From positions 64,001-128,000 of IMG/VR virus record IMGVR_UViG_3300011242_000002: a DNA stretch of 64,000 bases. One strand, written 5' to 3'. The notes below the pieces were generated by a model, which worked only from the letters and a program-made list of their open reading frames with translations, was not told the origin of the DNA and ran no database searches. Below are positions 1 to 64,000 of the stretch, one piece after another. A program made the position numbers and the translations under genes. How positions within the stretch are numbered: the stretch's first letter is position 1; the number at the start of each line of letters is the position of its first letter. The stretch comes from a virus. Lineage: Duplodnaviria; Caudoviricetes.

Positions 1-4
1 GTTC

Positions 5-30
5 GGCGGGGTAACCCGCCTTTTCTTTTC
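5..30 (+). terminator. Intrinsic terminator
   Basis: GGCGGG-GTAA-CCCGCC hairpin followed by TTTTCTTTTC. Confidence 0.75.
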
Positions 31-54
31 GATTACCCGTATGAGGATTTTACT

Positions 55-525
55 ATGCCTACAGCAATCTATGTCTCCCCGTTCCGTGCCAAGTTCAAAC
101 GTCCCGAGCTGTTAGTTCCTAAGCGTCCTGTGGTGCCCGTCAAGGAGTGCATGTTCGATGTCAAGCTAGAACGTCATCCGATTCGTGTAAACAGCCCTGC
201 GTACACCCCAGAGCGTCTGGTGCGATTACTGAACGATCTGGAGCTGCAGGGGAACGTTATTAAGACGGTAGCGATTGACCAATGGACCTTAGGGTGCCGT
301 ATGCAGGACGAGGTTATTGGGATCCTCGCCAAAGGTAATAAGCGGTTTGATCTGGCTCATTACGTTTGGTACGGACGGGCTGACGTCTGGCAGCACGCCC
401 TGGTATTGGATGACCTGGTCAATGAACTGCAGCGCTTATACGGTACGGCGATTAAACCCGCTTACCTGTCCGAGAAGTGTCTGCAGTTGGAATTCACAGT
501 GCGTATCACCATGCTGGATCGGTGA
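55..525 (+). CDS. Hypothetical protein (156 aa)
   Basis: ORF with GAGGA RBS upstream; no recognised motif. Confidence 0.7.
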   Translation: MPTAIYVSPFRAKFKRPELLVPKRPVVPVKECMFDVKLERHPIRVNSPAYTPERLVRLLNDLELQGNVIKTVAIDQWTLGCRMQDEVIGILAKGNKRFDLAHYVWYGRADVWQHALVLDDLVNELQRLYGTAIKPAYLSEKCLQLEFTVRITMLDR

Positions 526-639
526 TATGTATTCCTGTACATAACTCCCTGTTCTTATAGAAGCCATTATTGGTTTTTAGCGAGCTAACGCTAACGAGAC
601 AGGGTTTTATGACAATCTATATTCAAAGAGAATATACGT

Positions 640-1185
640 ATGTTTAGTGAATACCTACTCATTATCGTATTGACCTTATGCTTAGTGTTCGTTACCACTA
701 TTCATATTGGCTACGTCAAGCGCGTACATGTGCGCTTTACCAACATTAACCTGGCCTACCTGCTGTCGATGTATGTGACCGCAATGCGTAGCGTTGCTGT
801 GGCTGACCCACCGATACGTTCGATTCCAGCAGGTGCCGGTGGTGAAGACCGCATCCTGATTGGGACGGTGGAAAACGCCATAGTCGACTACCTGCGGATT
901 TGGCAGTGGGCAGCGACCTCGATGTTTGCCGCCTCCCGCTTGCCGATGATGCAGTTCCTGCTGTCGGTCAGCCATCTGGCAACTCACGTCGATGAACAGG
1001 ATCGGGCGGTGGCCTACGCGTTTCAGGTGAGCGTGCAGGTCAATGACAACATCCAGTCGTTTCCGTTGGTGGTCTCCAATCGTGACATCAGCAAGATCGT
1101 GGGGAAACTGCAGTACCATGCGGAGCAGCTCGAGCAGCTGGTAAACCACTTTATGAACCGTGACGAGAAGGGGGTGCAGGCATGA
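640..1185 (+). CDS. N-terminally membrane-anchored hypothetical protein
   Basis: Hydrophobic N-terminus (YLLIIVLTLCLVFVTTIHI); first of four tightly packed similar ORFs. Confidence 0.7.
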   Translation: MFSEYLLIIVLTLCLVFVTTIHIGYVKRVHVRFTNINLAYLLSMYVTAMRSVAVADPPIRSIPAGAGGEDRILIGTVENAIVDYLRIWQWAATSMFAASRLPMMQFLLSVSHLATHVDEQDRAVAYAFQVSVQVNDNIQSFPLVVSNRDISKIVGKLQYHAEQLEQLVNHFMNRDEKGVQA

Positions 1186-1625
1186 TCGCATTAAGCTTGT
1201 GTTTAGGGGTGGTGCTTGGCGTGTTGGCCACCCTGTTGTATGTTCAGCACCGGCGCAGCAGCCTGGAGAGCTTAACGCTGCGTCGTTACAATGACGTGGT
1301 GGAGCTCTACCTGCGCACGCTTAAACGCCACGGTGCTGAAAGCATTACCCACTATAAGCCGACCTTCCATCCTACCAGCGGCCAAAAGCGGCTGCTGGAG
1401 GAGTTGCATTATGCCGGTGAATTGGTCAGTGCGGTACGGGGTCGCTTTCTGGTAGACCTTGTCAATACCGTTATTGATCGCAACGGCTGCGTCGAACTGT
1501 GGGTGTATACCCAAGACGACGTGGCCGAAGTGTTCTACCTGCCGGCCGATGCCGTACCGGTCGTCACCGGCACCTTTGCCGACATTAATCAGTTATTTAA
1601 GCATCACTTAACCCGGGGAGTATAA
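1182..1625 (+). CDS. N-terminally membrane-anchored hypothetical protein
   Basis: ATGA overlap with upstream gene; TM segment followed by basic residues. Confidence 0.7.
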   Translation: MIALSLCLGVVLGVLATLLYVQHRRSSLESLTLRRYNDVVELYLRTLKRHGAESITHYKPTFHPTSGQKRLLEELHYAGELVSAVRGRFLVDLVNTVIDRNGCVELWVYTQDDVAEVFYLPADAVPVVTGTFADINQLFKHHLTRGV

Positions 1626-1628
1626 AGC

Positions 1629-2147
1629 ATGGATACGAATTTTGCATTTAACATGGGGCTGATGGCGGTGGCCATCGTATTAGGGTTGGTCTACCTGTTC
1701 TGGTTACGGGTACGAAACCAGGTTCATGGCGATCAGGAGTGTGATCCCCAGCTGATGGTAATTCACCGCTTCCTTAACGAGTCCATCATTGAGCTGTTGG
1801 AAAAGTGTACCGGTAAGCTTGCCGACCACTTTGAAACCGAATACGACGACAACTACACCTACCTGCGCGAGCAGCTGTCACGGCAGGTCAGACTGGCCAC
1901 CGATTACAATGCCTGGTGCGGCAGCGTGTCCTGTCATCCAGGCTGGTGCGTCTTCGTCTCTCAGATAAAGGACAACGAGGACTCCGACGATCTGTACGCC
2001 CCTTGGGTATTGACCTTAAAGACCGCCGTGAATGAGCAGCGTGATTTCACCATCCCGTTTAACAACGTGGCGTATCTGATTGACAGCCTGACGCTGCTGA
2101 ATGACCAGAACGAGCTGCTGGTGAGAATTGCGAAGGAGAGCCATTGA
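1629..2147 (+). CDS. N-terminally membrane-anchored hypothetical protein
   Basis: GGGGAG RBS; TM segment (LMAVAIVLGLVYLFWL) then RVR. Confidence 0.7.
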   Translation: MDTNFAFNMGLMAVAIVLGLVYLFWLRVRNQVHGDQECDPQLMVIHRFLNESIIELLEKCTGKLADHFETEYDDNYTYLREQLSRQVRLATDYNAWCGSVSCHPGWCVFVSQIKDNEDSDDLYAPWVLTLKTAVNEQRDFTIPFNNVAYLIDSLTLLNDQNELLVRIAKESH

Positions 2148-2647
2148 TGGACGGACTTGGTCACATCCTGCTGGCATTAGCGGTGATCGTTACGATCTTT
2201 GGCGGGGCGTGGTTAATTGACCTGGTATTTGGTGACGGACCAAACCGGCGTTATCTCGCGCAGTACATTCTTGGGACGAACAGTGCGCTGGCGGGTTTAG
2301 GGATACCTTTGAAGAACCAACCTGAAACCCGAGAGGCGCGGACGTTAATCGAACGCCAATTGGTGTACCGGGCGCGGTCGTACAACCACTCCGTATCTTG
2401 CTATCGCAGCTTGGCAAAGCGGTTTGGTCTACACCAACCCCAGGTAATCATCATCAGTGACGTACGTTTTCTTGCTAGCAACTCGGCAATACTCACCCTG
2501 GAGGACTGGGACGGTGTACACGTGCAGTATAGTTTGATTCTCTGGCGGGATATTGAAACGACCATTGAACTGCTATCAAGCGCAATATACACCCATCTTG
2601 ACGTAATCGGCCGCCATCACTGGGGCAGTCGAATCTTTCAAAGCTGA
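2147..2647 (+). CDS. N-terminally membrane-anchored hypothetical protein
   Basis: AAGGAG RBS; TGATG coupling to the upstream stop; N-terminal TM. Confidence 0.65.
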   Translation: MDGLGHILLALAVIVTIFGGAWLIDLVFGDGPNRRYLAQYILGTNSALAGLGIPLKNQPETREARTLIERQLVYRARSYNHSVSCYRSLAKRFGLHQPQVIIISDVRFLASNSAILTLEDWDGVHVQYSLILWRDIETTIELLSSAIYTHLDVIGRHHWGSRIFQS

Positions 2648-2713
2648 ACCCGTAAAAGCGAACATTGTATTACCATGCTTTGAGTACCAACTCATAACTA
2701 ATAAGGACCTGTA

Positions 2714-2983
2714 ATGTCTGTAAGTAAGCGTAAAGTAGGCAACCGTATCTTAACCGTTCTGATCGCCGGTTTGGTCATTTACCTGCTGGCGATGTTTTTC
2801 TTCTTTAACGAGATGGAGGCCCCAGCCCAGATTGACCGCTTTAAGAAGACCAGCGTGGATGATACCCCTATCTTTAATCTTACCGAACCGCACACGCAGT
2901 GTCAGTACGTGTACGACTCCGTAAACAAAACGGTGGTGCAGGCCAAAGGGTCCGAGCATTGCCAGCTACCCATTTTGAACTAA
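2714..2983 (+). CDS. Small membrane-anchored protein with two Cys in the C-terminal part
   Basis: TAAGGA RBS; basic N-terminus plus TM. Confidence 0.65.
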   Translation: MSVSKRKVGNRILTVLIAGLVIYLLAMFFFFNEMEAPAQIDRFKKTSVDDTPIFNLTEPHTQCQYVYDSVNKTVVQAKGSEHCQLPILN

Positions 2984-3013
2984 CTCAACTTGTATGAACA
3001 CAGCATAAAAACC

Positions 3014-3044
3014 ATACCGGGGTCACACCCGGTATTATTTTTTG
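3014..3044 (+). terminator. Intrinsic terminator
   Basis: ATACCGGG-GTCACA-CCCGGTAT followed by TATTTTTTG; GCATAA at 3003-3008. Confidence 0.7.
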
Positions 3045-3058
3045 TTAGGGACTAGTTA

Positions 3059-3373
3059 ATGAAACAAAAACTGTTTGTTGCTCTCACGATGGGCGTTGTA
3101 CTGTATTTGGTGACGGGTGCATCCGATGCAGTGACCAAACGCACTGAGCCAGAACGCAGCACCCTTAGCTTTAACCACCCCTATGGTGGTGTGTTTGAAG
3201 ACCGCTTTGAGATCTATGAAGTATCGATTGAGCGCACACCCACCCGCTTTCTGATCGACCGTAAAACCGGGTGTGAATTCATGCTATCAGAAAACGGTGG
3301 TATTCAACCCACCACCCCGTTAGACCAGTGCCCGAAAGAAAACATCAAACCCTACAACTTGTCGGAGGAATAA
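3059..3373 (+). CDS. Exported or membrane-anchored small protein (DUF6440-like pattern)
   Basis: Signal-like N-terminus; FLIDRKTGCEFM resembles the 'vDreTGv.Yl' pattern. Confidence 0.55.
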   Translation: MKQKLFVALTMGVVLYLVTGASDAVTKRTEPERSTLSFNHPYGGVFEDRFEIYEVSIERTPTRFLIDRKTGCEFMLSENGGIQPTTPLDQCPKENIKPYNLSEE

Positions 3374-3375
3374 CC

Positions 3376-3942
3376 ATGACCCTGTCTACCAAACAACAGT
3401 TACGCGACGCCATTGCCACTGCGAATGATGTCACCATCCCGAAATGGGCCAGCTGCATTTATGGCTACAGCGAGTACATCTATGCTTCTAACGGCGTGCC
3501 CGGAGCAGAAACCCGTAATATCAAAATCCACCATGTGGAAGGGGCTAACTGGACGCCGGCACACACCATCATCGAAGTTATCAATGGCGAGATGGTTGAA
3601 CCCAGCCACCGCCGTCAAAAGCTGGCGATTATGATTGTCGGTGGACCTAATACCGGTAAGACCATGGTGCAGCGGATCATCACCAAGGCCCTGCAGGAGG
3701 CAGGTATCGGCTATGACCTGGGTGAGAACGCCCAACACGAGCTGGAGAGCGTCTGTTTAGATGAAGCCTTAAACAGCGTTGCCATTAGCCAGATCAATCG
3801 CAATACCAGCGTGATGGTTGAAGAGATTCACACCCACGCGTTGCGTCGTTTTGAACTGCCGGGTGAAACAATGGTCAGCTTTAAGGGTTATGATCACAGC
3901 AGCGGTTTTAAGATCCTGCCCGTGTATAAGGACAAAGACTAA
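3376..3942 (+). CDS. Hypothetical protein with a C-terminal mini P-loop domain
   Basis: Start moved to ATG 3376 (GGAGG RBS); Walker A-like IVGGPNTGKT. Confidence 0.65.
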   Translation: MTLSTKQQLRDAIATANDVTIPKWASCIYGYSEYIYASNGVPGAETRNIKIHHVEGANWTPAHTIIEVINGEMVEPSHRRQKLAIMIVGGPNTGKTMVQRIITKALQEAGIGYDLGENAQHELESVCLDEALNSVAISQINRNTSVMVEEIHTHALRRFELPGETMVSFKGYDHSSGFKILPVYKDKD

Positions 3943-4208
3943 TGGAAAAGCTAATTAACCCGGATCGTGACACAGTCACTATCAATATCGCTGGACCGGT
4001 CAACACCGGTAAGACCGTCTTGACACACCTTATCATTCAGCTATTACTGGCAAAAGGTCTGGAGGTATCAGTTACCCCCCCGACCGCGGATGAGCTCGGC
4101 TGGATGAAAGAAGTGAATGTCGATGAGGTCATTGATCAAGTTAAGGATCGTGTCCACATTGTCCTTAACCAGGAGCACGTTGTGGTGAAGCCAAAAGGCG
4201 GTGAATGA
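3942..4208 (+). CDS. 88-aa stand-alone mini P-loop protein
   Basis: INIAGPVNTGKT; similar to the C-terminal half of the preceding ORF. Confidence 0.7.
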   Translation: MEKLINPDRDTVTINIAGPVNTGKTVLTHLIIQLLLAKGLEVSVTPPTADELGWMKEVNVDEVIDQVKDRVHIVLNQEHVVVKPKGGE

Positions 4209-4558
4209 TGCCCTTTATTTGTTATCGCGCTAAACGGGCGGTGATGACACCCGACGTGATGATGCAGGCGGCAAGGCTGGTACGGATTCGCAAGCACGGT
4301 ATTGACAACCTGACGATTATGGATGTCTACCAGATTGTGGATGACGAACCTGACGTGCGGTATAACCGCAACGGAACACTGGTGGTTATTCTGCGCGCCA
4401 ATGGGAGGGTGGCTAAATTCATGCACCTGTCAGGCCGTGATATCAAACATCTGCTGGACGCTTTCCATCCGGCGTTTCATCCAGAGATGCATTCGCTGCG
4501 CATCGACGATCACCTCACCCTTGATAAAGAATACCACACCCCTTACGACCGTTATTAA
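4205..4558 (+). CDS. Hypothetical protein
   Basis: ATGA-coupled ORF in the operon. Confidence 0.6.
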   Translation: MMPFICYRAKRAVMTPDVMMQAARLVRIRKHGIDNLTIMDVYQIVDDEPDVRYNRNGTLVVILRANGRVAKFMHLSGRDIKHLLDAFHPAFHPEMHSLRIDDHLTLDKEYHTPYDRY

Positions 4559-4568
4559 GGAATAGAAC

Positions 4569-5243
4569 ATGTCTGAGAAAGAACAACGTTACGCCGGCAA
4601 ACTGGTACAACATCACAAGGATGGCGATAAGGACCTAATGCTCTGGCAATATGAGGGCACAACCCGTTTTGAATTACCCGAACGTGCTGTAGCAGGGGAA
4701 AAGGCGCTGGTAGATGGTGAATTGATATACACCTTCGAAGACGACAAGTGGGTGTTTAATGTGACGGACACTTACGTCCTGTCATCCGTTCAAAAAGAAG
4801 AAACTGATGTCGAGCTAATCACCAGTGCAGCTGATCCAGTGGCCGGGATTGATTTCTCGTCTAAACCACGTAACGAATGGACCATGGGTAACTGGATTGC
4901 CCATGTGGGCGGCAGTATCCGTTCCGACCACTTCGTAGTCTTCGGCAGTGTGATGGCGGTTGACATGATGGTGCGTCAGATCATCCGTAACGTGCTGGGG
5001 GTTAAGAAGGAAGGCATTAACCTGTCTTTCTCTGGTGGCACGGAACAGCAACGCGCATTGCTTGCCACGACCATCGCCGGCATTATGCACCCGCTTCCGA
5101 TTAACCCGGGGTATAACCTGCAGAAGTACATTGATCAGCAGGCCGAATGCTCGCTGACCGAAGAGCAGTCTTTGGTCATCATGGATGCCATCGCGCGTAG
5201 TGGCGGTATCAATATCGATTTTGTTGCAGATAAGGTAGAATAA
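4569..5243 (+). CDS. Hypothetical protein
   Basis: TAAGGA RBS; coupled to the next gene by TAATG. Confidence 0.7.
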   Translation: MSEKEQRYAGKLVQHHKDGDKDLMLWQYEGTTRFELPERAVAGEKALVDGELIYTFEDDKWVFNVTDTYVLSSVQKEETDVELITSAADPVAGIDFSSKPRNEWTMGNWIAHVGGSIRSDHFVVFGSVMAVDMMVRQIIRNVLGVKKEGINLSFSGGTEQQRALLATTIAGIMHPLPINPGYNLQKYIDQQAECSLTEEQSLVIMDAIARSGGINIDFVADKVE

Positions 5244-6886
5244 TGAAACATACCTTTAACCTGAACATCCCAGCGGATTGTGAAGACCCAGTTAAATATG
5301 TTCGCGAAGCCATTGAAAGCTTCCAAGCATCACAGGGTGAGCTTACTGGCGATATTTCCGTTAAGATCAACACGGAAAACCACGCGATTCCACAAATCGT
5401 GCGGGCTGCCATTCCAGAGATCAACGTTGAAGACGCGTATCCAAAACCAGGTGAGCCCCTGCCGTTGCGCGGCTGTATGAAACACGCGATCATCGTAGAT
5501 GACGCCCCTTATATTAGCGAAGGAAAAGAAAACGTGGCAGATCTTAACAAGGCACCAAAAGTAGATATCGTGATTAAAGACGGTGATGTTGTTGCAGTAG
5601 ACATGGTGAAAGTGTACACCCCGTTTATTCGTAAGTGGGCCGAAGACCGTAACATCATTGGCGGTGGTTCTACTACGCTGGACCAGTTCATCAAAGGCCT
5701 GACTGAGGCGGGTGAGCTCTGGACCCACATCGGTAAAGGCCAGCGTGAGCTGATGAAAGACGACATCGGTGATGTTTACGTTTGCCTGGTCAATGCCGCG
5801 GGTAACCTGGACATCAATCTGGAAGAGCATTTGACGCTGCTCGCACCAGACGATCGTCAGGCGATTACTACGCTGTATCAACGCCGTGGATTAAAGCGCT
5901 TTAGTCTGCAGGTGTTATACAACCTGGCCAGCGTGGCGAGAGCAATTGAAAACATCCTGGAGGCTGATAGCGAGTACGGTAATATTGAATTCTTCAAGAC
6001 CGACTTTTGTGAAGCCTGCGACGATGTGGTGTATACGTTAGAAACTATTGCACTGGAACAGGGTTGGTCGCTGTCTGAGTGTGTGATTGAAGCGTATGAA
6101 GATATTAAGGACAGGAAATGGTTAATGGTGTCAGGAACTTTTGTCAAGGAAAGCGACTTCACGCCTGAAATGGTTAAGGCCGCTATTGCTGACGAGACTA
6201 CCAAACCAGCCACGCGTGACTACCTCAATGAGTGGCTACGCAAAAACCCTGTTGAGTTATTGAGTAAAAGCATTGCTGAGGTGCCGACCTCAGAGGTTGT
6301 GTCTGCACCCATTCCTGTAAAAGCAGAAGTCAAAAAGCCGTTCTGGCGCGTTTGGAATGAAGCGCAGGGTAATAAAGATAACATTGCCCCGTTTGCCATT
6401 TCCGGTGAAGTTGCGCACTTGCTGAGCAATCAGAAAGATGACCAGATCGTGACCACGCTGGGTGTGTTCGGTCAGGTTAACCATAACCATGAAGTTTTCC
6501 TGATGGATATCCAGGGCGTTAAAGAGTCAATGGATCGTCTGGTGGGTAAAACCGTCGGTGAAGTTGATAACCCAAAACCGGAAGCGGGTCAGGACATCGC
6601 TGCGTGGCTTGAGCGTATCGCGACCGTTGATCAACGTAACGCAGCCGGTGTATTGGTTGATTACGCTATCAACATTTTGGGTGAGGGTTCACATGGTCCG
6701 ATCATTGAAGTGGTGGGTCTGGTAGAACCGTCGCCGCTAACCAAAGATCGTGTTGCTACCGCTGGTAATGTTTACTTTGGTATTCGTGGCGTTGTTGGTG
6801 TCAAAGAGGTCGGTGCCAAACTCAATCATGTTCAAAACCTGGTTTGCTTTGATCTGTCTACCGACAATCCACGGGAGATGAAATAA
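5243..6886 (+). CDS. MazG-like NTP pyrophosphohydrolase fused to a C-terminal prohead-protease-like domain
   Basis: IRKWAEDRNI...QFIKGLTEAGEL...KDDIGDVYV...EAYEDIKDRK..V.GTFVKESD (phage MazG-like); C-terminus GEVDNP...RIATVD...NVYFGIRG...LVCFD. Confidence 0.7.
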   Translation: MKHTFNLNIPADCEDPVKYVREAIESFQASQGELTGDISVKINTENHAIPQIVRAAIPEINVEDAYPKPGEPLPLRGCMKHAIIVDDAPYISEGKENVADLNKAPKVDIVIKDGDVVAVDMVKVYTPFIRKWAEDRNIIGGGSTTLDQFIKGLTEAGELWTHIGKGQRELMKDDIGDVYVCLVNAAGNLDINLEEHLTLLAPDDRQAITTLYQRRGLKRFSLQVLYNLASVARAIENILEADSEYGNIEFFKTDFCEACDDVVYTLETIALEQGWSLSECVIEAYEDIKDRKWLMVSGTFVKESDFTPEMVKAAIADETTKPATRDYLNEWLRKNPVELLSKSIAEVPTSEVVSAPIPVKAEVKKPFWRVWNEAQGNKDNIAPFAISGEVAHLLSNQKDDQIVTTLGVFGQVNHNHEVFLMDIQGVKESMDRLVGKTVGEVDNPKPEAGQDIAAWLERIATVDQRNAAGVLVDYAINILGEGSHGPIIEVVGLVEPSPLTKDRVATAGNVYFGIRGVVGVKEVGAKLNHVQNLVCFDLSTDNPREMK

Positions 6887-7254
6887 TGAATCTCAATATT
6901 GCGTCGGTTAAGTATCGTTTCACTCGCGACATGATTGAAACGTACCATCAGATGTTTAAGGACGCACAGCAGCAAGGACGCAAGACGTATATCTATGCGT
7001 CCCCTGAAGCGCGTGAGAAGATCAGAAAAACCTTCTTGTCGGTTTTCACCAACGACGAGATGGATGAGCTGATCATCAATCCGCATCCCACTAACTACGT
7101 ATCCGCCGCCAAGCTCGGCCGTGGGATGACCAACCACACTGTGATCTTTATTGATGAGAAAGGCATTTTTGCCGACACCATTAAGAAGACGCTGGCACCG
7201 CTTAAAAACATCAATGCGTTAATCGTGCACAACGAGTACAACGACGAACGTTAA
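6886..7254 (+). CDS. Hypothetical protein
   Basis: TAATG-coupled ORF. Confidence 0.6.
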   Translation: MNLNIASVKYRFTRDMIETYHQMFKDAQQQGRKTYIYASPEAREKIRKTFLSVFTNDEMDELIINPHPTNYVSAAKLGRGMTNHTVIFIDEKGIFADTIKKTLAPLKNINALIVHNEYNDER

Positions 7255-7262
7255 TCACCATC

Positions 7263-7286
7263 GGGGAGGGTGACCCTCCCCTCTTT
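7263..7286 (+). terminator. Hairpin, probable weak terminator
   Basis: GGGGAGGG-TGA-CCCTCCCC followed by TCTTT. Confidence 0.5.
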
Positions 7287-7300
7287 AAGGAGTTTTTATT

Positions 7301-7534
7301 ATGTCTAAGTTTGTTATTAATCTGAATGTTGAAATTGACACTGACCATCTCATTGCGAACCTGAAGACCCACAACATCGTCAAGGCCGATGGCAGTGTTA
7401 ACGGTGTTAATGCACACGAATACTTGAAAGGCTACATTAACGGTGCCGTTGCCGCTAAGATAGACACCACCGACGTGTTGAAAGAGGTTATTGCAGATCT
7501 CGATAAGAAACTCAACACCAAGGATCTCTTCTAA
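7301..7534 (+). CDS. Hypothetical protein (77 aa)
   Basis: TAAGGAG RBS. Confidence 0.7.
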   Translation: MSKFVINLNVEIDTDHLIANLKTHNIVKADGSVNGVNAHEYLKGYINGAVAAKIDTTDVLKEVIADLDKKLNTKDLF

Positions 7535-7566
7535 GCATTTCTAACCCTTAACCCGTTGGAGCACCT

Positions 7567-8571
7567 ATGAAACCTTTTTATATGCCTGATGTGATTACGT
7601 CGGAGATGAATAACGTCAGCTTCATTGCCAAGAACGGCAAGTGGCTGGAGGTTCTTAACCAATACCTGGTTGATACACAAGGTAAAGGTCAGCCGTACCG
7701 TGTGATTAACGGTGACCTGTTGACCAAGGATAAAACCTTCCAGCGTCTTCATCACGACATCAAAGCGCGTTACCCCGAGCCGCTGTCCGTTGAAGTCTAC
7801 AACAGTGACATGCCGTTTAGCTGGTTATGGTACGTGAACAAGGTGGTTTACCGCATCGGTCGGGAACTGATAGACAGCATTGCGGTACCCGATGAGAAAA
7901 TCATCGACCTGCCTATCGACCCGTTGCTGAATACCCCGCAGTGGGTGACCTGTGTGGCGTTAAGCTGGGACAAAGAGGCCATCAGGGACAGAGACGGACA
8001 CATACAGCGGGCGCTGATGTATGGGCTAACCTCCATCGGCGGGAAAGAGTACATGATGATGGTGCTGCATTATGAAACGTATAATGGCCTGATTCAAATG
8101 AACATGTACATCGATACGTCTGCACCCACTATCGGTGAAGGGTTTGCGTGGGCGGTGCGGGATTTGCCGGACATCAAGGCAAGCGAGTTTGGTCGCACCA
8201 TGCGCATCACCGAGATGAGCGAGATGATTTGTGACATCATCAACACGATGCTCTTCATCAACGGGGAGTACCACAAATCGTTAGTCGGTAAATCATCCCG
8301 AGTGTGGGAAACCCCACGCAAAGATCACAACGGCGGGTTCCGTATCAGACCCCGTGTATCCACCGTGTACGCGACGGTAGGCCAGGAAATGGTGGAAGCC
8401 GTAGAAGCAGCCAAGCGGGAAACTGCTACGGGTGGTGCACGCCGCGCCCATATTCGTCGTGGTCACTGGCATTCCTACTGGACTGGCCCACGTGGTTCAA
8501 AACAAACGTACATTATGCATTGGTTACCACCAATCATTGTATCAGGCACTGAGTTAAACACCGACGATTAA
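7567..8571 (+). CDS. Phage protein with a C-terminal H-x-R-R-G-H-W motif
   Basis: RRAHIRRGHWHSYWTGPRG...HWLPPIIV, a C-terminal pattern recurrent in phage proteins of unknown function. Confidence 0.7.
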   Translation: MKPFYMPDVITSEMNNVSFIAKNGKWLEVLNQYLVDTQGKGQPYRVINGDLLTKDKTFQRLHHDIKARYPEPLSVEVYNSDMPFSWLWYVNKVVYRIGRELIDSIAVPDEKIIDLPIDPLLNTPQWVTCVALSWDKEAIRDRDGHIQRALMYGLTSIGGKEYMMMVLHYETYNGLIQMNMYIDTSAPTIGEGFAWAVRDLPDIKASEFGRTMRITEMSEMICDIINTMLFINGEYHKSLVGKSSRVWETPRKDHNGGFRIRPRVSTVYATVGQEMVEAVEAAKRETATGGARRAHIRRGHWHSYWTGPRGSKQTYIMHWLPPIIVSGTELNTDD

Positions 8572-8603
8572 ACCTTCCTTTTAATTGATAGTAAGGAGTC
8601 ATA

Positions 8604-9065
8604 ATGAAGAAGTTAGAGAAGCTTGCACAACTCACTGATGCGCAGCTGTGTTACGGGGCGTTGAAGTATTTGGGTTACCCTATTTACGTCTGTGGTGATC
8701 ACGAAGCGTCCAGCCCGCATCAATGGCCGGGCAATCACGCGCTTACTCAAATGGCAAGCGAAGGCGCGATCGTTACTCTGAGTCTGCAGGGTGAAATCCA
8801 TGTGGAAACTGCAGGTGAGTCTTATCCAGTTACGATGCAGGGTATTGTTGCCGCACACTTGAACGATCTGGTTAACCGTGATGCGGTCCGTCAGGTTTCT
8901 GTTGATGCCGATGGTCAGTACAGCGTGTCCGTCATGATGGGGATGGATCCGGATCTTACCTGCCACGTTCACGGCAATGATTTGTATAAGGCGCTCTGCT
9001 ATGGCTTCGTGTTGTACCACTGCGGAGATTCGTTAGACGTTCCGGATGTACTGGTAACCGAGTAA
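8604..9065 (+). CDS. Hypothetical protein
   Basis: TAAGGAG RBS. Confidence 0.7.
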   Translation: MKKLEKLAQLTDAQLCYGALKYLGYPIYVCGDHEASSPHQWPGNHALTQMASEGAIVTLSLQGEIHVETAGESYPVTMQGIVAAHLNDLVNRDAVRQVSVDADGQYSVSVMMGMDPDLTCHVHGNDLYKALCYGFVLYHCGDSLDVPDVLVTE

Positions 9066-9647
9066 ATGAAAAGAACAAAAAATATTCGCCGTGACCGTTT
9101 TCGTAAAGTGCATCGGTTCGGCTCTTTATCTATGGCATTAATGGTAGCAACCGGTGCGTTTGTCATGACCGGCTGTGAGGAACCCGCTGACCAGGCTGTG
9201 GCAATGTACAAGAACTCAGACGATTGCGTGAAAGCCAATCCCGCTGAGACGGAACAGTGCAACAAGGCCTGGCAGCGTTCCTTGCAGGAAAGTGACAAGA
9301 CCGGACCGAAGTACAGCAACCAGGGCGAGTGCACCGATGAATTTGGTTACGGCCAGTGTTATCAGCACAGCAGTGGTGGCGGGTATGTGTACACCCCCTA
9401 TCCCGCCGGGTTTATGTACGGCAGCCACGGCTCATACGCCCAACCGCTGTATTCATCCAGCCGTCCATCAAGCGCAACCTATCGCAGCTTCTCGGATGCC
9501 AACGGACATAACTACGGCAGTGCTGTATCGGGCCGTAGCATCATGACCACCCGCAGCAACATTGCGCCCAAGCCTGCCACCACGACCACGGTCACCCGCA
9601 GCGGCTTTGGGCGTTCTTTTTCATCCCACGCCAGCTTTGGAGGGTAA
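9066..9647 (+). CDS. ygiB: DUF1190 family (YgiB-like) lipoprotein
   Basis: MKRTKNIR...FRK, lipobox MTGC, YKNSDDC..ANP...C, PKY...C..EFG.GQC, QPLYSS..P.S, APKPATTTTVTRSGFG and terminal GG all match enterobacterial YgiB as recalled. Confidence 0.85.
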   Translation: MKRTKNIRRDRFRKVHRFGSLSMALMVATGAFVMTGCEEPADQAVAMYKNSDDCVKANPAETEQCNKAWQRSLQESDKTGPKYSNQGECTDEFGYGQCYQHSSGGGYVYTPYPAGFMYGSHGSYAQPLYSSSRPSSATYRSFSDANGHNYGSAVSGRSIMTTRSNIAPKPATTTTVTRSGFGRSFSSHASFGG

Positions 9648-9648
9648 G

Positions 9649-10323
9649 ATGACGATTGAAATTTACAGCCGCAGTTTTGTGATTAGCATTTTGAATCCCG
9701 CAGAGGAAACCTGTCTGCATATCGACTGTCTGGAAAGCAACCTCGGTGGGTTGGAGCAGTTTCTTCGCTTTGATGCTTTGGGGTTTAAAAACCTGCAGGG
9801 GTCAGACGACTTTACCCTGAACAGCCACAAGGTGATTTCTAAGGAAGGGGTGATTGAGGCAAAACAGGGCAAGATCTTTTACCAGATCGTTGACGGCAAG
9901 GTAGGCTTTAATCCGCTCAACGGCTGCCTGGGTGAGTATGGCTTCACGGTATCGCTGGACAAGCTGGCTGAACTGCTGGCGCGTGAAACCCGACAGGGGC
10001 GTTGGGATGATTACTGCATGGGTGCTATTGAGCACACCGGGAAGAAGTTCTATCTTTACACCCACCTGCTGTTTAAGGACATGATTACGGTTACCGACCG
10101 TGAAAGCTTCTATGTGGAACTCCGTAATAAAGAATCGAACTGGAGCGTAAAAGATTCCTATATTACCTCAGTGATGATCGATCGCTTACCGCCTGATCTC
10201 GCGCTTAAACCGAAAGAGTACTGGCAGGTCGCACGCGGCGCATGTAACTTAACCGTAGAGCTGCTGCAGGCGCATAAACTCAACAGCATCACTGACATCA
10301 AAGACCACTTTAACATAGCGTAA
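9649..10323 (+). CDS. Hypothetical protein
   Basis: Start moved to ATG 9649 (GGAGG RBS), just after the ygiB stop. Confidence 0.65.
   Translation: MTIEIYSRSFVISILNPAEETCLHIDCLESNLGGLEQFLRFDALGFKNLQGSDDFTLNSHKVISKEGVIEAKQGKIFYQIVDGKVGFNPLNGCLGEYGFTVSLDKLAELLARETRQGRWDDYCMGAIEHTGKKFYLYTHLLFKDMITVTDRESFYVELRNKESNWSVKDSYITSVMIDRLPPDLALKPKEYWQVARGACNLTVELLQAHKLNSITDIKDHFNIA
10158..10175 (+). promoter_or_regulatory. Possible intragenic early promoter
   Basis: CTATATTACCTCAGTGA matches CTAYATTA-N5-RTG with the same spacing as the intergenic copies. Confidence 0.45.
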
Positions 10324-10335
10324 TGGATACACCGA

Positions 10336-10518
10336 ATGAACATCTTTAATCTGTTTGGCAAACACCGGAGCGCTTTCGCCAAATACCGCGAACAGCGCAT
10401 GCGTGAATTACGGCACTGCAGTTTCAACGGCCAGCCGATCCAGTGGTTTACCGGCCCGGAGACCACCACGTATTACGATGCTAACGGCAAGCTGATTAAA
10501 TCCGTTACCGTGCATTAA
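10336..10518 (+). CDS. Hypothetical protein (60 aa)
   Basis: Fills the gap between co-oriented genes; GGA RBS. Confidence 0.5.
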   Translation: MNIFNLFGKHRSAFAKYREQRMRELRHCSFNGQPIQWFTGPETTTYYDANGKLIKSVTVH

Positions 10519-10529
10519 GAGGGAACTGC

Positions 10530-10826
10530 ATGCTTATTGCTATATTACTATGGGTTGTCATCGTGTTCTTTGGGCTCATCTTTGTTGGGTTACTCTTTGA
10601 CGGCTCGATTACCGGTATTACTGGCGCGACCATGGGTGTGTCGTTACTGATCATCTTCTTGTGTGTAAGAGGGCTTGATCGCAACGAAGCCAGTCAGGTC
10701 TGTGATGCCATCAACGGGGTTGGCGGTCAGGCGTACTTCAGCTCCGGTAAGTGTGTTATTAGAAACGACGGCGGGTTCCCTGTTAATACGGAAAGCGACC
10801 GTTATGTGTATCTCAATCAACAGTAG
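10530..10826 (+). CDS. Two-TM membrane protein
   Basis: GAGGG RBS; two hydrophobic segments. Confidence 0.65.
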   Translation: MLIAILLWVVIVFFGLIFVGLLFDGSITGITGATMGVSLLIIFLCVRGLDRNEASQVCDAINGVGGQAYFSSGKCVIRNDGGFPVNTESDRYVYLNQQ

Positions 10827-10839
10827 TCGGACATTTTAA

Positions 10840-11151
10840 ATGGAACGTAAACAATACAGCAGCTTGCGCGAGATTGCCATGGATACCATGCCAGGCGATT
10901 TAATCCGTCATTCATCCTGGCCGGAGCACACGGTCTTTGCCTGCTCCACGGAATTTCTGATGGGTTTTGGTAATTACCCGTACGCCGATCGCCCGGTACA
11001 TAACGTGCGCGGGATGCCGGAAATTAAGAAAGGCGGTCACTGGACGCATGGGGGTAAATACCCACCGCGTGTCAACACGGTAAATCGCCTTGCGGTGCGC
11101 GCTTCTTCTGTCCCGCACCATGTGCCGCTGATCAAGCCGGTACGCGCTTAG
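10840..11151 (+). CDS. Hypothetical protein
   Basis: Last ORF before a convergent hairpin. Confidence 0.6.
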   Translation: MERKQYSSLREIAMDTMPGDLIRHSSWPEHTVFACSTEFLMGFGNYPYADRPVHNVRGMPEIKKGGHWTHGGKYPPRVNTVNRLAVRASSVPHHVPLIKPVRA

Positions 11152-11154
11152 GCG

Positions 11155-11204
11155 CCATAAAGTCAGGTAAGCCCCGTGAAGGGCTTACCTGACACTTATG
11201 CCGG
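11155..11204. terminator. Convergent-gene hairpin (GCATAA/TTATGC family)
   Basis: CCATAA, 13-bp stem GTCAGGTAAGCCC/GGGCTTACCTGAC, then TTATGCCGG. Confidence 0.7.
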
Positions 11205-11609
11205 TTTGTTAAGCATACTCGGGTACAACACCAAATCGTCAGGCAGGGCTGAACGACTCTCAAGGTCTGGGCGACCAAACAGCTTGACGAAGGCGTACAT
11301 CGGTAACCAGTACTTCATCCCCAACCCACAGCGCTGAATGTTCAGTTTGAACAACGTGTCGGCTTCTTCCTTGGTCCCGATACCCCTTACCGCCAGCAGG
11401 TACAGATAGTCGTGTACAATGCAGGCCGGGAAGTAACGGTAGTACGGAGGAAACAGCGACCACAGTATCCGAGGGATAGTGCCGCCATCAGTGATCAGGC
11501 CTTTTGGTACGATGACTTCTGGCGTTACGTAATCTTCGGTCAACATAAAACGATCCCGCTTGTTTAAATAGCGGCACGCAACGTCTGGTAATGTAACTGT
11601 ATCGGACAT
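11196..11609 (-). CDS. DUF1353 domain protein
   Basis: VPKGLITDGGTIPR..WSLFPP...Y.PACIVHDYLY...EADTLF; start moved to MSDTV to avoid overlap with the next gene. Confidence 0.8.
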   Translation of the reverse strand: MSDTVTLPDVACRYLNKRDRFMLTEDYVTPEVIVPKGLITDGGTIPRILWSLFPPYYRYFPACIVHDYLYLLAVRGIGTKEEADTLFKLNIQRCGLGMKYWLPMYAFVKLFGRPDLESRSALPDDLVLYPSMLNKPA

Positions 11610-11660
11610 GAACCACCCCTGTGTAAACATCGCTATCATACCATTTTCAGGAGACCTGCT

Positions 11661-12080
11661 ATGTCTAGAGCTAACATCATCGCCGAGCGCATTCTGGGTG
11701 CGCTGAACAATGACCCGATTTACCACAGCAACCTCTTGTGTCGCACCACCGCACCCTCGTCTTTTGGTGGCGTAATCATCGCCATGTTTATTATGCCAAT
11801 TGCCGATAACGACCTGAATGCCGAAATGATGGAGCGGCGAATCTTAGCCGAGATGCGCGAAGAGGACATCTACGTGGCGTTTCATAAAACCCGGCGTCAG
11901 GAAGGTGAGCGCTTGCTGACCGTGACCAAGCCGCTGGAGCGGAGTCACATCAACTACACCTACGGCAATCTGCAAGGGTTTACCAAGCTGTGGTTAATTG
12001 AGGCCACCGATGCTAAGCGGGCAGTGGCGGAACACAAAGCCAAAACCCAGCCCAAACAGATCACCGTGGGGAGGCACTAG
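11661..12080 (+). CDS. Hypothetical protein
   Basis: AGGAG RBS. Confidence 0.65.
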   Translation: MSRANIIAERILGALNNDPIYHSNLLCRTTAPSSFGGVIIAMFIMPIADNDLNAEMMERRILAEMREEDIYVAFHKTRRQEGERLLTVTKPLERSHINYTYGNLQGFTKLWLIEATDAKRAVAEHKAKTQPKQITVGRH

Positions 12081-12089
12081 GAGGAAGCC

Positions 12090-12245
12090 ATGTTTGCCGT
12101 CTTTACCGCCATTGCTGTTGGTCTGGGGTACCTAGCGTATCGCTTAAGTGCCGCCTTCACCCATCAGGCCGTCTGGTTCATTATTTTCTCTGGCCTATTG
12201 GCCTTTTCAACCGGGTTTTTATTTAAAGCCCTCTTTTTCTACTAA
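12090..12245 (+). CDS. 51-aa two-TM membrane protein (not in ORF track)
   Basis: AGGAGG RBS; MFAVFTAIAVGLGYLAYRLSAAFTHQAVWFIIFSGLLAFSTGFLFKALFFY; fills the gap exactly. Confidence 0.7.
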   Translation: MFAVFTAIAVGLGYLAYRLSAAFTHQAVWFIIFSGLLAFSTGFLFKALFFY

Positions 12246-12256
12246 GGAAACTTAAC

Positions 12257-12856
12257 ATGTCTAAATCACACAGCCTTGAAGAATTACGTTCACTCATGCG
12301 CCCAGCTATGGCAGTCGCACTTATGTCGCTGATTGGTGGCGAGTCACTTCAGCTGTACAACCCTAACTTAACACAAAATGAACGTGTCAAAAATAATGGG
12401 ATGGTTCGTGATGTGCCAGAAGGGATGGTTGGGTTCGGGTCATCCGTCGTCGTTGTCATGGCAAATGGGTATTACCGTGTGGCATACGCTTACTTTGTTG
12501 ATGAACGTTGCCGTGAGCTCTTTGGTTTTGGTCTGACCATGGAAGGCGATCATGTTGTATTAAAGCGCCCTGAATCAAAAGGTGCCAGTGCGTCTTTAGG
12601 TTACAGCTACTATAAAGACGAGCAGGGTCGTGACATGATCGTGGGTGATTATACACATGAGCTTAATAATGCCTACATGGATCTGCTCAACACACCGCAA
12701 TTTGCGCATGTTGATCCGGCCGGTCATGCTTATATCTACAGTAACTCAGCCAAGATCTATATCGCCGATTTGCTGATCACCGCCGCCTGGTGCGGTGATG
12801 AAGTTGTCGTTACAGACTGTTTTGTCAAAATCGAAGGGAAAGGGGGTAGCGTGTGA
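12257..12856 (+). CDS. Hypothetical protein
   Basis: TAAGGA RBS. Confidence 0.7.
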   Translation: MSKSHSLEELRSLMRPAMAVALMSLIGGESLQLYNPNLTQNERVKNNGMVRDVPEGMVGFGSSVVVVMANGYYRVAYAYFVDERCRELFGFGLTMEGDHVVLKRPESKGASASLGYSYYKDEQGRDMIVGDYTHELNNAYMDLLNTPQFAHVDPAGHAYIYSNSAKIYIADLLITAAWCGDEVVVTDCFVKIEGKGGSV

Positions 12857-13236
12857 TTGTCGGTATCTTTGCGTTAATCGCAGGTTTTGCCTGCATCATT
12901 TATTCCATCGTCCAGTTTGTGAAAGCCAGGCGACTGGTGTATCTCAACATGCTCAGTTCCGAATATAACCTGTGGGGGATATTCGGTCTGTTAGGCGTAA
13001 TAGTGTTCATGAGTATCGCCGCCTGGTCGTTCCGTAACGTGTATCTAAATAACGCGTGCATCAGCGAACGGACAGCCGAGATAGAACAGTGTAGCAAAAT
13101 GGAGAACGTCTGGCCTGGTCGGATACTGTTCACTGACCACTGCTATTTCGAAATGAACAACGGTATCTACATGCGTCATGCCAGTGATGATACCAAGCTG
13201 TACACCAAGCAAGAAGTACTCGATCGTAAACCATAA
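12853..13236 (+). CDS. Two-TM membrane protein
   Basis: GTGA overlap with upstream gene; two hydrophobic segments. Confidence 0.65.
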   Translation: MIVGIFALIAGFACIIYSIVQFVKARRLVYLNMLSSEYNLWGIFGLLGVIVFMSIAAWSFRNVYLNNACISERTAEIEQCSKMENVWPGRILFTDHCYFEMNNGIYMRHASDDTKLYTKQEVLDRKP

Positions 13237-13253
13237 CCCGTAGGAGTTTTATC

Positions 13254-13454
13254 ATGTTTCAGCTTATTCTGGTTATTCTGCTCGGCCTGCTTAACACTGG
13301 CATTTCTGTTTACAGCTATCGTCGCGCACAGTCAGCCTATGGGGTGGACGATCGGCTTTACAATATCTGGTGGTGGTTGTCCTTATGTACGGCAATCTCC
13401 GTAATGTGCATCGCGATTAGCGCTGGCACGGTAATCAAACGCATCTATTTTTAA
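13254..13454 (+). CDS. Small two-TM membrane protein
   Basis: TAGGAG RBS. Confidence 0.65.
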   Translation: MFQLILVILLGLLNTGISVYSYRRAQSAYGVDDRLYNIWWWLSLCTAISVMCIAISAGTVIKRIYF

Positions 13455-13456
13455 GT

Positions 13457-13474
13457 CTATATTACCTGAGTGTA
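13457..13474 (+). promoter_or_regulatory. phiKZ-type early promoter
   Basis: CTATATTACCTGAGTGTA, intergenic. Confidence 0.7.
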
Positions 13475-13541
13475 ATCCCGAACATACACCGTAGTTATTA
13501 TGCTACACCACACCCCAAAACTGAAAACACAGGAACCCGTT

Positions 13542-14585
13542 ATGACTCTTAAAACTATGGCCGAACTGAACGCGAACCAACCTCACCTGCGCGACCTGGA
13601 AATCACCGTTGACGGTCTCAACGTCGTTGACATCCAATTAGCCGGCCCGGGCGTATGGGCGCCACGCTTCACGGTTCAGATTTCTGGTGACCGTGGCCTT
13701 GACGATACCACCGGTCAGCGCAGCGTTTATCTGCAAGCAGCAGAATACCTGCGCAGCGTGCTGCTGCTGAATGGCCAGGGTGACGGCACCCAGCAACACG
13801 CGTTTGTTCCGCATGCCAACCTTCATCGTGCAGACCTGGACGCTGATATTGAAGCCGCTGTTGTTGCCGCTAACGCGGCTATCGGTGGGCTGATGGCGCT
13901 TTATAAAGGCGTGAAGATTGACGAAACCGACGAAATGGCGGCAGAGGGTCACTATGAATGTCACACCCACGCCCTGCATATCCATATCCGCAGCGTCGAC
14001 TTCGACCTGGCTGAGCGCACGGTACTGCCTGCTAAAACTATTGATCGTTTAAACGTGTTGCTGGGGGGGTCGGCTAATCCGACACCTGAACTGACTGCGT
14101 TGACGAACCGTAAAGCAGATGCACCCGCAGAGCCCGAGCTTTCCGTATCCAACGTGACCAAATCTTTCGACGGTGTGCTGCATGCTAGCGTAGTGTTGGA
14201 AGGCAGTTTCGTTGCGCCGAATCAGGTATATTGGATCCCGGCCAACCGCGTTGATGAATTCCCGTCACTGGAAGCCATCCGTCGTGGTACCGTACTAACC
14301 TGTGTTGCAAACAGTAATGACTGGGTGGAGTACCTGGTGCAGTTACCTACTGATGAAGTTACCCTGCCTGAAGTTGATGTGCGTGCAACGACGGTGCTGA
14401 TTGACGGCATTCCACATAAACGTTTCGAGCGCCAGGACAACGGTCGTCAAAATGTTTTCTGGGTGCCGGAAACCATTGAGGTGGTCATTGACCAGAACCA
14501 TGAGATTCCGGATGACCTGCTGATGGTCATTATCGCCGAAGACGATAACGGTAATCTGGAATGGCGTGTCACCGGTCGTAAATAA
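13542..14585 (+). CDS. Hypothetical protein (~347 aa)
   Basis: Start moved to ATG 13542 (AGGA RBS); lies downstream of the promoter motif. Confidence 0.7.
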   Translation: MTLKTMAELNANQPHLRDLEITVDGLNVVDIQLAGPGVWAPRFTVQISGDRGLDDTTGQRSVYLQAAEYLRSVLLLNGQGDGTQQHAFVPHANLHRADLDADIEAAVVAANAAIGGLMALYKGVKIDETDEMAAEGHYECHTHALHIHIRSVDFDLAERTVLPAKTIDRLNVLLGGSANPTPELTALTNRKADAPAEPELSVSNVTKSFDGVLHASVVLEGSFVAPNQVYWIPANRVDEFPSLEAIRRGTVLTCVANSNDWVEYLVQLPTDEVTLPEVDVRATTVLIDGIPHKRFERQDNGRQNVFWVPETIEVVIDQNHEIPDDLLMVIIAEDDNGNLEWRVTGRK

Positions 14586-14597
14586 GTAACACCGCAC

Positions 14598-14637
14598 CGG
14601 CATAACGGCCAGGGGGCCTCCCCCTGGCTCTTTATCC
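14598..14637. terminator. Hairpin (GCATAA family)
   Basis: CGGCATAA, GCCAGGGGG/CCCCCTGGC stem, then TTTATCC. Confidence 0.6.
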
Positions 14638-14642
14638 TTAAC

Positions 14643-15257
14643 ATGTTGGAGTATAAGATGAACCCGTATTACGAAGTCGATAAGAAAGCCATTACCGATA
14701 TCCTGAATCAGAAACTCACCCATAATCGTGAACGCGTGGCGCTGATGCGTTTCTTTGAGTCTGTGGCGCAGGCGTACGGTAGCCCAGATAATGAAAAACG
14801 CCTGGTAGATTTGTTTGACATGCTGATGGACGAGCAGGCCAACCCCGCGCATGTCTGCTCATTGATGTTCTGTTTTATGGTTACCCCGGCCAAAATGGCA
14901 CGCCTGCCTAATCGTGAGCGCATCACCAGCTACATCGGGCATAAACTGGCGGGCCTTGACTATTCGGCACGACAGGGTCTGCAGCCGTCGGCGGTGACCT
15001 GCCGGACGGCTGATCCCGTTGATGACGCACCCAATATTAGTCTTGATACATTAACCAAGTTGCAGGCACTGTGTGAGGAACACAAAAGCTGGTTGCAGCG
15101 CATGACGCGCACTACGGACTTCAATCCAATGAATCACCCGACGTCAGCGGCGCTGCGTGAACGTGATGTGATTCGCTCGCAACTTACTTCACTGGCTACG
15201 CCGGACGTTATTGAAGCTCTGGTGGCCATCGCCATGAAAGCGCGGGGTGAGAAGTGA
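14643..15257 (+). CDS. Hypothetical protein
   Basis: ORF; true start may be the MNPYY ATG, which has a GGAG RBS. Confidence 0.65.
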   Translation: MLEYKMNPYYEVDKKAITDILNQKLTHNRERVALMRFFESVAQAYGSPDNEKRLVDLFDMLMDEQANPAHVCSLMFCFMVTPAKMARLPNRERITSYIGHKLAGLDYSARQGLQPSAVTCRTADPVDDAPNISLDTLTKLQALCEEHKSWLQRMTRTTDFNPMNHPTSAALRERDVIRSQLTSLATPDVIEALVAIAMKARGEK

Positions 15258-15577
15258 ATAAGGTCATGGATATGAACAGTCCTGAGAACCTGCGGCTGCG
15301 TGAAACGTTGGTTGAGCTGTCCTTGGTGCGTTCTCAGGCTATCAACGATAAGCGTCCGGTAAACACAGCCATTCGTTTACGCTGCACCCTGCTGCAGATG
15401 ACTAAGCCACCCCAGTTGATTTACGACATGCTCGAGCAGATTCGGCGTAAGCAGTTGTGCGACCATGAACTGTCTAAGTGCATCACCAGCTATAACGAAT
15501 TGGTCACCGGCCAACTCGAAATGATTCGTGACGGCGTAGTGGTGACCATTATCGGTAACCAAACACCTATCGAGTAG
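15254..15577 (+). CDS. Hypothetical protein
   Basis: GTGA overlap with upstream gene. Confidence 0.55.
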   Translation: MNKVMDMNSPENLRLRETLVELSLVRSQAINDKRPVNTAIRLRCTLLQMTKPPQLIYDMLEQIRRKQLCDHELSKCITSYNELVTGQLEMIRDGVVVTIIGNQTPIE

Positions 15578-15631
15578 TGCAGTAAAAACCTTTAATCCAA
15601 CTACGGGCAATGCGGCCCCTAAGGAAATAAC

Positions 15632-16435
15632 ATGAAACAGAGTTATAAAGTTGAGTTTGAACTGAATGATACCGTTGTGAACCCAGGTGTTAACATGAAA
15701 CCTTACCAGGTGCTTGAGTCTGTGTACCTCGAGATCAACGGCTTTCGCGGTAAAAGCTACGGGCTTCAGGTGTTCCTGGAACCGGATTCTCTCAACGCGC
15801 TGAACGCTGGTGAATTTACCACCAAGCTGCTGGAATACTGCTATGAGCTCACCACCCTTGGCGATAAGCCATCGGTTGTGTTGGGTAGCGGGTCGGTCAG
15901 TCGCTGTCAGTCTTTTGAAACCACCCACCGTCGCCGCATTACGTCACGCTCGGTTACGCACGATGTGATTTCTGAACTGCTGCACGACGCCATTGGTTCA
16001 CTGGCATTATGCGACGTTGAGGTTTATGACAGCCAGATGTCTGAGTGTCTGACCTTCCTCAACGCCGTTCGCCAAACGACTTCGTATGCTGACGGTGTGA
16101 GTAAGGCAGGCCCTATTGTGTCGCACCGCTTCTTTATGGGGGTCGAGACCAGCGTCCCTGGCTTGACGGGTAAACGCCGGTTTATCGTTGAGCATGCGTC
16201 GATGAACGTCTTCACCATTATTGGTGTGCACACCATTTGGAAATACAGCAACCCTGATGATCTCGACGCACCTACCGTGTTATACACCGACTCGGCAAAA
16301 TGCATCAGTAAAGGCGAGAAAATCATAACCGGCGACGGTCAGATGCTGGTGCCGAATACCAGCATGATCAAGCCCATGACGGTAGATGAAGTGTTAGCGC
16401 GCATGCGCGGCACGTCATTACCGGTGCTTAACTAG
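15632..16435 (+). CDS. Hypothetical protein
   Basis: TAAGGA RBS. Confidence 0.7.
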   Translation: MKQSYKVEFELNDTVVNPGVNMKPYQVLESVYLEINGFRGKSYGLQVFLEPDSLNALNAGEFTTKLLEYCYELTTLGDKPSVVLGSGSVSRCQSFETTHRRRITSRSVTHDVISELLHDAIGSLALCDVEVYDSQMSECLTFLNAVRQTTSYADGVSKAGPIVSHRFFMGVETSVPGLTGKRRFIVEHASMNVFTIIGVHTIWKYSNPDDLDAPTVLYTDSAKCISKGEKIITGDGQMLVPNTSMIKPMTVDEVLARMRGTSLPVLN

Positions 16436-16446
16436 CAACCGTATTC

Positions 16447-16477
16447 AGAGGGGTTTCGGTCCCTCTTTTTTTTTTTG
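16447..16477 (+). terminator. Intrinsic terminator
   Basis: AGAGGG...TTCG...CCCTCT followed by a long T-run. Confidence 0.8.
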
Positions 16478-16523
16478 TTACCACGATCAATTCTATACAC
16501 TTCTTTCTGGCTAAGGATACTTC

Positions 16524-17018
16524 ATGTCTGAACAAAACGTTACACAAGAACTGCTGTCGACCTACGTCGTCATTGATAACCAAGCGCACTACCCGATCGC
16601 GGTAGAATTAAAAGCTGGCGGTGACATTGCAGAGGCATTAGAGCTGTTACGTGAAGGCTATCTGGTAAAGCACAAAGATAACGTCCAGCATAAGCTTATC
16701 ATTGCGGGGATGTTTGATGCGCTGCTTGCTGAGGCACCGCACCTGAACCTCAACTATGACCGCTCGATCAAGCTCGGTACCGTCACCCTGTACTATGGGA
16801 AAACCAGCCGTTTGGCGCCGGTGACCACCAAAGATCTGTCAAAGTACTTTGAAGAACCGGTCAAAACTGACACGGTGGTGAGCGATGAGCTGGACCTCAG
16901 TGGGTTAGCTGACATTGACTTTGATGCGGTCAACCAGCGCGTTGAGCAAATGCAGGCTGGCGGCGGTGAAGTGGTCGCTGAGAGCAACGAGTGCGAAGGC
17001 GGCGGTTGCAAGATTTAA
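16524..17018 (+). CDS. Protein with an acidic linker and an NrdA-like C-terminal CxxxxCKI tail
   Basis: TAAGGA RBS; ends ...ESNECEGGGCKI. Confidence 0.75.
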   Translation: MSEQNVTQELLSTYVVIDNQAHYPIAVELKAGGDIAEALELLREGYLVKHKDNVQHKLIIAGMFDALLAEAPHLNLNYDRSIKLGTVTLYYGKTSRLAPVTTKDLSKYFEEPVKTDTVVSDELDLSGLADIDFDAVNQRVEQMQAGGGEVVAESNECEGGGCKI

Positions 17019-17022
17019 CCTG

Positions 17023-17060
17023 AGGGTCGGGTCGCTTCGGCGGTCCGACCCTTATGCCGA
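17023..17060. terminator. Hairpin (TTATGCCG family)
   Basis: AGGGTCGG...TTCG...CCGACCCT followed by TATGCCGA. Confidence 0.6.
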
Positions 17061-17158
17061 TTGATGATATGTAAAACTGCACATATGTGACCTGTATATA
17101 TAACCACACATTTATTGGCTAGGGTCCGTCCCTGGCCTTTATTGCACTAGGGGGTAGT

Positions 17159-18118
17159 ATGCTAGAGCTGTTGTATGGGACCGACGCCACGAACGACGCG
17201 GATAATAAAAGTGACCTGTCAGGTTATACCAACGGACAACAGGCTAACTCAATGCAGACCCATGCATTTTTAAACAACATCTTTGCTAACGGCGGGGTGC
17301 TGGCGATCTACAATAACCGGGTATTGTATCTGAAAGGCTCGACCATGGCGCGCTACCGGTTCGCTACCCCGCCGGTGTATGAGGACACGATTGATCTGAC
17401 CGCACCCATCGCCTACGACCTTAATGGTAGTGTGTTCCAATACGGCAAGTACGTGTACTTTGGCCAGTCGCGTGGTGATCAACAGCTTATCACTCGCGTT
17501 AACCTGACCAATGGTGCAGTGGTGGTCTATCCGGTGACTCCGGTCACCAAAGGCATGTTTTGCTATTACGAAGGCTACCTGTATATCACCGGTGGGTTTA
17601 TCGGCACCGCGTTGAACGACACCAAGCTGTGGCGCTTGGACGTGAGTAACCCGAGTGCCGGGTGGGTGCAGGTGGCAACCTTTGCGACCAAGCTCCCTAC
17701 CGTCATCATTGGCAGTCAGGCGTATCTTTATAATGGACGGATGCTGTTCTGCGGAGGCGGTAAGGTGGTAGCGGGTGATGTGAACAACAACGACGGCAAC
17801 ACCTACACCGTAATCCCACAGATTGATCTTGGCAACTACTCGGTGAGTTCCATCACCTCGACCATTGCCTTGCGTAATGACTACCATAACGCCACCTTTA
17901 TTAACGGCACGTATCTATCACAATACGTTTATAACCTGAGCGGGGGCAATACCAGTTACATTGGTGTGAACCTGCTGACCGGACAGGCCCGTACGTCAAA
18001 CCTGGGCAATCAGCTACCGTCGTATCACAGCCTGTTCTTCCAACAAGGGGAACTCGGGATCATCAGCGGTGGTTATGGCGGTAAAACACTCCACACGGTA
18101 CGACTCCCTAAATCATAA
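17159..18118 (+). CDS. Kelch-like beta-propeller protein, possibly virion-associated
   Basis: Kelch-like blades YLYITGG, GRMLFCGG, GIISGG; rich in G/N/T/Y. Confidence 0.55.
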   Translation: MLELLYGTDATNDADNKSDLSGYTNGQQANSMQTHAFLNNIFANGGVLAIYNNRVLYLKGSTMARYRFATPPVYEDTIDLTAPIAYDLNGSVFQYGKYVYFGQSRGDQQLITRVNLTNGAVVVYPVTPVTKGMFCYYEGYLYITGGFIGTALNDTKLWRLDVSNPSAGWVQVATFATKLPTVIIGSQAYLYNGRMLFCGGGKVVAGDVNNNDGNTYTVIPQIDLGNYSVSSITSTIALRNDYHNATFINGTYLSQYVYNLSGGNTSYIGVNLLTGQARTSNLGNQLPSYHSLFFQQGELGIISGGYGGKTLHTVRLPKS

Positions 18119-18136
18119 CAAACGAAGGATTTACTG

Positions 18137-18724
18137 ATGGCAAAACTTTTCTGGCGCTATGCTACCATGAACGCAGGGAAATCAGCTGAGCTGATGATTG
18201 CGGCGTATAACTACGAAGAACGCGGCATGCAGCGCATCATTATAAAACCGGCAATTGACACCCGCGATGAGCACGGGAAGGTCTGTAGCCGTATTGGCCT
18301 GACAACCGATGCAATTTTGTTCCAGCCCGAAGAAGACCTGTTTGAAGTCATCTGCGTGGCGCTGCGGGACCAGCCCAAGGCCATGTGCGTCTTTGTTGAT
18401 GAAGCACAGTTCTTGACGCCTAAGCAGGTCAGGGAATTGGCGAAGGTGGTGGACGTCATTAAGCTGCCGGTGATTGCCTACGGCCTGCGCTCTGACTTTC
18501 AGGGTAATCTGTTCCCCGGCTCTGCAGCGCTGTTTGCCACAGCTAACGAACTGACAGAGGTTCGAACCATCTGCCATTGTTCGCGTCGTGCCACCCACGT
18601 CTTGCGCTACGGTGCAGACGGGAACGTGGTGAAAGAAGGGCCACAGGTCGAGGTGGGCGGTAATGACATGTACGTGGCGGTGTGTCGTAAGCATCACGCC
18701 GAAGCCATGGGGTATTACGATTAA
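18137..18724 (+). CDS. tdk: Thymidine kinase
   Basis: YATMNAGKS, KPAIDTR, VDEAQFL, YGLRSDF.G.LFPGS, ICHC...Y.AVCRKH. Confidence 0.97.
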   Translation: MAKLFWRYATMNAGKSAELMIAAYNYEERGMQRIIIKPAIDTRDEHGKVCSRIGLTTDAILFQPEEDLFEVICVALRDQPKAMCVFVDEAQFLTPKQVRELAKVVDVIKLPVIAYGLRSDFQGNLFPGSAALFATANELTEVRTICHCSRRATHVLRYGADGNVVKEGPQVEVGGNDMYVAVCRKHHAEAMGYYD

Positions 18725-18726
18725 GT

Positions 18727-18764
18727 CGGCATAAGAGCCAGGGGTGACCCTGGCCTTTATGCTG
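18727..18764. terminator. Convergent-gene hairpin (GCATAA/TTATGC family)
   Basis: CGGCATAAG-AGCCAGGG-GTGA-CCCTGGC-CTTTATGCTG. Confidence 0.75.
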
Positions 18765-18765
18765 G

Positions 18766-19386
18766 TTAAAGTTCGATGATGTCAAAATAGTACAGCTTAA
18801 AGCGCGCTTCGGGCACCGCACCATTCCAGCCGTGACGGGCGATCTTTAACTCTCTCCCGGTAAACGTGGTTAGCGTTTGGATTTGGCTGTGGACCAACAC
18901 CCCGTTCATATACAGTTGAGTGCCCGAGGGTTTGATTATCAACTTAAAGGCGACCGGATAGGTAGTGATCGGCGCAGTGTTTACATACTGTTCGTTGTAG
19001 TTAACGGCAGGAACAATGACCAACGGCACGTAAGGCGCTGCCCGTTCGTTGGTGATGCCCAGCATCATGTATTGATCACCGTTCGTGCTGGCAGGGCGGG
19101 TATCCAGCAGAGCATTAGAATATATACCACTAACGTTGGGTTGAATGTCACCCACTACCATATTGATCTCAACGCTGGGTTTATCCATTTTACTGTTACC
19201 GGCATAAAGATACCCGCCGGTGAAATGGATGTAGGTACCGTTAGCATCACTACCCACCCCCACACCGTTAAAGGGCGTGACCGTAATACCAAGCGGGCCG
19301 GTGTCTTTAATGTCTGCGGGAGTGGCAAAGTTGGCAAGCTTAAACAAGGTTTTGTTTTTAGCACCGCAGTGCAGAATTTCAATCAT
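18766..19386 (-). CDS. Beta-sandwich (ConA/LamG-like) protein, possibly virion-associated
   Basis: Beta-rich composition; TQLYMNGVLV resembles the LamG 'lYvNG.lv' pattern. Confidence 0.5.
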   Translation of the reverse strand: MIEILHCGAKNKTLFKLANFATPADIKDTGPLGITVTPFNGVGVGSDANGTYIHFTGGYLYAGNSKMDKPSVEINMVVGDIQPNVSGIYSNALLDTRPASTNGDQYMMLGITNERAAPYVPLVIVPAVNYNEQYVNTAPITTYPVAFKLIIKPSGTQLYMNGVLVHSQIQTLTTFTGRELKIARHGWNGAVPEARFKLYYFDIIEL

Positions 19387-19444
19387 GGTTCACCCGATGG
19401 CTTGTAAGTAGTCTATACGATTTCTTCCCTATCCAATCTGAAAC

Positions 19445-19462
19445 CTACATTATCTTAATGTA
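19445..19462 (+). promoter_or_regulatory. phiKZ-type early promoter (variant)
   Basis: CTACATTATCTTAATGTA, intergenic. Confidence 0.55.
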
Positions 19463-19509
19463 TCCCCGAACATAAACGCCTTTACCTATGTCGGTAAAAG
19501 GGAGGAATC

Positions 19510-19863
19510 ATGAACCAGTCTGTCTATGACGTCACCGAAGCCATTGGAATAGCAATAAGCCCCATTCGCAGCCTGTTAACCGATGAAGCCACCGCGAACT
19601 ACTTGCGCAATCTGACGCGAGTGGTGCTAAACCACATCAGTAACCCGCAGCTGAACGTGGCAGAAGCACTGGCCAACGTTATTGAGATGCAGGGATTACC
19701 CGTGTATGACCCCATCATCTCACGGGCAACCGCGGACACGTTCGCCCGCCTGCACCGTTTCTTAAGCCCGCTTACCTTTGAACAAGGCAGCCGCCTGTTG
19801 ACCATTATAAGTGTGAACGTCACACCCGTAAGCTATCACCTGACACTAGGGTCCGTTACATGA
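19510..19863 (+). CDS. Hypothetical protein
   Basis: GGAGG RBS; ATGA overlap with the hslU-like gene. Confidence 0.7.
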   Translation: MNQSVYDVTEAIGIAISPIRSLLTDEATANYLRNLTRVVLNHISNPQLNVAEALANVIEMQGLPVYDPIISRATADTFARLHRFLSPLTFEQGSRLLTIISVNVTPVSYHLTLGSVT

Positions 19864-21494
19864 AAACAACTGCTGACATCACCAAATACCTGGACCAGTT
19901 TGTAATTGGTCAAATGGCAGCCAAATGCGCCATTGCCGTGGCCTACCGCGAACGCGCCCTGAAGATCGCCAATAGCGGCGATGAATGGAAATACGTGGTA
20001 CCCAATAACATCCTGATGATTGGCGCTTCAGGCACGGGGAAAACCGAGCTCGCCCGACAGCTGGCCGAGTTAACCGATGCACCATTCGTGAAGGTGGAAA
20101 TTACCGAATTCACCCAGGTCGGGTATTTTGGTCGCGATGTGAAAACTATTCTTACCGATCTGGTAAAAGAAGCGGTGCGCATTGCGCCGGGGCTGTGGCG
20201 TCAGGAAAACAACGGCGGTGGTGATGAACTGCTGAAATTTCTGCAAAAGGTTTTTCTTGACTACAAGCCCGTGCTGGCAGAGCACTTAAAGCACGACCCG
20301 AACACGTTAACCTTTGCTGAGGTTAAAGCGGCTGTGGCGTCGGGTAAGTTTAAGAAGCTCGAACTGCCGGCCATGTTGTACCTGGACATGCTGATGGAGG
20401 ACGAGGAAGCAAACTCTCAACACAAGAGTGCCATTGATAAGGTGTTAGAAGAGTTCGGCCTAGGTGGTACGACCGCCAGCCGTAACATCAACATCTATTT
20501 GACCTTCATTACAATGTGTATCGATAACAACACGTTTAGCAGTGAGAAGCACGGGGATTACATTCAGACCGTCATTCCGGCTGAAGCCTACAAGAAGCTG
20601 CTGCAACGGGCCAAGACCAAGCTTACCCCCACCAAGGTGCGCGGGGTCTTTATGAATTACAAGGAAAACACGCTGAAGGACATTGCTGAAAAACTTAGTT
20701 TCATGGTCAAAATGCGTTTCGTGGATTTACTCAGGAATGTGAAACAGAAAGCCCCGGCCTCAAATGAGGTACCCGACTCTTTTATCATCAAGCTGGTCGA
20801 AGAGCGCGGGATCGTGTTCATTGATGAAATTGACAAGATCTTCGTCGACACCAGCGGGGGTAACGTGGGGAACATCGGGGTGGTGCGTGACCTGATGCCG
20901 TATCTGGATGGGGTAACGCTGGACGTGCCGATTGTCGGCGAGCGTGATGCCTACTACACTCGCAACCGTTCCGACAAGACCTATCGCATTAATACGGCTA
21001 ACATTCTCTGGATAGCTTCCGGGGCCTTTAACATCGCGAAGGTCTCTGACGTACCGGCAGAAATCCTGGGGCGCTTACCGGTGCACGTGAAGCTGCAGTC
21101 ACTCGATGCTGATGCCTTGTACGGTATTCTCAACAAGCCTCACGGCTCGATCATCAGTCGCTTGAAGATGATCATGGAGGCGGAAGGCATTGAGTTTGTC
21201 ATCACTGACAAAGCGGTGCGTGCCATGGCTAAGCTGGCGTTTGACTGTAACACCCGCGGTGAGGACCTGGGGGCACGTCGTCTGATTAGCATCAGCAGCC
21301 AACTCTTTGACCAGCTGCGCTATGATGCGTCCAACATGGACGAAGGGGCAGTGGTGAAGATCGACGACAAGTACATCAACGAGCGCTACCAGCAGATTTA
21401 TGAGTTGGTGCCAGAGCGGGTTGAGCGTTTCAAACCGGCGAATACCGAGCAGGTGGCCTTGGCGACCCTGGCCAGCTTGTTAAAGAACTACTAA
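19860..21494 (+). CDS. hslU: HslU/ClpY-like AAA+ ATPase
   Basis: NILMIGASGTGKTELAR, APFVKVE.T.FT.VGYFG, GIVFIDEIDKI, GRLPV.V.L, LGARRL. Confidence 0.88.
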   Translation: MKTTADITKYLDQFVIGQMAAKCAIAVAYRERALKIANSGDEWKYVVPNNILMIGASGTGKTELARQLAELTDAPFVKVEITEFTQVGYFGRDVKTILTDLVKEAVRIAPGLWRQENNGGGDELLKFLQKVFLDYKPVLAEHLKHDPNTLTFAEVKAAVASGKFKKLELPAMLYLDMLMEDEEANSQHKSAIDKVLEEFGLGGTTASRNINIYLTFITMCIDNNTFSSEKHGDYIQTVIPAEAYKKLLQRAKTKLTPTKVRGVFMNYKENTLKDIAEKLSFMVKMRFVDLLRNVKQKAPASNEVPDSFIIKLVEERGIVFIDEIDKIFVDTSGGNVGNIGVVRDLMPYLDGVTLDVPIVGERDAYYTRNRSDKTYRINTANILWIASGAFNIAKVSDVPAEILGRLPVHVKLQSLDADALYGILNKPHGSIISRLKMIMEAEGIEFVITDKAVRAMAKLAFDCNTRGEDLGARRLISISSQLFDQLRYDASNMDEGAVVKIDDKYINERYQQIYELVPERVERFKPANTEQVALATLASLLKNY

Positions 21495-21500
21495 CCTCTT

Positions 21501-21526
21501 GGCCCGTTTCGACGGGTCTTTTGTTT
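21501..21526 (+). terminator. Intrinsic terminator
   Basis: GGCCCG-TTTCGA-CGGGTC followed by TTTTGTTT. Confidence 0.7.
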
Positions 21527-21543
21527 AACCTGTAGGAGTTATC

Positions 21544-22194
21544 ATGTCCAATCAAACACACACCACCACCCATGTAATCAAATACACCCCTTATATTCAG
21601 GGCGATGACAGCTTTATGAAAATCAACAGTCACACCTGGCACGGTATCACCATTGATACCTGGCATGTAAAAGGGAAGCGTGATTACCAGCAGATGGTGG
21701 GGTATTTCACCACCGACAACGGAAAAGAGATTACGCTTGGGCGGCGTGACATTGCGGTAATGGAAGTGGATTCACTGGACTTCCACAACGCCCGCAGCAA
21801 GTTCTACAGCGATCTGATGCGCTGGTCGTTCCACGGTTTTGTGGACAACCTGGACGGCGCATTAACGGCACAGGACCTGGAAGCTTCGCGCCGGGTAGTG
21901 GAACCGACGAGCCCCGCTAACGCCGCCCACCATGAAACCGCCTGGCTGGAAGACCACCTCGAACTGTACGGTAAGCAGGTGCACTGGAAGGTCACCTCGC
22001 TGAAGTGGACCCGACGGGAATTTGAGCAGACGTTGGACTTCTACGTCATCGAAGGCAAAAGCGGGGTAGAGCGTCACTGCCTCATTAACCTACCTAAAAC
22101 CGAGCATCCGTATATCGTCGTGGGCGATTACTTCGAACAGCATAAACCCCTGATTGCCGAAACCCTTGGCCTTGACTTGAGCAAAAAGCTATGA
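21544..22194 (+). CDS. Hypothetical protein
   Basis: TAGGAG RBS. Confidence 0.7.
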   Translation: MSNQTHTTTHVIKYTPYIQGDDSFMKINSHTWHGITIDTWHVKGKRDYQQMVGYFTTDNGKEITLGRRDIAVMEVDSLDFHNARSKFYSDLMRWSFHGFVDNLDGALTAQDLEASRRVVEPTSPANAAHHETAWLEDHLELYGKQVHWKVTSLKWTRREFEQTLDFYVIEGKSGVERHCLINLPKTEHPYIVVGDYFEQHKPLIAETLGLDLSKKL

Positions 22195-22700
22195 TTAAAG
22201 AAATTCTGAACGACTTCATCCAGTGTTGGAAAGCCTTCAACAGGCAGCGGGTATTAACTAACCAGGAGGCGGCAGGGAAAATTAACCGCGGCGACTGTGG
22301 CTTAGCGGCGATTGCAGTAGCCCATGTGTTACGGGTAAAATACCAAATCCCGGCGGAGATTTACCAGAATCCCCACCACTGCTGGATTCGTATCGAGGGC
22401 AGCGGCGAATACGATACCCTGCATCCCGAAGGTTACAAAACCCCGGTTAAAGAGGTCTGGGATCGTCACGGCGGCCCCAGTGAGCAACACCTGTCGTTTG
22501 CCCAAGCCTGCAGCGAGTGGATGCCCTGTGATGCCTTCGGTGGCTATCTGTGCAAAGCCTTCTTTGAGCGTCACGGTTTAGCCATGCCGCCCGAACTGGA
22601 ACACTGCATCAGCAATGCCGCCGAATACGAATCACCGGAGGAGATACCCAATCTGGTGGCGGCGTACCAGCGAGCAGTCGCTGGGTTGCTGGCTGTGTAA
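22191..22700 (+). CDS. Putative papain/transglutaminase-fold protein
   Basis: INRGDCG...HCWI...EYD gives a Cys-His-Asp order. Confidence 0.5.
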   Translation: MIKEILNDFIQCWKAFNRQRVLTNQEAAGKINRGDCGLAAIAVAHVLRVKYQIPAEIYQNPHHCWIRIEGSGEYDTLHPEGYKTPVKEVWDRHGGPSEQHLSFAQACSEWMPCDAFGGYLCKAFFERHGLAMPPELEHCISNAAEYESPEEIPNLVAAYQRAVAGLLAV

Positions 22701-22774
22701 GGCCGGACATATTTCCTCTTTTATATGTACACCCCTGTGTCCATGCAGGGGTCTTTTTGGGAGGCAAACAGAGC

Positions 22775-23146
22775 ATGGAATCGTTGAATTACCGCGTGTT
22801 GTTCCATGTCGTCTGTGATGAGCAACCCGCACTTCACCTGGTGGCGGTGTGCAACTATGATCTTTTCATTACCGAGCAGCGCGTCTCCAGCCTGCACCGG
22901 CAACTGATTAATGACCTTAACATGACGGGTGAGCGCTTTAACCAGTCGATTGTGATTCGTGGTGAGCCTGCGACGTTGAACGTCGATTTGTTTTATGCAC
23001 CGATGGACCCGAGTGAAATGGCTACGCCACCCGATCCATCATTAGGCCCGGCAGGCCGCATACCTAAAAGCACCAACACCTGCATCAATTTCAGCATGCG
23101 GGATGTACACGACGTGCTGTATCCGCTGACAAAACCCGTGGGGTGA
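22775..23146 (+). CDS. Hypothetical protein
   Basis: Start moved to the ATG after GGGAGG. Confidence 0.55.
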   Translation: MESLNYRVLFHVVCDEQPALHLVAVCNYDLFITEQRVSSLHRQLINDLNMTGERFNQSIVIRGEPATLNVDLFYAPMDPSEMATPPDPSLGPAGRIPKSTNTCINFSMRDVHDVLYPLTKPVG

Positions 23147-23149
23147 TAA

Positions 23150-23764
23150 ATGGTTTACGGACACACCTTTTATTTCGACCAGCCGGTCAGACGGATCTGG
23201 TATACGTACGGGAAACAACCCGCTGCGTTGTATTGGGACGAGGTGGTGAAAGCTGCTTTGACCCAACCTACCACCGTACCAAATGAGATTTACAACCTGC
23301 TGGCGGGCGAGCACAAGTTCACCCCGTCCGTGATGGTGGTGTCAGAATGTGGTTTTGCCACCGAAGAAGAAGCCCAGGCCTGGGTGGATGGCGTGACCCT
23401 CGCGGAAATCAACCAGCTGAGTGCCAGCGGTTACGACGGCAAGGTGATTCGGGAAACCATCATCAATGTCGATCATCAGGTGCGTGTCATTCGTCGTCTA
23501 CGTTCTGCTCTCACGGTCAACGCAGGACTGTATTACGATAAGAATGAAACCGCAATTCCTGACTGGCGCTGGGATGAGATGGCGTATCAACTGGTCGCAT
23601 TGCAGCAGCGGTTCTTTTATATCCTGCCGTTCGTCGACTTCTTTGATTTCGAGTTCAACGGGTTTGATGGTTCAACCGGATTTGATCTGCCATACCGCAC
23701 GGAACCTTTTATCGACCACATTGAGCGCGCGTTGGTCTATCTTGAGCAACACAGAAAACTTTAA
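23150..23764 (+). CDS. Protein with a C-terminal domain resembling subdomain Ia of NAD+-dependent DNA ligase (Nlig-Ia)
   Basis: LYYDKNETAIPDWRWDEMAYQLVALQ...FDGSTGFDLPY matches the YY...p.isD..yD.l..eL..Le pattern. Confidence 0.65.
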   Translation: MVYGHTFYFDQPVRRIWYTYGKQPAALYWDEVVKAALTQPTTVPNEIYNLLAGEHKFTPSVMVVSECGFATEEEAQAWVDGVTLAEINQLSASGYDGKVIRETIINVDHQVRVIRRLRSALTVNAGLYYDKNETAIPDWRWDEMAYQLVALQQRFFYILPFVDFFDFEFNGFDGSTGFDLPYRTEPFIDHIERALVYLEQHRKL

Positions 23765-23766
23765 GC

Positions 23767-23784
23767 CTACATTACCGTAGTGTA
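23767..23784 (+). promoter_or_regulatory. phiKZ-type early promoter (variant)
   Basis: CTACATTACCGTAGTGTA, intergenic. Confidence 0.65.
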
Positions 23785-23823
23785 GCAGCTACCTTAACTT
23801 AACGCAACCCGTAAGGACGTCAC

Positions 23824-25548
23824 ATGAACGATACCGTATTTGACCCAACCGATAAGAAGTTAACCCTGAAAGACGATGAGAACCATGTTAGCCTGTGGTT
23901 CGGTGACGAGCTGTTGTCGCAGTGCGACGTGGAAGGCTGTGACCAGTGGACCGACAGTCGGAAGCTGGCGTACTTCTACCTGGAAGCGCGTGTGAACGAC
24001 GGCTGTATCTTAGAGCCCAAGTACAACGAAAGTATCTTCACGCTGATCCTGAACACGCTGAAGGCACAGACCGGTCAGGACGATTTTCTGACCGCCGACT
24101 GGCAGGGTGTGAGCTACGAGTGTGTTGACCACGAGACACCGCGGCCGGTGTACAGCACCTTTACTACCGCCGACGGGTATGACCTGACGGTGCGCTACAT
24201 GTCGCCGGGCGTAGCGTGGCGTGAAACCGTGGTACGCAGTGAAGACACTATCCCAACCGCTGAAGAAATGTACAACCAGCTGTTTAACGGCGCCGAGAAA
24301 GAGTGGGTCAGCAACGGGGTGATCACCCATGACGGCATGACCTACTCCTTTGACCAGGCTGCCAGTGCGCTGTTCACGGTGAACCGTCGCCTGCAGATTC
24401 GCGATGAAACCGGTAAGCTGATCTACGACGACGAAGACGTAAAGGGCTTGGGAATCGTTGATGCCGCGGCCAGCCTGCACCGCCAGATGCAGCTTGGGAT
24501 GTGGTATGGTGCAATTGCCGAGGTGCCGAACGAACTCAAGCTCACGCTGAGCAATAACGTGGCGCATCTGCTGCAGGACATGTTCGGGATGGGGGAATAC
24601 CTGGAGCTTGAAGACGGGGCGTCGCATTCCATTCGTGGCTCGGTGGATGATCTCCAATGCCTGATCAGCCACACTTATATGGCTGAGGCCAACAAGGTGC
24701 GTGCTGACTTCCGTTTCTTTACCAATACGCAACCCTGGTCGATCGAGTTCAGCGACAGCTTCAGCTTTGATGAACCACCGATGATAGTGGTTGATGTTTA
24801 TAACCGTCACCGCGCACAGATCCGTGGCGGCTTAGGGTTGGATCTCCCGGAGGCTGAAATTCACAGCCTGGGCGATATCCCATTCGAAAACCGTGACGTT
24901 GGCTATGAGCCGGTTATGCAGCCGTTCACCCCGGTAACCCCGGAAGAGGAGGCCGCTTACTATCAGGATGAAGAGGAGGACATGGCGGGTGACCCGCTGA
25001 TGGTTACCCAGGTGGTTGCCGTGGGTCCACGCGGCGGTATTGGCATGGGTAACGACCTGCTGTTCCGCATTAAAGAAGACCTGCGCTTCTTTAAACAGGT
25101 GACCACCGACCATGTGGTGATCATGGGACGCAAGACCTTTGAATCCATCGGTCGTCCATTACCAAATCGTCAGAACATTGTTGTCACCACCGACCCGGAA
25201 TACGTGCTGAACCTGTACACGCCGGAGAACGATCAGCAGTACGATAACCTGCACTGCGTCACCAGCATCGAGGAAGCAGTAATGCTCGGTGGGCGCTTGG
25301 CCATGGCGGTGTACGGCAACAACGAGCTGATGGTTATCGGTGGGGCCGGGATCTATCAGCAGTTCATGCCAATGACCCAGCGTATCCTGATGACCTCCAT
25401 CAGTAACGGCGATGATTCTCATGCCGACGTGTTCTATCCGTTAACCGGTGAAGACATCCAGCGTGAATGGTTTGCCTCCGTCATTAACAGCGCGCTGGAA
25501 GAAGACGGTCTGCAGTACGAGCGCTACGAGCTGACGCGTAAATCTTAA
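23824..25548 (+). CDS. Dihydrofolate reductase fused to a ~390-aa acidic N-terminal region
   Basis: C-terminal GIG..NDL.F...EDLRFFKQVT....VIMGRKTFESIGRPLPNRQNIVVT...VIGGAGIY...ADVFYP. Confidence 0.9.
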   Translation: MNDTVFDPTDKKLTLKDDENHVSLWFGDELLSQCDVEGCDQWTDSRKLAYFYLEARVNDGCILEPKYNESIFTLILNTLKAQTGQDDFLTADWQGVSYECVDHETPRPVYSTFTTADGYDLTVRYMSPGVAWRETVVRSEDTIPTAEEMYNQLFNGAEKEWVSNGVITHDGMTYSFDQAASALFTVNRRLQIRDETGKLIYDDEDVKGLGIVDAAASLHRQMQLGMWYGAIAEVPNELKLTLSNNVAHLLQDMFGMGEYLELEDGASHSIRGSVDDLQCLISHTYMAEANKVRADFRFFTNTQPWSIEFSDSFSFDEPPMIVVDVYNRHRAQIRGGLGLDLPEAEIHSLGDIPFENRDVGYEPVMQPFTPVTPEEEAAYYQDEEEDMAGDPLMVTQVVAVGPRGGIGMGNDLLFRIKEDLRFFKQVTTDHVVIMGRKTFESIGRPLPNRQNIVVTTDPEYVLNLYTPENDQQYDNLHCVTSIEEAVMLGGRLAMAVYGNNELMVIGGAGIYQQFMPMTQRILMTSISNGDDSHADVFYPLTGEDIQREWFASVINSALEEDGLQYERYELTRKS

Positions 25549-25592
25549 TTGTAAATCAGGGGTGGTCACACCACCCCGCAAAGAGGTATCTC

Positions 25593-26207
25593 ATGACTAA
25601 ACCCGTTGAAACACCCGCTGTTGTAAAAACATTTACCGGTAACCCTTTTGAGCTGCAGGCGAAAACTAATGCGCTAATGCTGCTTGGCAACAACACCGTA
25701 CAGCTTAACGGCAACTACGTGCTGGAGAACTTCCTGCACGATGGTAACGAACGTGCCCGATTGATCGAAGCGTACAAGAGTGCCAACATGATCACGCTGG
25801 AAGCAGCGCTCGGGGAAGACGGTCGCCCGCTCACCCAGAAAGGCGCGCCCATCCTCTTAACCGAATACCCAAACGTCCCGTACGACCCGCGTAAGATGGG
25901 ACGCATGGTGGTGATTGATCGCAATCGCCTGATCATCATCGGGACACACTACCACAACTCAAAGCACGTGTTGTTCAGCTACGGCAAGTTTAAGCAGGCG
26001 CTGACCGAATACTGTCAGCTGGCAGCATTGCAGAACCGTCGTCAGGATCCGGTGATCATTCCGATGCCGGGACTTGACTGTGAATACGTGCTTGAGCCTA
26101 CCGACAGCGGCTACATGCTACGCTCGGATCACGTGGCGGCAATCACCAACATCATCGCCAACACGATGTTCCCTGAGGCCGACGTGACCCTGGTCACCCC
26201 TGCATAA
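25593..26207 (+). CDS. Hypothetical protein, possibly a degenerate macrodomain
   Basis: GAGG RBS; FTGNPF...NALMLLGNNTVQLNG...VIIPMPG. Confidence 0.6.
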   Translation: MTKPVETPAVVKTFTGNPFELQAKTNALMLLGNNTVQLNGNYVLENFLHDGNERARLIEAYKSANMITLEAALGEDGRPLTQKGAPILLTEYPNVPYDPRKMGRMVVIDRNRLIIIGTHYHNSKHVLFSYGKFKQALTEYCQLAALQNRRQDPVIIPMPGLDCEYVLEPTDSGYMLRSDHVAAITNIIANTMFPEADVTLVTPA

Positions 26208-26220
26208 TCTGGAGGCTGGT

Positions 26221-26619
26221 ATGTTGAACCGTGTTGTGCAGGTGGCTACGCCCTACGGAAGTCGTGAAGTCGTGATCATTCCAGCCTGGGATAAATTCAT
26301 TAAGCAGGTGCTTGTACTCAATGGCGCGGCCGCTATTCCAGATAAACACGATCGCTATCTGCTGGATCAGGGGATTCGTAATCGCATCCCCAGTTCAGCT
26401 GGTCGGGCGGTAAAAACCATTGAAGCCTTTATGAGCGATTGGCTTAACCAACCCGAGCACCGTAAGACCCTCGAGGGGCGCATTAAGACCAACCCGCTGC
26501 TAAGTGATGTCCACCTCCTGGTGGGTAAACCTAAGCAAGACGGCAGCGTGAGCGTTTCGCTGGCAACCCGCAAAGGTTTTATTGTGGTAACCTTCCCCGC
26601 CGATCGTTTCAGTGCCTAA
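26221..26619 (+). CDS. Hypothetical protein
   Basis: GGAGG RBS. Confidence 0.7.
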   Translation: MLNRVVQVATPYGSREVVIIPAWDKFIKQVLVLNGAAAIPDKHDRYLLDQGIRNRIPSSAGRAVKTIEAFMSDWLNQPEHRKTLEGRIKTNPLLSDVHLLVGKPKQDGSVSVSLATRKGFIVVTFPADRFSA

Positions 26620-26659
26620 CCCTCTTATTAACCCGTTGTGACTTAAAAGGACCATCCTC

Positions 26660-26965
26660 ATGACCCTGAAGAAAACCGTAACCGCCGAAACCATTGAACA
26701 AGGTATCCTGGAAATGGAAGGCATCCGTGTGATCCTGCGCATCGGTGCGAAGAAAAAGGTAGCCTACCAAAGCTACGCCGGGCGCTTTGGCAAGCGTTGT
26801 CCAAAGACCAGCAATATCAGCGTGCTGCGCAAGCGCGTGGCCGAAATGGTGGGGCCGGACATCGAAGTCGAAATTGTTGACGGTACCGGCTCGACGGTAA
26901 ACGGCAATACCAAGATCGGTACCCTGCGTGAAGCCTATACCGTGGCCTTTCGCGTCGCGGCATAA
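26660..26965 (+). CDS. Small basic hypothetical protein
   Basis: AAGGA RBS; EGIRV...VEIVDG.G....GNT.IGTLREAY. Confidence 0.7.
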   Translation: MTLKKTVTAETIEQGILEMEGIRVILRIGAKKKVAYQSYAGRFGKRCPKTSNISVLRKRVAEMVGPDIEVEIVDGTGSTVNGNTKIGTLREAYTVAFRVAA

Positions 26966-26970
26966 TCGAA

Positions 26971-27039
26971 CAGCATAAAAGAGACCCGGCCTCCCTAAGG
27001 GGAAGCTGGGCTCTTGTTTTATGCCGATCTTTTTTTTTT
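26971..27039. terminator. Convergent-gene hairpin (GCATAA/TTATGC family) followed by a T-run
   Basis: CAGCATAAAA...AAGAG.CCCGGC...GCTGGGCTCTT...TTTTATGCCG. Confidence 0.7.
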
Positions 27040-27913
27040 AGCTGAAGTCAAGCTCGTAGATGACGTTGGCGGTCATGCTGCTTCCCAATCCCGGACTAAT
27101 GGGGTTGGACATGAGGTTATACTGCAGCGCCGCCATACCAGTTGCGCTTTGATATCCCAGCAACACGCTGCCGGTGTTAGTGGACGTTATGCTGTCATCG
27201 GCAAAACGACCGCTGCCTTTAAACCACCTGCCGTCTTCAGCCTTCACATCCCAGTTAACGTGGCACATGATCTGTGCGCACAGCTCACTCTTTAACTTGG
27301 TAGCGTCACCAGCAAGCGTAACTGTATCGCCCAGATCCAACACCGTCGAGCAACGCGGGATCCGTACTTTAAACCCGTAATTGCCCTTGTCTACCGTCAG
27401 GATGGGGCTGGCGTTATTACCAAATGCTTTCATTAACTTATAGTTAACCAGCTCGGTGGTAGAAAACACCCCGATTACCGCATTCGGAACGTAGATGATC
27501 TTCCCACCCACTATGAACTTACGCCAGACCGTCGGAGTGTCATTGCCTTTGGTGAAACCGCCAGCGGCAGCCACCTCGCTAAAGGTGGGGAGTAGCGACA
27601 TGTCAGTCGTAACCTCACCAAAATACCCGAACTCCCAATCCCCCATTCGAAGCTTCTTCGGGCCAGGCCCGCTATCGGAGAAGTGCCCGACCGGTGTCAG
27701 TGCACCATAGGTCTCTGCAGTGCCCAATACCGACGATACCTGATACCAGTACACCACGTTGCTCATCGGCATGGTGGTATCCTCGTAGCTCAACGCATCA
27801 CCCGGCAGGGTTGCAATCAGGGTTAGGCTGCCGCCCTTCGTGTTTGACCGATAAACCTTAATCGCATCCAACGGCACTGTCCCCCGGTTTACCCAGGCTA
27901 ATTTCACACCCAT
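27038..27913 (-). CDS. Putative virion structural protein (FN3-like N-domain plus GPGP..L..GD..FGYFGEV domain), paralog 4
   Basis: KLAWVN...KVYRS...YED...YWYQVSSV; SGPGPKKLRMGDWEFGYFGEV. Confidence 0.7.
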   Translation of the reverse strand: MGVKLAWVNRGTVPLDAIKVYRSNTKGGSLTLIATLPGDALSYEDTTMPMSNVVYWYQVSSVLGTAETYGALTPVGHFSDSGPGPKKLRMGDWEFGYFGEVTTDMSLLPTFSEVAAAGGFTKGNDTPTVWRKFIVGGKIIYVPNAVIGVFSTTELVNYKLMKAFGNNASPILTVDKGNYGFKVRIPRCSTVLDLGDTVTLAGDATKLKSELCAQIMCHVNWDVKAEDGRWFKGSGRFADDSITSTNTGSVLLGYQSATGMAALQYNLMSNPISPGLGSSMTANVIYELDFS

Positions 27914-27925
27914 GTAAACCTCCGA

Positions 27926-28825
27926 TTAAAACAGCAGCTCAAGCACCAGCAGCACCTTACCGTTAGTGCCAGCTTCAGCGACTACGGTATTGCTATTAAT
28001 GGTCGCCACAAAGTACCTGCCTGCCGATGTGTATCGCCCAGTCGACCAAGGAACGTTGGTCCAGCCATTGGTGGCGAGATCATTAAGGCGGTATTTGGCG
28101 AAGCTGGTCGCGCCAGGGGTAGGTGGGACGGTGGGTAGCACTGATGCAGAGCCAAATAACGCAAACAGCATTCCTAATTCGCTTGCGTAGATGTCGTTAG
28201 GGTTGGCAAGGGCTGCGGTAACGTCCCCGGTGGTGGCATGCGCAAGACGCGCAACGTAGTCGTACCCGTTCTTATTGGCCAGAATCCCATTAATGTCATA
28301 ATCGCCAGCCGGCATAATTACTTTACTGTTAATAAGAGAGGTAGGTGCATATCCAGCCGTGCTGTACACGTTATCCGGAATAAACACAATGCGACCACCA
28401 ACGATGCACTTATGATACACGCCAATCACGGTGGAGGTGGGTGCGATCGCGTTTGCCCCTGCCGCAGTAAGCATGGCGGCGTAGATATCTTGGTTAGTCA
28501 GCAGCTCGCTCACCGCCACCTCACCAAAGTAACCGAAGGTCCAGTCGCCGCGCAGCAGCTTGGTCGGCCCCGGACCGGTATCCGGGTAGTAGCCAATTTG
28601 GATCTGGTCGGAGTACGTCACCGTGCCGTCGGCTTTAGTCGCACCCACCACGATGTAGTACACGGTGTTATTCACCGATGTCGGGTAGACGTACGATTGC
28701 TGGTCCGGGGTAAGTTCCACTTTGTCAGCCGGCAGCGCGGCAAGGTCAACCTTACTGCCAGCGTTACGGTACAGCACATACCCGGTGGCGTCTTGCACCG
28801 GCTTCCAGTTTACGGTCACTCCCAT
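27926..28825 (-). CDS. Putative virion structural protein, paralog 3
   Basis: VNWKPV.DATGYVLYR; TGPGPTKLLRGDWTFGYFGEV. Confidence 0.7.
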   Translation of the reverse strand: MGVTVNWKPVQDATGYVLYRNAGSKVDLAALPADKVELTPDQQSYVYPTSVNNTVYYIVVGATKADGTVTYSDQIQIGYYPDTGPGPTKLLRGDWTFGYFGEVAVSELLTNQDIYAAMLTAAGANAIAPTSTVIGVYHKCIVGGRIVFIPDNVYSTAGYAPTSLINSKVIMPAGDYDINGILANKNGYDYVARLAHATTGDVTAALANPNDIYASELGMLFALFGSASVLPTVPPTPGATSFAKYRLNDLATNGWTNVPWSTGRYTSAGRYFVATINSNTVVAEAGTNGKVLLVLELLF

Positions 28826-28826
28826 C

Positions 28827-29735
28827 TTACACCTCCACCAGTTCTAACACCGGCCACCATCCGTAGGTGTTGTGTGCGGCGTCAAGTGGGTTAAAAGTTG
28901 CACCGGTTAACCTGGTGCGCTCTGTTGTATTAAATGCGGCAAACCAGCGCGTAAACGCCTTGTCGCCTTCCAGCCCTTTTTCTGCCACGAGCACAGATTG
29001 CCCGTTCGTGCTGTAGGCCAGGTTGCTTACGGTCTGCTGCAGCCAGTTCGGCATACGCTGCGTAGGCGGGGTCGCGGCCACCATGGGATAGACGAAGTCA
29101 TTGAACTCACAGGTCTGGGTGTAAGCCGTGGTGTCAAAGGTGCTCAGGGCTTTTGACGGCAGTGCGATACCGCTGTCGCTCTCGCTCCAGCCGCGCATTG
29201 CCCGTACCTTCCAGTTAAATCCACCGATGTTCACCGTCACGCCGTTAATCAGCCCTTTGGCCTCAAGCAGATTGTAATACAGGTTACCGTAACCCAGGAT
29301 CTTTTCCGGCACCATATACACCTTGCCCCGACGCGCGTATTTGTACCAGTATTGGTGAGGCTGTGGGGCACTGATCGGTGAACCCACCAGGGTGTTGAGG
29401 TTAGCGGCTGAAATAAAGGAATCGGCCGGCAGTACGTCGTACAATCCAAGTTCACGATCACCGTACTGTAAAATGTTGGAGCCCGGACCACGCGTTTCTG
29501 CGGCCTGCATCTTTTGGTTGCGTGAGATAACGGTTTCCGATCCGTTGGTGGTTTTAAACACGTAGTAATAAACGGCACCCTGTACGGCGGTCAGGTCAAC
29601 GTAGCTGGTTTCCCCGTTGGATAACATTGCCAAGGGCGCAGGCAACGCCGTGCGGTCTAAAGGGCTGGTGCCGCGATAAATCGTTACCGTGACGGGCTGG
29701 GTATTGCGGTTAACCCAGTTAAGCTTAATGGACAT
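28827..29735 (-). CDS. Putative virion structural protein, paralog 2
   Basis: KLNWVNR...TIYRG; RGPGSNILQYGDRELGLY; ends YGWWPVLELV. Confidence 0.7.
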   Translation of the reverse strand: MSIKLNWVNRNTQPVTVTIYRGTSPLDRTALPAPLAMLSNGETSYVDLTAVQGAVYYYVFKTTNGSETVISRNQKMQAAETRGPGSNILQYGDRELGLYDVLPADSFISAANLNTLVGSPISAPQPHQYWYKYARRGKVYMVPEKILGYGNLYYNLLEAKGLINGVTVNIGGFNWKVRAMRGWSESDSGIALPSKALSTFDTTAYTQTCEFNDFVYPMVAATPPTQRMPNWLQQTVSNLAYSTNGQSVLVAEKGLEGDKAFTRWFAAFNTTERTRLTGATFNPLDAAHNTYGWWPVLELVEV

Positions 29736-29796
29736 ACTGACTCCTGTTACTCGGTAAATTTCAAATCGGACAAAACTACGGGCGCGAACTGATGGC

Positions 29797-30843
29797 TTAG
29801 CTAACCGTTACGCGGGGTTGTTCGGCCATTAAGGTGACATAGGGGTTTATCACACCGCTGACCGGCTCAACCACTGCTGAGCGTATAACCGGCACGGCAG
29901 ATGTGTTGGCGACAGTCAGCTGGTTAACTTGTGATTTCAACAGGTCAGTTTCCGCGCTGGCGCTAAACGACGCACCGACCACACAACGCACGTCAGTAAC
30001 ATTTACAATCCCGCCCGTTGACTCGCCCATCGGGGCAGACAGGTCCACGGCGAGTGGCGGTGGCAGACTGGCAGAGACGTCAGTAACCCCCAGCACGTGA
30101 AGATCCGGGTTAACGTACTCCAGCACTGGCCACCATCCGTAATTAGCAGCCTTGGCGGTCTTACCTACCCCAGTGTACCCCACACTACCGGGTTTAGATG
30201 TTGTGCCAATCCCAACCAGGGTGTTGGTTGTCGCACCTGACTGTGAGGTTTTCATGAGGTGGTAACTTGAAGTAGCGAAGATACCTGATGAGATGGAATC
30301 CCACTTCCCGGTACCAAACCCTACCCCCTGCGCAATCACCTTAGTGAGCAGCTCTGCAATTTCACCGGCCATTGATGACTCGGCCACCGCCGGTGAGTTA
30401 GGGTCTGTTGAGCCGGCTGCAGGTAACCGCACCACAAAACCCGCTGGTTTAGATTCCAGGGTTTTTGCAATCACGGTACGTTGGTTAACTGGGCTACCCA
30501 CGGGCGAGGGAAACGACCCGTTGTCATCCGTACCGTATACAATCCCGGCCTGGTACAGATCCTCCCAGCTCAGCATCTGCGGATAGTAATGCATAGGCTG
30601 CGTGGGAATATATACCGTACTGCCCTGGTAGCTGAATTTGCACCACAGCAGGCTGGAATCGGCATTGGGTGCTGTGGCCTGAATCCCCACGTTATTGAAC
30701 ATCTCGGTGGGAGTAAACAACTCTGCCGGGGTGAGCGTGCCGTAATACCCTAACTGGCTGGTGCCGGCCTGCAGTATTTTGGGCCCCGGTCCGGAATTAG
30801 GGTACGCCGGCCTACCGCCGCCGGCAACAAGCATTTCTAACAT
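29797..30843 (-). CDS. Putative virion structural protein, paralog 1 (lacks the FN3-like N-domain)
   Basis: Start moved to ATG 30843 (GGAGG RBS); SGPGPKILQAGTSQLGYYG; YGWWPVLEY. Confidence 0.7.
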   Translation of the reverse strand: MLEMLVAGGGRPAYPNSGPGPKILQAGTSQLGYYGTLTPAELFTPTEMFNNVGIQATAPNADSSLLWCKFSYQGSTVYIPTQPMHYYPQMLSWEDLYQAGIVYGTDDNGSFPSPVGSPVNQRTVIAKTLESKPAGFVVRLPAAGSTDPNSPAVAESSMAGEIAELLTKVIAQGVGFGTGKWDSISSGIFATSSYHLMKTSQSGATTNTLVGIGTTSKPGSVGYTGVGKTAKAANYGWWPVLEYVNPDLHVLGVTDVSASLPPPLAVDLSAPMGESTGGIVNVTDVRCVVGASFSASAETDLLKSQVNQLTVANTSAVPVIRSAVVEPVSGVINPYVTLMAEQPRVTVS

Positions 30844-30883
30844 AACACCTCCATCGGGTAAACAGACTTCCTTGTCCTTATAA

Positions 30884-33019
30884 TCACCACTCCAGGGCTT
30901 TGCTGCGCGGTGGGCTAACGCTGGTTGGTGGATCCAGAACAATCACACCCACCTCTTCCATGTGGTCGTACAACGCTTCGTTACCGGCAGACAAGAAGCC
31001 TTCCTCCACGTCAAACGGTGGTTGGTCATCCAGACCTTCGGTACCAGCAGCTATCTCCACGTCCGGGACGTTAACGGTGGAACCGTAACGGTCATAACCC
31101 ATCAGCTGATCGACCTGGTCACGTGACCAGTTCATGATGTCTTCTGAACGGGTGGAGATGTTCGGGGCGGTGCCAGTGTCCAGCACGAAGTTATTGACGT
31201 ACACCGGGCTGGTTTGTCCCAGTCGGTGCATACGCGCCATCGCCTGCTTGTAATGGTGGAAGCGGAACGGTTTGTTCAACATCATCCCGTTATTGGCTTC
31301 GGTCAACGGCACGGCTTCGGCCAGGGAACGGAAGGTGGCGATAAGCGGGTTAATGTCGTCGTTGGCGCGGTAGTCCTTGACAATGTTGACCAGCTCATTG
31401 TTGGTGTCGCCGTACACCACCACCGGGAAGTACCCGGCTGCCTTACACAGCGAACGCGTCTCTTCTAACACCGGAATGAAGTCGGTAAAGATCAGCGTTT
31501 TCTTTTCGGCGTTATCGATGTACTGCTGGAACGGGATGTGGCGCGCCATATCGACGTGACACTGGGTGCGCTCTTTGCCAAGGATACGGCCCAGACATTC
31601 ACCCTTGATCTTCAGGTCGACGTACTTGATCACCGAGCGGGCATCCTTAAACGGCGCCTTCAGCGATTCCGGTAACGACGGGATAATCACCGTCAGCTCG
31701 TAGTTGTTACAGAACTTGGATTCTTCCGCCATGGTCTGGCCGTCAAAGCCGTACTTCTGGAACATCGCCACGTTGGCCTGGTACTGCTTAAACTGCTGAT
31801 GATCAAACGGCGTGCGCAGATCACGTTTGTGACACGCCATGGCATCGTCATAGATGCGCTGGTAGGTCGGGCGGTTCTTGGTGTAGAACTCAAAGCGCTC
31901 CTTCACGAAGGCGGTCATCAGATTCCCGATGGCCTCCAGGGTATAGCGCTCGCCGCCGGGGATCTTGATCTTCACCGTCGCTTCAATTGGTTTGTCCGAC
32001 ATGAAGGCGGATTTTGGCACCAGGAAGCTGACAATCCCCAGACGGTTAGCCAGGATATCGTTGGCCTTTCCACCGACCTTACCCCAGATCTTGCGCATTG
32101 CGTATTCGGCTTCCGGGGTGAAGTTGTCAATCAGGCAGCGGAACAACGGAATCGCTTCCGACCCCATGGCGGTCAACGCGGTTCCCGATAACCAGATCAC
32201 GTCTTCTGAGCGAGTGACCTTACAGAGCTCAATGAACTGGTTGGTACGAATCGACTCCTTTGACTTCATGTTCAGGTTGTGTGATTCATCCAGCAAGATG
32301 CCGACGTTATTCAGTCCAAGCGATTTGGCCATCTCGACCGCCTGCTGTAGACGCTCGTAGTGGAAGATCATCCACTTGGTGCCTTTCGGGCAGGTGGTGT
32401 TGGTGTCCGCCACCCAGGTGGTTTGCTTGCCGGTGACTAACGTCTGGAGGGTTTTCTCCCACACGTCGTAAATACCCTTCTTCGGCGCAATGATGAACAC
32501 GTACTCTTTCTCGCGTGCCAACATCGCCGCAATACCGTTCAGTGTTTTCCCCGCACCTGGGTCTGCGGCCATCAACGCACCTTTGAGACGATAGCGCGGT
32601 TTGGTGTGGTTGTAGTAGTTTAGGAACTCGACCTGATGCGGCTTCAACGGGTAAACAATAGGCTTGGTCTTGCGAATATCCAAGATGTCGTCCCAGGGTG
32701 CGTTCAGATCCCGCATCCAGGTGTTTTCCTTGATCAGCTCAACGATACGCGCCAGCACGCGACGGCTGCAGTACTTGGTCTTGTCGTTGATCATGCTTTC
32801 AAACATGTAAACCATTTCCAGCGCAAAGAAGCTGTGGAACGAAAACTCGCTTGGCTTTACGTTGTTAAACATGTACTTGGCGATCTTTGAGGTACCCCAG
32901 AGTTTCTCGATGTCGAATTGAATAAATCGTGCCGGTGCGCCGGTCACGGTGATAAGACCATTTTGTTCCCGGACGCTGATAATCCCCAGCATTCCTTTTA
33001 CACGGTCAAGCATTGCCAT
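30884..33019 (-). CDS. SF2 (SNF2/DEAD-like) helicase
   Basis: LKPHQ Q-motif, ADPGAGKT, LLDESHN, LSGT, QAMARMHRLGQ. Confidence 0.9.
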   Translation of the reverse strand: MAMLDRVKGMLGIISVREQNGLITVTGAPARFIQFDIEKLWGTSKIAKYMFNNVKPSEFSFHSFFALEMVYMFESMINDKTKYCSRRVLARIVELIKENTWMRDLNAPWDDILDIRKTKPIVYPLKPHQVEFLNYYNHTKPRYRLKGALMAADPGAGKTLNGIAAMLAREKEYVFIIAPKKGIYDVWEKTLQTLVTGKQTTWVADTNTTCPKGTKWMIFHYERLQQAVEMAKSLGLNNVGILLDESHNLNMKSKESIRTNQFIELCKVTRSEDVIWLSGTALTAMGSEAIPLFRCLIDNFTPEAEYAMRKIWGKVGGKANDILANRLGIVSFLVPKSAFMSDKPIEATVKIKIPGGERYTLEAIGNLMTAFVKERFEFYTKNRPTYQRIYDDAMACHKRDLRTPFDHQQFKQYQANVAMFQKYGFDGQTMAEESKFCNNYELTVIIPSLPESLKAPFKDARSVIKYVDLKIKGECLGRILGKERTQCHVDMARHIPFQQYIDNAEKKTLIFTDFIPVLEETRSLCKAAGYFPVVVYGDTNNELVNIVKDYRANDDINPLIATFRSLAEAVPLTEANNGMMLNKPFRFHHYKQAMARMHRLGQTSPVYVNNFVLDTGTAPNISTRSEDIMNWSRDQVDQLMGYDRYGSTVNVPDVEIAAGTEGLDDQPPFDVEEGFLSAGNEALYDHMEEVGVIVLDPPTSVSPPRSKALEW

Positions 33020-33075
33020 AGTGGTGCCCTTTATAATCAGTTAAATAACATACAATTTTCCAAAACATTTTGGGT

Positions 33076-33093
33076 CTATATTACGTAGGTGAG
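33076..33093 (+). promoter_or_regulatory. phiKZ-type early promoter
   Basis: CTATATTACGTAGGTGAG in the divergent AT-rich intergenic region. Confidence 0.7.
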
Positions 33094-33140
33094 TTTTCGA
33101 TCGAAAACAAATGTAATACTTAACTTGTGGGAATAATTAA

Positions 33141-33224
33141 ATGAACAATTCACTCGTGAACTTGATCGTGATCGTAGGCTGTTTGGCCGGCCTAACGTTG
33201 ATGTTTATCCTCAATGTAAAATGA
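33141..33224 (+). CDS. 27-aa single-TM peptide (not in ORF track)
   Basis: MNNSLVNLIVIVGCLAGLTLMFILNVK directly downstream of the promoter; weak GGGA RBS. Confidence 0.4.
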   Translation: MNNSLVNLIVIVGCLAGLTLMFILNVK

Positions 33225-33310
33225 TCATATGACGTCGTTGGACGTCAAGCAAACATCCTCAGGGGCTTTGGATGTTCACAACCAAATTATAAAGTACAAG
33301 GATTCAAACC

Positions 33311-33868
33311 ATGCTGGAAACCATTATCCGTACCGCAGTCCAACGTGCCGACACGGCCGGGAGTGCTGAAGAATATCTCATTCGTTTACGCGCCAATATC
33401 GAGTCATCGATTCGCCACCAGATTAAGCTGCACGGTGGGCGTCTAAACTTTAACGTTAATACCCGCTTCCACCTGGGGTATGATGACGTCGACGGCTTCT
33501 ACCAGGAGATCGTCACCAACGTCGTGTGCTCGGGCAATGCCAAGGAACTGGTTGAGCGTGTGCGCCTGACCGTGTTGCCGAACACCGTATTAAGCGGTCT
33601 GCGTGGTATTTTCCACCACGTGTCTCTCAAGGTAAAAGAGACCAGCGCGATCTACCTGTTTAACGATAACATCCATGACACCAAAACCGCCCTCCAGCAG
33701 GAGCTGCAATCATTCTTTGGCAACCACACAGCTATTGTCGTGCTGAACCATTCCCGTACGGGTAACTGTGCGGTTGACGTTGAACTGATTCAGGACTCGC
33801 TGAAGGGCTACGCCAAGATGTGTGAAGCCTTAGAGCGTGGATTGTCGGACGATTTCTTAATCGCGTAA
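33311..33868 (+). CDS. Hypothetical protein
   Basis: AAGGA RBS. Confidence 0.7.
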   Translation: MLETIIRTAVQRADTAGSAEEYLIRLRANIESSIRHQIKLHGGRLNFNVNTRFHLGYDDVDGFYQEIVTNVVCSGNAKELVERVRLTVLPNTVLSGLRGIFHHVSLKVKETSAIYLFNDNIHDTKTALQQELQSFFGNHTAIVVLNHSRTGNCAVDVELIQDSLKGYAKMCEALERGLSDDFLIA

Positions 33869-33877
33869 GCTGACATC

Positions 33878-33910
33878 AAGAAGGGGGCACTGCCTCCTTC
33901 TTTTTTTTTT
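33878..33910 (+). terminator. Intrinsic terminator
   Basis: GAAGGGGGCA/TGCCTCCTTC stem followed by T10. Confidence 0.75.
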
Positions 33911-33925
33911 GCCGAGGACCGTGCA

Positions 33926-34405
33926 GTGGACGCATTACTGTATCTGAAGTACCTGGCTGTTTTCACTACCATGAGCGGTGTCATTATCGCCATGCTAACC
34001 GTTGTCTCGCTAATGAACCCACGATCAAGACTCCCCAGCCCGATCCCTGATGAACTCAAGGATGACGTTCGCCTGCTGCTGGAAGAGATTCGCTTTGAGC
34101 TCACCACCCCGGGTAATTACCGCGCCTTTATGCAGATGGGTGGCTTTCCCTTAAAGCATCGCATGGCGTTTATGGCCAAGCATTTACGCAAATACGTTGA
34201 ACGACATGTATTAGATTACACGACCAAGTGTTCTTATGTAAGCCGTTCCATTTGGTTGCGTAAGTCGCGGGTCACCGTAGACGTTCGCGACGAATACCTG
34301 ACGATTACCGTCTATGGTATTAGTAATGTCATTATCCATTCGATCTCCTTTATGCCATCGGACTACGCGCATATGACGGAGTACTTTAAGAACAAAGTGT
34401 ATTAA
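33926..34405 (+). CDS. N-terminally membrane-anchored hypothetical protein
   Basis: GAGGA RBS with GTG start; N-terminal TM. Confidence 0.65.
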   Translation: MDALLYLKYLAVFTTMSGVIIAMLTVVSLMNPRSRLPSPIPDELKDDVRLLLEEIRFELTTPGNYRAFMQMGGFPLKHRMAFMAKHLRKYVERHVLDYTTKCSYVSRSIWLRKSRVTVDVRDEYLTITVYGISNVIIHSISFMPSDYAHMTEYFKNKVY

Positions 34406-34416
34406 GAGGATTAAGC

Positions 34417-35565
34417 ATGTCTGGTAAGAAAAAGAATACCGCAAAAACCGCCCGTCGGGAAGCACAGAAGCTGAACCCGATTAACTGGGAACAAAACTGG
34501 ATTGAACGTATCCTCCCCGCCATCCAGGACTTTGCCAATCAGTCCGTGCGTCTGCGCTTTCAGCGCGAGATTGCCCCTGACGATCGCGCCAACTGGACCT
34601 ACGGCTCCGACGTCGATGTCCAGCACGCTGAACGTAAGGTAATTGTCACCGAGTGGTTGGTGCCGGTTGTTGGTGGTAAAGGTCTCGTGTATCTGGACGA
34701 AGTCAATGGCGTGCTGAACCCCTCCATGCGTGCGTACAAATACACCCTGCGCTACGACCACCTGCAGCAGGATGCCCGTGCCGCGTCCCAGACCGGGCGC
34801 GCTGTCAACATCGGTCGCTACTACCTGCCTGTCGTACCGGTTGTCAAAGGTGAGAAAGGGTGGGAAGCGAAGGTTGAAGAAAACGACCTGCGTGGCCAGG
34901 AGATCATCTTTAAGGCCCTGGATCGTCTGCAGGACACCAAGCGTGATCTGGAGCTCGAGTACGGCAAGGAAAACGATGACGGCAAGTACATCGGCCTGGC
35001 GCTGACCTACAACCAGGACGAGAACCTGTTGCAGCTGGTGACCCACAGCAAACATCCGCTTGACGTGATCGAGCACAAAGACGGTGAGATGAACTACATC
35101 GACCTGGCCGACATCGAGATCGACGGCCTGGCGTTGGACGACTGGGATACCCAGGCGCTGAACATCCGTTCGGCGGTGGCACGCCATGCTGCGGAAAACC
35201 GCACCTGGACCCGTGTCGTTAAACCGTCTCAGGCCGCGTATAAGCGCTTCTCTATTGAGCTGGCGGATTACATCATGTCGGTCGTAGAAGAAGTCTACAA
35301 GCGTGCCTGTGCGGCCGTACCGGCAGGCAGCAAGTTGTGGTTTGATCAGAACCCGACTACCGGTCTGCTGGAAGCCTCTCACAGCACACCTGACGAACCG
35401 GCAACGACCAAGATCGAGCTGAGTCGCGAAGATGCAGCAGCGGTACTGATGATCGCCGGACGCATTGAGCCAGATATGTGGTTCCACGTGGACTACGACT
35501 TTAAATCCCGCTTCAACGCCAAGTACGGCAACGGCCAGACCACTATCCTCGAAACCGTAGTATAA
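34417..35565 (+). CDS. Hypothetical protein (382 aa)
   Basis: GAGGA RBS; strongly C/G-ending codons. Confidence 0.8.
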   Translation: MSGKKKNTAKTARREAQKLNPINWEQNWIERILPAIQDFANQSVRLRFQREIAPDDRANWTYGSDVDVQHAERKVIVTEWLVPVVGGKGLVYLDEVNGVLNPSMRAYKYTLRYDHLQQDARAASQTGRAVNIGRYYLPVVPVVKGEKGWEAKVEENDLRGQEIIFKALDRLQDTKRDLELEYGKENDDGKYIGLALTYNQDENLLQLVTHSKHPLDVIEHKDGEMNYIDLADIEIDGLALDDWDTQALNIRSAVARHAAENRTWTRVVKPSQAAYKRFSIELADYIMSVVEEVYKRACAAVPAGSKLWFDQNPTTGLLEASHSTPDEPATTKIELSREDAAAVLMIAGRIEPDMWFHVDYDFKSRFNAKYGNGQTTILETVV

Positions 35566-35570
35566 GTCAG

Positions 35571-35622
35571 ACATAAGCCAGGCGCTTCTCCTTAGCGGGA
35601 GAAGCCCTGGTTTTATGCCGAT
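35571..35622. terminator. Hairpin (CATAA/TTATGCCG family)
   Basis: ACATAAG-CCAGG.GCTTCTCC...GGAGAAGCCCTGG-TTTTATGCCGAT. Confidence 0.65.
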
Positions 35623-35633
35623 TTGGTGTTTGT

Positions 35634-35678
35634 TTTGAGTTGCAGATTATTTCAGACCTATATTAAACAGGTGAATAA
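35634..35678 (+). promoter_or_regulatory. Early promoter module, copy 1 (45-bp near-repeat)
   Basis: TTTGAGTTGCAGATTATTTCAGACCTATATTAAACAGGTGAATAA; 39/45 identical to 37299-37343. Confidence 0.75.
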
Positions 35679-35722
35679 GAGCAATGAACTTTGCTTTCAC
35701 ATAACCTTTTAAGGAATACATC

Positions 35723-35896
35723 ATGAACAATGAACAAAAACTCGCAGTTGCCACATTAGCCTTTGCCGTAGTCGGTTGTGTGATCGGTGGTGTGGTGGCT
35801 TACAGAACCCGCAAGATCGCTAAACGTTCACAGGCTGAGCTGAAAAGCCTTATTGAAGATACCGATGCCCGTCTGGCAGCTTACAAGAAAAACTAA
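35723..35896 (+). CDS. 57-aa single-TM protein (not in ORF track)
   Basis: TAAGGA RBS; MNNEQKLAVATLAFAVVGCVIGGVVAYRTRK... Confidence 0.75.
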   Translation: MNNEQKLAVATLAFAVVGCVIGGVVAYRTRKIAKRSQAELKSLIEDTDARLAAYKKN

Positions 35897-35923
35897 TCCA
35901 CTTTACTCTCAGGAATCGAAACC

Positions 35924-36055
35924 ATGAAAATCGCTAACGTTGTTGTTGCTACCGCTGTTGTTGTTGTTATGGCTAAACTCGAAGCTTACCATAACCCGTT
36001 TGGCCCGACTGCCAAAGTCATGCGTAAACTGTCGTTCAAGAAGAAAAAGAAGTAA
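35924..36055 (+). CDS. 43-aa hydrophobic/basic peptide (not in ORF track)
   Basis: AGGA RBS; MKIANVVVATAVVVVMAK...KKKKK. Confidence 0.65.
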   Translation: MKIANVVVATAVVVVMAKLEAYHNPFGPTAKVMRKLSFKKKKK

Positions 36056-36109
36056 TCCCTGCTGTACAAAATTGTTAACCTACCTACCTTAACCCGTTGG
36101 AGTACGATC

Positions 36110-36238
36110 ATGAAAAATATCATCGCTAAAATTGTTGTTTCCGCTGCTGTATCCGTAACCGTAACCGCGCTGTTAAACAAGTACAACCGTAAGTACAGAC
36201 CTGGTGTCGTGAGCTCCTATACCTTCATCAAGCTGTAA
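36110..36238 (+). CDS. 42-aa hydrophobic/basic peptide (not in ORF track)
   Basis: GGAG RBS; MKNIIAKIVVSAAVSVTVTALLNKYNRK... Confidence 0.65.
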   Translation: MKNIIAKIVVSAAVSVTVTALLNKYNRKYRPGVVSSYTFIKL

Positions 36239-36340
36239 GGGACGATCATGAACCCCTTCTGTTACCAAACCTAATACCGGGGTTCATACGAGCCTCGGCA
36301 GACCACCCACTATAATTAAACCTGCATAAGAGGCATCGCT

Positions 36341-36772
36341 ATGAACACTAATAAACTGACCTTTATCATGTCCGAAGAATTCGTATCCATGGTTCGTGAG
36401 AACCTCAACACCCTGGGTGTGAATGGCACCTGCCGCCTGGCAGAGCGCCGCTACCAGTTCCGCAACCCTAAGCTGGACGGTATCGATATCACCGTAGAAG
36501 ACATCAAACGTGCCGTTGGCATGTGCTACGGTATTGCAGTACGTAAAGATCGCCTGGTCAACATCTATACATGGATTGTTAGCAACGTACGTAACTTTGT
36601 TACGGGTGCCGTTGCCACCAAAGACACTATCGCCAACGCTTGGATGTCATATCGTCGTTATGTTACGGACAATGGTCTGGAGCGTCTGTGGGCCGGAGCC
36701 GGCATCGGACACAACAGTATTATTGAACGTGAGTTCCGTATCATATGTTCATCTGTCGCCGAAAAGATCTGA
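36341..36772 (+). CDS. Hypothetical protein
   Basis: GAGG RBS. Confidence 0.7.
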   Translation: MNTNKLTFIMSEEFVSMVRENLNTLGVNGTCRLAERRYQFRNPKLDGIDITVEDIKRAVGMCYGIAVRKDRLVNIYTWIVSNVRNFVTGAVATKDTIANAWMSYRRYVTDNGLERLWAGAGIGHNSIIEREFRIICSSVAEKI

Positions 36773-36782
36773 GGAAATTACA

Positions 36783-37280
36783 ATGTCTGACCTGAGTATG
36801 TTCGACTTAGTTAAATGGGCGGGATGGATGATCTGCACGACCTTCTGCCTGCTGGTGCTTCGCGCACTGTTTCGTAAACCCGCCAGTGCCCCCAGTCGTC
36901 ACTGGCGCTATCTCTCCACACCAGAACTCCTCCAGTGTGCCTTTACCACTAAGCAGATGTACCAGATTGCCGAGCGCACCGCCCGCAACCATCTGCAACG
37001 CTACGGGGTAAGTGAATGGGTTTCGTTCTATACGGCACTGTTCGAAGAATATGCCAGCGACCCCACCACCGATGGTTACACCATCACCGGCAGTATCACC
37101 GACCTGGGCGACCACCAGGTACGGATTATCTTTAACCTGACCCGCAATGGTGAAACTACCGAACACGACTACACCGTCTCGGACGTTCACCTGGCCCGGA
37201 TCACCGACGTTCTGTCACCAACCTTATTAAGTCGACTCGACTGGCATAAGAAAACCGTTAACCGTGTGAGCGAGGGGTGA
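36783..37280 (+). CDS. N-terminally membrane-anchored hypothetical protein
   Basis: Start moved to ATG 36783 (GAGGA RBS); TM then RK. Confidence 0.7.
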   Translation: MSDLSMFDLVKWAGWMICTTFCLLVLRALFRKPASAPSRHWRYLSTPELLQCAFTTKQMYQIAERTARNHLQRYGVSEWVSFYTALFEEYASDPTTDGYTITGSITDLGDHQVRIIFNLTRNGETTEHDYTVSDVHLARITDVLSPTLLSRLDWHKKTVNRVSEG

Positions 37281-37299
37281 CCCTCGCTTTTATGCCGAT
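37269..37299. terminator. Hairpin (TTATGCCG family)
   Basis: AGCGAGGG-GTGA-CCCTCGCT-TTTATGCCGAT; GGCATAA at 37243-37249. Confidence 0.65.
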
Positions 37300-37343
37300 T
37301 TGAGTTGCAGATAATCTTACACCTATATTAACCAGGTGTATAA
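37299..37343 (+). promoter_or_regulatory. Early promoter module, copy 2
   Basis: TTTGAGTTGCAGATAATCTTACACCTATATTAACCAGGTGTATAA. Confidence 0.75.
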
Positions 37344-37373
37344 ACCACTTACCCTTTTCAAGAGGAAACCTCC

Positions 37374-38054
37374 ATGACCAATCCAATGAACGCAATCCGT
37401 GACTTTAAGGCTAACCGTGCTGCGTCCGCTGATAACGTGGCTCAGTTTCGTCGTGAAGCACCCATTGCCAGCATTCATCATGCCCGTACTGATGAAGCTG
37501 AAGTTGAAGTTGTCTTTGAACCCGTGACCTGTGAGGAAAATACCATGAATACCACTACCGAAAGCACCACCGTTGATTCTCAGCCAGAGCTGGCTAATAC
37601 CACCGAAACCACCGTAAACGTTGCCACCGCTAAAGCTGAGGAAGCCGCCATGAACAATACCACCGAACAAACCCAGACCATCTCCGTGACCGACTTCGCT
37701 ACCCGTGTGAAGAACCTTAACCGCAAACGTATCGGGACCAGCGTACTGCTGAACAGCGTGGCTGCCGCATCCGTTGTGGCCGGCGCTGCAATGAACGGTC
37801 GTGACGTGAGAAACTCCGCCATCGTGGCCGGTATCATCAGCGGTGGCTGCGTGGCCATCGATGCGCTGTCCAGCCGTAAGCGCGCCCTGACTAAAGCCCT
37901 GGCTGAATCCACCGAAACCACCTATCAGGAAGCGGTAGCCGTGAATAAGAAAGAGCTGACCAAAACCGCCCTGTGGACAGCAGCAACCGGTATGCTGATC
38001 GGTGCCTTCTGGGTGAAGAAAGCCGTTGCTAACGTTACTGAATCCGCTGAATAA
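37374..38054 (+). CDS. Membrane protein with a T/E-rich N-terminal region and three nested in-frame starts
   Basis: GAGGAA-N4-CCATG at ATGs 37374, 37545 and 37650; C-terminal A/G-rich hydrophobic helices. Confidence 0.75.
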   Translation: MTNPMNAIRDFKANRAASADNVAQFRREAPIASIHHARTDEAEVEVVFEPVTCEENTMNTTTESTTVDSQPELANTTETTVNVATAKAEEAAMNNTTEQTQTISVTDFATRVKNLNRKRIGTSVLLNSVAAASVVAGAAMNGRDVRNSAIVAGIISGGCVAIDALSSRKRALTKALAESTETTYQEAVAVNKKELTKTALWTAATGMLIGAFWVKKAVANVTESAE

Positions 38055-38064
38055 GGACGCACCC

Positions 38065-38421
38065 ATGAGCCAGGTCGAAACTATCAGTATCCCGGTAAGC
38101 GCCCGTAAGCACGTGGCCTTCACCTCTCTGGCCCGCGGTGCGGGCTTTATCAGCGCGGTAGCCCTCGGACTTACCGTGCTTAACGTCCCCAAAGAACGCG
38201 TCATCTCCGCCGCTGCCGTCATGGTGGCTACGGAGTTACTCGCTGCGGGGACCCATGCCTTTAGCGATAGCAAGGTTAATGAATCCATGACCAAAGAAGG
38301 CTTTGGCACTACTCAGGAAAAACTGGAATCCGCCGGTCAGGGACTGGGTATCGGCTTCCTCGCCATCGGCGCCTGCGTGGCCTTTATCAAACTGACGACG
38401 AAAGGAAAGGACGATGACTAA
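38065..38421 (+). CDS. Small multi-TM protein
   Basis: Start moved to ATG 38065 (TAAGGA RBS). Confidence 0.7.
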   Translation: MSQVETISIPVSARKHVAFTSLARGAGFISAVALGLTVLNVPKERVISAAAVMVATELLAAGTHAFSDSKVNESMTKEGFGTTQEKLESAGQGLGIGFLAIGACVAFIKLTTKGKDDD

Positions 38422-38602
38422 ACAAACTGAAACTGTTCGCCCGCCGCACATTAAAGTCAACTGGGCAGCACCGATCATTACCTTCACCGTGGGTGCGGTG
38501 TTGGCAGGCAGTGAAAACCGTGGCGTCAAAGCCCTCGGTGCCGGGCTGGCAGTAGCCGCGGCGCTGAACCTCTTAAACAAACTCGCAGCAATGGTGGAAT
38601 AA
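38414..38602 (+). CDS. 62-aa membrane protein
   Basis: AAGGA RBS; two hydrophobic G/A-rich segments. Confidence 0.65.
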   Translation: MTKQTETVRPPHIKVNWAAPIITFTVGAVLAGSENRGVKALGAGLAVAAALNLLNKLAAMVE

Positions 38603-38719
38603 ATGAAAAACGGCAAATTCAAAGTTAAGCTGACTGGCGCAAAAGCGTACGCTGCGGTTATCGGTACAACCGGTGTGATCCTTGGCGCCATGGTGGTGCT
38701 GAGCCAGCTGCGTAAATAA
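38603..38719 (+). CDS. 38-aa single-TM peptide (not in ORF track)
   Basis: Starts immediately after the upstream stop; MKNGKFKVKLTGAKAYAAVIGTTGVILGAMVVLSQLRK. Confidence 0.6.
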   Translation: MKNGKFKVKLTGAKAYAAVIGTTGVILGAMVVLSQLRK

Positions 38720-38731
38720 TGTGTATCAACT

Positions 38732-38763
38732 GAGGGAGCTTCGGCTCCTTCTTTTTTTTTTTG
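38732..38763 (+). terminator. Intrinsic terminator
   Basis: GAGGGAGC-TTCG-GCTCCTTC followed by a long T-run. Confidence 0.85.
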
Positions 38764-38776
38764 TTGTAACCAGGAG

Positions 38777-39247
38777 GTGGGAATGCATGAGCTACTCGTA
38801 GCGCTCTGTGCTATCGTGAGCTTTATGGCGTTGATGATAATCACCACCCTGGCGTTTGACTGGGTGGATGAACGATTGTGTCAAAAGCAGTTGGCGGTGC
38901 TTAACGGGTTTATTGAGCGGGGCGGTCATGCCGTGGATCATACTCTCGTGGCTTTAATCATGGTCGAGCTGCGAAATCGGATGTCGATGACCGGCGAGTA
39001 CGTGGAGACCGATGACCATCGCGTACTGATTAGCATGATGGCCAGAAACATTCACGTACTTACCGTCGCGCGGGTGCGCAACCAGATGAGGATCATCAGC
39101 GTGGTGGCTGAGCAGATCAACCGCCAGTCGCTGTATTCAGCGCGCATCAACATCACTACCAACAACCGGGTGGAGCTGGTGATTCAGCTGGCTAACGAAC
39201 CGCATCTTACCTACATCAAATTCAACTCGCCCGATTCGCTTTTCTGA
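38777..39247 (+). CDS. N-terminally membrane-anchored hypothetical protein
   Basis: AGGAGG nearby, so the start is probably the MHELL ATG; N-terminal TM. Confidence 0.65.
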   Translation: MGMHELLVALCAIVSFMALMIITTLAFDWVDERLCQKQLAVLNGFIERGGHAVDHTLVALIMVELRNRMSMTGEYVETDDHRVLISMMARNIHVLTVARVRNQMRIISVVAEQINRQSLYSARINITTNNRVELVIQLANEPHLTYIKFNSPDSLF

Positions 39248-39294
39248 TCGGCATAAAGGCAGGGGTGCAACAACACCCCTGCCTGGATTATGCC
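39248..39294. terminator. Convergent-gene hairpin (GCATAA/TTATGC family)
   Basis: TCGGCATAA-AGGCAGGGGTG-CAACAA-CACCCCTGCCT-GGATTATGCC. Confidence 0.75.
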
Positions 39295-39899
39295 TGCCCG
39301 GTAAGGCGCGCTTCATAGCTTTGAATGATCATGCGCAATTGTTCGTTCTCGGCGATGAGGCGCAGGTTCTCCGCATGTTCGGTCGGGCGGTTGCGAATTA
39401 CCGCCAGCCGGTTCTCTTCGTTCAGGCGGTGTTGAGTCGCCGTCACTGTGCCGGAGGAAGGAGCGATGGCGATGTTCACCGTCGGGGTCACGCCAATCAA
39501 GTCGGAGCATGCCGCCTGGATGGTATCCATCAGCTGCTGGGTCTCGTTGATCAGTGAGGTCGGTATTGCCCCAAGTGGTACGGAGAGCACCACGTAGTCG
39601 TAGCTGATCGCCGTGTCGTCCGGCATCCGGGTGATGTACGTGGTCGGCACGTACACCGTAGGCTGACCGGGGGCGGTCAGGGAGACGATCTTTGCCAGGG
39701 CCAGGACGTCCGCATCGTACGCCGCCTTATCCAGCCCCACGGGGGCATAGACCTGGGCGACCACGTCGACGTTGAGCTTGAGCATCTCGTCAAAGGTACG
39801 GATTGCTTCCACCATGTAGATGGTATTAGCGGTAACCTTAAACGGCTCTGCCAGCGTCCACAATCCCCGCAGTGACATAGGAGGAATAATGTTAGCCAT
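39288..39899 (-). CDS. Conserved jumbo-phage protein, probably virion-associated
   Basis: GGAGG RBS; position in the core block upstream of RNase H. Confidence 0.6.
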   Translation of the reverse strand: MANIIPPMSLRGLWTLAEPFKVTANTIYMVEAIRTFDEMLKLNVDVVAQVYAPVGLDKAAYDADVLALAKIVSLTAPGQPTVYVPTTYITRMPDDTAISYDYVVLSVPLGAIPTSLINETQQLMDTIQAACSDLIGVTPTVNIAIAPSSGTVTATQHRLNEENRLAVIRNRPTEHAENLRLIAENEQLRMIIQSYEARLTGQA

Positions 39900-39913
39900 T
39901 TAGGATACCCTCC

Positions 39914-41233
39914 TTACGGGTAGAGCGACACGGTGTACGGCTTCGCAACCATCAGCAGTTTGATGCCGTCAACGGTCTTGGTCGCACACACCACGCCATC
40001 ACGCACCACGCGGTTAACCCCGGCCGGGAGCTCGGAGAAGGCTTCCATCGTTTCAGCCGCCAGGATGAGTTCCTGCAGGGCAAAGATGAACGCCTGGGTA
40101 CCCTTGGAGATGCTGTCAAACTCGGTGGCAGTCGATGGGATCAGCGCGTAGTCCGGGTACAGTGCCAGCAGCTTGAACTGCCCGCCACGGTTGGTCGGTT
40201 TAGCCACCGCGTTGAGTTTCAGTGACTTGGTCAGGCTTGGGAACACCTGCAGCGACGTTTGGATGTGTGCCGCGGCATACCACTTCATGACCTTCTTCGG
40301 CAGGTTCAATACGGTAGCGTAATCAACAACCGGACTGTGGATACCCGCCTGCACCGTTTTGTTAGGAATGCTATAGGAAATCCAATCCGGCGCAATCACA
40401 TATTCGATCGGGTTGAAGAGGTCTGGGATTACCAGTGCCCATTCATCCTCACCGAATGTGGAGTTCGCCAGGATGTCCTGTTTGATCGCCTCGTAGGCGG
40501 CATCATCGTTGCGTCCGTTCTTACCCCAACCTACCACCTGCCAGTATGCTTCCTGGAACAGCTTGGTGTTGGCTTTATCGTACACCTTGAAGGTGTAGGT
40601 CTGGATAAAGGTTTGCGGGTGGTCGCCGACCATCTGGTCGAGCGCCATGGACAGCATCCCTTTGGTAAAGGCGGCGATAGCATTTTGTTGGGTAACAAAA
40701 TCTTCGTGCAGCAGATCCAGGTCTTTCGTCGGTACACAGTGCAGCGGTTCCAGCTCAAAGCGGGGATACTGCATCTGGAAAGCTTCGTCGGTAAACCAGA
40801 TCTTAACGGTGTTGGCCCCTGCGGTGGATCCGGAGATGGTGCCGGAGATCCATTCAGGTGCCCAGTGCTGACCGTCGGTTACCATCGGACCAATGGCCAG
40901 ACTGCCCCAGGTGCTGCTAAAGGCGCTGGTGATCTGTTGCAGGGTGATCACCTTGTCGTTGGTAATGCGCCCGTCAATGATGCGCAGCATGATCCAGTAC
41001 TGCAGCTGCAGGATCGGGATCTTGTACACGTCGGTCAGGGCAAACGGACTACCGTTGTCGTTTTCGGTGGTGAAGGCCTGGAACACTGCGCCAGGCTGGC
41101 TATCACTCGAATAGGTTCCGATGCCTCGGGAAAACGTCATGGAGATTTGTGACAGCTCGCCAATGTCGTTGGTAATTGAGGGGCTGTTATTGATCAGGGC
41201 GTTGCATTGTGCAAACCCGAGTATCGTTTTCAT
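39914..41233 (-). CDS. Conserved jumbo-phage protein, probably virion structural
   Basis: Long ORF with biased codons; context inference only. Confidence 0.6.
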   Translation of the reverse strand: MKTILGFAQCNALINNSPSITNDIGELSQISMTFSRGIGTYSSDSQPGAVFQAFTTENDNGSPFALTDVYKIPILQLQYWIMLRIIDGRITNDKVITLQQITSAFSSTWGSLAIGPMVTDGQHWAPEWISGTISGSTAGANTVKIWFTDEAFQMQYPRFELEPLHCVPTKDLDLLHEDFVTQQNAIAAFTKGMLSMALDQMVGDHPQTFIQTYTFKVYDKANTKLFQEAYWQVVGWGKNGRNDDAAYEAIKQDILANSTFGEDEWALVIPDLFNPIEYVIAPDWISYSIPNKTVQAGIHSPVVDYATVLNLPKKVMKWYAAAHIQTSLQVFPSLTKSLKLNAVAKPTNRGGQFKLLALYPDYALIPSTATEFDSISKGTQAFIFALQELILAAETMEAFSELPAGVNRVVRDGVVCATKTVDGIKLLMVAKPYTVSLYP

Positions 41234-41308
41234 AGTTCACCCTTTAGAATTGGGAGTGGATAAAAGACATAACATTCAGCAGCGGTACGTGAATCGGGGG
41301 TTAACAGC

Positions 41309-41722
41309 ATGTTACTGTTACGTATCTTTATTATGTGCCTCCCCATTATTCGGAAACAATCGAATAACTTCATGTCCGACGGCGCCACGCGTTACAGCAC
41401 CACACGTAAAAGCAAGGGTCTTTATTATACCTTGGTTGCGTTTATATTTCTCTTGTCCGGGGTGGTTTATTACGGATACCGGGAATACGAAAGCCTGAAC
41501 ACACAAAATAAGCAGTTTGTGAGCGAACTGAGTACTCTCCGCGGCATGACGAGTATTTATCCGAACATGACTGATATGCTGAACCAGAACAAGCTTCTGC
41601 TACAGCAGAATAAAATCTTAGGCGACGAATTGTTGGAATTGCGTAAAGAAAATGCGCGTTTGAATGAAGACCTGCTGGGACAGTGCCGTAAAGCGACTAA
41701 GCCACCTCTGAGACGTAAGTAG
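41309..41722 (+). CDS. Membrane-anchored coiled-coil protein
   Basis: TM (YYTLVAFIFLLSGVVYYGY) followed by a heptad-rich region and a basic tail. Confidence 0.6.
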   Translation: MLLLRIFIMCLPIIRKQSNNFMSDGATRYSTTRKSKGLYYTLVAFIFLLSGVVYYGYREYESLNTQNKQFVSELSTLRGMTSIYPNMTDMLNQNKLLLQQNKILGDELLELRKENARLNEDLLGQCRKATKPPLRRK

Positions 41723-41794
41723 GGGGTGGTTTGGTTTTTATTAACCTAAACGGTCTATGATAAGAGAGAATACGATTAATTTGAGGAGTCAGCG

Positions 41795-43309
41795 ATGGAA
41801 TCAACAACATTGCCGAAGATTTCCATGATCCTGTATACGGACGGTGGATATCGGCAAAATGTGGGCGGATGGGGGGTGCATGGCTATACGCACCTGGTTG
41901 ACGATACCGAAGACAAGAAAAAGAAGAAGAAGCCTGCGGTAGGCGTTCCCACCACGACTGGCTACATCATCAAAGACGATCCGAAAATGACCCAGCGCGA
42001 AGTCGTGAGGCCGCTGCAGGTTTTCGAATCGTTTGCCGGGCTCTTGCCGGAGACCACCAATAACATCGCTGAAATGACCGCGTCGTTAAACGGAATGGAG
42101 TTGGCGATTGGACAAGGCGCGGAGCGGCTCACCATCTTTACCGACAGTGAGTACGTGGTAAAGGGGGTAACGCAGTACCTGAACAAGTGGAAAGCCAACG
42201 GTTGGAAAAAGTCCACCGGTGACGAGATTGCTAACAAACCGCTGTGGCAGGCGATTGACAGCAAGTTAACCGAGCTTAAGGACAAGAACATCCACTACAC
42301 TTTCCAGTGGGTGAAAGGTCACGATGGGCATCGCGGTAACGTGATGGCGGACTACATGGCGACCCGTGGGGTGATGCTTGGCAAACAGGGTGATGCTGAA
42401 CCGCGTCACAACGTGCAGGACTTCAACGAGTACGAAAAGTACAAGGCTGAGCGCCACCGCTTTGTGTCGCACTCGCGCTGGTACTTTAACTTAAGCGACG
42501 ACTCGCTGCTGCGCACCAACCCGCACGGCTTTTATGAATACTGCTTTGGCCACCCGTCAAAAGAAGATACCGACCAGGTGTATCTGGGTAAAGCGCTGGC
42601 CGACACCGCGTTTAGCATCGTGTGGTTAAAGCAGCCGGAAGCCTGTTTGGATTTGGTGTACACCAGCGTGAAGAAGATTGCCACCAACGTGTACGGCAAC
42701 GCCTTCATTGGTCGTCTGGATAACATCTACAGCCCGTTTACCCACAAGGAGATCATGGACTACGGCGGGTCGCTGCTGTTCCGTGCCAACAAGAACGACA
42801 ACGACATCACCAACTGCACCGGCGCGTTGATCGTGCGTGAGTGTAACCCGCCGGCGATTTCTTACCGGGCGGTGAACAACCTGATCTTCCTCAACCAGTG
42901 CTTAACCGAGTTCCATACCGGTGAGCTGGACCGCCTGCGTCGGGTGGTTGAGGTGACCGACCTGATTTACGACAGCGAAACCACCAAGAAGGGCGAGGTG
43001 AAGATGTCGTTGAAAAAGGAGATCAAACAAAACACCAAAGCCATCAAGCTGCCGGTGAAGTGTGACGTGTTGGACAAGGACATCGTGGTTGACGTCACCT
43101 GCACCTTAGGTCTTGATATTCCTAACCGTAACACGTTAAGCGGGATCTGTGATGAGAATCCGAAGATTTACATCATGACCGTGAAGGAGTCTGACGTGGC
43201 TTTCCGCTACCTGACAATCATGTCGTGCGACGCGGGATACTGCATCATGGCGAACGTGTACGCTAACCTGCGTATCCTGTCCAAAGCGGAACTGGAGAAG
43301 TGCGCGTAA
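41795..43309 (+). CDS. Ribonuclease HI with a long C-terminal extension (phiKZ-type)
   Basis: LYTDGG, TTNNIAEM, FTDSEYV, W..NGW, N..LW, WVKGH.GH.GN.MAD. Confidence 0.92.
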   Translation: MESTTLPKISMILYTDGGYRQNVGGWGVHGYTHLVDDTEDKKKKKKPAVGVPTTTGYIIKDDPKMTQREVVRPLQVFESFAGLLPETTNNIAEMTASLNGMELAIGQGAERLTIFTDSEYVVKGVTQYLNKWKANGWKKSTGDEIANKPLWQAIDSKLTELKDKNIHYTFQWVKGHDGHRGNVMADYMATRGVMLGKQGDAEPRHNVQDFNEYEKYKAERHRFVSHSRWYFNLSDDSLLRTNPHGFYEYCFGHPSKEDTDQVYLGKALADTAFSIVWLKQPEACLDLVYTSVKKIATNVYGNAFIGRLDNIYSPFTHKEIMDYGGSLLFRANKNDNDITNCTGALIVRECNPPAISYRAVNNLIFLNQCLTEFHTGELDRLRRVVEVTDLIYDSETTKKGEVKMSLKKEIKQNTKAIKLPVKCDVLDKDIVVDVTCTLGLDIPNRNTLSGICDENPKIYIMTVKESDVAFRYLTIMSCDAGYCIMANVYANLRILSKAELEKCA

Positions 43310-43318
43310 GGAGGAGAT

Positions 43319-43669
43319 GTGAGTACAGCATCAACACTGCCCATGCGCGCCGACGTTGACATTGCGGCCCTGTTTGACACGGATCGGATACTGGATGCGC
43401 CCATACGCCGGCGCATCCTGCTGACCTACATCTGCCAGCAGCGTCAACCCGGCTCCAGCGCCGACGAACTGAATCGTCAGCACCACATCACCCGTAGCGC
43501 CAAAGACGTGGACCGCTGTTTGTTTTACGTGCAGATTATGGATGAGAAGCTGCGCGGGGCCTTTCGTGGGGTGAATTTCAATTCACCGCTGGACATCGTT
43601 GCCCAGATCCCGCACTGGATCAAGTACGGCTCAATTGTGGAAATGTACCACGACATTAAAATGCTGTAG
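43319..43669 (+). CDS. Hypothetical protein
   Basis: AGGAGG RBS with GTG start. Confidence 0.6.
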   Translation: MSTASTLPMRADVDIAALFDTDRILDAPIRRRILLTYICQQRQPGSSADELNRQHHITRSAKDVDRCLFYVQIMDEKLRGAFRGVNFNSPLDIVAQIPHWIKYGSIVEMYHDIKML

Positions 43670-43672
43670 CGG

Positions 43673-43723
43673 GCATAAGGGGCGCTTCTCTCCCACCCGG
43701 GAGAGAAGGCCTCTGTTTTATGC
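43673..43723. terminator. Convergent-gene hairpin (GCATAA/TTATGC family)
   Basis: GCATAAG...CTTCTCTCCC-ACCC-GGGAGAGAAG...TTTTATGC. Confidence 0.7.
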
Positions 43724-43724
43724 G

Positions 43725-44507
43725 TTATTTTTTGGTTAACAGCTTTTCTGCGGTGTTGTTCAACGCCGAACCGGTAGAGATCAGCAGTGTGGTCGCCACG
43801 CTGTAGACGTCCACGGTACGGGCCAACTGCAGCATCAGGTCGCCGAGCTGCTTCACCTGTTGAGCGCTCAGTACCACACTACCGTCAGTCATGGACGTAT
43901 GAATCACTTCGGCGATCTCGGCGATGCGTTCAACGTTGAGACGGGTCTCTTTAGGATTACGACGTACCAGCTTCTGCACCAGGATATTGAAGTCGGCGTA
44001 GGTGCCCTGATAGTCGGTCATTGACTCGAAGCGGGCAGAGAACGCAATGTCGGTGATCTCGCGTCCGTTAAAGGTTTTCTGCAGATCGAGCTCCAACTTG
44101 TCTTTACCGGCGGTCAACGGGGCAACGCTGTAAATAGATATGCCCGCGCCGTTGCTAATGTCCAGCAGGCTCTTCAGCACTGCCGGCAACGCCTGCTCGG
44201 TGGTAGCCAAGAAACGACAGCAGTGTTCAAGGGTTGGCAGCAGCTCACGGTACGGCTTGTTCAGACGCGCAGGTTGGAAAATCAGGGTGTCCATCACGTC
44301 GGTGTAGTTAAAGCTGTTCACCACCTTTTTCGCAGCCGACACGTCTGCCAGGATGATCGGCTTATCGAGCCCCAGCATCTTGCCGTGGAAATATTGCTTG
44401 ACGCCTTGGAACAGTTTGCTGATCGAGGTGACCGGGTTAAAGCCTTCGTTACCGATGCCCTCGTTGAGGTCCTTTACGGCGTTTTCAAAATCGCTAATGG
44501 TATACAT
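43725..44507 (-). CDS. Probable head/internal virion protein
   Basis: Start moved to MYTISD (GGGAG RBS); G-N-E in the short N-terminal segment resembles a prohead protease site. Confidence 0.6.
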   Translation of the reverse strand: MYTISDFENAVKDLNEGIGNEGFNPVTSISKLFQGVKQYFHGKMLGLDKPIILADVSAAKKVVNSFNYTDVMDTLIFQPARLNKPYRELLPTLEHCCRFLATTEQALPAVLKSLLDISNGAGISIYSVAPLTAGKDKLELDLQKTFNGREITDIAFSARFESMTDYQGTYADFNILVQKLVRRNPKETRLNVERIAEIAEVIHTSMTDGSVVLSAQQVKQLGDLMLQLARTVDVYSVATTLLISTGSALNNTAEKLLTKK

Positions 44508-44589
44508 GTTTGCTCCCGAGGGTTCAGTAGTTTTATTCAACATATTATCACTTATTATGAACGCATTTCATTTTATTAAGGATTAAACC

Positions 44590-45978
44590 ATGAGCTTATC
44601 TTTTGGTGACGTCATCGAGCAATCAAAGCCGATTCGTCCGATGCTGAACATTGGCGCGGGCTTTGATATCCCGACGGGTTCGTACCGTCTGGGTAAGCAT
44701 GGTGAATCGATTCTCAACGGCGGTCTTGCACCTTTCACCGCCATCGTGGGAAAAGGGAACACCTTTAAAACCGCCATCGCCATGTTTATGATGGGTCGCG
44801 TGCTGGAGCGCTACAGCAACGCCAACGGTCTACACTACGACACCGAGTGTACCTTTAGCCCGGACCGTATTCTCAGCCTGATGAGCCACCTCGACCCGGG
44901 TATCGCTCAAAGCTGGCTGGACAGCGGGCGCATCTACCTGACCGACGACTCAATTGCAAAAGGCAACGAGTGGTTCAAACAGACGGTACAGAACTACGGG
45001 GAGATGAAGAAGAAAGACAAGGGGTCGATCGGCCATCTGCCGTTTGTCGATTCCAAGGGCAACCCGATTCCGTACCACTATCCGACCGTGAACATCGCCG
45101 ACTCCATGTCCGAGATGAAGTTCAACGACCTGGAGAAGAACTACGCCAAGATGGAAATCGGTCAGGGTGAGATGCAGACCGAAGCCATGCGCGTGTCGAA
45201 CGCCAAGCGTATGCTGATTGAGAAGACCCAGGGTTACGCCAACGCCGGTGGTCTGTACGTGCTGATGACGGCACACCTCGGTAAAGACCTAAACATGGAT
45301 GGCAAGCCGCAAGAGAAGAAAATGACCTTCATGAAGCAGGGTGATAAAATCTCTAAAGTGCCGACCCAGATCATGTCCTTGCCGAACAACGCCTGGGAGA
45401 TTTCCACCGGGACCGTGCTGATTAACCGCGACACCAAGGAGTGGATGTATCCCAAACCGGGTGATGTGGAAACCGCCGGTAACCCGGATCTACTGACCCT
45501 GGTGGCGAAGAACCTGCGCGGGAAGAACGGCCCGTCTGGTGTGCCGTGGGAGTTTGTGATGTCACAGGCTGAAGGTCTGCTGCCGTCCTTGACCGAGTTC
45601 AACCACATCAAATCCTGTAACCGCTACGGCCTTGGTGGTAACGACCGTAATTATTATGTTGAACTGCTGCCGGACGTGAAGCTGATGCGCACCACGGTAC
45701 GCGGTAAGATCGACGACACGCCGGAACTGCGTCGTGCGTTGGAAATCACGATGGAGATGTGCCAGATGCGTTACCTGTGGCACACCCGCGATCCAAAGTA
45801 CAACATAACGCCGGAAGAGCTGCGTGTTGGGCTGGAGAAGAAAGGGTATAAGTGGGACGTCCTGCTGAACACCCGTGGCTTCTGGACGTTTGAGGAAGAC
45901 AACCATCCTCTGCCGTTCTTAAGCACCATGGACCTGCTTCGCATGTACCATGACGAGTACCGTCCGTATTGGATGTAA
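44590..45978 (+). CDS. uvsX: UvsX/RecA-like recombinase
   Basis: NIGAGFDIPTG, Walker A GKGNTFKT, YDTE, Walker B IADSMSE; phiKZ-type context. Confidence 0.85.
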   Translation: MSLSFGDVIEQSKPIRPMLNIGAGFDIPTGSYRLGKHGESILNGGLAPFTAIVGKGNTFKTAIAMFMMGRVLERYSNANGLHYDTECTFSPDRILSLMSHLDPGIAQSWLDSGRIYLTDDSIAKGNEWFKQTVQNYGEMKKKDKGSIGHLPFVDSKGNPIPYHYPTVNIADSMSEMKFNDLEKNYAKMEIGQGEMQTEAMRVSNAKRMLIEKTQGYANAGGLYVLMTAHLGKDLNMDGKPQEKKMTFMKQGDKISKVPTQIMSLPNNAWEISTGTVLINRDTKEWMYPKPGDVETAGNPDLLTLVAKNLRGKNGPSGVPWEFVMSQAEGLLPSLTEFNHIKSCNRYGLGGNDRNYYVELLPDVKLMRTTVRGKIDDTPELRRALEITMEMCQMRYLWHTRDPKYNITPEELRVGLEKKGYKWDVLLNTRGFWTFEEDNHPLPFLSTMDLLRMYHDEYRPYWM

Positions 45979-46069
45979 TGTTGTCCGTGCGCTAACCGGG
46001 GTGGTGAAAACCGCCCCACTTATTACGCCGGTTGGGAATAAACGCGTTCGTAGAGTTGGGAAAACTACT

Positions 46070-46486
46070 ATGTTAAAGAAAGAGGTACGGATAGTCGTTG
46101 CCGGCGACAAGGGGTTCCACAACAAGGATCGCCTGAGGTTGGCACTCGACAAGCTGATTGCGGATATCTTCGTAATCAACGACGGAGTGTCCGAGGAGGA
46201 CGAACTGCTGACGAAAGAGCACGTGGTGTTGATCACCAACGGCGAACTTAAAACGCTGGCGGTTGAGGTAAAAGAGTACGCGCTCGAAAACCAGATCGAT
46301 CTGCAGGAGATTCCTGTCGAGTGGGATCGGGGTAAGAAAGCGTTCTTTGATAACTGTGGCATTTTGGGGATGCGTGCTACCCACGCGCTGATCTTCACGA
46401 GCCACAACGATGAAGGCATGAAGACCTTGATCAAAGACTGTTTGGAGCACGGCAGTCGCGTTCGGGTGTTCACCACCGCTACTTAA
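46070..46486 (+). CDS. SLOG (YspA/DUF2493-like) protein, divergent
   Basis: Start moved to ATG 46070; RIVVAGDKGF...LITNG...EYA......IPVEWD.GKKA...THALIF....GMK. Confidence 0.65.
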   Translation: MLKKEVRIVVAGDKGFHNKDRLRLALDKLIADIFVINDGVSEEDELLTKEHVVLITNGELKTLAVEVKEYALENQIDLQEIPVEWDRGKKAFFDNCGILGMRATHALIFTSHNDEGMKTLIKDCLEHGSRVRVFTTAT

Positions 46487-46495
46487 GGATTCACC

Positions 46496-47773
46496 ATGAT
46501 CGTTTCGGAATCACACATCGGCATTCTGGATGTTAAAGTCAGCCACGTCATCTGCACCGTCAATACCGAAGGGCACATGGGTCGCGGTATCGCGCTTTAT
46601 CTCAAGAAGTGTATTCCCGGTCTCTACGACGCCTACCGTGTGCAGTGCAAACAAAAACAATTACTGGTCAACACGTTATGGGTTTACGAGAACAGCGAAC
46701 CGAAAATTCTTTGCTTCCCGACGAAAGACAAGACTTGGGAAGACAGCCGGTTGGAATGGATAGAAGCCAACCTGCACACGCTGCGTGATACTTATCGGGA
46801 ACGGGGTATCACGAGTGTTGCTATGCCACCGCTCGGCTGTGGCAACGGTAACCTTGAATGGGCGTCCGTGCGGGCGCTCATTTATGCCATTTTGGGGGAT
46901 TGTGATCTGCAGGTGCACCTCTGTTTAGGGCGCAAGCTCCCGGTGCCGGCAGAGGACAATCAGTCCCACATCAACATCTGGACGAAGAGCGCCAGCTGGC
47001 TAGGTCGCCAGCTCAGCAACCTGTCTAAGCTCGGCTTTCTGCACGAAGACCACGGGTGGTTTGAGTGTTTAGAAGGCTACTGGTATTGGCTGGCCACCGG
47101 CTGCAAGCATGACCAGTTTAAGCAAATGAGCGGCTTTGAAGCAAAAGGCGTGGGTTCCAAGATGGAGCGTATCGAGATGCCGGACTTCCAGGCACGCTTT
47201 AAAGAAGGCATGCGTCTGCGCTTAGAACAGCATCCCCAGCTGCGTCACGCCCTGCTGGAATCAACCCTGCCCTTTGAGCACTACTACGTGTACGGCAACG
47301 ATGTGGTACGCGACTTGAAGCAACGTCATCAATGGCAGCTGGACTTCTATGACGACTACCGGAAGACGGCACAACTGGATCATAACGTTATGAATATATT
47401 AATTGCAGGGGGTCGGGGGTTCAACAACTACGTGGTGTTTAAGCATGTGGTGACAGAACAACTCGCTCATTTTGAAACACCGTTCGATCGTGACTACGAC
47501 ATCAACATCGTTACCGGTTTAGCGCACAGCGGGCCGGATAACATGGCGATTCAGTACGCCCGTGAGACCGGCTGTCAGTTAACGGGTTGGCCAGCATTGT
47601 GGGACAAATACCAGAAGCGGGCGGGGATGATTCGCAACCACCACATGAGCAAGCAAGATCTGCATTACGCCATCATCTTCTGGGACGGGGAAAGCCACGG
47701 CACCAAGAACATGATTGAGCTCCTCGTCAAGAATGATATAGCTCATTTTGTCTATATCTATCCCAAGGAGTAA
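46496..47773 (+). CDS. Tri-domain protein: DarG-like macrodomain + NADAR-like domain + SLOG (YspA-like) domain
   Basis: Macro: VNTEGHMGRGIA, FPTK..W, AMPPLGCGNG.LEW. NADAR-like: LGRQLSN, F.CLEGYW, EAK..G, QHPQLRHALLES. SLOG: ILIAGGRGF, IVTG.A.GPD, PA.WD.Y..RAG.IRN..M, FWDG.S.GTKNMI. Confidence 0.82.
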   Translation: MIVSESHIGILDVKVSHVICTVNTEGHMGRGIALYLKKCIPGLYDAYRVQCKQKQLLVNTLWVYENSEPKILCFPTKDKTWEDSRLEWIEANLHTLRDTYRERGITSVAMPPLGCGNGNLEWASVRALIYAILGDCDLQVHLCLGRKLPVPAEDNQSHINIWTKSASWLGRQLSNLSKLGFLHEDHGWFECLEGYWYWLATGCKHDQFKQMSGFEAKGVGSKMERIEMPDFQARFKEGMRLRLEQHPQLRHALLESTLPFEHYYVYGNDVVRDLKQRHQWQLDFYDDYRKTAQLDHNVMNILIAGGRGFNNYVVFKHVVTEQLAHFETPFDRDYDINIVTGLAHSGPDNMAIQYARETGCQLTGWPALWDKYQKRAGMIRNHHMSKQDLHYAIIFWDGESHGTKNMIELLVKNDIAHFVYIYPKE

Positions 47774-47778
47774 GCCGT

Positions 47779-48447
47779 ATGAACGCAGCACGTGAAGCCG
47801 TAGAATCCTACCTGTTAGGTGCAATGGCGCAGATCATGGACGGGAACAAGAACCCGGAGATCTACAAGGACTTCTTTGCCCGGCTAGACGACGACCAGTT
47901 TGAGGTACTGATGGTTCGCATGGAAAAGGACGGTGAATCCTTCCCGTTCTATCACCCGAACTTCACCGGCAAGAACATTGATCTGGAGCACCTGATTGGG
48001 CTGATTACCCAGGAAGGCGGGGCTTTCATGGAACAGATTCACATGGTCGACTTTGAAACCGGGCAGAAGTTCCTGACGCCGATCAAGTACCCGATTCTGC
48101 GTTTGCCGCTGCGTATTCAGCAGCAGAAGCTGCAAAAGAAAATGTCGGTGCCAAAGGACAACAAGCACGTCGACGACCTCACCGGGCAGCCGACTACCGA
48201 ATCCAAGGGCTCGGCGATCTCGTACCCGGAGATTCAAATTCTTTACGCCATGGGTCTGAACAAAACCATGCAGGAGCTGCTGAAGGTGCGTGGCGGTGAC
48301 GAGAAGGCCTATCGGGAATACAACAACGAAATCATTGCGACCGGGGGTGTTAACGTCGGCGTAATCGCCAGCCAGAAGACCAAGGTCAAATCCGGCAAGA
48401 CGGTGGGCGCCATCCTGACCGCAATGATGCTGAGCAACAACCTGTAG
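47779..48447 (+). CDS. Virion RNA polymerase beta-like subunit, C-terminal fragment (phiKZ gp149-type)
   Basis: KKMS...VDDLTGQP...KGSAISYPEIQIL.A.G...T.QELLKVRGGD corresponds to the RNAP beta C-terminal 'T.QP..GK....GEME...L.A.G....L.E....KSDD' region. Confidence 0.8.
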   Translation: MNAAREAVESYLLGAMAQIMDGNKNPEIYKDFFARLDDDQFEVLMVRMEKDGESFPFYHPNFTGKNIDLEHLIGLITQEGGAFMEQIHMVDFETGQKFLTPIKYPILRLPLRIQQQKLQKKMSVPKDNKHVDDLTGQPTTESKGSAISYPEIQILYAMGLNKTMQELLKVRGGDEKAYREYNNEIIATGGVNVGVIASQKTKVKSGKTVGAILTAMMLSNNL

Positions 48448-48457
48448 TGAGGGAGTC

Positions 48458-49054
48458 ATGGCAAATAAACTAACCGGCTTTATCGACGCGCTGGCCAAGA
48501 TCGCCAAGCCCGGCGAGCTGCCGATTCTGGAAATGGATGCTGCCGCCCAAGAGGTTACCGAAGAGTTCCTGCGGGTGTGGCTGACCGCGCGTATTCGCCA
48601 CAACAAAGCCATGAACCGTCAGATCAAAGACGACAAGATCTACGGCGAGGTTGTGGGATACATGGTGGAACTTAACTCGGCGTTCTTCTTCCCACGCATG
48701 TGGACCGCGGCAGGGATTAAGGAGACCATCACCCGGCCGCTTGATGAGAACCAGGACCTGCTGGAGTTCGTCTACCGCGGCGGTGCGACCCTGTACGCCA
48801 AGATCTTTGGCAAGTCGACCGACGCCGCCAACCAGTCGTTCCAGGGGTTGACGAAACACCTGTGCGACAGCCTGTGTCTGATGTCAAGCAACAACGAGCA
48901 TAACCTGATCAACGAAGGTCACCGCTCGGTGTTCCCGACCTACACCGAAACCCTGGCGTTGTTTACCCACAACCCCTGGCTGGTGTTTATCTACTATTTG
49001 TGTCGGGTGGACATCTTTGAACTGGTTACTGCCGAAAAAGGAGCCGTGAAGTGA
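48458..49054 (+). CDS. Conserved jumbo-phage hypothetical protein
   Basis: GGGAG RBS; core operon. Confidence 0.7.
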   Translation: MANKLTGFIDALAKIAKPGELPILEMDAAAQEVTEEFLRVWLTARIRHNKAMNRQIKDDKIYGEVVGYMVELNSAFFFPRMWTAAGIKETITRPLDENQDLLEFVYRGGATLYAKIFGKSTDAANQSFQGLTKHLCDSLCLMSSNNEHNLINEGHRSVFPTYTETLALFTHNPWLVFIYYLCRVDIFELVTAEKGAVK

Positions 49055-49776
49055 GTGAGAACATTACCTGCCTGGTGTCGCTGGACGTCCTGATGGATAC
49101 CCGGCTGGCCACCATTCGGCGGATGAACGAAGAGCAGTCGCAGCTGATCCAGGCCAACTGGTACCACAAGCGCACCGTGGACCGCTTTGACCGCAAGGGG
49201 GCAAATGTCAACCAGGCGGCGTACGAAGCGTTGTATGCAGCCCGTGACGAGGACACGCTAAAGCTGGCGTTCATGACCCAGCTACCGAAGTATCTGATGA
49301 CGCTGATTGCCCGGCTGACCACCACCCAGGGGATGCCGCTGCTGTCCCAGCAGTTTAAGATCGACATAAACCTCTTCCCCTACCAGCTCGCTGAGCCGGT
49401 AAAGGAATCGATTCGTTCAGCGATTGAAACCTACACCAACGGCGCCGCCGAGATTAACCTGGTGGATTACGCCCCGGAAGAGCTTACGGTCCAGCTGATC
49501 AAAAACAGCTACGCCATCTGCTTTATGTATGACTTCAACGAATGGCTGATGCATCATACCGAAGAGTTCAAGCAAACCACGATGCCGGAAGTACGGATGG
49601 TGGTGCCCCGGCTGTACCTGAAGGATGCCCCCAGCGAACTGCTGAAAAAGGTGGATGCCGAAGAGTACGTTTGGGAACAGATGAGCCTGATGTTTGTCGG
49701 GCTGGTCGGGGTGGTGTTCATGGACGTGAACCTGTTCTCCATTGTCACCGATAACGAACCCGACCTCGACCCGTAG
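49051..49776 (+). CDS. Conserved jumbo-phage hypothetical protein
   Basis: GTGA overlap; LVSLDVLMDTRL N-terminus. Confidence 0.7.
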   Translation: MSENITCLVSLDVLMDTRLATIRRMNEEQSQLIQANWYHKRTVDRFDRKGANVNQAAYEALYAARDEDTLKLAFMTQLPKYLMTLIARLTTTQGMPLLSQQFKIDINLFPYQLAEPVKESIRSAIETYTNGAAEINLVDYAPEELTVQLIKNSYAICFMYDFNEWLMHHTEEFKQTTMPEVRMVVPRLYLKDAPSELLKKVDAEEYVWEQMSLMFVGLVGVVFMDVNLFSIVTDNEPDLDP

Positions 49777-50223
49777 TTATTTGTTCTTGTTCATGATGTC
49801 GTCGTACTCGATGTGTTCCACGCCGATATGCGACTCCTGCTCGGAGATGGTGGTGGTAGGCAGGTTACCCAGTTGTGGTGTAGGGGCGGCAGGGGCGTTG
49901 GCGTTGTTACTGCCGGTGCCGTCGGCCAGCATCATGCCACCGCCGTCCATGACACGGTTGATCAAGCCACCGATGGTGCGCTGGAATTCGCCTTCGTTCT
50001 CAGCGGTCTGCTTATCCAGCTCCAGGCGACGCTGTTTCTGAATCGAGTTATCCACCCCGTCCATGGCCGAGAGCGCTACCCGCAGCATTTTCGGGTCTTT
50101 GTCGATGACGCGCTCTGCAGGGTTCTCCGCGGGCGCGTCCATAACGCCGGTGATGATCTTCATGCGGTAGTTCTGCATTTTTTGAATCAACACGTCATCG
50201 CTGTCGAGCGTATTCTGACTCAT
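49777..50223 (-). CDS. Hypothetical protein
   Basis: GGAGG RBS; stop abuts the convergent gene. Confidence 0.7.
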   Translation of the reverse strand: MSQNTLDSDDVLIQKMQNYRMKIITGVMDAPAENPAERVIDKDPKMLRVALSAMDGVDNSIQKQRRLELDKQTAENEGEFQRTIGGLINRVMDGGGMMLADGTGSNNANAPAAPTPQLGNLPTTTISEQESHIGVEHIEYDDIMNKNK

Positions 50224-50246
50224 ACTTCCTCCAAGAATTTTCAGGA

Positions 50247-50264
50247 CTATATTACTAAGGTGAA
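50247..50264 (+). promoter_or_regulatory. phiKZ-type early promoter
   Basis: CTATATTACTAAGGTGAA in a divergent intergenic region. Confidence 0.7.
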
Positions 50265-50289
50265 TGTGGAACTGAATTAAGGACTATCC

Positions 50290-50814
50290 ATGCGGTTCTT
50301 AAAGCGCTTTTTATTAAACCGTCTGCTTTCTGGTTTAGAGAACGCACGATGCGATAATTATAAAATGGAAGATGGCCTGCGGGCACTGGGCGCACTGCGC
50401 AAGGTTATCAATAGCGACAATCCCATAGAATACTTTAGCGTTCGCAAGATGTTAGACGTGCGAATGCGAGTACAGACCCACTGTGCAAACCACCTGCTGA
50501 TCACCCTTACGGAGATCAACAATGGTCTTGTCGGTGAGTCGTCGTCACTCCCGGAACCCCGGATCTTGTACCGGTTCTTGCAAGAGAGCCGCGACCTGAC
50601 GCTGTATGACTGGCTGGTCGATGAGGACAACAACGTGCTCGCGGTACCCGAGTACTATGCGGCCCTCACCACCCAGCTCAATCTGCTGTGTGATCTGGTG
50701 TTCCAGATGGAGGACATCGATCGTGACTACGTCCTGCGCAAACTCACTCCGCTGTACACGGAGCTGTTGGTGGTGTTCGCTGCCACCCTGGACTGTAGCT
50801 TACGAAGTATCTGA
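50290..50814 (+). CDS. Hypothetical protein
   Basis: TAAGGA RBS. Confidence 0.7.
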   Translation: MRFLKRFLLNRLLSGLENARCDNYKMEDGLRALGALRKVINSDNPIEYFSVRKMLDVRMRVQTHCANHLLITLTEINNGLVGESSSLPEPRILYRFLQESRDLTLYDWLVDEDNNVLAVPEYYAALTTQLNLLCDLVFQMEDIDRDYVLRKLTPLYTELLVVFAATLDCSLRSI

Positions 50815-50828
50815 AGGAGCATAACCCG

Positions 50829-51299
50829 TTGGACAAAAAGAAACCAAAAGAGAAGATGGAGGAGCTGCTTACTGACCCCAGTAAGAAAAGCTTTTCCACC
50901 TCGCACTATCTCTTGCGGCTGTGGCGTGAGTTCCTAGCGGCTGAGCAAGTTACACCCTCCAAGTGGACGCGCTTGGTAGCCAGCCACGTTGCTAAGCTAC
51001 GGCAGGTCAAGAGCATGAGTGCGCAGGACATTGGTACGGCACGCGGTAACCTGGTGAAGGTCTTCATCGAGAAACCGACCATGTCGTTCCAGGCGTTGAT
51101 CCGAGGTATGGAGTTTTTAGAATTCACCTCGGTAAAGATTGAGATCACCGGTACGCGACCGGATGGGACCAAGATTACCAACTCCACGACAATTCCGTTA
51201 GTGAAGCGTCGGATGTTCGGCGAAGCCCCCACAACCACCCCAGAGGAGCCAACGACGTCGGGCCCTTCTGATGATGAGATTGGGGACGAGGAAGAGTAA
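50829..51299 (+). CDS. Hypothetical protein with an acidic tail
   Basis: AAGGAG RBS with TTG start. Confidence 0.7.
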   Translation: MDKKKPKEKMEELLTDPSKKSFSTSHYLLRLWREFLAAEQVTPSKWTRLVASHVAKLRQVKSMSAQDIGTARGNLVKVFIEKPTMSFQALIRGMEFLEFTSVKIEITGTRPDGTKITNSTTIPLVKRRMFGEAPTTTPEEPTTSGPSDDEIGDEEE

Positions 51300-51312
51300 A
51301 ATACTATAGCCG

Positions 51313-51348
51313 GTGGGGAGACGTCCCCACCTCTATCTCTTTTTTTTT
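51313..51348 (+). terminator. Probable intrinsic terminator
   Basis: GTGGGGA-GACG-TCCCCAC then a pyrimidine/T-run. Confidence 0.55.
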
Positions 51349-51366
51349 GGTTTTCGTGGAGGCCGC

Positions 51367-52431
51367 ATGGCTGTTAATATTGAGAACTCGATTGGTCCGG
51401 CGCTTAAGCAGGCCGGCACGGTCTCTACCGGGGCCGTGTCCAAAGCCACGTCGATGTTTACCGCCGGACTAAAGGAAGACGTCGCGCTGGTGAGCACCAC
51501 CACCAAGAAAGGCATTGCCACCCTCAACGCCTTTAAAGACGACCAGATCAGCTCGGTTAACAACTTCATCAAGAAGATCTCAGGGGGTTCGCTGACCATC
51601 AGCGAGCTCAGCAGCTATATCGATATCCGTAACGGCTTTAAGGTCGATTACATGGGGCTCGGTAAGCGCCTGGGTGAGGCTGCCGGGTTCCCGATTGACT
51701 CGGTACTCAATCTGTCAAACGAAATCAAGCAGCAGGCCATGGACCTGCTGGACGCCTACCAGAATAAAAACTACCTGGGGTTATTGAACGCCGCCGGGAT
51801 TCAAATCGACTCGATGGACGGGTCGTACGAAATGGTCAGTATGCTGGCCGACGTGATCAACCGCTACTCGGCAACCGATTCCGATTTCAACGCCATCGTT
51901 GACCGTACGGCACAGACCGCGTTTCTCAACGTAATGTTGCAGTACACGGTATCATCCGGGTTGTGGGAAGGGATTGATACCCTGCTTAATCAGTACACGG
52001 TAAAACAGGATGGATTGGATGCACTGGCCGCCAGCACGGTGTATGCGGTTAACAACGGTGACGTCTATACCGTGCGCGCCTGCATTGACCGGGTCGGGGT
52101 GGCCAAGGTAAAGGCGTTAAACAGTGAACTGGTGACTGAACTGCTGCGCAACTTCCGCTTTAAGTCCGAGACCACCAACGACGAATACCCGAACTACCGC
52201 ACGCGACTGCTCGACATCCTTAACATGGTGGAACCGGGTTGGGACGTGGTGCAGTTTGGTTCGGTAACTGCTAAGCGCCTGGCGCCCTTCACCCAGTGCT
52301 CGACCGACGTGACCACCTTGTTACAATACGACCCTCAGTACCGGGATCAGGTGCTGATGGCGAAAGCCTACCCGGAACAGGCCAAGCTGGATCTACTCAA
52401 GACCAACTACCCCAACCTGGCGCTACTGTAA
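51367..52431 (+). CDS. Conserved hypothetical protein, possibly tail-associated
   Basis: Start moved to ATG 51367 (GGAGG RBS). Confidence 0.7.
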   Translation: MAVNIENSIGPALKQAGTVSTGAVSKATSMFTAGLKEDVALVSTTTKKGIATLNAFKDDQISSVNNFIKKISGGSLTISELSSYIDIRNGFKVDYMGLGKRLGEAAGFPIDSVLNLSNEIKQQAMDLLDAYQNKNYLGLLNAAGIQIDSMDGSYEMVSMLADVINRYSATDSDFNAIVDRTAQTAFLNVMLQYTVSSGLWEGIDTLLNQYTVKQDGLDALAASTVYAVNNGDVYTVRACIDRVGVAKVKALNSELVTELLRNFRFKSETTNDEYPNYRTRLLDILNMVEPGWDVVQFGSVTAKRLAPFTQCSTDVTTLLQYDPQYRDQVLMAKAYPEQAKLDLLKTNYPNLALL

Positions 52432-52434
52432 CCC

Positions 52435-52471
52435 GCATAAGAGGCAGGGGTCACCCCCTGCCCTTATGCCG
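52435..52471. terminator. Convergent-gene hairpin (GCATAA/TTATGC family)
   Basis: GCATAAG-AGGCAGGGG-TCAC-CCCCTGCC-CTTATGCCG. Confidence 0.75.
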
Positions 52472-52473
52472 CC

Positions 52474-52653
52474 CTATTTGCTGTAGATATCACGCACCGC
52501 TTTTTCACTGTTAACAATCGCATCATCTAAGCGATCGTGAATGCGACGTATCGTGTTACGCTGCTTGGTGAGCTCCGAGGACAGAGCACAAACTAGCAAC
52601 ATCAAGAGCGCAATGATAAACGCCATCCCAATAATGATTTCTTGATTGTACAT
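52474..52653 (-). CDS. 59-aa single-TM protein (not in ORF track)
   Basis: GAGGAAG RBS; MYNQEIIIGMAFIIALLMLLVCALSSELTKQRN... Confidence 0.65.
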   Translation of the reverse strand: MYNQEIIIGMAFIIALLMLLVCALSSELTKQRNTIRRIHDRLDDAIVNSEKAVRDIYSK

Positions 52654-52671
52654 CGCGTGCTTCCTCTTCTC

Positions 52672-54675
52672 CTAGTTACGATAACTTCCCTGCACGAACA
52701 TCTGAATCGTTGAACCGACCAGAGAGTTGGTAAACGTGGCCGCCATCTGGGTTGGTGACACCCACTGCTTGACGTCCAGCTTCGTTTTGGCCAATACGCG
52801 CGCCAGCTTGTCCGAGGTGTAGATCTGCTCGTTCACCCCCATCGCTGCCAGAACGTTCAGGTAGTCCGAGTAGTTGGTGTCGTCGGTCAACAGCTTGTTC
52901 AAGGCCGCGGCTGGGTTGGTCAGATCACCGACGTTTAACGCTGGGTCAATCGGCATGTGCATCAACGGCGACAGATCCACCACCGAGAAGGTCACGTCAA
53001 TACCCAACGGCTGTTTGTCCTGCGTCCAGCCGACGTTGCCGACACCACGCTGAATGGACATGGAATCCACCATCCCCAGACGGGTTTGCGAGCGCCCTTT
53101 GGAATAGGCTTCCACCAGGAACGGTGATGTATAGGCTTGTGCCCCTGCCGAGTGCGGCATCGCCATGTTCAACAAGCACACCAGTGGAATGATCAGGTTC
53201 TGAATACGTGCCACCGGATGACCGTACTGCGAGCGCAGCTTGATGGTGTAGGTTTCGCGTGGTAGCGATACCGTCGAACCCGCCCAGTGCTGCGGGATGT
53301 CGATAAAACCCTGCCCGAGAATAATGTTCGCAATCCCGCTGACGCCGGTACCGGAGATCGCCCCGCGGATGATATCGGAGGCCCCTTCGATCAAGGTGTC
53401 AATACCCGGGATCCCGGTTTGCCCGCCGGCCAGGGTAAACTGTGCCGCGTTGGTCTGGGCCGAGAAGCCGTTGAAGAAGCCGGCCAGGTCGTTGTCCTTA
53501 AAGCTTGAGGAGAAGGATTCGCCAATCGCCCCGTTGTGGTCCACCTTAAAACCAATGAAGGCACCACCGTCGCGCAGCTCAGAGGCCAGGTGGGATTCAA
53601 TCGACTCCATAAAGGTCATCGGCCGTTCCTGGTCGGTCACCTGCACCGTTTGTCCGTTCTGCACCTTCGGGGTACCCGAGCCGGTATCGCCGTCTTCGTC
53701 CACGGTGTAGTTACCTGCTCGCTCCACCCCTTTATGCTGCGGATCACCTTCGGTCCCCAGTCCGGACTTGAAGTACGAGTCCAGGTAGGTCTTCAGGTTG
53801 GAGCTGGGTGAATCACCGGCTTTGTCGGTCCAGTTGTTACCGTGCTTGTAAATCGCCCGAATCGCGGACTCGCGGTTATCAGCCCCTTCCAGTCGGGCAT
53901 TGAGCGCCTGCTGCCAGCGAATCTGCTTACGGGTGGCGCGGTTAGCCAGGTAGAACAAGTCCACCGTCCCGTCGGCTCGCCATAGCCCCGGTAACAGGTT
54001 GGCAATCTGGGAGCGCTCGCTTTTGGTGTACATCGAGAAGTCAAAGGTCGAGACCTTACCCACGTCCGCCAGGTTACCGTGACGGGTGCGGAACACGCGC
54101 GGCACGATCCCCATGTTGATCAGGATCTGGTTGAGCATCCCGGTACAGGCTTTCCAGTACAGCGGCATCGCCGGCTTGGAATAGTAGAACTTCGACTTGG
54201 GAATCCCCGCCAGCCAGCGCACGGTGTTGTAGGTCACCGAAATGGCCTGCACCGGCCAGTGGACGATCGAGGAGGCCAGCTCCGCCATCTTAAACAGCCA
54301 ACCGGGTGAGCGTCCGGTACGCGCCAGGTAGGCGGCGTTGGAGTCAAACATGTTCGACAGGAAAGTAAACATCCCGTTGAACTCCGGCACCCCCATACGG
54401 AAATACACCACGTCGGCGTTGTCGTCAATTGACACCGAGTAGTCAGACCCCATGCCGGAGAACTGGTCGGTCCAAAAGCGTGAGGAGCGAATGTCGCAGG
54501 TCGGCGCCCACTGCGGGGGTGGGTTGATCCAGAAGTTACCCCCAGGGGTGGTGTCCGTAAATTTGTTACGGGCCGCCTGGAAACGACGACGGTCCTTAAG
54601 ACCATCATCCATTGATGTACCCGACAGCATAAAGGCCTGCTGGATATAATCATGATCCTTGATGGTAATTATCAT
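52672..54675 (-). CDS. Virion tail/baseplate-associated protein (phiKZ gp182-type position)
   Basis: Start moved to MIITIKD (GGAG RBS); directly downstream of the giant tail protein; KFTDTTPGGNFWINPPPQ. Confidence 0.65.
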   Translation of the reverse strand: MIITIKDHDYIQQAFMLSGTSMDDGLKDRRRFQAARNKFTDTTPGGNFWINPPPQWAPTCDIRSSRFWTDQFSGMGSDYSVSIDDNADVVYFRMGVPEFNGMFTFLSNMFDSNAAYLARTGRSPGWLFKMAELASSIVHWPVQAISVTYNTVRWLAGIPKSKFYYSKPAMPLYWKACTGMLNQILINMGIVPRVFRTRHGNLADVGKVSTFDFSMYTKSERSQIANLLPGLWRADGTVDLFYLANRATRKQIRWQQALNARLEGADNRESAIRAIYKHGNNWTDKAGDSPSSNLKTYLDSYFKSGLGTEGDPQHKGVERAGNYTVDEDGDTGSGTPKVQNGQTVQVTDQERPMTFMESIESHLASELRDGGAFIGFKVDHNGAIGESFSSSFKDNDLAGFFNGFSAQTNAAQFTLAGGQTGIPGIDTLIEGASDIIRGAISGTGVSGIANIILGQGFIDIPQHWAGSTVSLPRETYTIKLRSQYGHPVARIQNLIIPLVCLLNMAMPHSAGAQAYTSPFLVEAYSKGRSQTRLGMVDSMSIQRGVGNVGWTQDKQPLGIDVTFSVVDLSPLMHMPIDPALNVGDLTNPAAALNKLLTDDTNYSDYLNVLAAMGVNEQIYTSDKLARVLAKTKLDVKQWVSPTQMAATFTNSLVGSTIQMFVQGSYRN

Positions 54676-54731
54676 ACCGTACTCCAAAGACAAAAGGGCG
54701 ACTGCCAACGGACAGCCGCCCCGTGGGGTGG

Positions 54732-57700
54732 TTAGTAGTTACGCTGCAGGGCGATGTTGGCGTTGTCAGCGCCAACCGGTGCGCCACCAAACTGCCGCGG
54801 TGCTTGTGGTGCTGCGGCTGCAGGCGCCGCGACTGGTGGTGCGGCTGCCTCCTTCTCAGCCATGGCTTTGTTGGTGCCCGCGATTTGCTGCAGCGCCTCA
54901 ATCATCTGATCCAGCTTGTCGTTGGTGGTCGCGGTGTTCTGCGCCGTGGTCTTCGCATGGGTGTCGTCAACGGTGACCGGTACCGGGTTAACGGCTGGCG
55001 GCGCACTCGGCGCCGGCTGCGACTGCAGGTTGCTCTTGTTCAGGGCATCTGCATCCGCGGAGGCGGCGGAGTTCGCAGCATTCGGGGTTACCGAGGTCGC
55101 GTTCTCTGTGGCCTGCGCACTTGGCCCGGTGGTCGACTGCATGGACGGTGCGCCCGCTGGCGGTGCGGCGTTGGTGGTTGAGCCCGGAGGCGGCGCCACG
55201 TTCGCGTTCTCACTGCCCGGCTGCGGTTTCGCCATTTCACCCTGCTGTTCCGCCTGCTCCTTCGCCGACTGCCCCATCATCTCTTCCATGGACGGGCCGC
55301 CATCCGAGGTGGAGCCGGTGTCACCCTTGTCCTTGCCGGAGATGATGTCATCGTACTCGCCACCGTCCAGCATCTTGCTGTACTGTGCAGCCAGCTTCTG
55401 GGTGTCTTCCAAGCCAATCGACCCACCGTTAACGATCTTACGCACGCCGGCCACGTCGCCGGCCTTCGCCCGATCGCCGATGTTCTTATTGGCCTTCCAG
55501 AAGTACAGCGCGGAGGCTGCGGCCATGGTCGGATCTTCGGCCACCTGATCCGGATCGTCCACCAGGTCGACGCCCAGGGCTTTCGAGGCCCGGGTGTAGT
55601 TCTCTTTACCCGTGAGCTGGATAAAGCCACGACCGCGGTACTTCCAGCCGTCACCCGGTTCGTTGTTCCCCATGCGGTTGCCGTAGATGCTGTTGGCAAT
55701 GGCCACCGGTCCACCCCCGGCTACCGCCGAAGCGGATTCCATGGTGGGGAAGCGACGTGGCCAAAGCTTCATCATGGTCTGCGGTTTGTAGCGTAGGTTC
55801 TCTTCTACCTGCTTAAAGCCGCCGGTCTCATGGTGGGTATTCGCCAACATGATCGCCAGTTCCTTCTTGTCGGTGATGCCGTTCTTTGCCGCTTCCCGCA
55901 GCATTGCCCGCACCCCTTCTTCGGTCCCCGGCCCCATCTTCAGCGGTTCGACTTTACCGGTGGTGTCGATCCCACCGGCACCGGAACCTGCCGCACCTTT
56001 GTTGTCGTTAAACTGACCACCACCGTAGCTGCCGTTGGTTTGCCCGGTCTTCGGATCGTACACCGTTTCCTGACGCTGAGAGCTGCGCACCAGTCCGTCG
56101 GTACCGCGTACGCCGTTTGACGTCTGCAGCCCGGTACGGGCATCTTTACGCCACTCTTTGTCGGTGGTACCGTCCTCGCTTTGCTTAAAGCCGCCTTTTA
56201 CCGGACGGGCTTCGTACTGCGCCTGCTTGGCGAGTTGCTTCAGGCTGTTGATGTGACCATCAATGATGGAAGCGTCGGTGTTGGTGGTCACCGAATCGCT
56301 CCACGGACTGTCACCAACCGTCCAGATGTTGAGGTCGTTGCGCCCGTCATTGTAGGTCTGTGCAGTCATCGCGTTGATGATGGCAAGCTTGGTCTCTGGC
56401 GGCAGCGTGTTGGCGATCATCGTCGGCTGGGAGTCCCCGACCTGGTTTTTCACCGTGGAGGCAAAGGCCAGGTACGCCGGTAAGAAGCGCCGTGAGAACC
56501 ACTTCGACCAGGAGCTGAATGCACCGATTGATAGCCAGCCATGACCAAAGGAGCTGGCCATGATGTCGAAGACTTCCTTGGTCTTGCCGGTAAACGACAC
56601 ACCCCGACCGGTAAAGGTAATGCGGTTTTGCACCACCAGTTCCAGCTGCAGGAGCACCGCCACCTTATTGACGTCAAGGTTAGGCAGACCGTAGATCTTC
56701 ATTCGGGCTGCGGTCAGGTCATCCAGCGGTTCCCCTTTCTTCGGTAGGATCTTGCCTAAGACATCCTCCACCGATACCACGGTGACCTCTTGTCCCCAGC
56801 CACCGGACAGGGTGTGTCCTTCCAGGTTGGCACCCTTCAGTTTCCCGCTCGGCGGCTTGATAGCGTCGACCACCCCTTTATCCAGGTGCTGCTGACGACT
56901 ACGGTCTTCATTACCGGTTAACATTACCGACGTCGACTTCACGTTGGCCCCGGTATCTTTGATCTGCGCCTTCAGCTTAGCAATCACGTCCTGAACCGCA
57001 CCGGTGGTTTGCTGCATGTCCATGGCCGGCTGGGTGTTAAAGAGCATGCCGTTCCAGCGGTACGGATGGTCAATGGTCGCGTCAAACTCCTGACAGCGTT
57101 TGGCCATTTCGTACTTGGTGGCATTGTCCTTTGAATCATCCAGCGACTGGAACTCGGTGCTTGGGAACAGCTGTTTGGCAACCGCCACGTGGGTTAAGAA
57201 CACCGGCTTGAAGCGTTGCACAAACCAGCCACCAAAGGACTCCACCTCATCACGGCTGTCCGGGTTCTCAATGAACGGTCGGGCCAGCTCGGCAAGCGGG
57301 AGTTTCGGATCCAGCATTGCCTTGCCGGAATCGGTCAGCTTCACGTACTTCAAGCAGGCCTGTTCCAGGGCAAAGATCTTGCCGGTGTAGTCGCCGTTGA
57401 TGGAATCCAAGCCGTACTGGTACAGACGCATCTGCTGCAGTAAGCCCGGTGACTTGATCCATTTGTAGAGCGACGAGCCAATGGCTGAGCCACCCATCGC
57501 CCCCAACGCCCCGCCGACTACGCCGCCGATAAAGGTCCCCACGACCGGTACCACGGAACCAATGGCCGCACCGGCTGCCGCACCGGCAAACCCACCGGCC
57601 ATTCCGCCGGCTGAATCCGCGACGCCCTGCATGTCCTGATCCTGCCAGGACTGGTAAGCCTCAAAACCACCAACCGCCAGCGAGCCAATGGCCGGGATAC

Positions 57701-60700
57701 GTTTGGCTAACGTGTTCGCACCGCCACGCAGTAACCAGGACGTTCTGCCCGCCATACGCCCTGGCTCACCGCGCAGCCAACGCGCACCGCGTCCCAGGGT
57801 GTTACGGGTAAGCCAGTTAGCCGCCCGACCCAGTTTACCACGCTGCGGGCGGTTACGCTCCTGACGGCGACGCAGACGCTCACGCGCGCGTTCACGACGA
57901 TCACCGCGGGTGCTGCGCTCATCACGATCCGCACCCCCCTCCTCATCGCCAGGCCCGAATGCATCATTCACCTGATCGAGCAGCTCGCTGCCGGTGCTGG
58001 CCGCGTCTTTGGCCTTAAAGATCCCACCAATTAAGCTACCCAGCGATTTCAGCCAGTCCAGCTTCAGGAAGCTTGCCAGTGCACCGAAGATGCCGAACTT
58101 GGTAAAGCCGCCAAAGAGTCCGGTAACACCAGACCAGATGCCGCTGATCAACCCGAACAGTGACGTGGGTTTATCCTTCGGCTTGCCGTCCTTGTCAACC
58201 TTTTCTTTCTCCCCCTTCTCTTTCCGCTTGCGCATCAGATCCAGCCAGGAGTTTTCCCGTACCCCGTCACCGTCGGTGTCGCCTAAGGCCTTGTCCTTCT
58301 TCTTACGGAAGAACTGCCACAGCATTTTCGCACCCTTGTAACCCAGGATTGCCGGTCCAACGGTCGCCCATTTGGTCATCGTCAGCACGCCGCTGCTGTA
58401 CAGTTTGCCCATGCCGAGCATCTTAGCGACACGCCCACCCTCAAAGGACTTCATTCGCCCGCTCAGGGTCTTGAGGAAGCCTTTACGCTCTTCTACCCCT
58501 GTGCTGAGGGCATCCGGGTTACCGGTGATCTGGGCAATGGCGGCGTCCTTGGCCGCGGCCATCTGATCGCGTGCGGAGGCGCTAACCGAGATTAACTCTT
58601 TTAACAGCGAATTGGTTTCGGTCGCCACCACTACTTCGGCAGACGGTTCTTCCGGCACATCGGCAGCCCCCGGCGGTGGTGTCAACGGTTCACGCAATCC
58701 CTGCACGGTTTCTTTCGCACGGTTGACGATATCAACGTCGGTCAGATCAGCCTTCACTTCGTCGATCCGCTCGCTAATCCCGCTGCGCAGTGACGACAGG
58801 TTCAGCGCCTGCATTTGGTGTTCCAATGAACCGATCAAGGCTTCGGCCTGCGACACCGCCGCGTTATAGGCCTCTTCGCCTAACTCTTCCTTGTTGAGGT
58901 TTTTGATCTGGCTACGAATATCGGCGATCACCGCGACGCTACGCTGCTTGACCTCTTCAATGCCTTTGCGAATATCAATCTCACTGCCGGCACGGGCGAC
59001 ACGCTTGAGCTGTTCCACCAGGGTGTCGTACTTGTCGATGGCGTTGTCAAACAGTTTGCTCAAGGCTGCCTTGGTCATGCTGATTCGCAGGCGACGGGTA
59101 GTGTCCGCGGCGGTATCACGTCCACGTCCCAGCAGGTCGTTTACCCTATCCTTGGCGTTACTGGCCACGTCACTGACCCCCAGGTCATCCAGGGTACCCT
59201 TGAGGCGATCCTTGGCCTTGTCACGCAGCTCATCGATGGCACCGGTATCCATGCGATCGGTCAGTTCACGCTTCTTCTCCCCCTCCTCGCTGTCTTCCAT
59301 GTCCGGACGGTAGTTCGGGTTAGCGATGAACTTCTTCATCATATCCCAGTACATGTCATGGTTAAAGACTTCTTTCCCGTTGACACGCTGGATGATCCCC
59401 ATCTCTTTCAGCATCGCGCGCTGACCGCCGTTGGCCAAGGCGTTGACCGACTCCTGCACGTCCGGCATATACTGCATCTGCGACTGCATGTTGGTGGCTA
59501 CCTTCTTGCGCAATTCGGCAATGGCAGCGGTGTCACCAATTTGATATTTGCCAAAGAGCTTCGCCTTTCCTTCCGCTTCCTTGGTCTCAAAGCGCTTGTG
59601 CAGGAACTCGTTGATCTCCTTGATCGTTTCCGGTTCGGCATTGACCCAGCCGGAGTCGCTCAGGTAGTTGTTGATGTTAAAGCCGTCACCGGCATCGGCA
59701 TCACGGGCAAAGCGCATCGCCAACGCAATGCGGGCATTAGGCGACAGCTCTTCTTCCGGATCGAGCATTTCCACCATGCCGTTAAAGGAGCCGGCGGCGG
59801 ACTGGAACTCGCTGCGGTTAAAGATGCTGGAGCGGATATCCGCCTTCACGCGGGCCTTGGTGGTAAAGGCACCCTGCTTATGGTTAAAGGCTTCCTCGGC
59901 CGGCGCTTTCTCACCACGCCATTCGGCCAGCAGTCGCTGCTGAACGGACAGCTGCTGGGTCAAGAGTCCCGGGATGACCTCTACCAGGGTACGTCGCTGC
60001 ATCAGGTCCCACTGGGCGGGCTGGGTCAGGTCCTTGATCCCCGGCGTGGTCACGCGGGTCTTGTTCCCCTGGGTAATCGGAATGTTAAACAGGGCGTTGT
60101 TCAACATCGGGTTCAGCACCCCTTTTTGCAAACGGGTGTACCATTTGTTTTTCGGGTCGAACTCGTTGTAGTACTCATCGAACTGACTGCGGTTACGCAA
60201 CCAACCGTTGACCAGACCCGGAGCCGACTCCGCGTAGTAGCTGAGGTTGTGCCCCATGCCGTTGGCCGTGCCGTTGCGTTCCATACGACGACGTACCAGG
60301 TTCTGCAGCAGGAACGGCATCGCCGAGGCCGCCATGTTACCGAGGGCTGCACCTTTATTACGCGCCCCGTTCATTGCCCCGGACATCTTCGCCTGCTGCC
60401 CGGCCCGCATCGCAGCGGCTAACCCGCTGGCGGTGGACGACCAGCGACTGTCGGCGTTCTGTGAGGCGTTGTCAATCAACCCGTAGAGCGAATCGTACAG
60501 GTGGTTACCGTAGCGAGAAAACGTAGACTTCAGGGCACCCGCCCCGGTGGTCTTACGCACGAGCTTTTGATGACCTTCGGACTTGACCGCTTTCTCCATC
60601 TCGGTTTTCGCCGAGTTAGCAACCAGCCCCGAGAAGGCTTCAAGCGAGCGCTTGTAGTACTGCTCCTGCATCTTGGCAATCGAGATGTCAAGCTTGTAGT

Positions 60701-61409
60701 GGCGGTACTGCAGCTCCAGGGAGCGACGCTGGTAGGTAGCGGTGTAGGTCTCGTTAAAGCCGACCATACGCCGTTGCATGCCGGCAATCTGGTCTAAGAG
60801 AATCGCCTGCTTGGCATTGTCTTTCTGACCGGATACGGCACCGGCGGCCAGGGTGGCCATCAGCTCTTCGTGCTGGGCCTGTGACAGCTCGGCGTTGGCC
60901 GCCGAACCGTGGGTGAAGGCATCCAGCAGCTCGGTGGTGTCAGCGTCGACATCGAGCTTGTCCGGGTCGTCTACCAAGTAGTCCTGCCAGCTCTTTTGAT
61001 CACCGCCGCTGTTGGCCCAGTCTTCTAACCGCTTCGCAATCTTCGCCGGTACCTTGGCACCGTGGATCCCCATGGCCTCACGGGTCAGGTTTTTAAACTC
61101 GTTTACCGAGTCTTTGGTATTCTCGCGAACTTTATCGTATAGGTCATCTTTGAAGCGTAACGTACGATCCACGGTATCCATTGCCGGACCGTAAGAGCGC
61201 GGAAGCATGGATTTGATCAGCCGCTGAGGCACCCCGTAACCGGTGATGCCGTCTGTGAACCCCTCCCACAGACCGGATGCGAAATCTTTAACGATCTCGC
61301 CTTTCTTTTTTGGTTTCTTCGCCCCGCCGTCACCTGATCCGCTGAAATCGTAATCCAGGTCGTAGTCGGGACTGAAGTCGCCAAAATCAAGTTCAAAATT
61401 ATCGGCCAT
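54732..61409 (-). CDS. Giant tail protein (phiKZ gp181-type, tape-measure/cell-puncturing) with a GH19 muramidase domain
   Basis: 2225 aa, divergent from the beta' gene; GH19 motifs LAN..HETGGF...EENL, GDGWKYRGRGFIQLTGKENY, VNGG..GL; glycine-zipper segment. Confidence 0.85.
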   Translation of the reverse strand: MADNFELDFGDFSPDYDLDYDFSGSGDGGAKKPKKKGEIVKDFASGLWEGFTDGITGYGVPQRLIKSMLPRSYGPAMDTVDRTLRFKDDLYDKVRENTKDSVNEFKNLTREAMGIHGAKVPAKIAKRLEDWANSGGDQKSWQDYLVDDPDKLDVDADTTELLDAFTHGSAANAELSQAQHEELMATLAAGAVSGQKDNAKQAILLDQIAGMQRRMVGFNETYTATYQRRSLELQYRHYKLDISIAKMQEQYYKRSLEAFSGLVANSAKTEMEKAVKSEGHQKLVRKTTGAGALKSTFSRYGNHLYDSLYGLIDNASQNADSRWSSTASGLAAAMRAGQQAKMSGAMNGARNKGAALGNMAASAMPFLLQNLVRRRMERNGTANGMGHNLSYYAESAPGLVNGWLRNRSQFDEYYNEFDPKNKWYTRLQKGVLNPMLNNALFNIPITQGNKTRVTTPGIKDLTQPAQWDLMQRRTLVEVIPGLLTQQLSVQQRLLAEWRGEKAPAEEAFNHKQGAFTTKARVKADIRSSIFNRSEFQSAAGSFNGMVEMLDPEEELSPNARIALAMRFARDADAGDGFNINNYLSDSGWVNAEPETIKEINEFLHKRFETKEAEGKAKLFGKYQIGDTAAIAELRKKVATNMQSQMQYMPDVQESVNALANGGQRAMLKEMGIIQRVNGKEVFNHDMYWDMMKKFIANPNYRPDMEDSEEGEKKRELTDRMDTGAIDELRDKAKDRLKGTLDDLGVSDVASNAKDRVNDLLGRGRDTAADTTRRLRISMTKAALSKLFDNAIDKYDTLVEQLKRVARAGSEIDIRKGIEEVKQRSVAVIADIRSQIKNLNKEELGEEAYNAAVSQAEALIGSLEHQMQALNLSSLRSGISERIDEVKADLTDVDIVNRAKETVQGLREPLTPPPGAADVPEEPSAEVVVATETNSLLKELISVSASARDQMAAAKDAAIAQITGNPDALSTGVEERKGFLKTLSGRMKSFEGGRVAKMLGMGKLYSSGVLTMTKWATVGPAILGYKGAKMLWQFFRKKKDKALGDTDGDGVRENSWLDLMRKRKEKGEKEKVDKDGKPKDKPTSLFGLISGIWSGVTGLFGGFTKFGIFGALASFLKLDWLKSLGSLIGGIFKAKDAASTGSELLDQVNDAFGPGDEEGGADRDERSTRGDRRERARERLRRRQERNRPQRGKLGRAANWLTRNTLGRGARWLRGEPGRMAGRTSWLLRGGANTLAKRIPAIGSLAVGGFEAYQSWQDQDMQGVADSAGGMAGGFAGAAAGAAIGSVVPVVGTFIGGVVGGALGAMGGSAIGSSLYKWIKSPGLLQQMRLYQYGLDSINGDYTGKIFALEQACLKYVKLTDSGKAMLDPKLPLAELARPFIENPDSRDEVESFGGWFVQRFKPVFLTHVAVAKQLFPSTEFQSLDDSKDNATKYEMAKRCQEFDATIDHPYRWNGMLFNTQPAMDMQQTTGAVQDVIAKLKAQIKDTGANVKSTSVMLTGNEDRSRQQHLDKGVVDAIKPPSGKLKGANLEGHTLSGGWGQEVTVVSVEDVLGKILPKKGEPLDDLTAARMKIYGLPNLDVNKVAVLLQLELVVQNRITFTGRGVSFTGKTKEVFDIMASSFGHGWLSIGAFSSWSKWFSRRFLPAYLAFASTVKNQVGDSQPTMIANTLPPETKLAIINAMTAQTYNDGRNDLNIWTVGDSPWSDSVTTNTDASIIDGHINSLKQLAKQAQYEARPVKGGFKQSEDGTTDKEWRKDARTGLQTSNGVRGTDGLVRSSQRQETVYDPKTGQTNGSYGGGQFNDNKGAAGSGAGGIDTTGKVEPLKMGPGTEEGVRAMLREAAKNGITDKKELAIMLANTHHETGGFKQVEENLRYKPQTMMKLWPRRFPTMESASAVAGGGPVAIANSIYGNRMGNNEPGDGWKYRGRGFIQLTGKENYTRASKALGVDLVDDPDQVAEDPTMAAASALYFWKANKNIGDRAKAGDVAGVRKIVNGGSIGLEDTQKLAAQYSKMLDGGEYDDIISGKDKGDTGSTSDGGPSMEEMMGQSAKEQAEQQGEMAKPQPGSENANVAPPPGSTTNAAPPAGAPSMQSTTGPSAQATENATSVTPNAANSAASADADALNKSNLQSQPAPSAPPAVNPVPVTVDDTHAKTTAQNTATTNDKLDQMIEALQQIAGTNKAMAEKEAAAPPVAAPAAAAPQAPRQFGGAPVGADNANIALQRNY

Positions 61410-61447
61410 TTGAACACCCTTTTAAGTTACTAATAAAGGACACCATT

Positions 61448-63067
61448 ATGCGATCGGCTATGTTGCCTTTTAACATCGAAATAATGAACCCGCAACGCAT
61501 CCCGTGGTCGATGCTGCGCCCTGTGACATCGCTTGATATCTACGATGGGTTATCCACGGAACTGAACGACGCTGGCCTGTACTCAATCCCCATCTTTGGA
61601 CGGGTAGGGTCAGACGAGCGTGATGAGAAGTTCAGCTATATCCACATTAAAAGCTCCATCTTCCATCCCGAGATCTTTAAGAGCCTGATCGCACTCAAGC
61701 AGATGTATGCCGGTATCCTCTCGGGCAATACGTACGCAGTGTGGGATGAGAATGAAAAGGACTTCATAAAATCATCCGCAATGGAGGGTCAGACCGGTTA
61801 TGCCTTCTTTGTCTCTCACTGGAAAGACATCGACTTTAAGGAAACCGGCTCACCGAAACGCAGTGATAAAATCAAGCTGATCAACAAGTACAAAGACATT
61901 GCGATGTACCGCAACATCCTGGTGCTCCCCGCTGGCCTGCGTGAGATTCAAATCGACCCGGGTAGCAGCCGCACCGTGGAGAACGAAGTCAACGACATGT
62001 ACCGTAAGCTGCTAAGCGCCGCTAACACCATCACAGACGATCCGCAGCTCGCCAATGGGGTTTTGTACGACCCGGTGCGTTGGACGCTGCAGAACCGCTT
62101 TAACGAGCTCTACGAGCACTATGCCGGGATGCTCTCCGGAAAGCGTGGGTTGCTGCAGCAAAAATGGGGTAGTCGTCGCGTGTTTAACGGCACGCGTAAC
62201 GTCATCACCGCTACCCAGCTCGGCACTGAACGTCTGGGGTCGCGTACCGCGCCGGATTTGAACAACACCCGTATCGGTCTTTATCAGTTGGCCCGTGGTG
62301 CCTTGCCGCTGACCATCCACATGCTACAAACCGGCTGGCTGTCCCAGGTGTTTGCCAACGGCACGCTAGCCCGCCTGATTGATCGCAAAACGCTGAAGGC
62401 TTTTGACAGCGAAGTCGATCCGATGACCTTGACCAAGTGGACCACCCAAGAAGGGTTGGAGAAGCTGATCAACGGGTTCCGTGAGCCGCAGCTGCGTAAC
62501 AAGCCGATCACCGTCAACGGTAACTACCTGGGGCTGGTGTACGCCGATGAGCACACCTTTAAAATCTTTGGTGACATCGACGAGCTGCCAACCCACCTCA
62601 GCAAGAAGCACGTCCATCCGATGACCTACACCGAGCTGATGTACCTCTCGGGCTACCGTCGCTGGAACGACCTGTACATGCTCGTGGTCCGCTACCCGAT
62701 CACCGGGATGGGTTCGGTGTACCAAACCAAGGCCTACTGCTGCACCACCATCAAATCCTCGGTCAAGCAGGAACGCGATGAGGGCTGGGAGCCGATTGAA
62801 GGCGCCTATGCTATTGAGTTCCCGACCAACGAACGCGAAGCCGAGTTCATGGAGTCGTTAGCCGTTCACTGCTCCCGCCTGGGTCTGCTCGGCGGTGACT
62901 TCGACGGCGACACCATGGGGGCGACCGTACTGCTCGGCGATGACGTGATTGCCGAATGTAAAGCTTCGCTCGAGAAGCGCGAAACCTACATTACCGGGCG
63001 CGGTGAATTCCTGATTGACCTGACCAACGACACCGTCGACTTCGTGTTAAAATCACTTACCAGCTAA
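61448..63067 (+). CDS. Virion RNA polymerase beta'-like catalytic subunit (phiKZ gp180-type)
   Basis: GLYSIPIFG, LSGKRG...RRVFNGTRNVIT, RYP, catalytic GGDFDGD. Confidence 0.92.
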   Translation: MRSAMLPFNIEIMNPQRIPWSMLRPVTSLDIYDGLSTELNDAGLYSIPIFGRVGSDERDEKFSYIHIKSSIFHPEIFKSLIALKQMYAGILSGNTYAVWDENEKDFIKSSAMEGQTGYAFFVSHWKDIDFKETGSPKRSDKIKLINKYKDIAMYRNILVLPAGLREIQIDPGSSRTVENEVNDMYRKLLSAANTITDDPQLANGVLYDPVRWTLQNRFNELYEHYAGMLSGKRGLLQQKWGSRRVFNGTRNVITATQLGTERLGSRTAPDLNNTRIGLYQLARGALPLTIHMLQTGWLSQVFANGTLARLIDRKTLKAFDSEVDPMTLTKWTTQEGLEKLINGFREPQLRNKPITVNGNYLGLVYADEHTFKIFGDIDELPTHLSKKHVHPMTYTELMYLSGYRRWNDLYMLVVRYPITGMGSVYQTKAYCCTTIKSSVKQERDEGWEPIEGAYAIEFPTNEREAEFMESLAVHCSRLGLLGGDFDGDTMGATVLLGDDVIAECKASLEKRETYITGRGEFLIDLTNDTVDFVLKSLTS

Positions 63068-63077
63068 GGGATGATTT

Positions 63078-64000
63078 ATGATTTTGTATAATAGCTTCTT
63101 TCGTAAGATCTGCGTGCGAAAGAAAGAGCATATCTTCAGCCCGCGCTTTCTGGCCCTCAGCGACTTTGAGCTCCCGCGAGGCGCCCTGTTCCACTACGTG
63201 CCGCAGGACCTGACCGAATACGGCATCGAGCAGCACGACCTGCTGATCAACAAGTACAGCGACGACATCTATATTGACCACGTGCGTCAGATCAAAACGC
63301 CGCTCGGTAACCCGATGGTCAAGACGCTGTCGCTGAACAACATGATCAAACAGTACCACAACAAGCACAAACGCTTTAAGCTGGTGCGTAATATTGCCTC
63401 GGTCATGGCCAACCAGCGCTACTGCATCGTTGAGAACTACGCGATGGCACAGCATCAGCTGAACTACCGCCCGGCAATGTTCGTCAACTACTTCCGCTGG
63501 TACAACATGCAGTACACGGTCATGGAGAAGATGACCGAGCTGCAGCGTGACAGCGAGCGTAACCAGTTCATCTATTTACAGATGCCGGCGTCACTACCAC
63601 AGCTGTCTCAACTGCGCGTCTATGACGAGCGCATGTCAAAGGGCCTGGATAAGGTTCCCGGCACCGGTAACGAAGTGTTCAGTGACGTGAACTTTGCCTC
63701 CGGTTTGGAATCCATGGACGACTATGATCAGGCGCTGGTGCTGAACGTGGCGCTGGAAGCGCTGGAAGACCTGCGTGACTATCACGCCCTGGCCGAGGGT
63801 GAGCGGCTTGACAAAGCCTTTACCCATCAGTTGGATCAGCTGATGCGTTTGGCGACCGGGAACGAAGTCTGCCTGGTGCCGGAAGACCTGCCGGGATTTC
63901 GTCCGTACATGAGCGACCTTAACGCGGGTATCGAAGCCCTGGGTGCCTTCCAGTCGAAGATCATGCGCTTTAAGCCCGAACTGCAGATGTCGGTGATGAA
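63078..64000 (+). CDS. Large virion RNA polymerase beta-like subunit (phiKZ gp178-type), truncated by the window edge (not in ORF track)
   Basis: Frame read by eye is open from ATG 63078 to the end: MILYNSFFRKICVRKKEHIFSPRF...LPRGALFHY; assignment rests on position after the beta' gene and the N-terminal pattern. Confidence 0.65.
   Translation, partial: MILYNSFFRKICVRKKEHIFSPRFLALSDFELPRGALFHYVPQDLTEYGIEQHDLLINKYSDDIYIDHVRQIKTPLGNPMVKTLSLNNMIKQYHNKHKRFKLVRNIASVMANQRYCIVENYAMAQHQLNYRPAMFVNYFRWYNMQYTVMEKMTELQRDSERNQFIYLQMPASLPQLSQLRVYDERMSKGLDKVPGTGNEVFSDVNFASGLESMDDYDQALVLNVALEALEDLRDYHALAEGERLDKAFTHQLDQLMRLATGNEVCLVPEDLPGFRPYMSDLNAGIEALGAFQSKIMRFKPELQMSVM

Follow-up and report, generated by a model that had tools for sequence, protein, structure and literature searches.

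A jumbo-phage protein ending in a near copy of the NrdA redox tail as a candidate diffusible shuttle for host ribonucleotide reductase

The closest described counterpart of the protein considered here is the C-terminal tail of E. coli NrdA, the large subunit of ribonucleotide reductase (RNR), an acidic flexible arm with a Cys pair (C754/C759) that places the motif C-E-[GS]-G-[AG]-C-K-I at the extreme C-terminus. To our knowledge, this tail has only three partners: the Cys pair of the NrdA active site, thioredoxin (Trx), and glutaredoxin (Grx). A 25-residue NrdA C-terminal peptide, reportedly studied by Berardi and Bushweller as an NMR complex, is said to be a substrate of E. coli Grx1. In yeast, Sml1 inhibits Rnr1, the RNR large subunit, by competing with its CX2C C-terminal tail. 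Sml1 and S. pombe Spd1, both small and disordered, target the RNR large subunit; they are inhibitors and cellular checkpoint regulators without a redox Cys pair. A separately expressed RNR large-subunit C-terminus acting in trans on RNR is known from the Neurospora UN-24 PA incompatibility domain, a 135-aa eukaryotic segment that is encoded as an allelic portion of a full-length RNR gene and forms a non-reducible toxic complex (PMC3618301). Among phage proteins, the nearest case is the uncharacterised gp48 of coliphage N4, in which a PF13876 domain is followed by the ending ...DDNCEGGGCKI; relatives in enterobacterial N4-like phages also have this domain with a Cys-pair tail.

The window, the whole 64,000-nt stretch of DNA analysed here, encodes a 164-aa protein that resembles each of these systems in part. 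It shares the acidic arm and terminal motif of NrdA, but unlike NrdA it lacks the RNR catalytic barrel, is separately encoded by a phage without RNR, and carries a GGGEV motif and a helix. Its octapeptide is identical to that of N4 gp48, and N4 also lacks RNR and Trx; the two differ in that the gp48 N-terminal domain belongs to another fold family, its linker is short and without GGGEV, and N4 is a 70-kb podovirus rather than a 273-kb jumbo phage. With Sml1 and Spd1 it has no sequence relationship. An unannotated public phage family, phrog_10239, overlaps the tail module under an entry without any link to NrdA, and the window protein falls below the PHROG threshold; the jumbo-phage family of orphan tails described below is thus listed in public catalogues only as unknown. 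From its sequence, the window protein probably acts most like an NrdA tail supplied in trans.

The window protein and its C-terminal octapeptide

The window protein contains exactly two Cys, C157 and C162, and ends in ...AESNECEGGGCKI / ...GGGEVVAESNECEGGGCKI. The translated ORF (Table 1) confirms what the initial annotation had described, namely a 164-aa protein with an acidic linker, a CEGGGCKI end, and no other Cys. The folded part of the AlphaFold model is an alpha/beta domain of ~95 aa, predicted from a six-sequence alignment (AlphaFold2) to form a compact beta-beta-alpha-alpha-beta-beta arrangement over residues ~5-98, with a mean pLDDT per 10-residue block of ~82-94 over residues 11-90. 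Residues 100-164 are modelled as a low-confidence arm (pLDDT 43-53) with one short predicted helix at 134-144. This tail module is marked by a KDLSxY(F/L)xEP motif, an acidic DELDLSGLADIDFDAV stretch, the helix, and GGGEV at residues 146-150.

Table 1. Coordinates of the tail gene, its parts, and flanking features in the window
Feature	Position	Strand	Basis or remark
Intrinsic-terminator-like hairpin, 7-bp stem then 11 U	16447..16477	+	-9.5 kcal/mol, z -2.0
Shine-Dalgarno-like AAGGA, 6 nt 5' of the ATG	16513..16517	+	read from sequence
Whole ORF, stop codon included	16524..17018	+	ATG start, 164 aa (P0001)
N-domain, residues ~1-100, without Cys	16524..16823	+	AlphaFold
Disordered acidic part of the tail module, residues ~100-156	16821..16991	+	alignments A1/A2, pLDDT 43-53, profile E 1.8e-29
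Octapeptide C157-E-G-G-G-C162-K-I164, putative redox-active Cys pair	16992..17015	+	
15-bp hairpin with UUCG loop, 3 nt past the stop codon	17021..17054	+	-25.4 kcal/mol, z -3.9
Thymidine kinase	18137..18724		phrog_592, E 1e-69

The N-domain shares its fold with stand-alone uncharacterised proteins of ~105 aa from the Erwinia jumbo phages Mortimer and Special G and the Klebsiella jumbo phage FBKp24 (BFVD), with E 3e-6 and TM 0.79 for Mortimer. Foldseek against the PDB yields nothing convincing (best E 0.014, Top7), nor does a wide structure search, in which the best Z of 6.0 belongs to an archaeal ribosomal protein. Matches in the ESM Atlas do not exceed TM 0.38, and an Atlas feature search gives no usable match. 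The full protein matches no Pfam family at E≤1 and no PHROG above threshold, and phmmer against the PDB returns only a chance match (E 0.98). The view that the N-domain is unrelated to NrdA, taken in the initial annotation, stands: no Pfam family is matched, and once the tail is removed BLASTP links the window protein to neither E. coli nor viral NrdAs. Nor is the protein an RNR, as the barrel domain (PF02867/PF00317) was tested and is absent. It likewise shows no PF00085 or PF00462 match that would place it in the Trx/Grx superfamily, and its folded domain has no Cys with which to form a CxxC. Lacking Cys, the N-domain cannot itself be the redox partner. A candidate NrdA relic within this domain was rejected: TLYY, which in NrdA contains the radical-transfer tyrosines Y730/Y731, occurs at window residues 88-91, but homologs show TLNY, VLHY, or TLKY, and the resemblance is coincidental.

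E. coli K-12 NrdA (NC_000913) ends in ...SIQDDGCESGACKI / ...DDLVPSIQDDGCESGACKI, and the window CEGGGCKI equals its CESGACKI at six of eight positions in the same C-terminal register. Some bacterial NrdAs agree with the window protein at all eight, which upholds the initial description of a near copy of the NrdA tail. In 80 named Enterobacterales, the last eight residues of NrdA read CESGACKI (67), CEGGACKI (11), or CAGGACKI (2). The motif C-E-x-G-[AG]-C-K-I-stop was back-translated to a DNA pattern and searched in 201 bacterial genomes of one GTDB order, of which 53 contain one match and none contains two; the reversed-pattern control gives 0 matches in the 201 genomes. Each of the 11 matches inspected is an nrdA end, and four of these read ...CEGGGCKI (some ...EDCEGGGCKI), identical to the last eight residues of the window protein. 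Because the pattern occurs at most once per genome, is missing from the control, and coincides with nrdA in 11/11 inspected cases, the resemblance is not due to chance. In the sampled bacteria the ending was thus seen only at NrdA, and the window protein bears an authentic NrdA terminus, having the flexible C-terminal tail and redox-type Cys pair (CX4C-K-I) of that protein. Upstream of the terminus the likeness fades. With the tail profile A1 (see below), NrdA is missing from the matches among 1.84 billion proteins (E≤1e-3) and among the PDB sequences (E≤10); the resemblance is confined to ~10 residues and is not callable as homology by profile methods.

Orphan tails in phages without ribonucleotide reductase

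A pattern search at C-termini outside RNR, as proposed in the initial annotation, strengthens the idea of mimicry. When IMG/VR is scanned with the C-E-x-G-[AG]-C-K-I-stop DNA pattern, 69 contigs match; the ending belongs to an NrdA gene in 23 of them and to an orphan ORF in 46. All these ORFs were clustered together with the window protein after removal of the last 12 residues. Thus shortened, none of the 46 orphan ORFs is similar to NrdA, and they fall into at least eight N-terminal groups, among them (i) a supercluster of acidic peptides, 45-164 aa long, to which the window protein belongs, (ii) six proteins of 123-149 aa from ~70-kb contigs, including coliphage N4 gp48, (iii) a group of 40-263 aa, (iv) a group of 61-104 aa, (v) a group of 123 aa, and (vi) three singletons. 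The occurrence of the tail in at least eight unrelated contexts, together with the missing NrdA similarity, marks it as a portable module and not a decaying nrdA remnant. Phages have attached the NrdA tail to many carriers, most of which are simply acidic and disordered.

In N4, gp48 (EF056009.1 33632-34003; L166:8995-9366) consists of the PF13876 (Phage_gp49_66) domain followed by ...MLKGFLQDDNCEGGGCKI / ...FLQDDNCEGGGCKI. Its gene is the second-to-last of a rightward block, after DNA polymerase, gp40-44, and SSB, and the leftward late genes come next. Literature searches returned no paper on the function of N4 gp48 and no description of phage NrdA-tail mimics or of phage small-protein RNR inhibitors.

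Within the jumbo phages the tail defines a family of its own. The C-terminal ~55 residues of the window protein are found by tblastn in 35 Enterobacterales jumbo phages among 50,697 phage genomes, including the Erwinia pEa_SNUABM phages, Serratia PCH45, Klebsiella Miami, Yersinia fHe-Yen9-02, Salmonella SA002, and Proteus phage 10. Sequence homologs of the window N-domain occur only in SA002 and a few metagenomic proteins. In pEa_SNUABM_37 (4995-5543 of locus L001), one ORF encodes the N-domain (annotated with 108 aa) and the next, in frame with it after an intervening stop, encodes the 61-aa tail; PCH45, Miami, Yen9-02, and an Alexandravirus have a free tail ORF of 46-52 aa. Fused and split forms of one gene therefore coexist among close relatives, and the N-domain, absent from most family members and a separate ORF in a close relative, is an optional accessory. 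Some metagenomic peptides start with MSGKDLS... exactly at the N-domain/tail junction.

Profile A1, built from seven tails and run at E≤1e-3 against a 50%-identity library of 1.84 billion proteins, retrieves 39 clusters, of which about 35 are true members; the window protein scores E 1.8e-29 with this seven-member profile. Most true clusters are free peptides of 44-71 aa; in some, the module is joined to one of at least three other unrelated N-terminal regions. The initial annotation held that loss of the terminal Cys pair in homologs would speak against its proposal; all true members retain both Cys, as the third- and roughly eighth-from-last residues. Their spacing is loose (CxxxxC in most, CxxxC or CxxC in some), and the remaining sequence diverges. 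Residues G146-V150, C157, C162, K163, and I164 are invariant in alignments A1 and A2, and GGGE[VI] precedes the Cys pair in most true members, with a few variants. The family is described by a ~55-aa module, to which the window protein conforms, with an acidic D/E-rich stretch of hydrophobic spacing, a short helix, GGGE[VI], and a C-x(2-4)-C-x-[IL] end. GGGEV and the helix have no counterpart in NrdA or the other orphan groups and may mark a second interface or an additional partner. The 47-position phrog_10239 matches the tail module of several family members with E 3e-10 to 4e-3. Some of the tail peptides have odd N-termini: P0030 starts with a Cys-rich MSCNGCGNCQCGG, and P0035 and P0043 contain collagen-like stretches rich in Gly and Pro.

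The genome containing the window, 273 kb long and complete, is that of a jumbo phage; it has direct terminal repeats and a single tail gene. It encodes no RNR large subunit of class I or II, no small subunit, and no class III enzyme (PF02867, PF00268, PF13597), and neither a thioredoxin (PF00085) nor a glutaredoxin (PF00462); thymidylate synthase (ThyA) and thymidine kinase (Tk) are present. The ThyA match lies in a 407-aa open frame (57390-58532, outside the window), compared with the 266 positions of the Pfam model, so that the protein may be a fusion or be extended at its N- or C-terminus. RNR is absent also from five named relatives and an Alexandravirus. None of PF02867, PF00462, and PF00085 turns up in any of the 42 IMG/VR records that bear an orphan tail; 29 of the 42 are at least 90% complete, and many of the 42 are close relatives. 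An NrdA-like gene is present in only 8.6% of all phage records. Given this baseline, raw counts that ignore kinship, and the many near relatives, the mutual exclusion of orphan tail and RNR is suggestive but not statistically established.

A small comparison is possible among the enterobacterial N4-like phages. N4, Klebsiella PW7, Pectobacterium Possum, and Erwinia S6 carry the tail on their gp48 homologs and have no RNR; in Klebsiella HS106 the gp48 homolog stops right after the PF13876 domain, without a tail, and an RNR is present (587-aa ORF). The HS106 RNR maps to about 39 kb, and the gp48 homolog to about 71 kb. N4-like phages of Achromobacter, Pseudomonas, and Xanthomonas have neither tail nor RNR. 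A search for related loci through the downstream Kelch-like gene returned none, and the N4-like comparison is the only clade-matched control. Host nrdA (dnaF) is reportedly required for N4 replication, a finding attributed to Guinta et al. in 1986. The N4 genome has no rnr or trx gene (PMC2784036), and the phage yields ~3000 progeny per cell (PMC4496689), which by our estimate corresponds to roughly 200 Mb of DNA per cell, well above normal host demand.

A proposed electron supply to host reductase and competing explanations

The preferred reading, to which a probability of about 0.45 is given, is that the window protein would mimic the NrdA tail of the host in diffusible form, receiving electrons from host Trx/Grx and passing them on to host RNR. 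Its sole conserved functional element appears to be the acidic disordered arm ending in Cys-x4-Cys-Lys-Ile. As the phage lacks RNR, Trx, and Grx, its DNA synthesis depends on the host RNR. The free tail would be kept reduced by host thioredoxin or glutaredoxin, as the tethered NrdA tail is, and would enter the NrdA active site, where it would reduce the C225-C462 disulfide left by each turnover; once oxidised, it would leave NrdA and be recycled. Many diffusible tails beside the single tethered one could shorten the re-reduction step and raise dNTP output, which would serve a phage with a very high DNA demand. From the known partners of the tail and the reported acceptance of a free peptide by Grx1, it follows that a free tail in the cytoplasm should stay reduced by Trx/Grx, and the only obvious oxidant for it would seem to be the RNR active-site disulfide. 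More tentatively, RNR-less phages at large, from 40-kb phages and N4 to 300-kb jumbo phages, may encode free NrdA redox tails as shuttles that speed the host enzyme. These would form a previously unrecognised class of viral auxiliary metabolic factor, in which a host-mimicking motif of ~10 residues is borne on an acidic disordered carrier. The recurrence of the orphan tail in dozens of RNR-less phages suggests an undescribed phage action on host DNA-precursor synthesis.

Several observations weigh against a shuttle. The phage tail sequence is not matched to the NrdA variant of its own host, with CEGGGCKI in N4 vs CESGACKI in E. coli, and CESGACSI in Yersinia phage Yen9-02 vs CEGGACKI in Yersinia NrdA. 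GGGEV and the helix, being without an NrdA counterpart, hint at an extra partner. Lastly, a free RNR C-terminal domain is toxic in fungi and yeast and not helpful (PMC3618301).

This toxicity is at the same time a precedent for an inhibitor or competitor, the main rival though an unlikely reading, in which the free tail would sit in the active site of NrdA or be linked to NrdA, Trx, or Grx by a mixed disulfide. Such a protein might block the regeneration of host RNR or drain Trx/Grx, for example stopping host DNA synthesis or disabling a Trx-dependent process. The evidence of mimicry serves it as well as it serves a shuttle; Sml1, in its competition with the Rnr1 tail, is a further precedent, and the mutual exclusion would also be explained, as an inhibitor would harm a phage with its own class Ia RNR. 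The free UN-24 C-terminal domain, for its part, is toxic as a non-reducible complex with yeast Rnr1 (PMC3618301). However, the phages concerned have no RNR of any class, and shutting down the host enzyme would starve a phage such as N4 with its ~3000 genomes per cell. For mere blocking there would be no need to preserve two Cys at a variable distance, and Trx or Grx cannot be sequestered catalytically by a dithiol peptide in its reduced form. Redox cycling is favoured over a shape-specific blocker because both Cys are strictly kept and their spacing is loose, and a shuttle is favoured further because the carriers resemble the native tail in being acidic and disordered and the phages rely wholly on host RNR. 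The mixed company of the tail, appended as it is to several different folded domains, raises the very doubtful alternative of a recruitment tag that docks host Trx, Grx, or NrdA onto an attached or partner domain (the window N-domain, Gp49_66 in N4, and others) and so tethers a host factor to a phage complex without feeding RNR. T7 DNA polymerase, which takes host Trx as a subunit, sets a precedent. The adjacent in-frame ORFs for N-domain and tail in a close relative fit such a tag, as does the second interface suggested by the subfamily-conserved GGGEV and helix; yet the majority of members are bare peptides of 40-70 aa, lacking any domain to which a factor could be delivered, and the N-domain has neither Cys nor a recognisable function.

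The want of NrdA homology in profile searches past the last ~10 residues leaves room for a convergent identity, in which the Cys pair would have a role unrelated to RNR, such as binding a metal, signalling degradation or localisation, or forming part of a RiPP-like precursor. This is quite unlikely, given that eight residues are identical at the exact C-terminus on at least eight independent scaffolds and that in the bacterial genomes the ending was seen only at nrdA. Two Cys alone make a poor metal site. The short acidic leader followed by a Cys-containing core superficially recalls RiPP precursors, but no maturase-like gene lies among the six neighbours scanned, and the Cys-containing end is here the most conserved part. 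In RiPPs, the core is usually the variable part. Hardly credible, lastly, is a non-functional remnant of a lost nrdA or a spurious ORF. The phages lack RNR and the tail is their sole NrdA-like part, as a remnant would require, but ~35 clusters under 50% identity keep invariant Cys in intact ORFs, and the gene has its own Shine-Dalgarno sequence and hairpins on both sides. No NrdA similarity is left upstream of the tail, which moreover sits on unrelated domains far from any nrdA position, as seen from the RNR and gp48 homolog locations in HS106.

If the tails do act on host RNR, they would explain the dNTP supply of RNR-less phages with a very large DNA demand. An enzyme whose capacity normally suits a single chromosome would have to serve ~3000 N4 genomes per cell or jumbo genomes of more than 250 kb. 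The tails would then be a natural trans-acting reagent for a poorly resolved RNR step, the re-reduction of the active site by the flexible tail, and a clear case in bacterial viruses of short-linear-motif mimicry of a host enzyme. Should they inhibit instead, they would be natural lead peptides for targeting bacterial class Ia RNR. Many phage lineages show the phenomenon, and the question can be put to direct test, as N4 and E. coli K-12 carry the system and assays for NrdAB and Trx/Grx are established.

Flanking signals and neighbouring genes

Both hairpins that the initial annotation had placed around the gene are real (Table 1). The upstream one ends the preceding gene and sets the tail gene apart as its own unit. 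For the downstream one, 0 of 200 shuffles reach equal stability. It directly follows the tail-gene stop and has no U-run, and may be an RNA-stability or processing element rather than a simple terminator. Another hairpin, this one with a weak U-tract, precedes the next gene at 17117-17137. A sigma-70 scan finds no match upstream of the tail gene. A common upstream promoter motif was considered and rejected, as the sole enriched word, CACGATCA (29 copies), lies mostly within coding sequence and has no shared context.

The thymidine kinase gene is located where it had been reported, but its suggested relevance to the tail gene does not hold: the neighbourhood is not conserved in relatives, and the gene therefore carries no weight as evidence. 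The six neighbouring ORFs scanned, within about 3 kb, include no maturase-like gene, and only a Kelch-like repeat protein and the thymidine kinase are identified among them. The Kelch-like gene lies just 3' of the tail gene (17159-18118, +) and encodes a 319-aa beta-propeller (phrog_9022; PF24681 weak). In Serratia PCH45 and in the metagenomic contig L096, too, the tail gene is followed by a homologous propeller, and the gene after the tail in SA002 is annotated as a virion structural protein. This synteny of propeller and tail gene is recurrent though not universal, and the propeller is a possible candidate partner. Contig L096, from a metagenomic jumbo phage with a type-B tail fusion (P0012), additionally contains an AcrVA2-like (PF26125) gene at 1526-2809, about 1.2 kb upstream.
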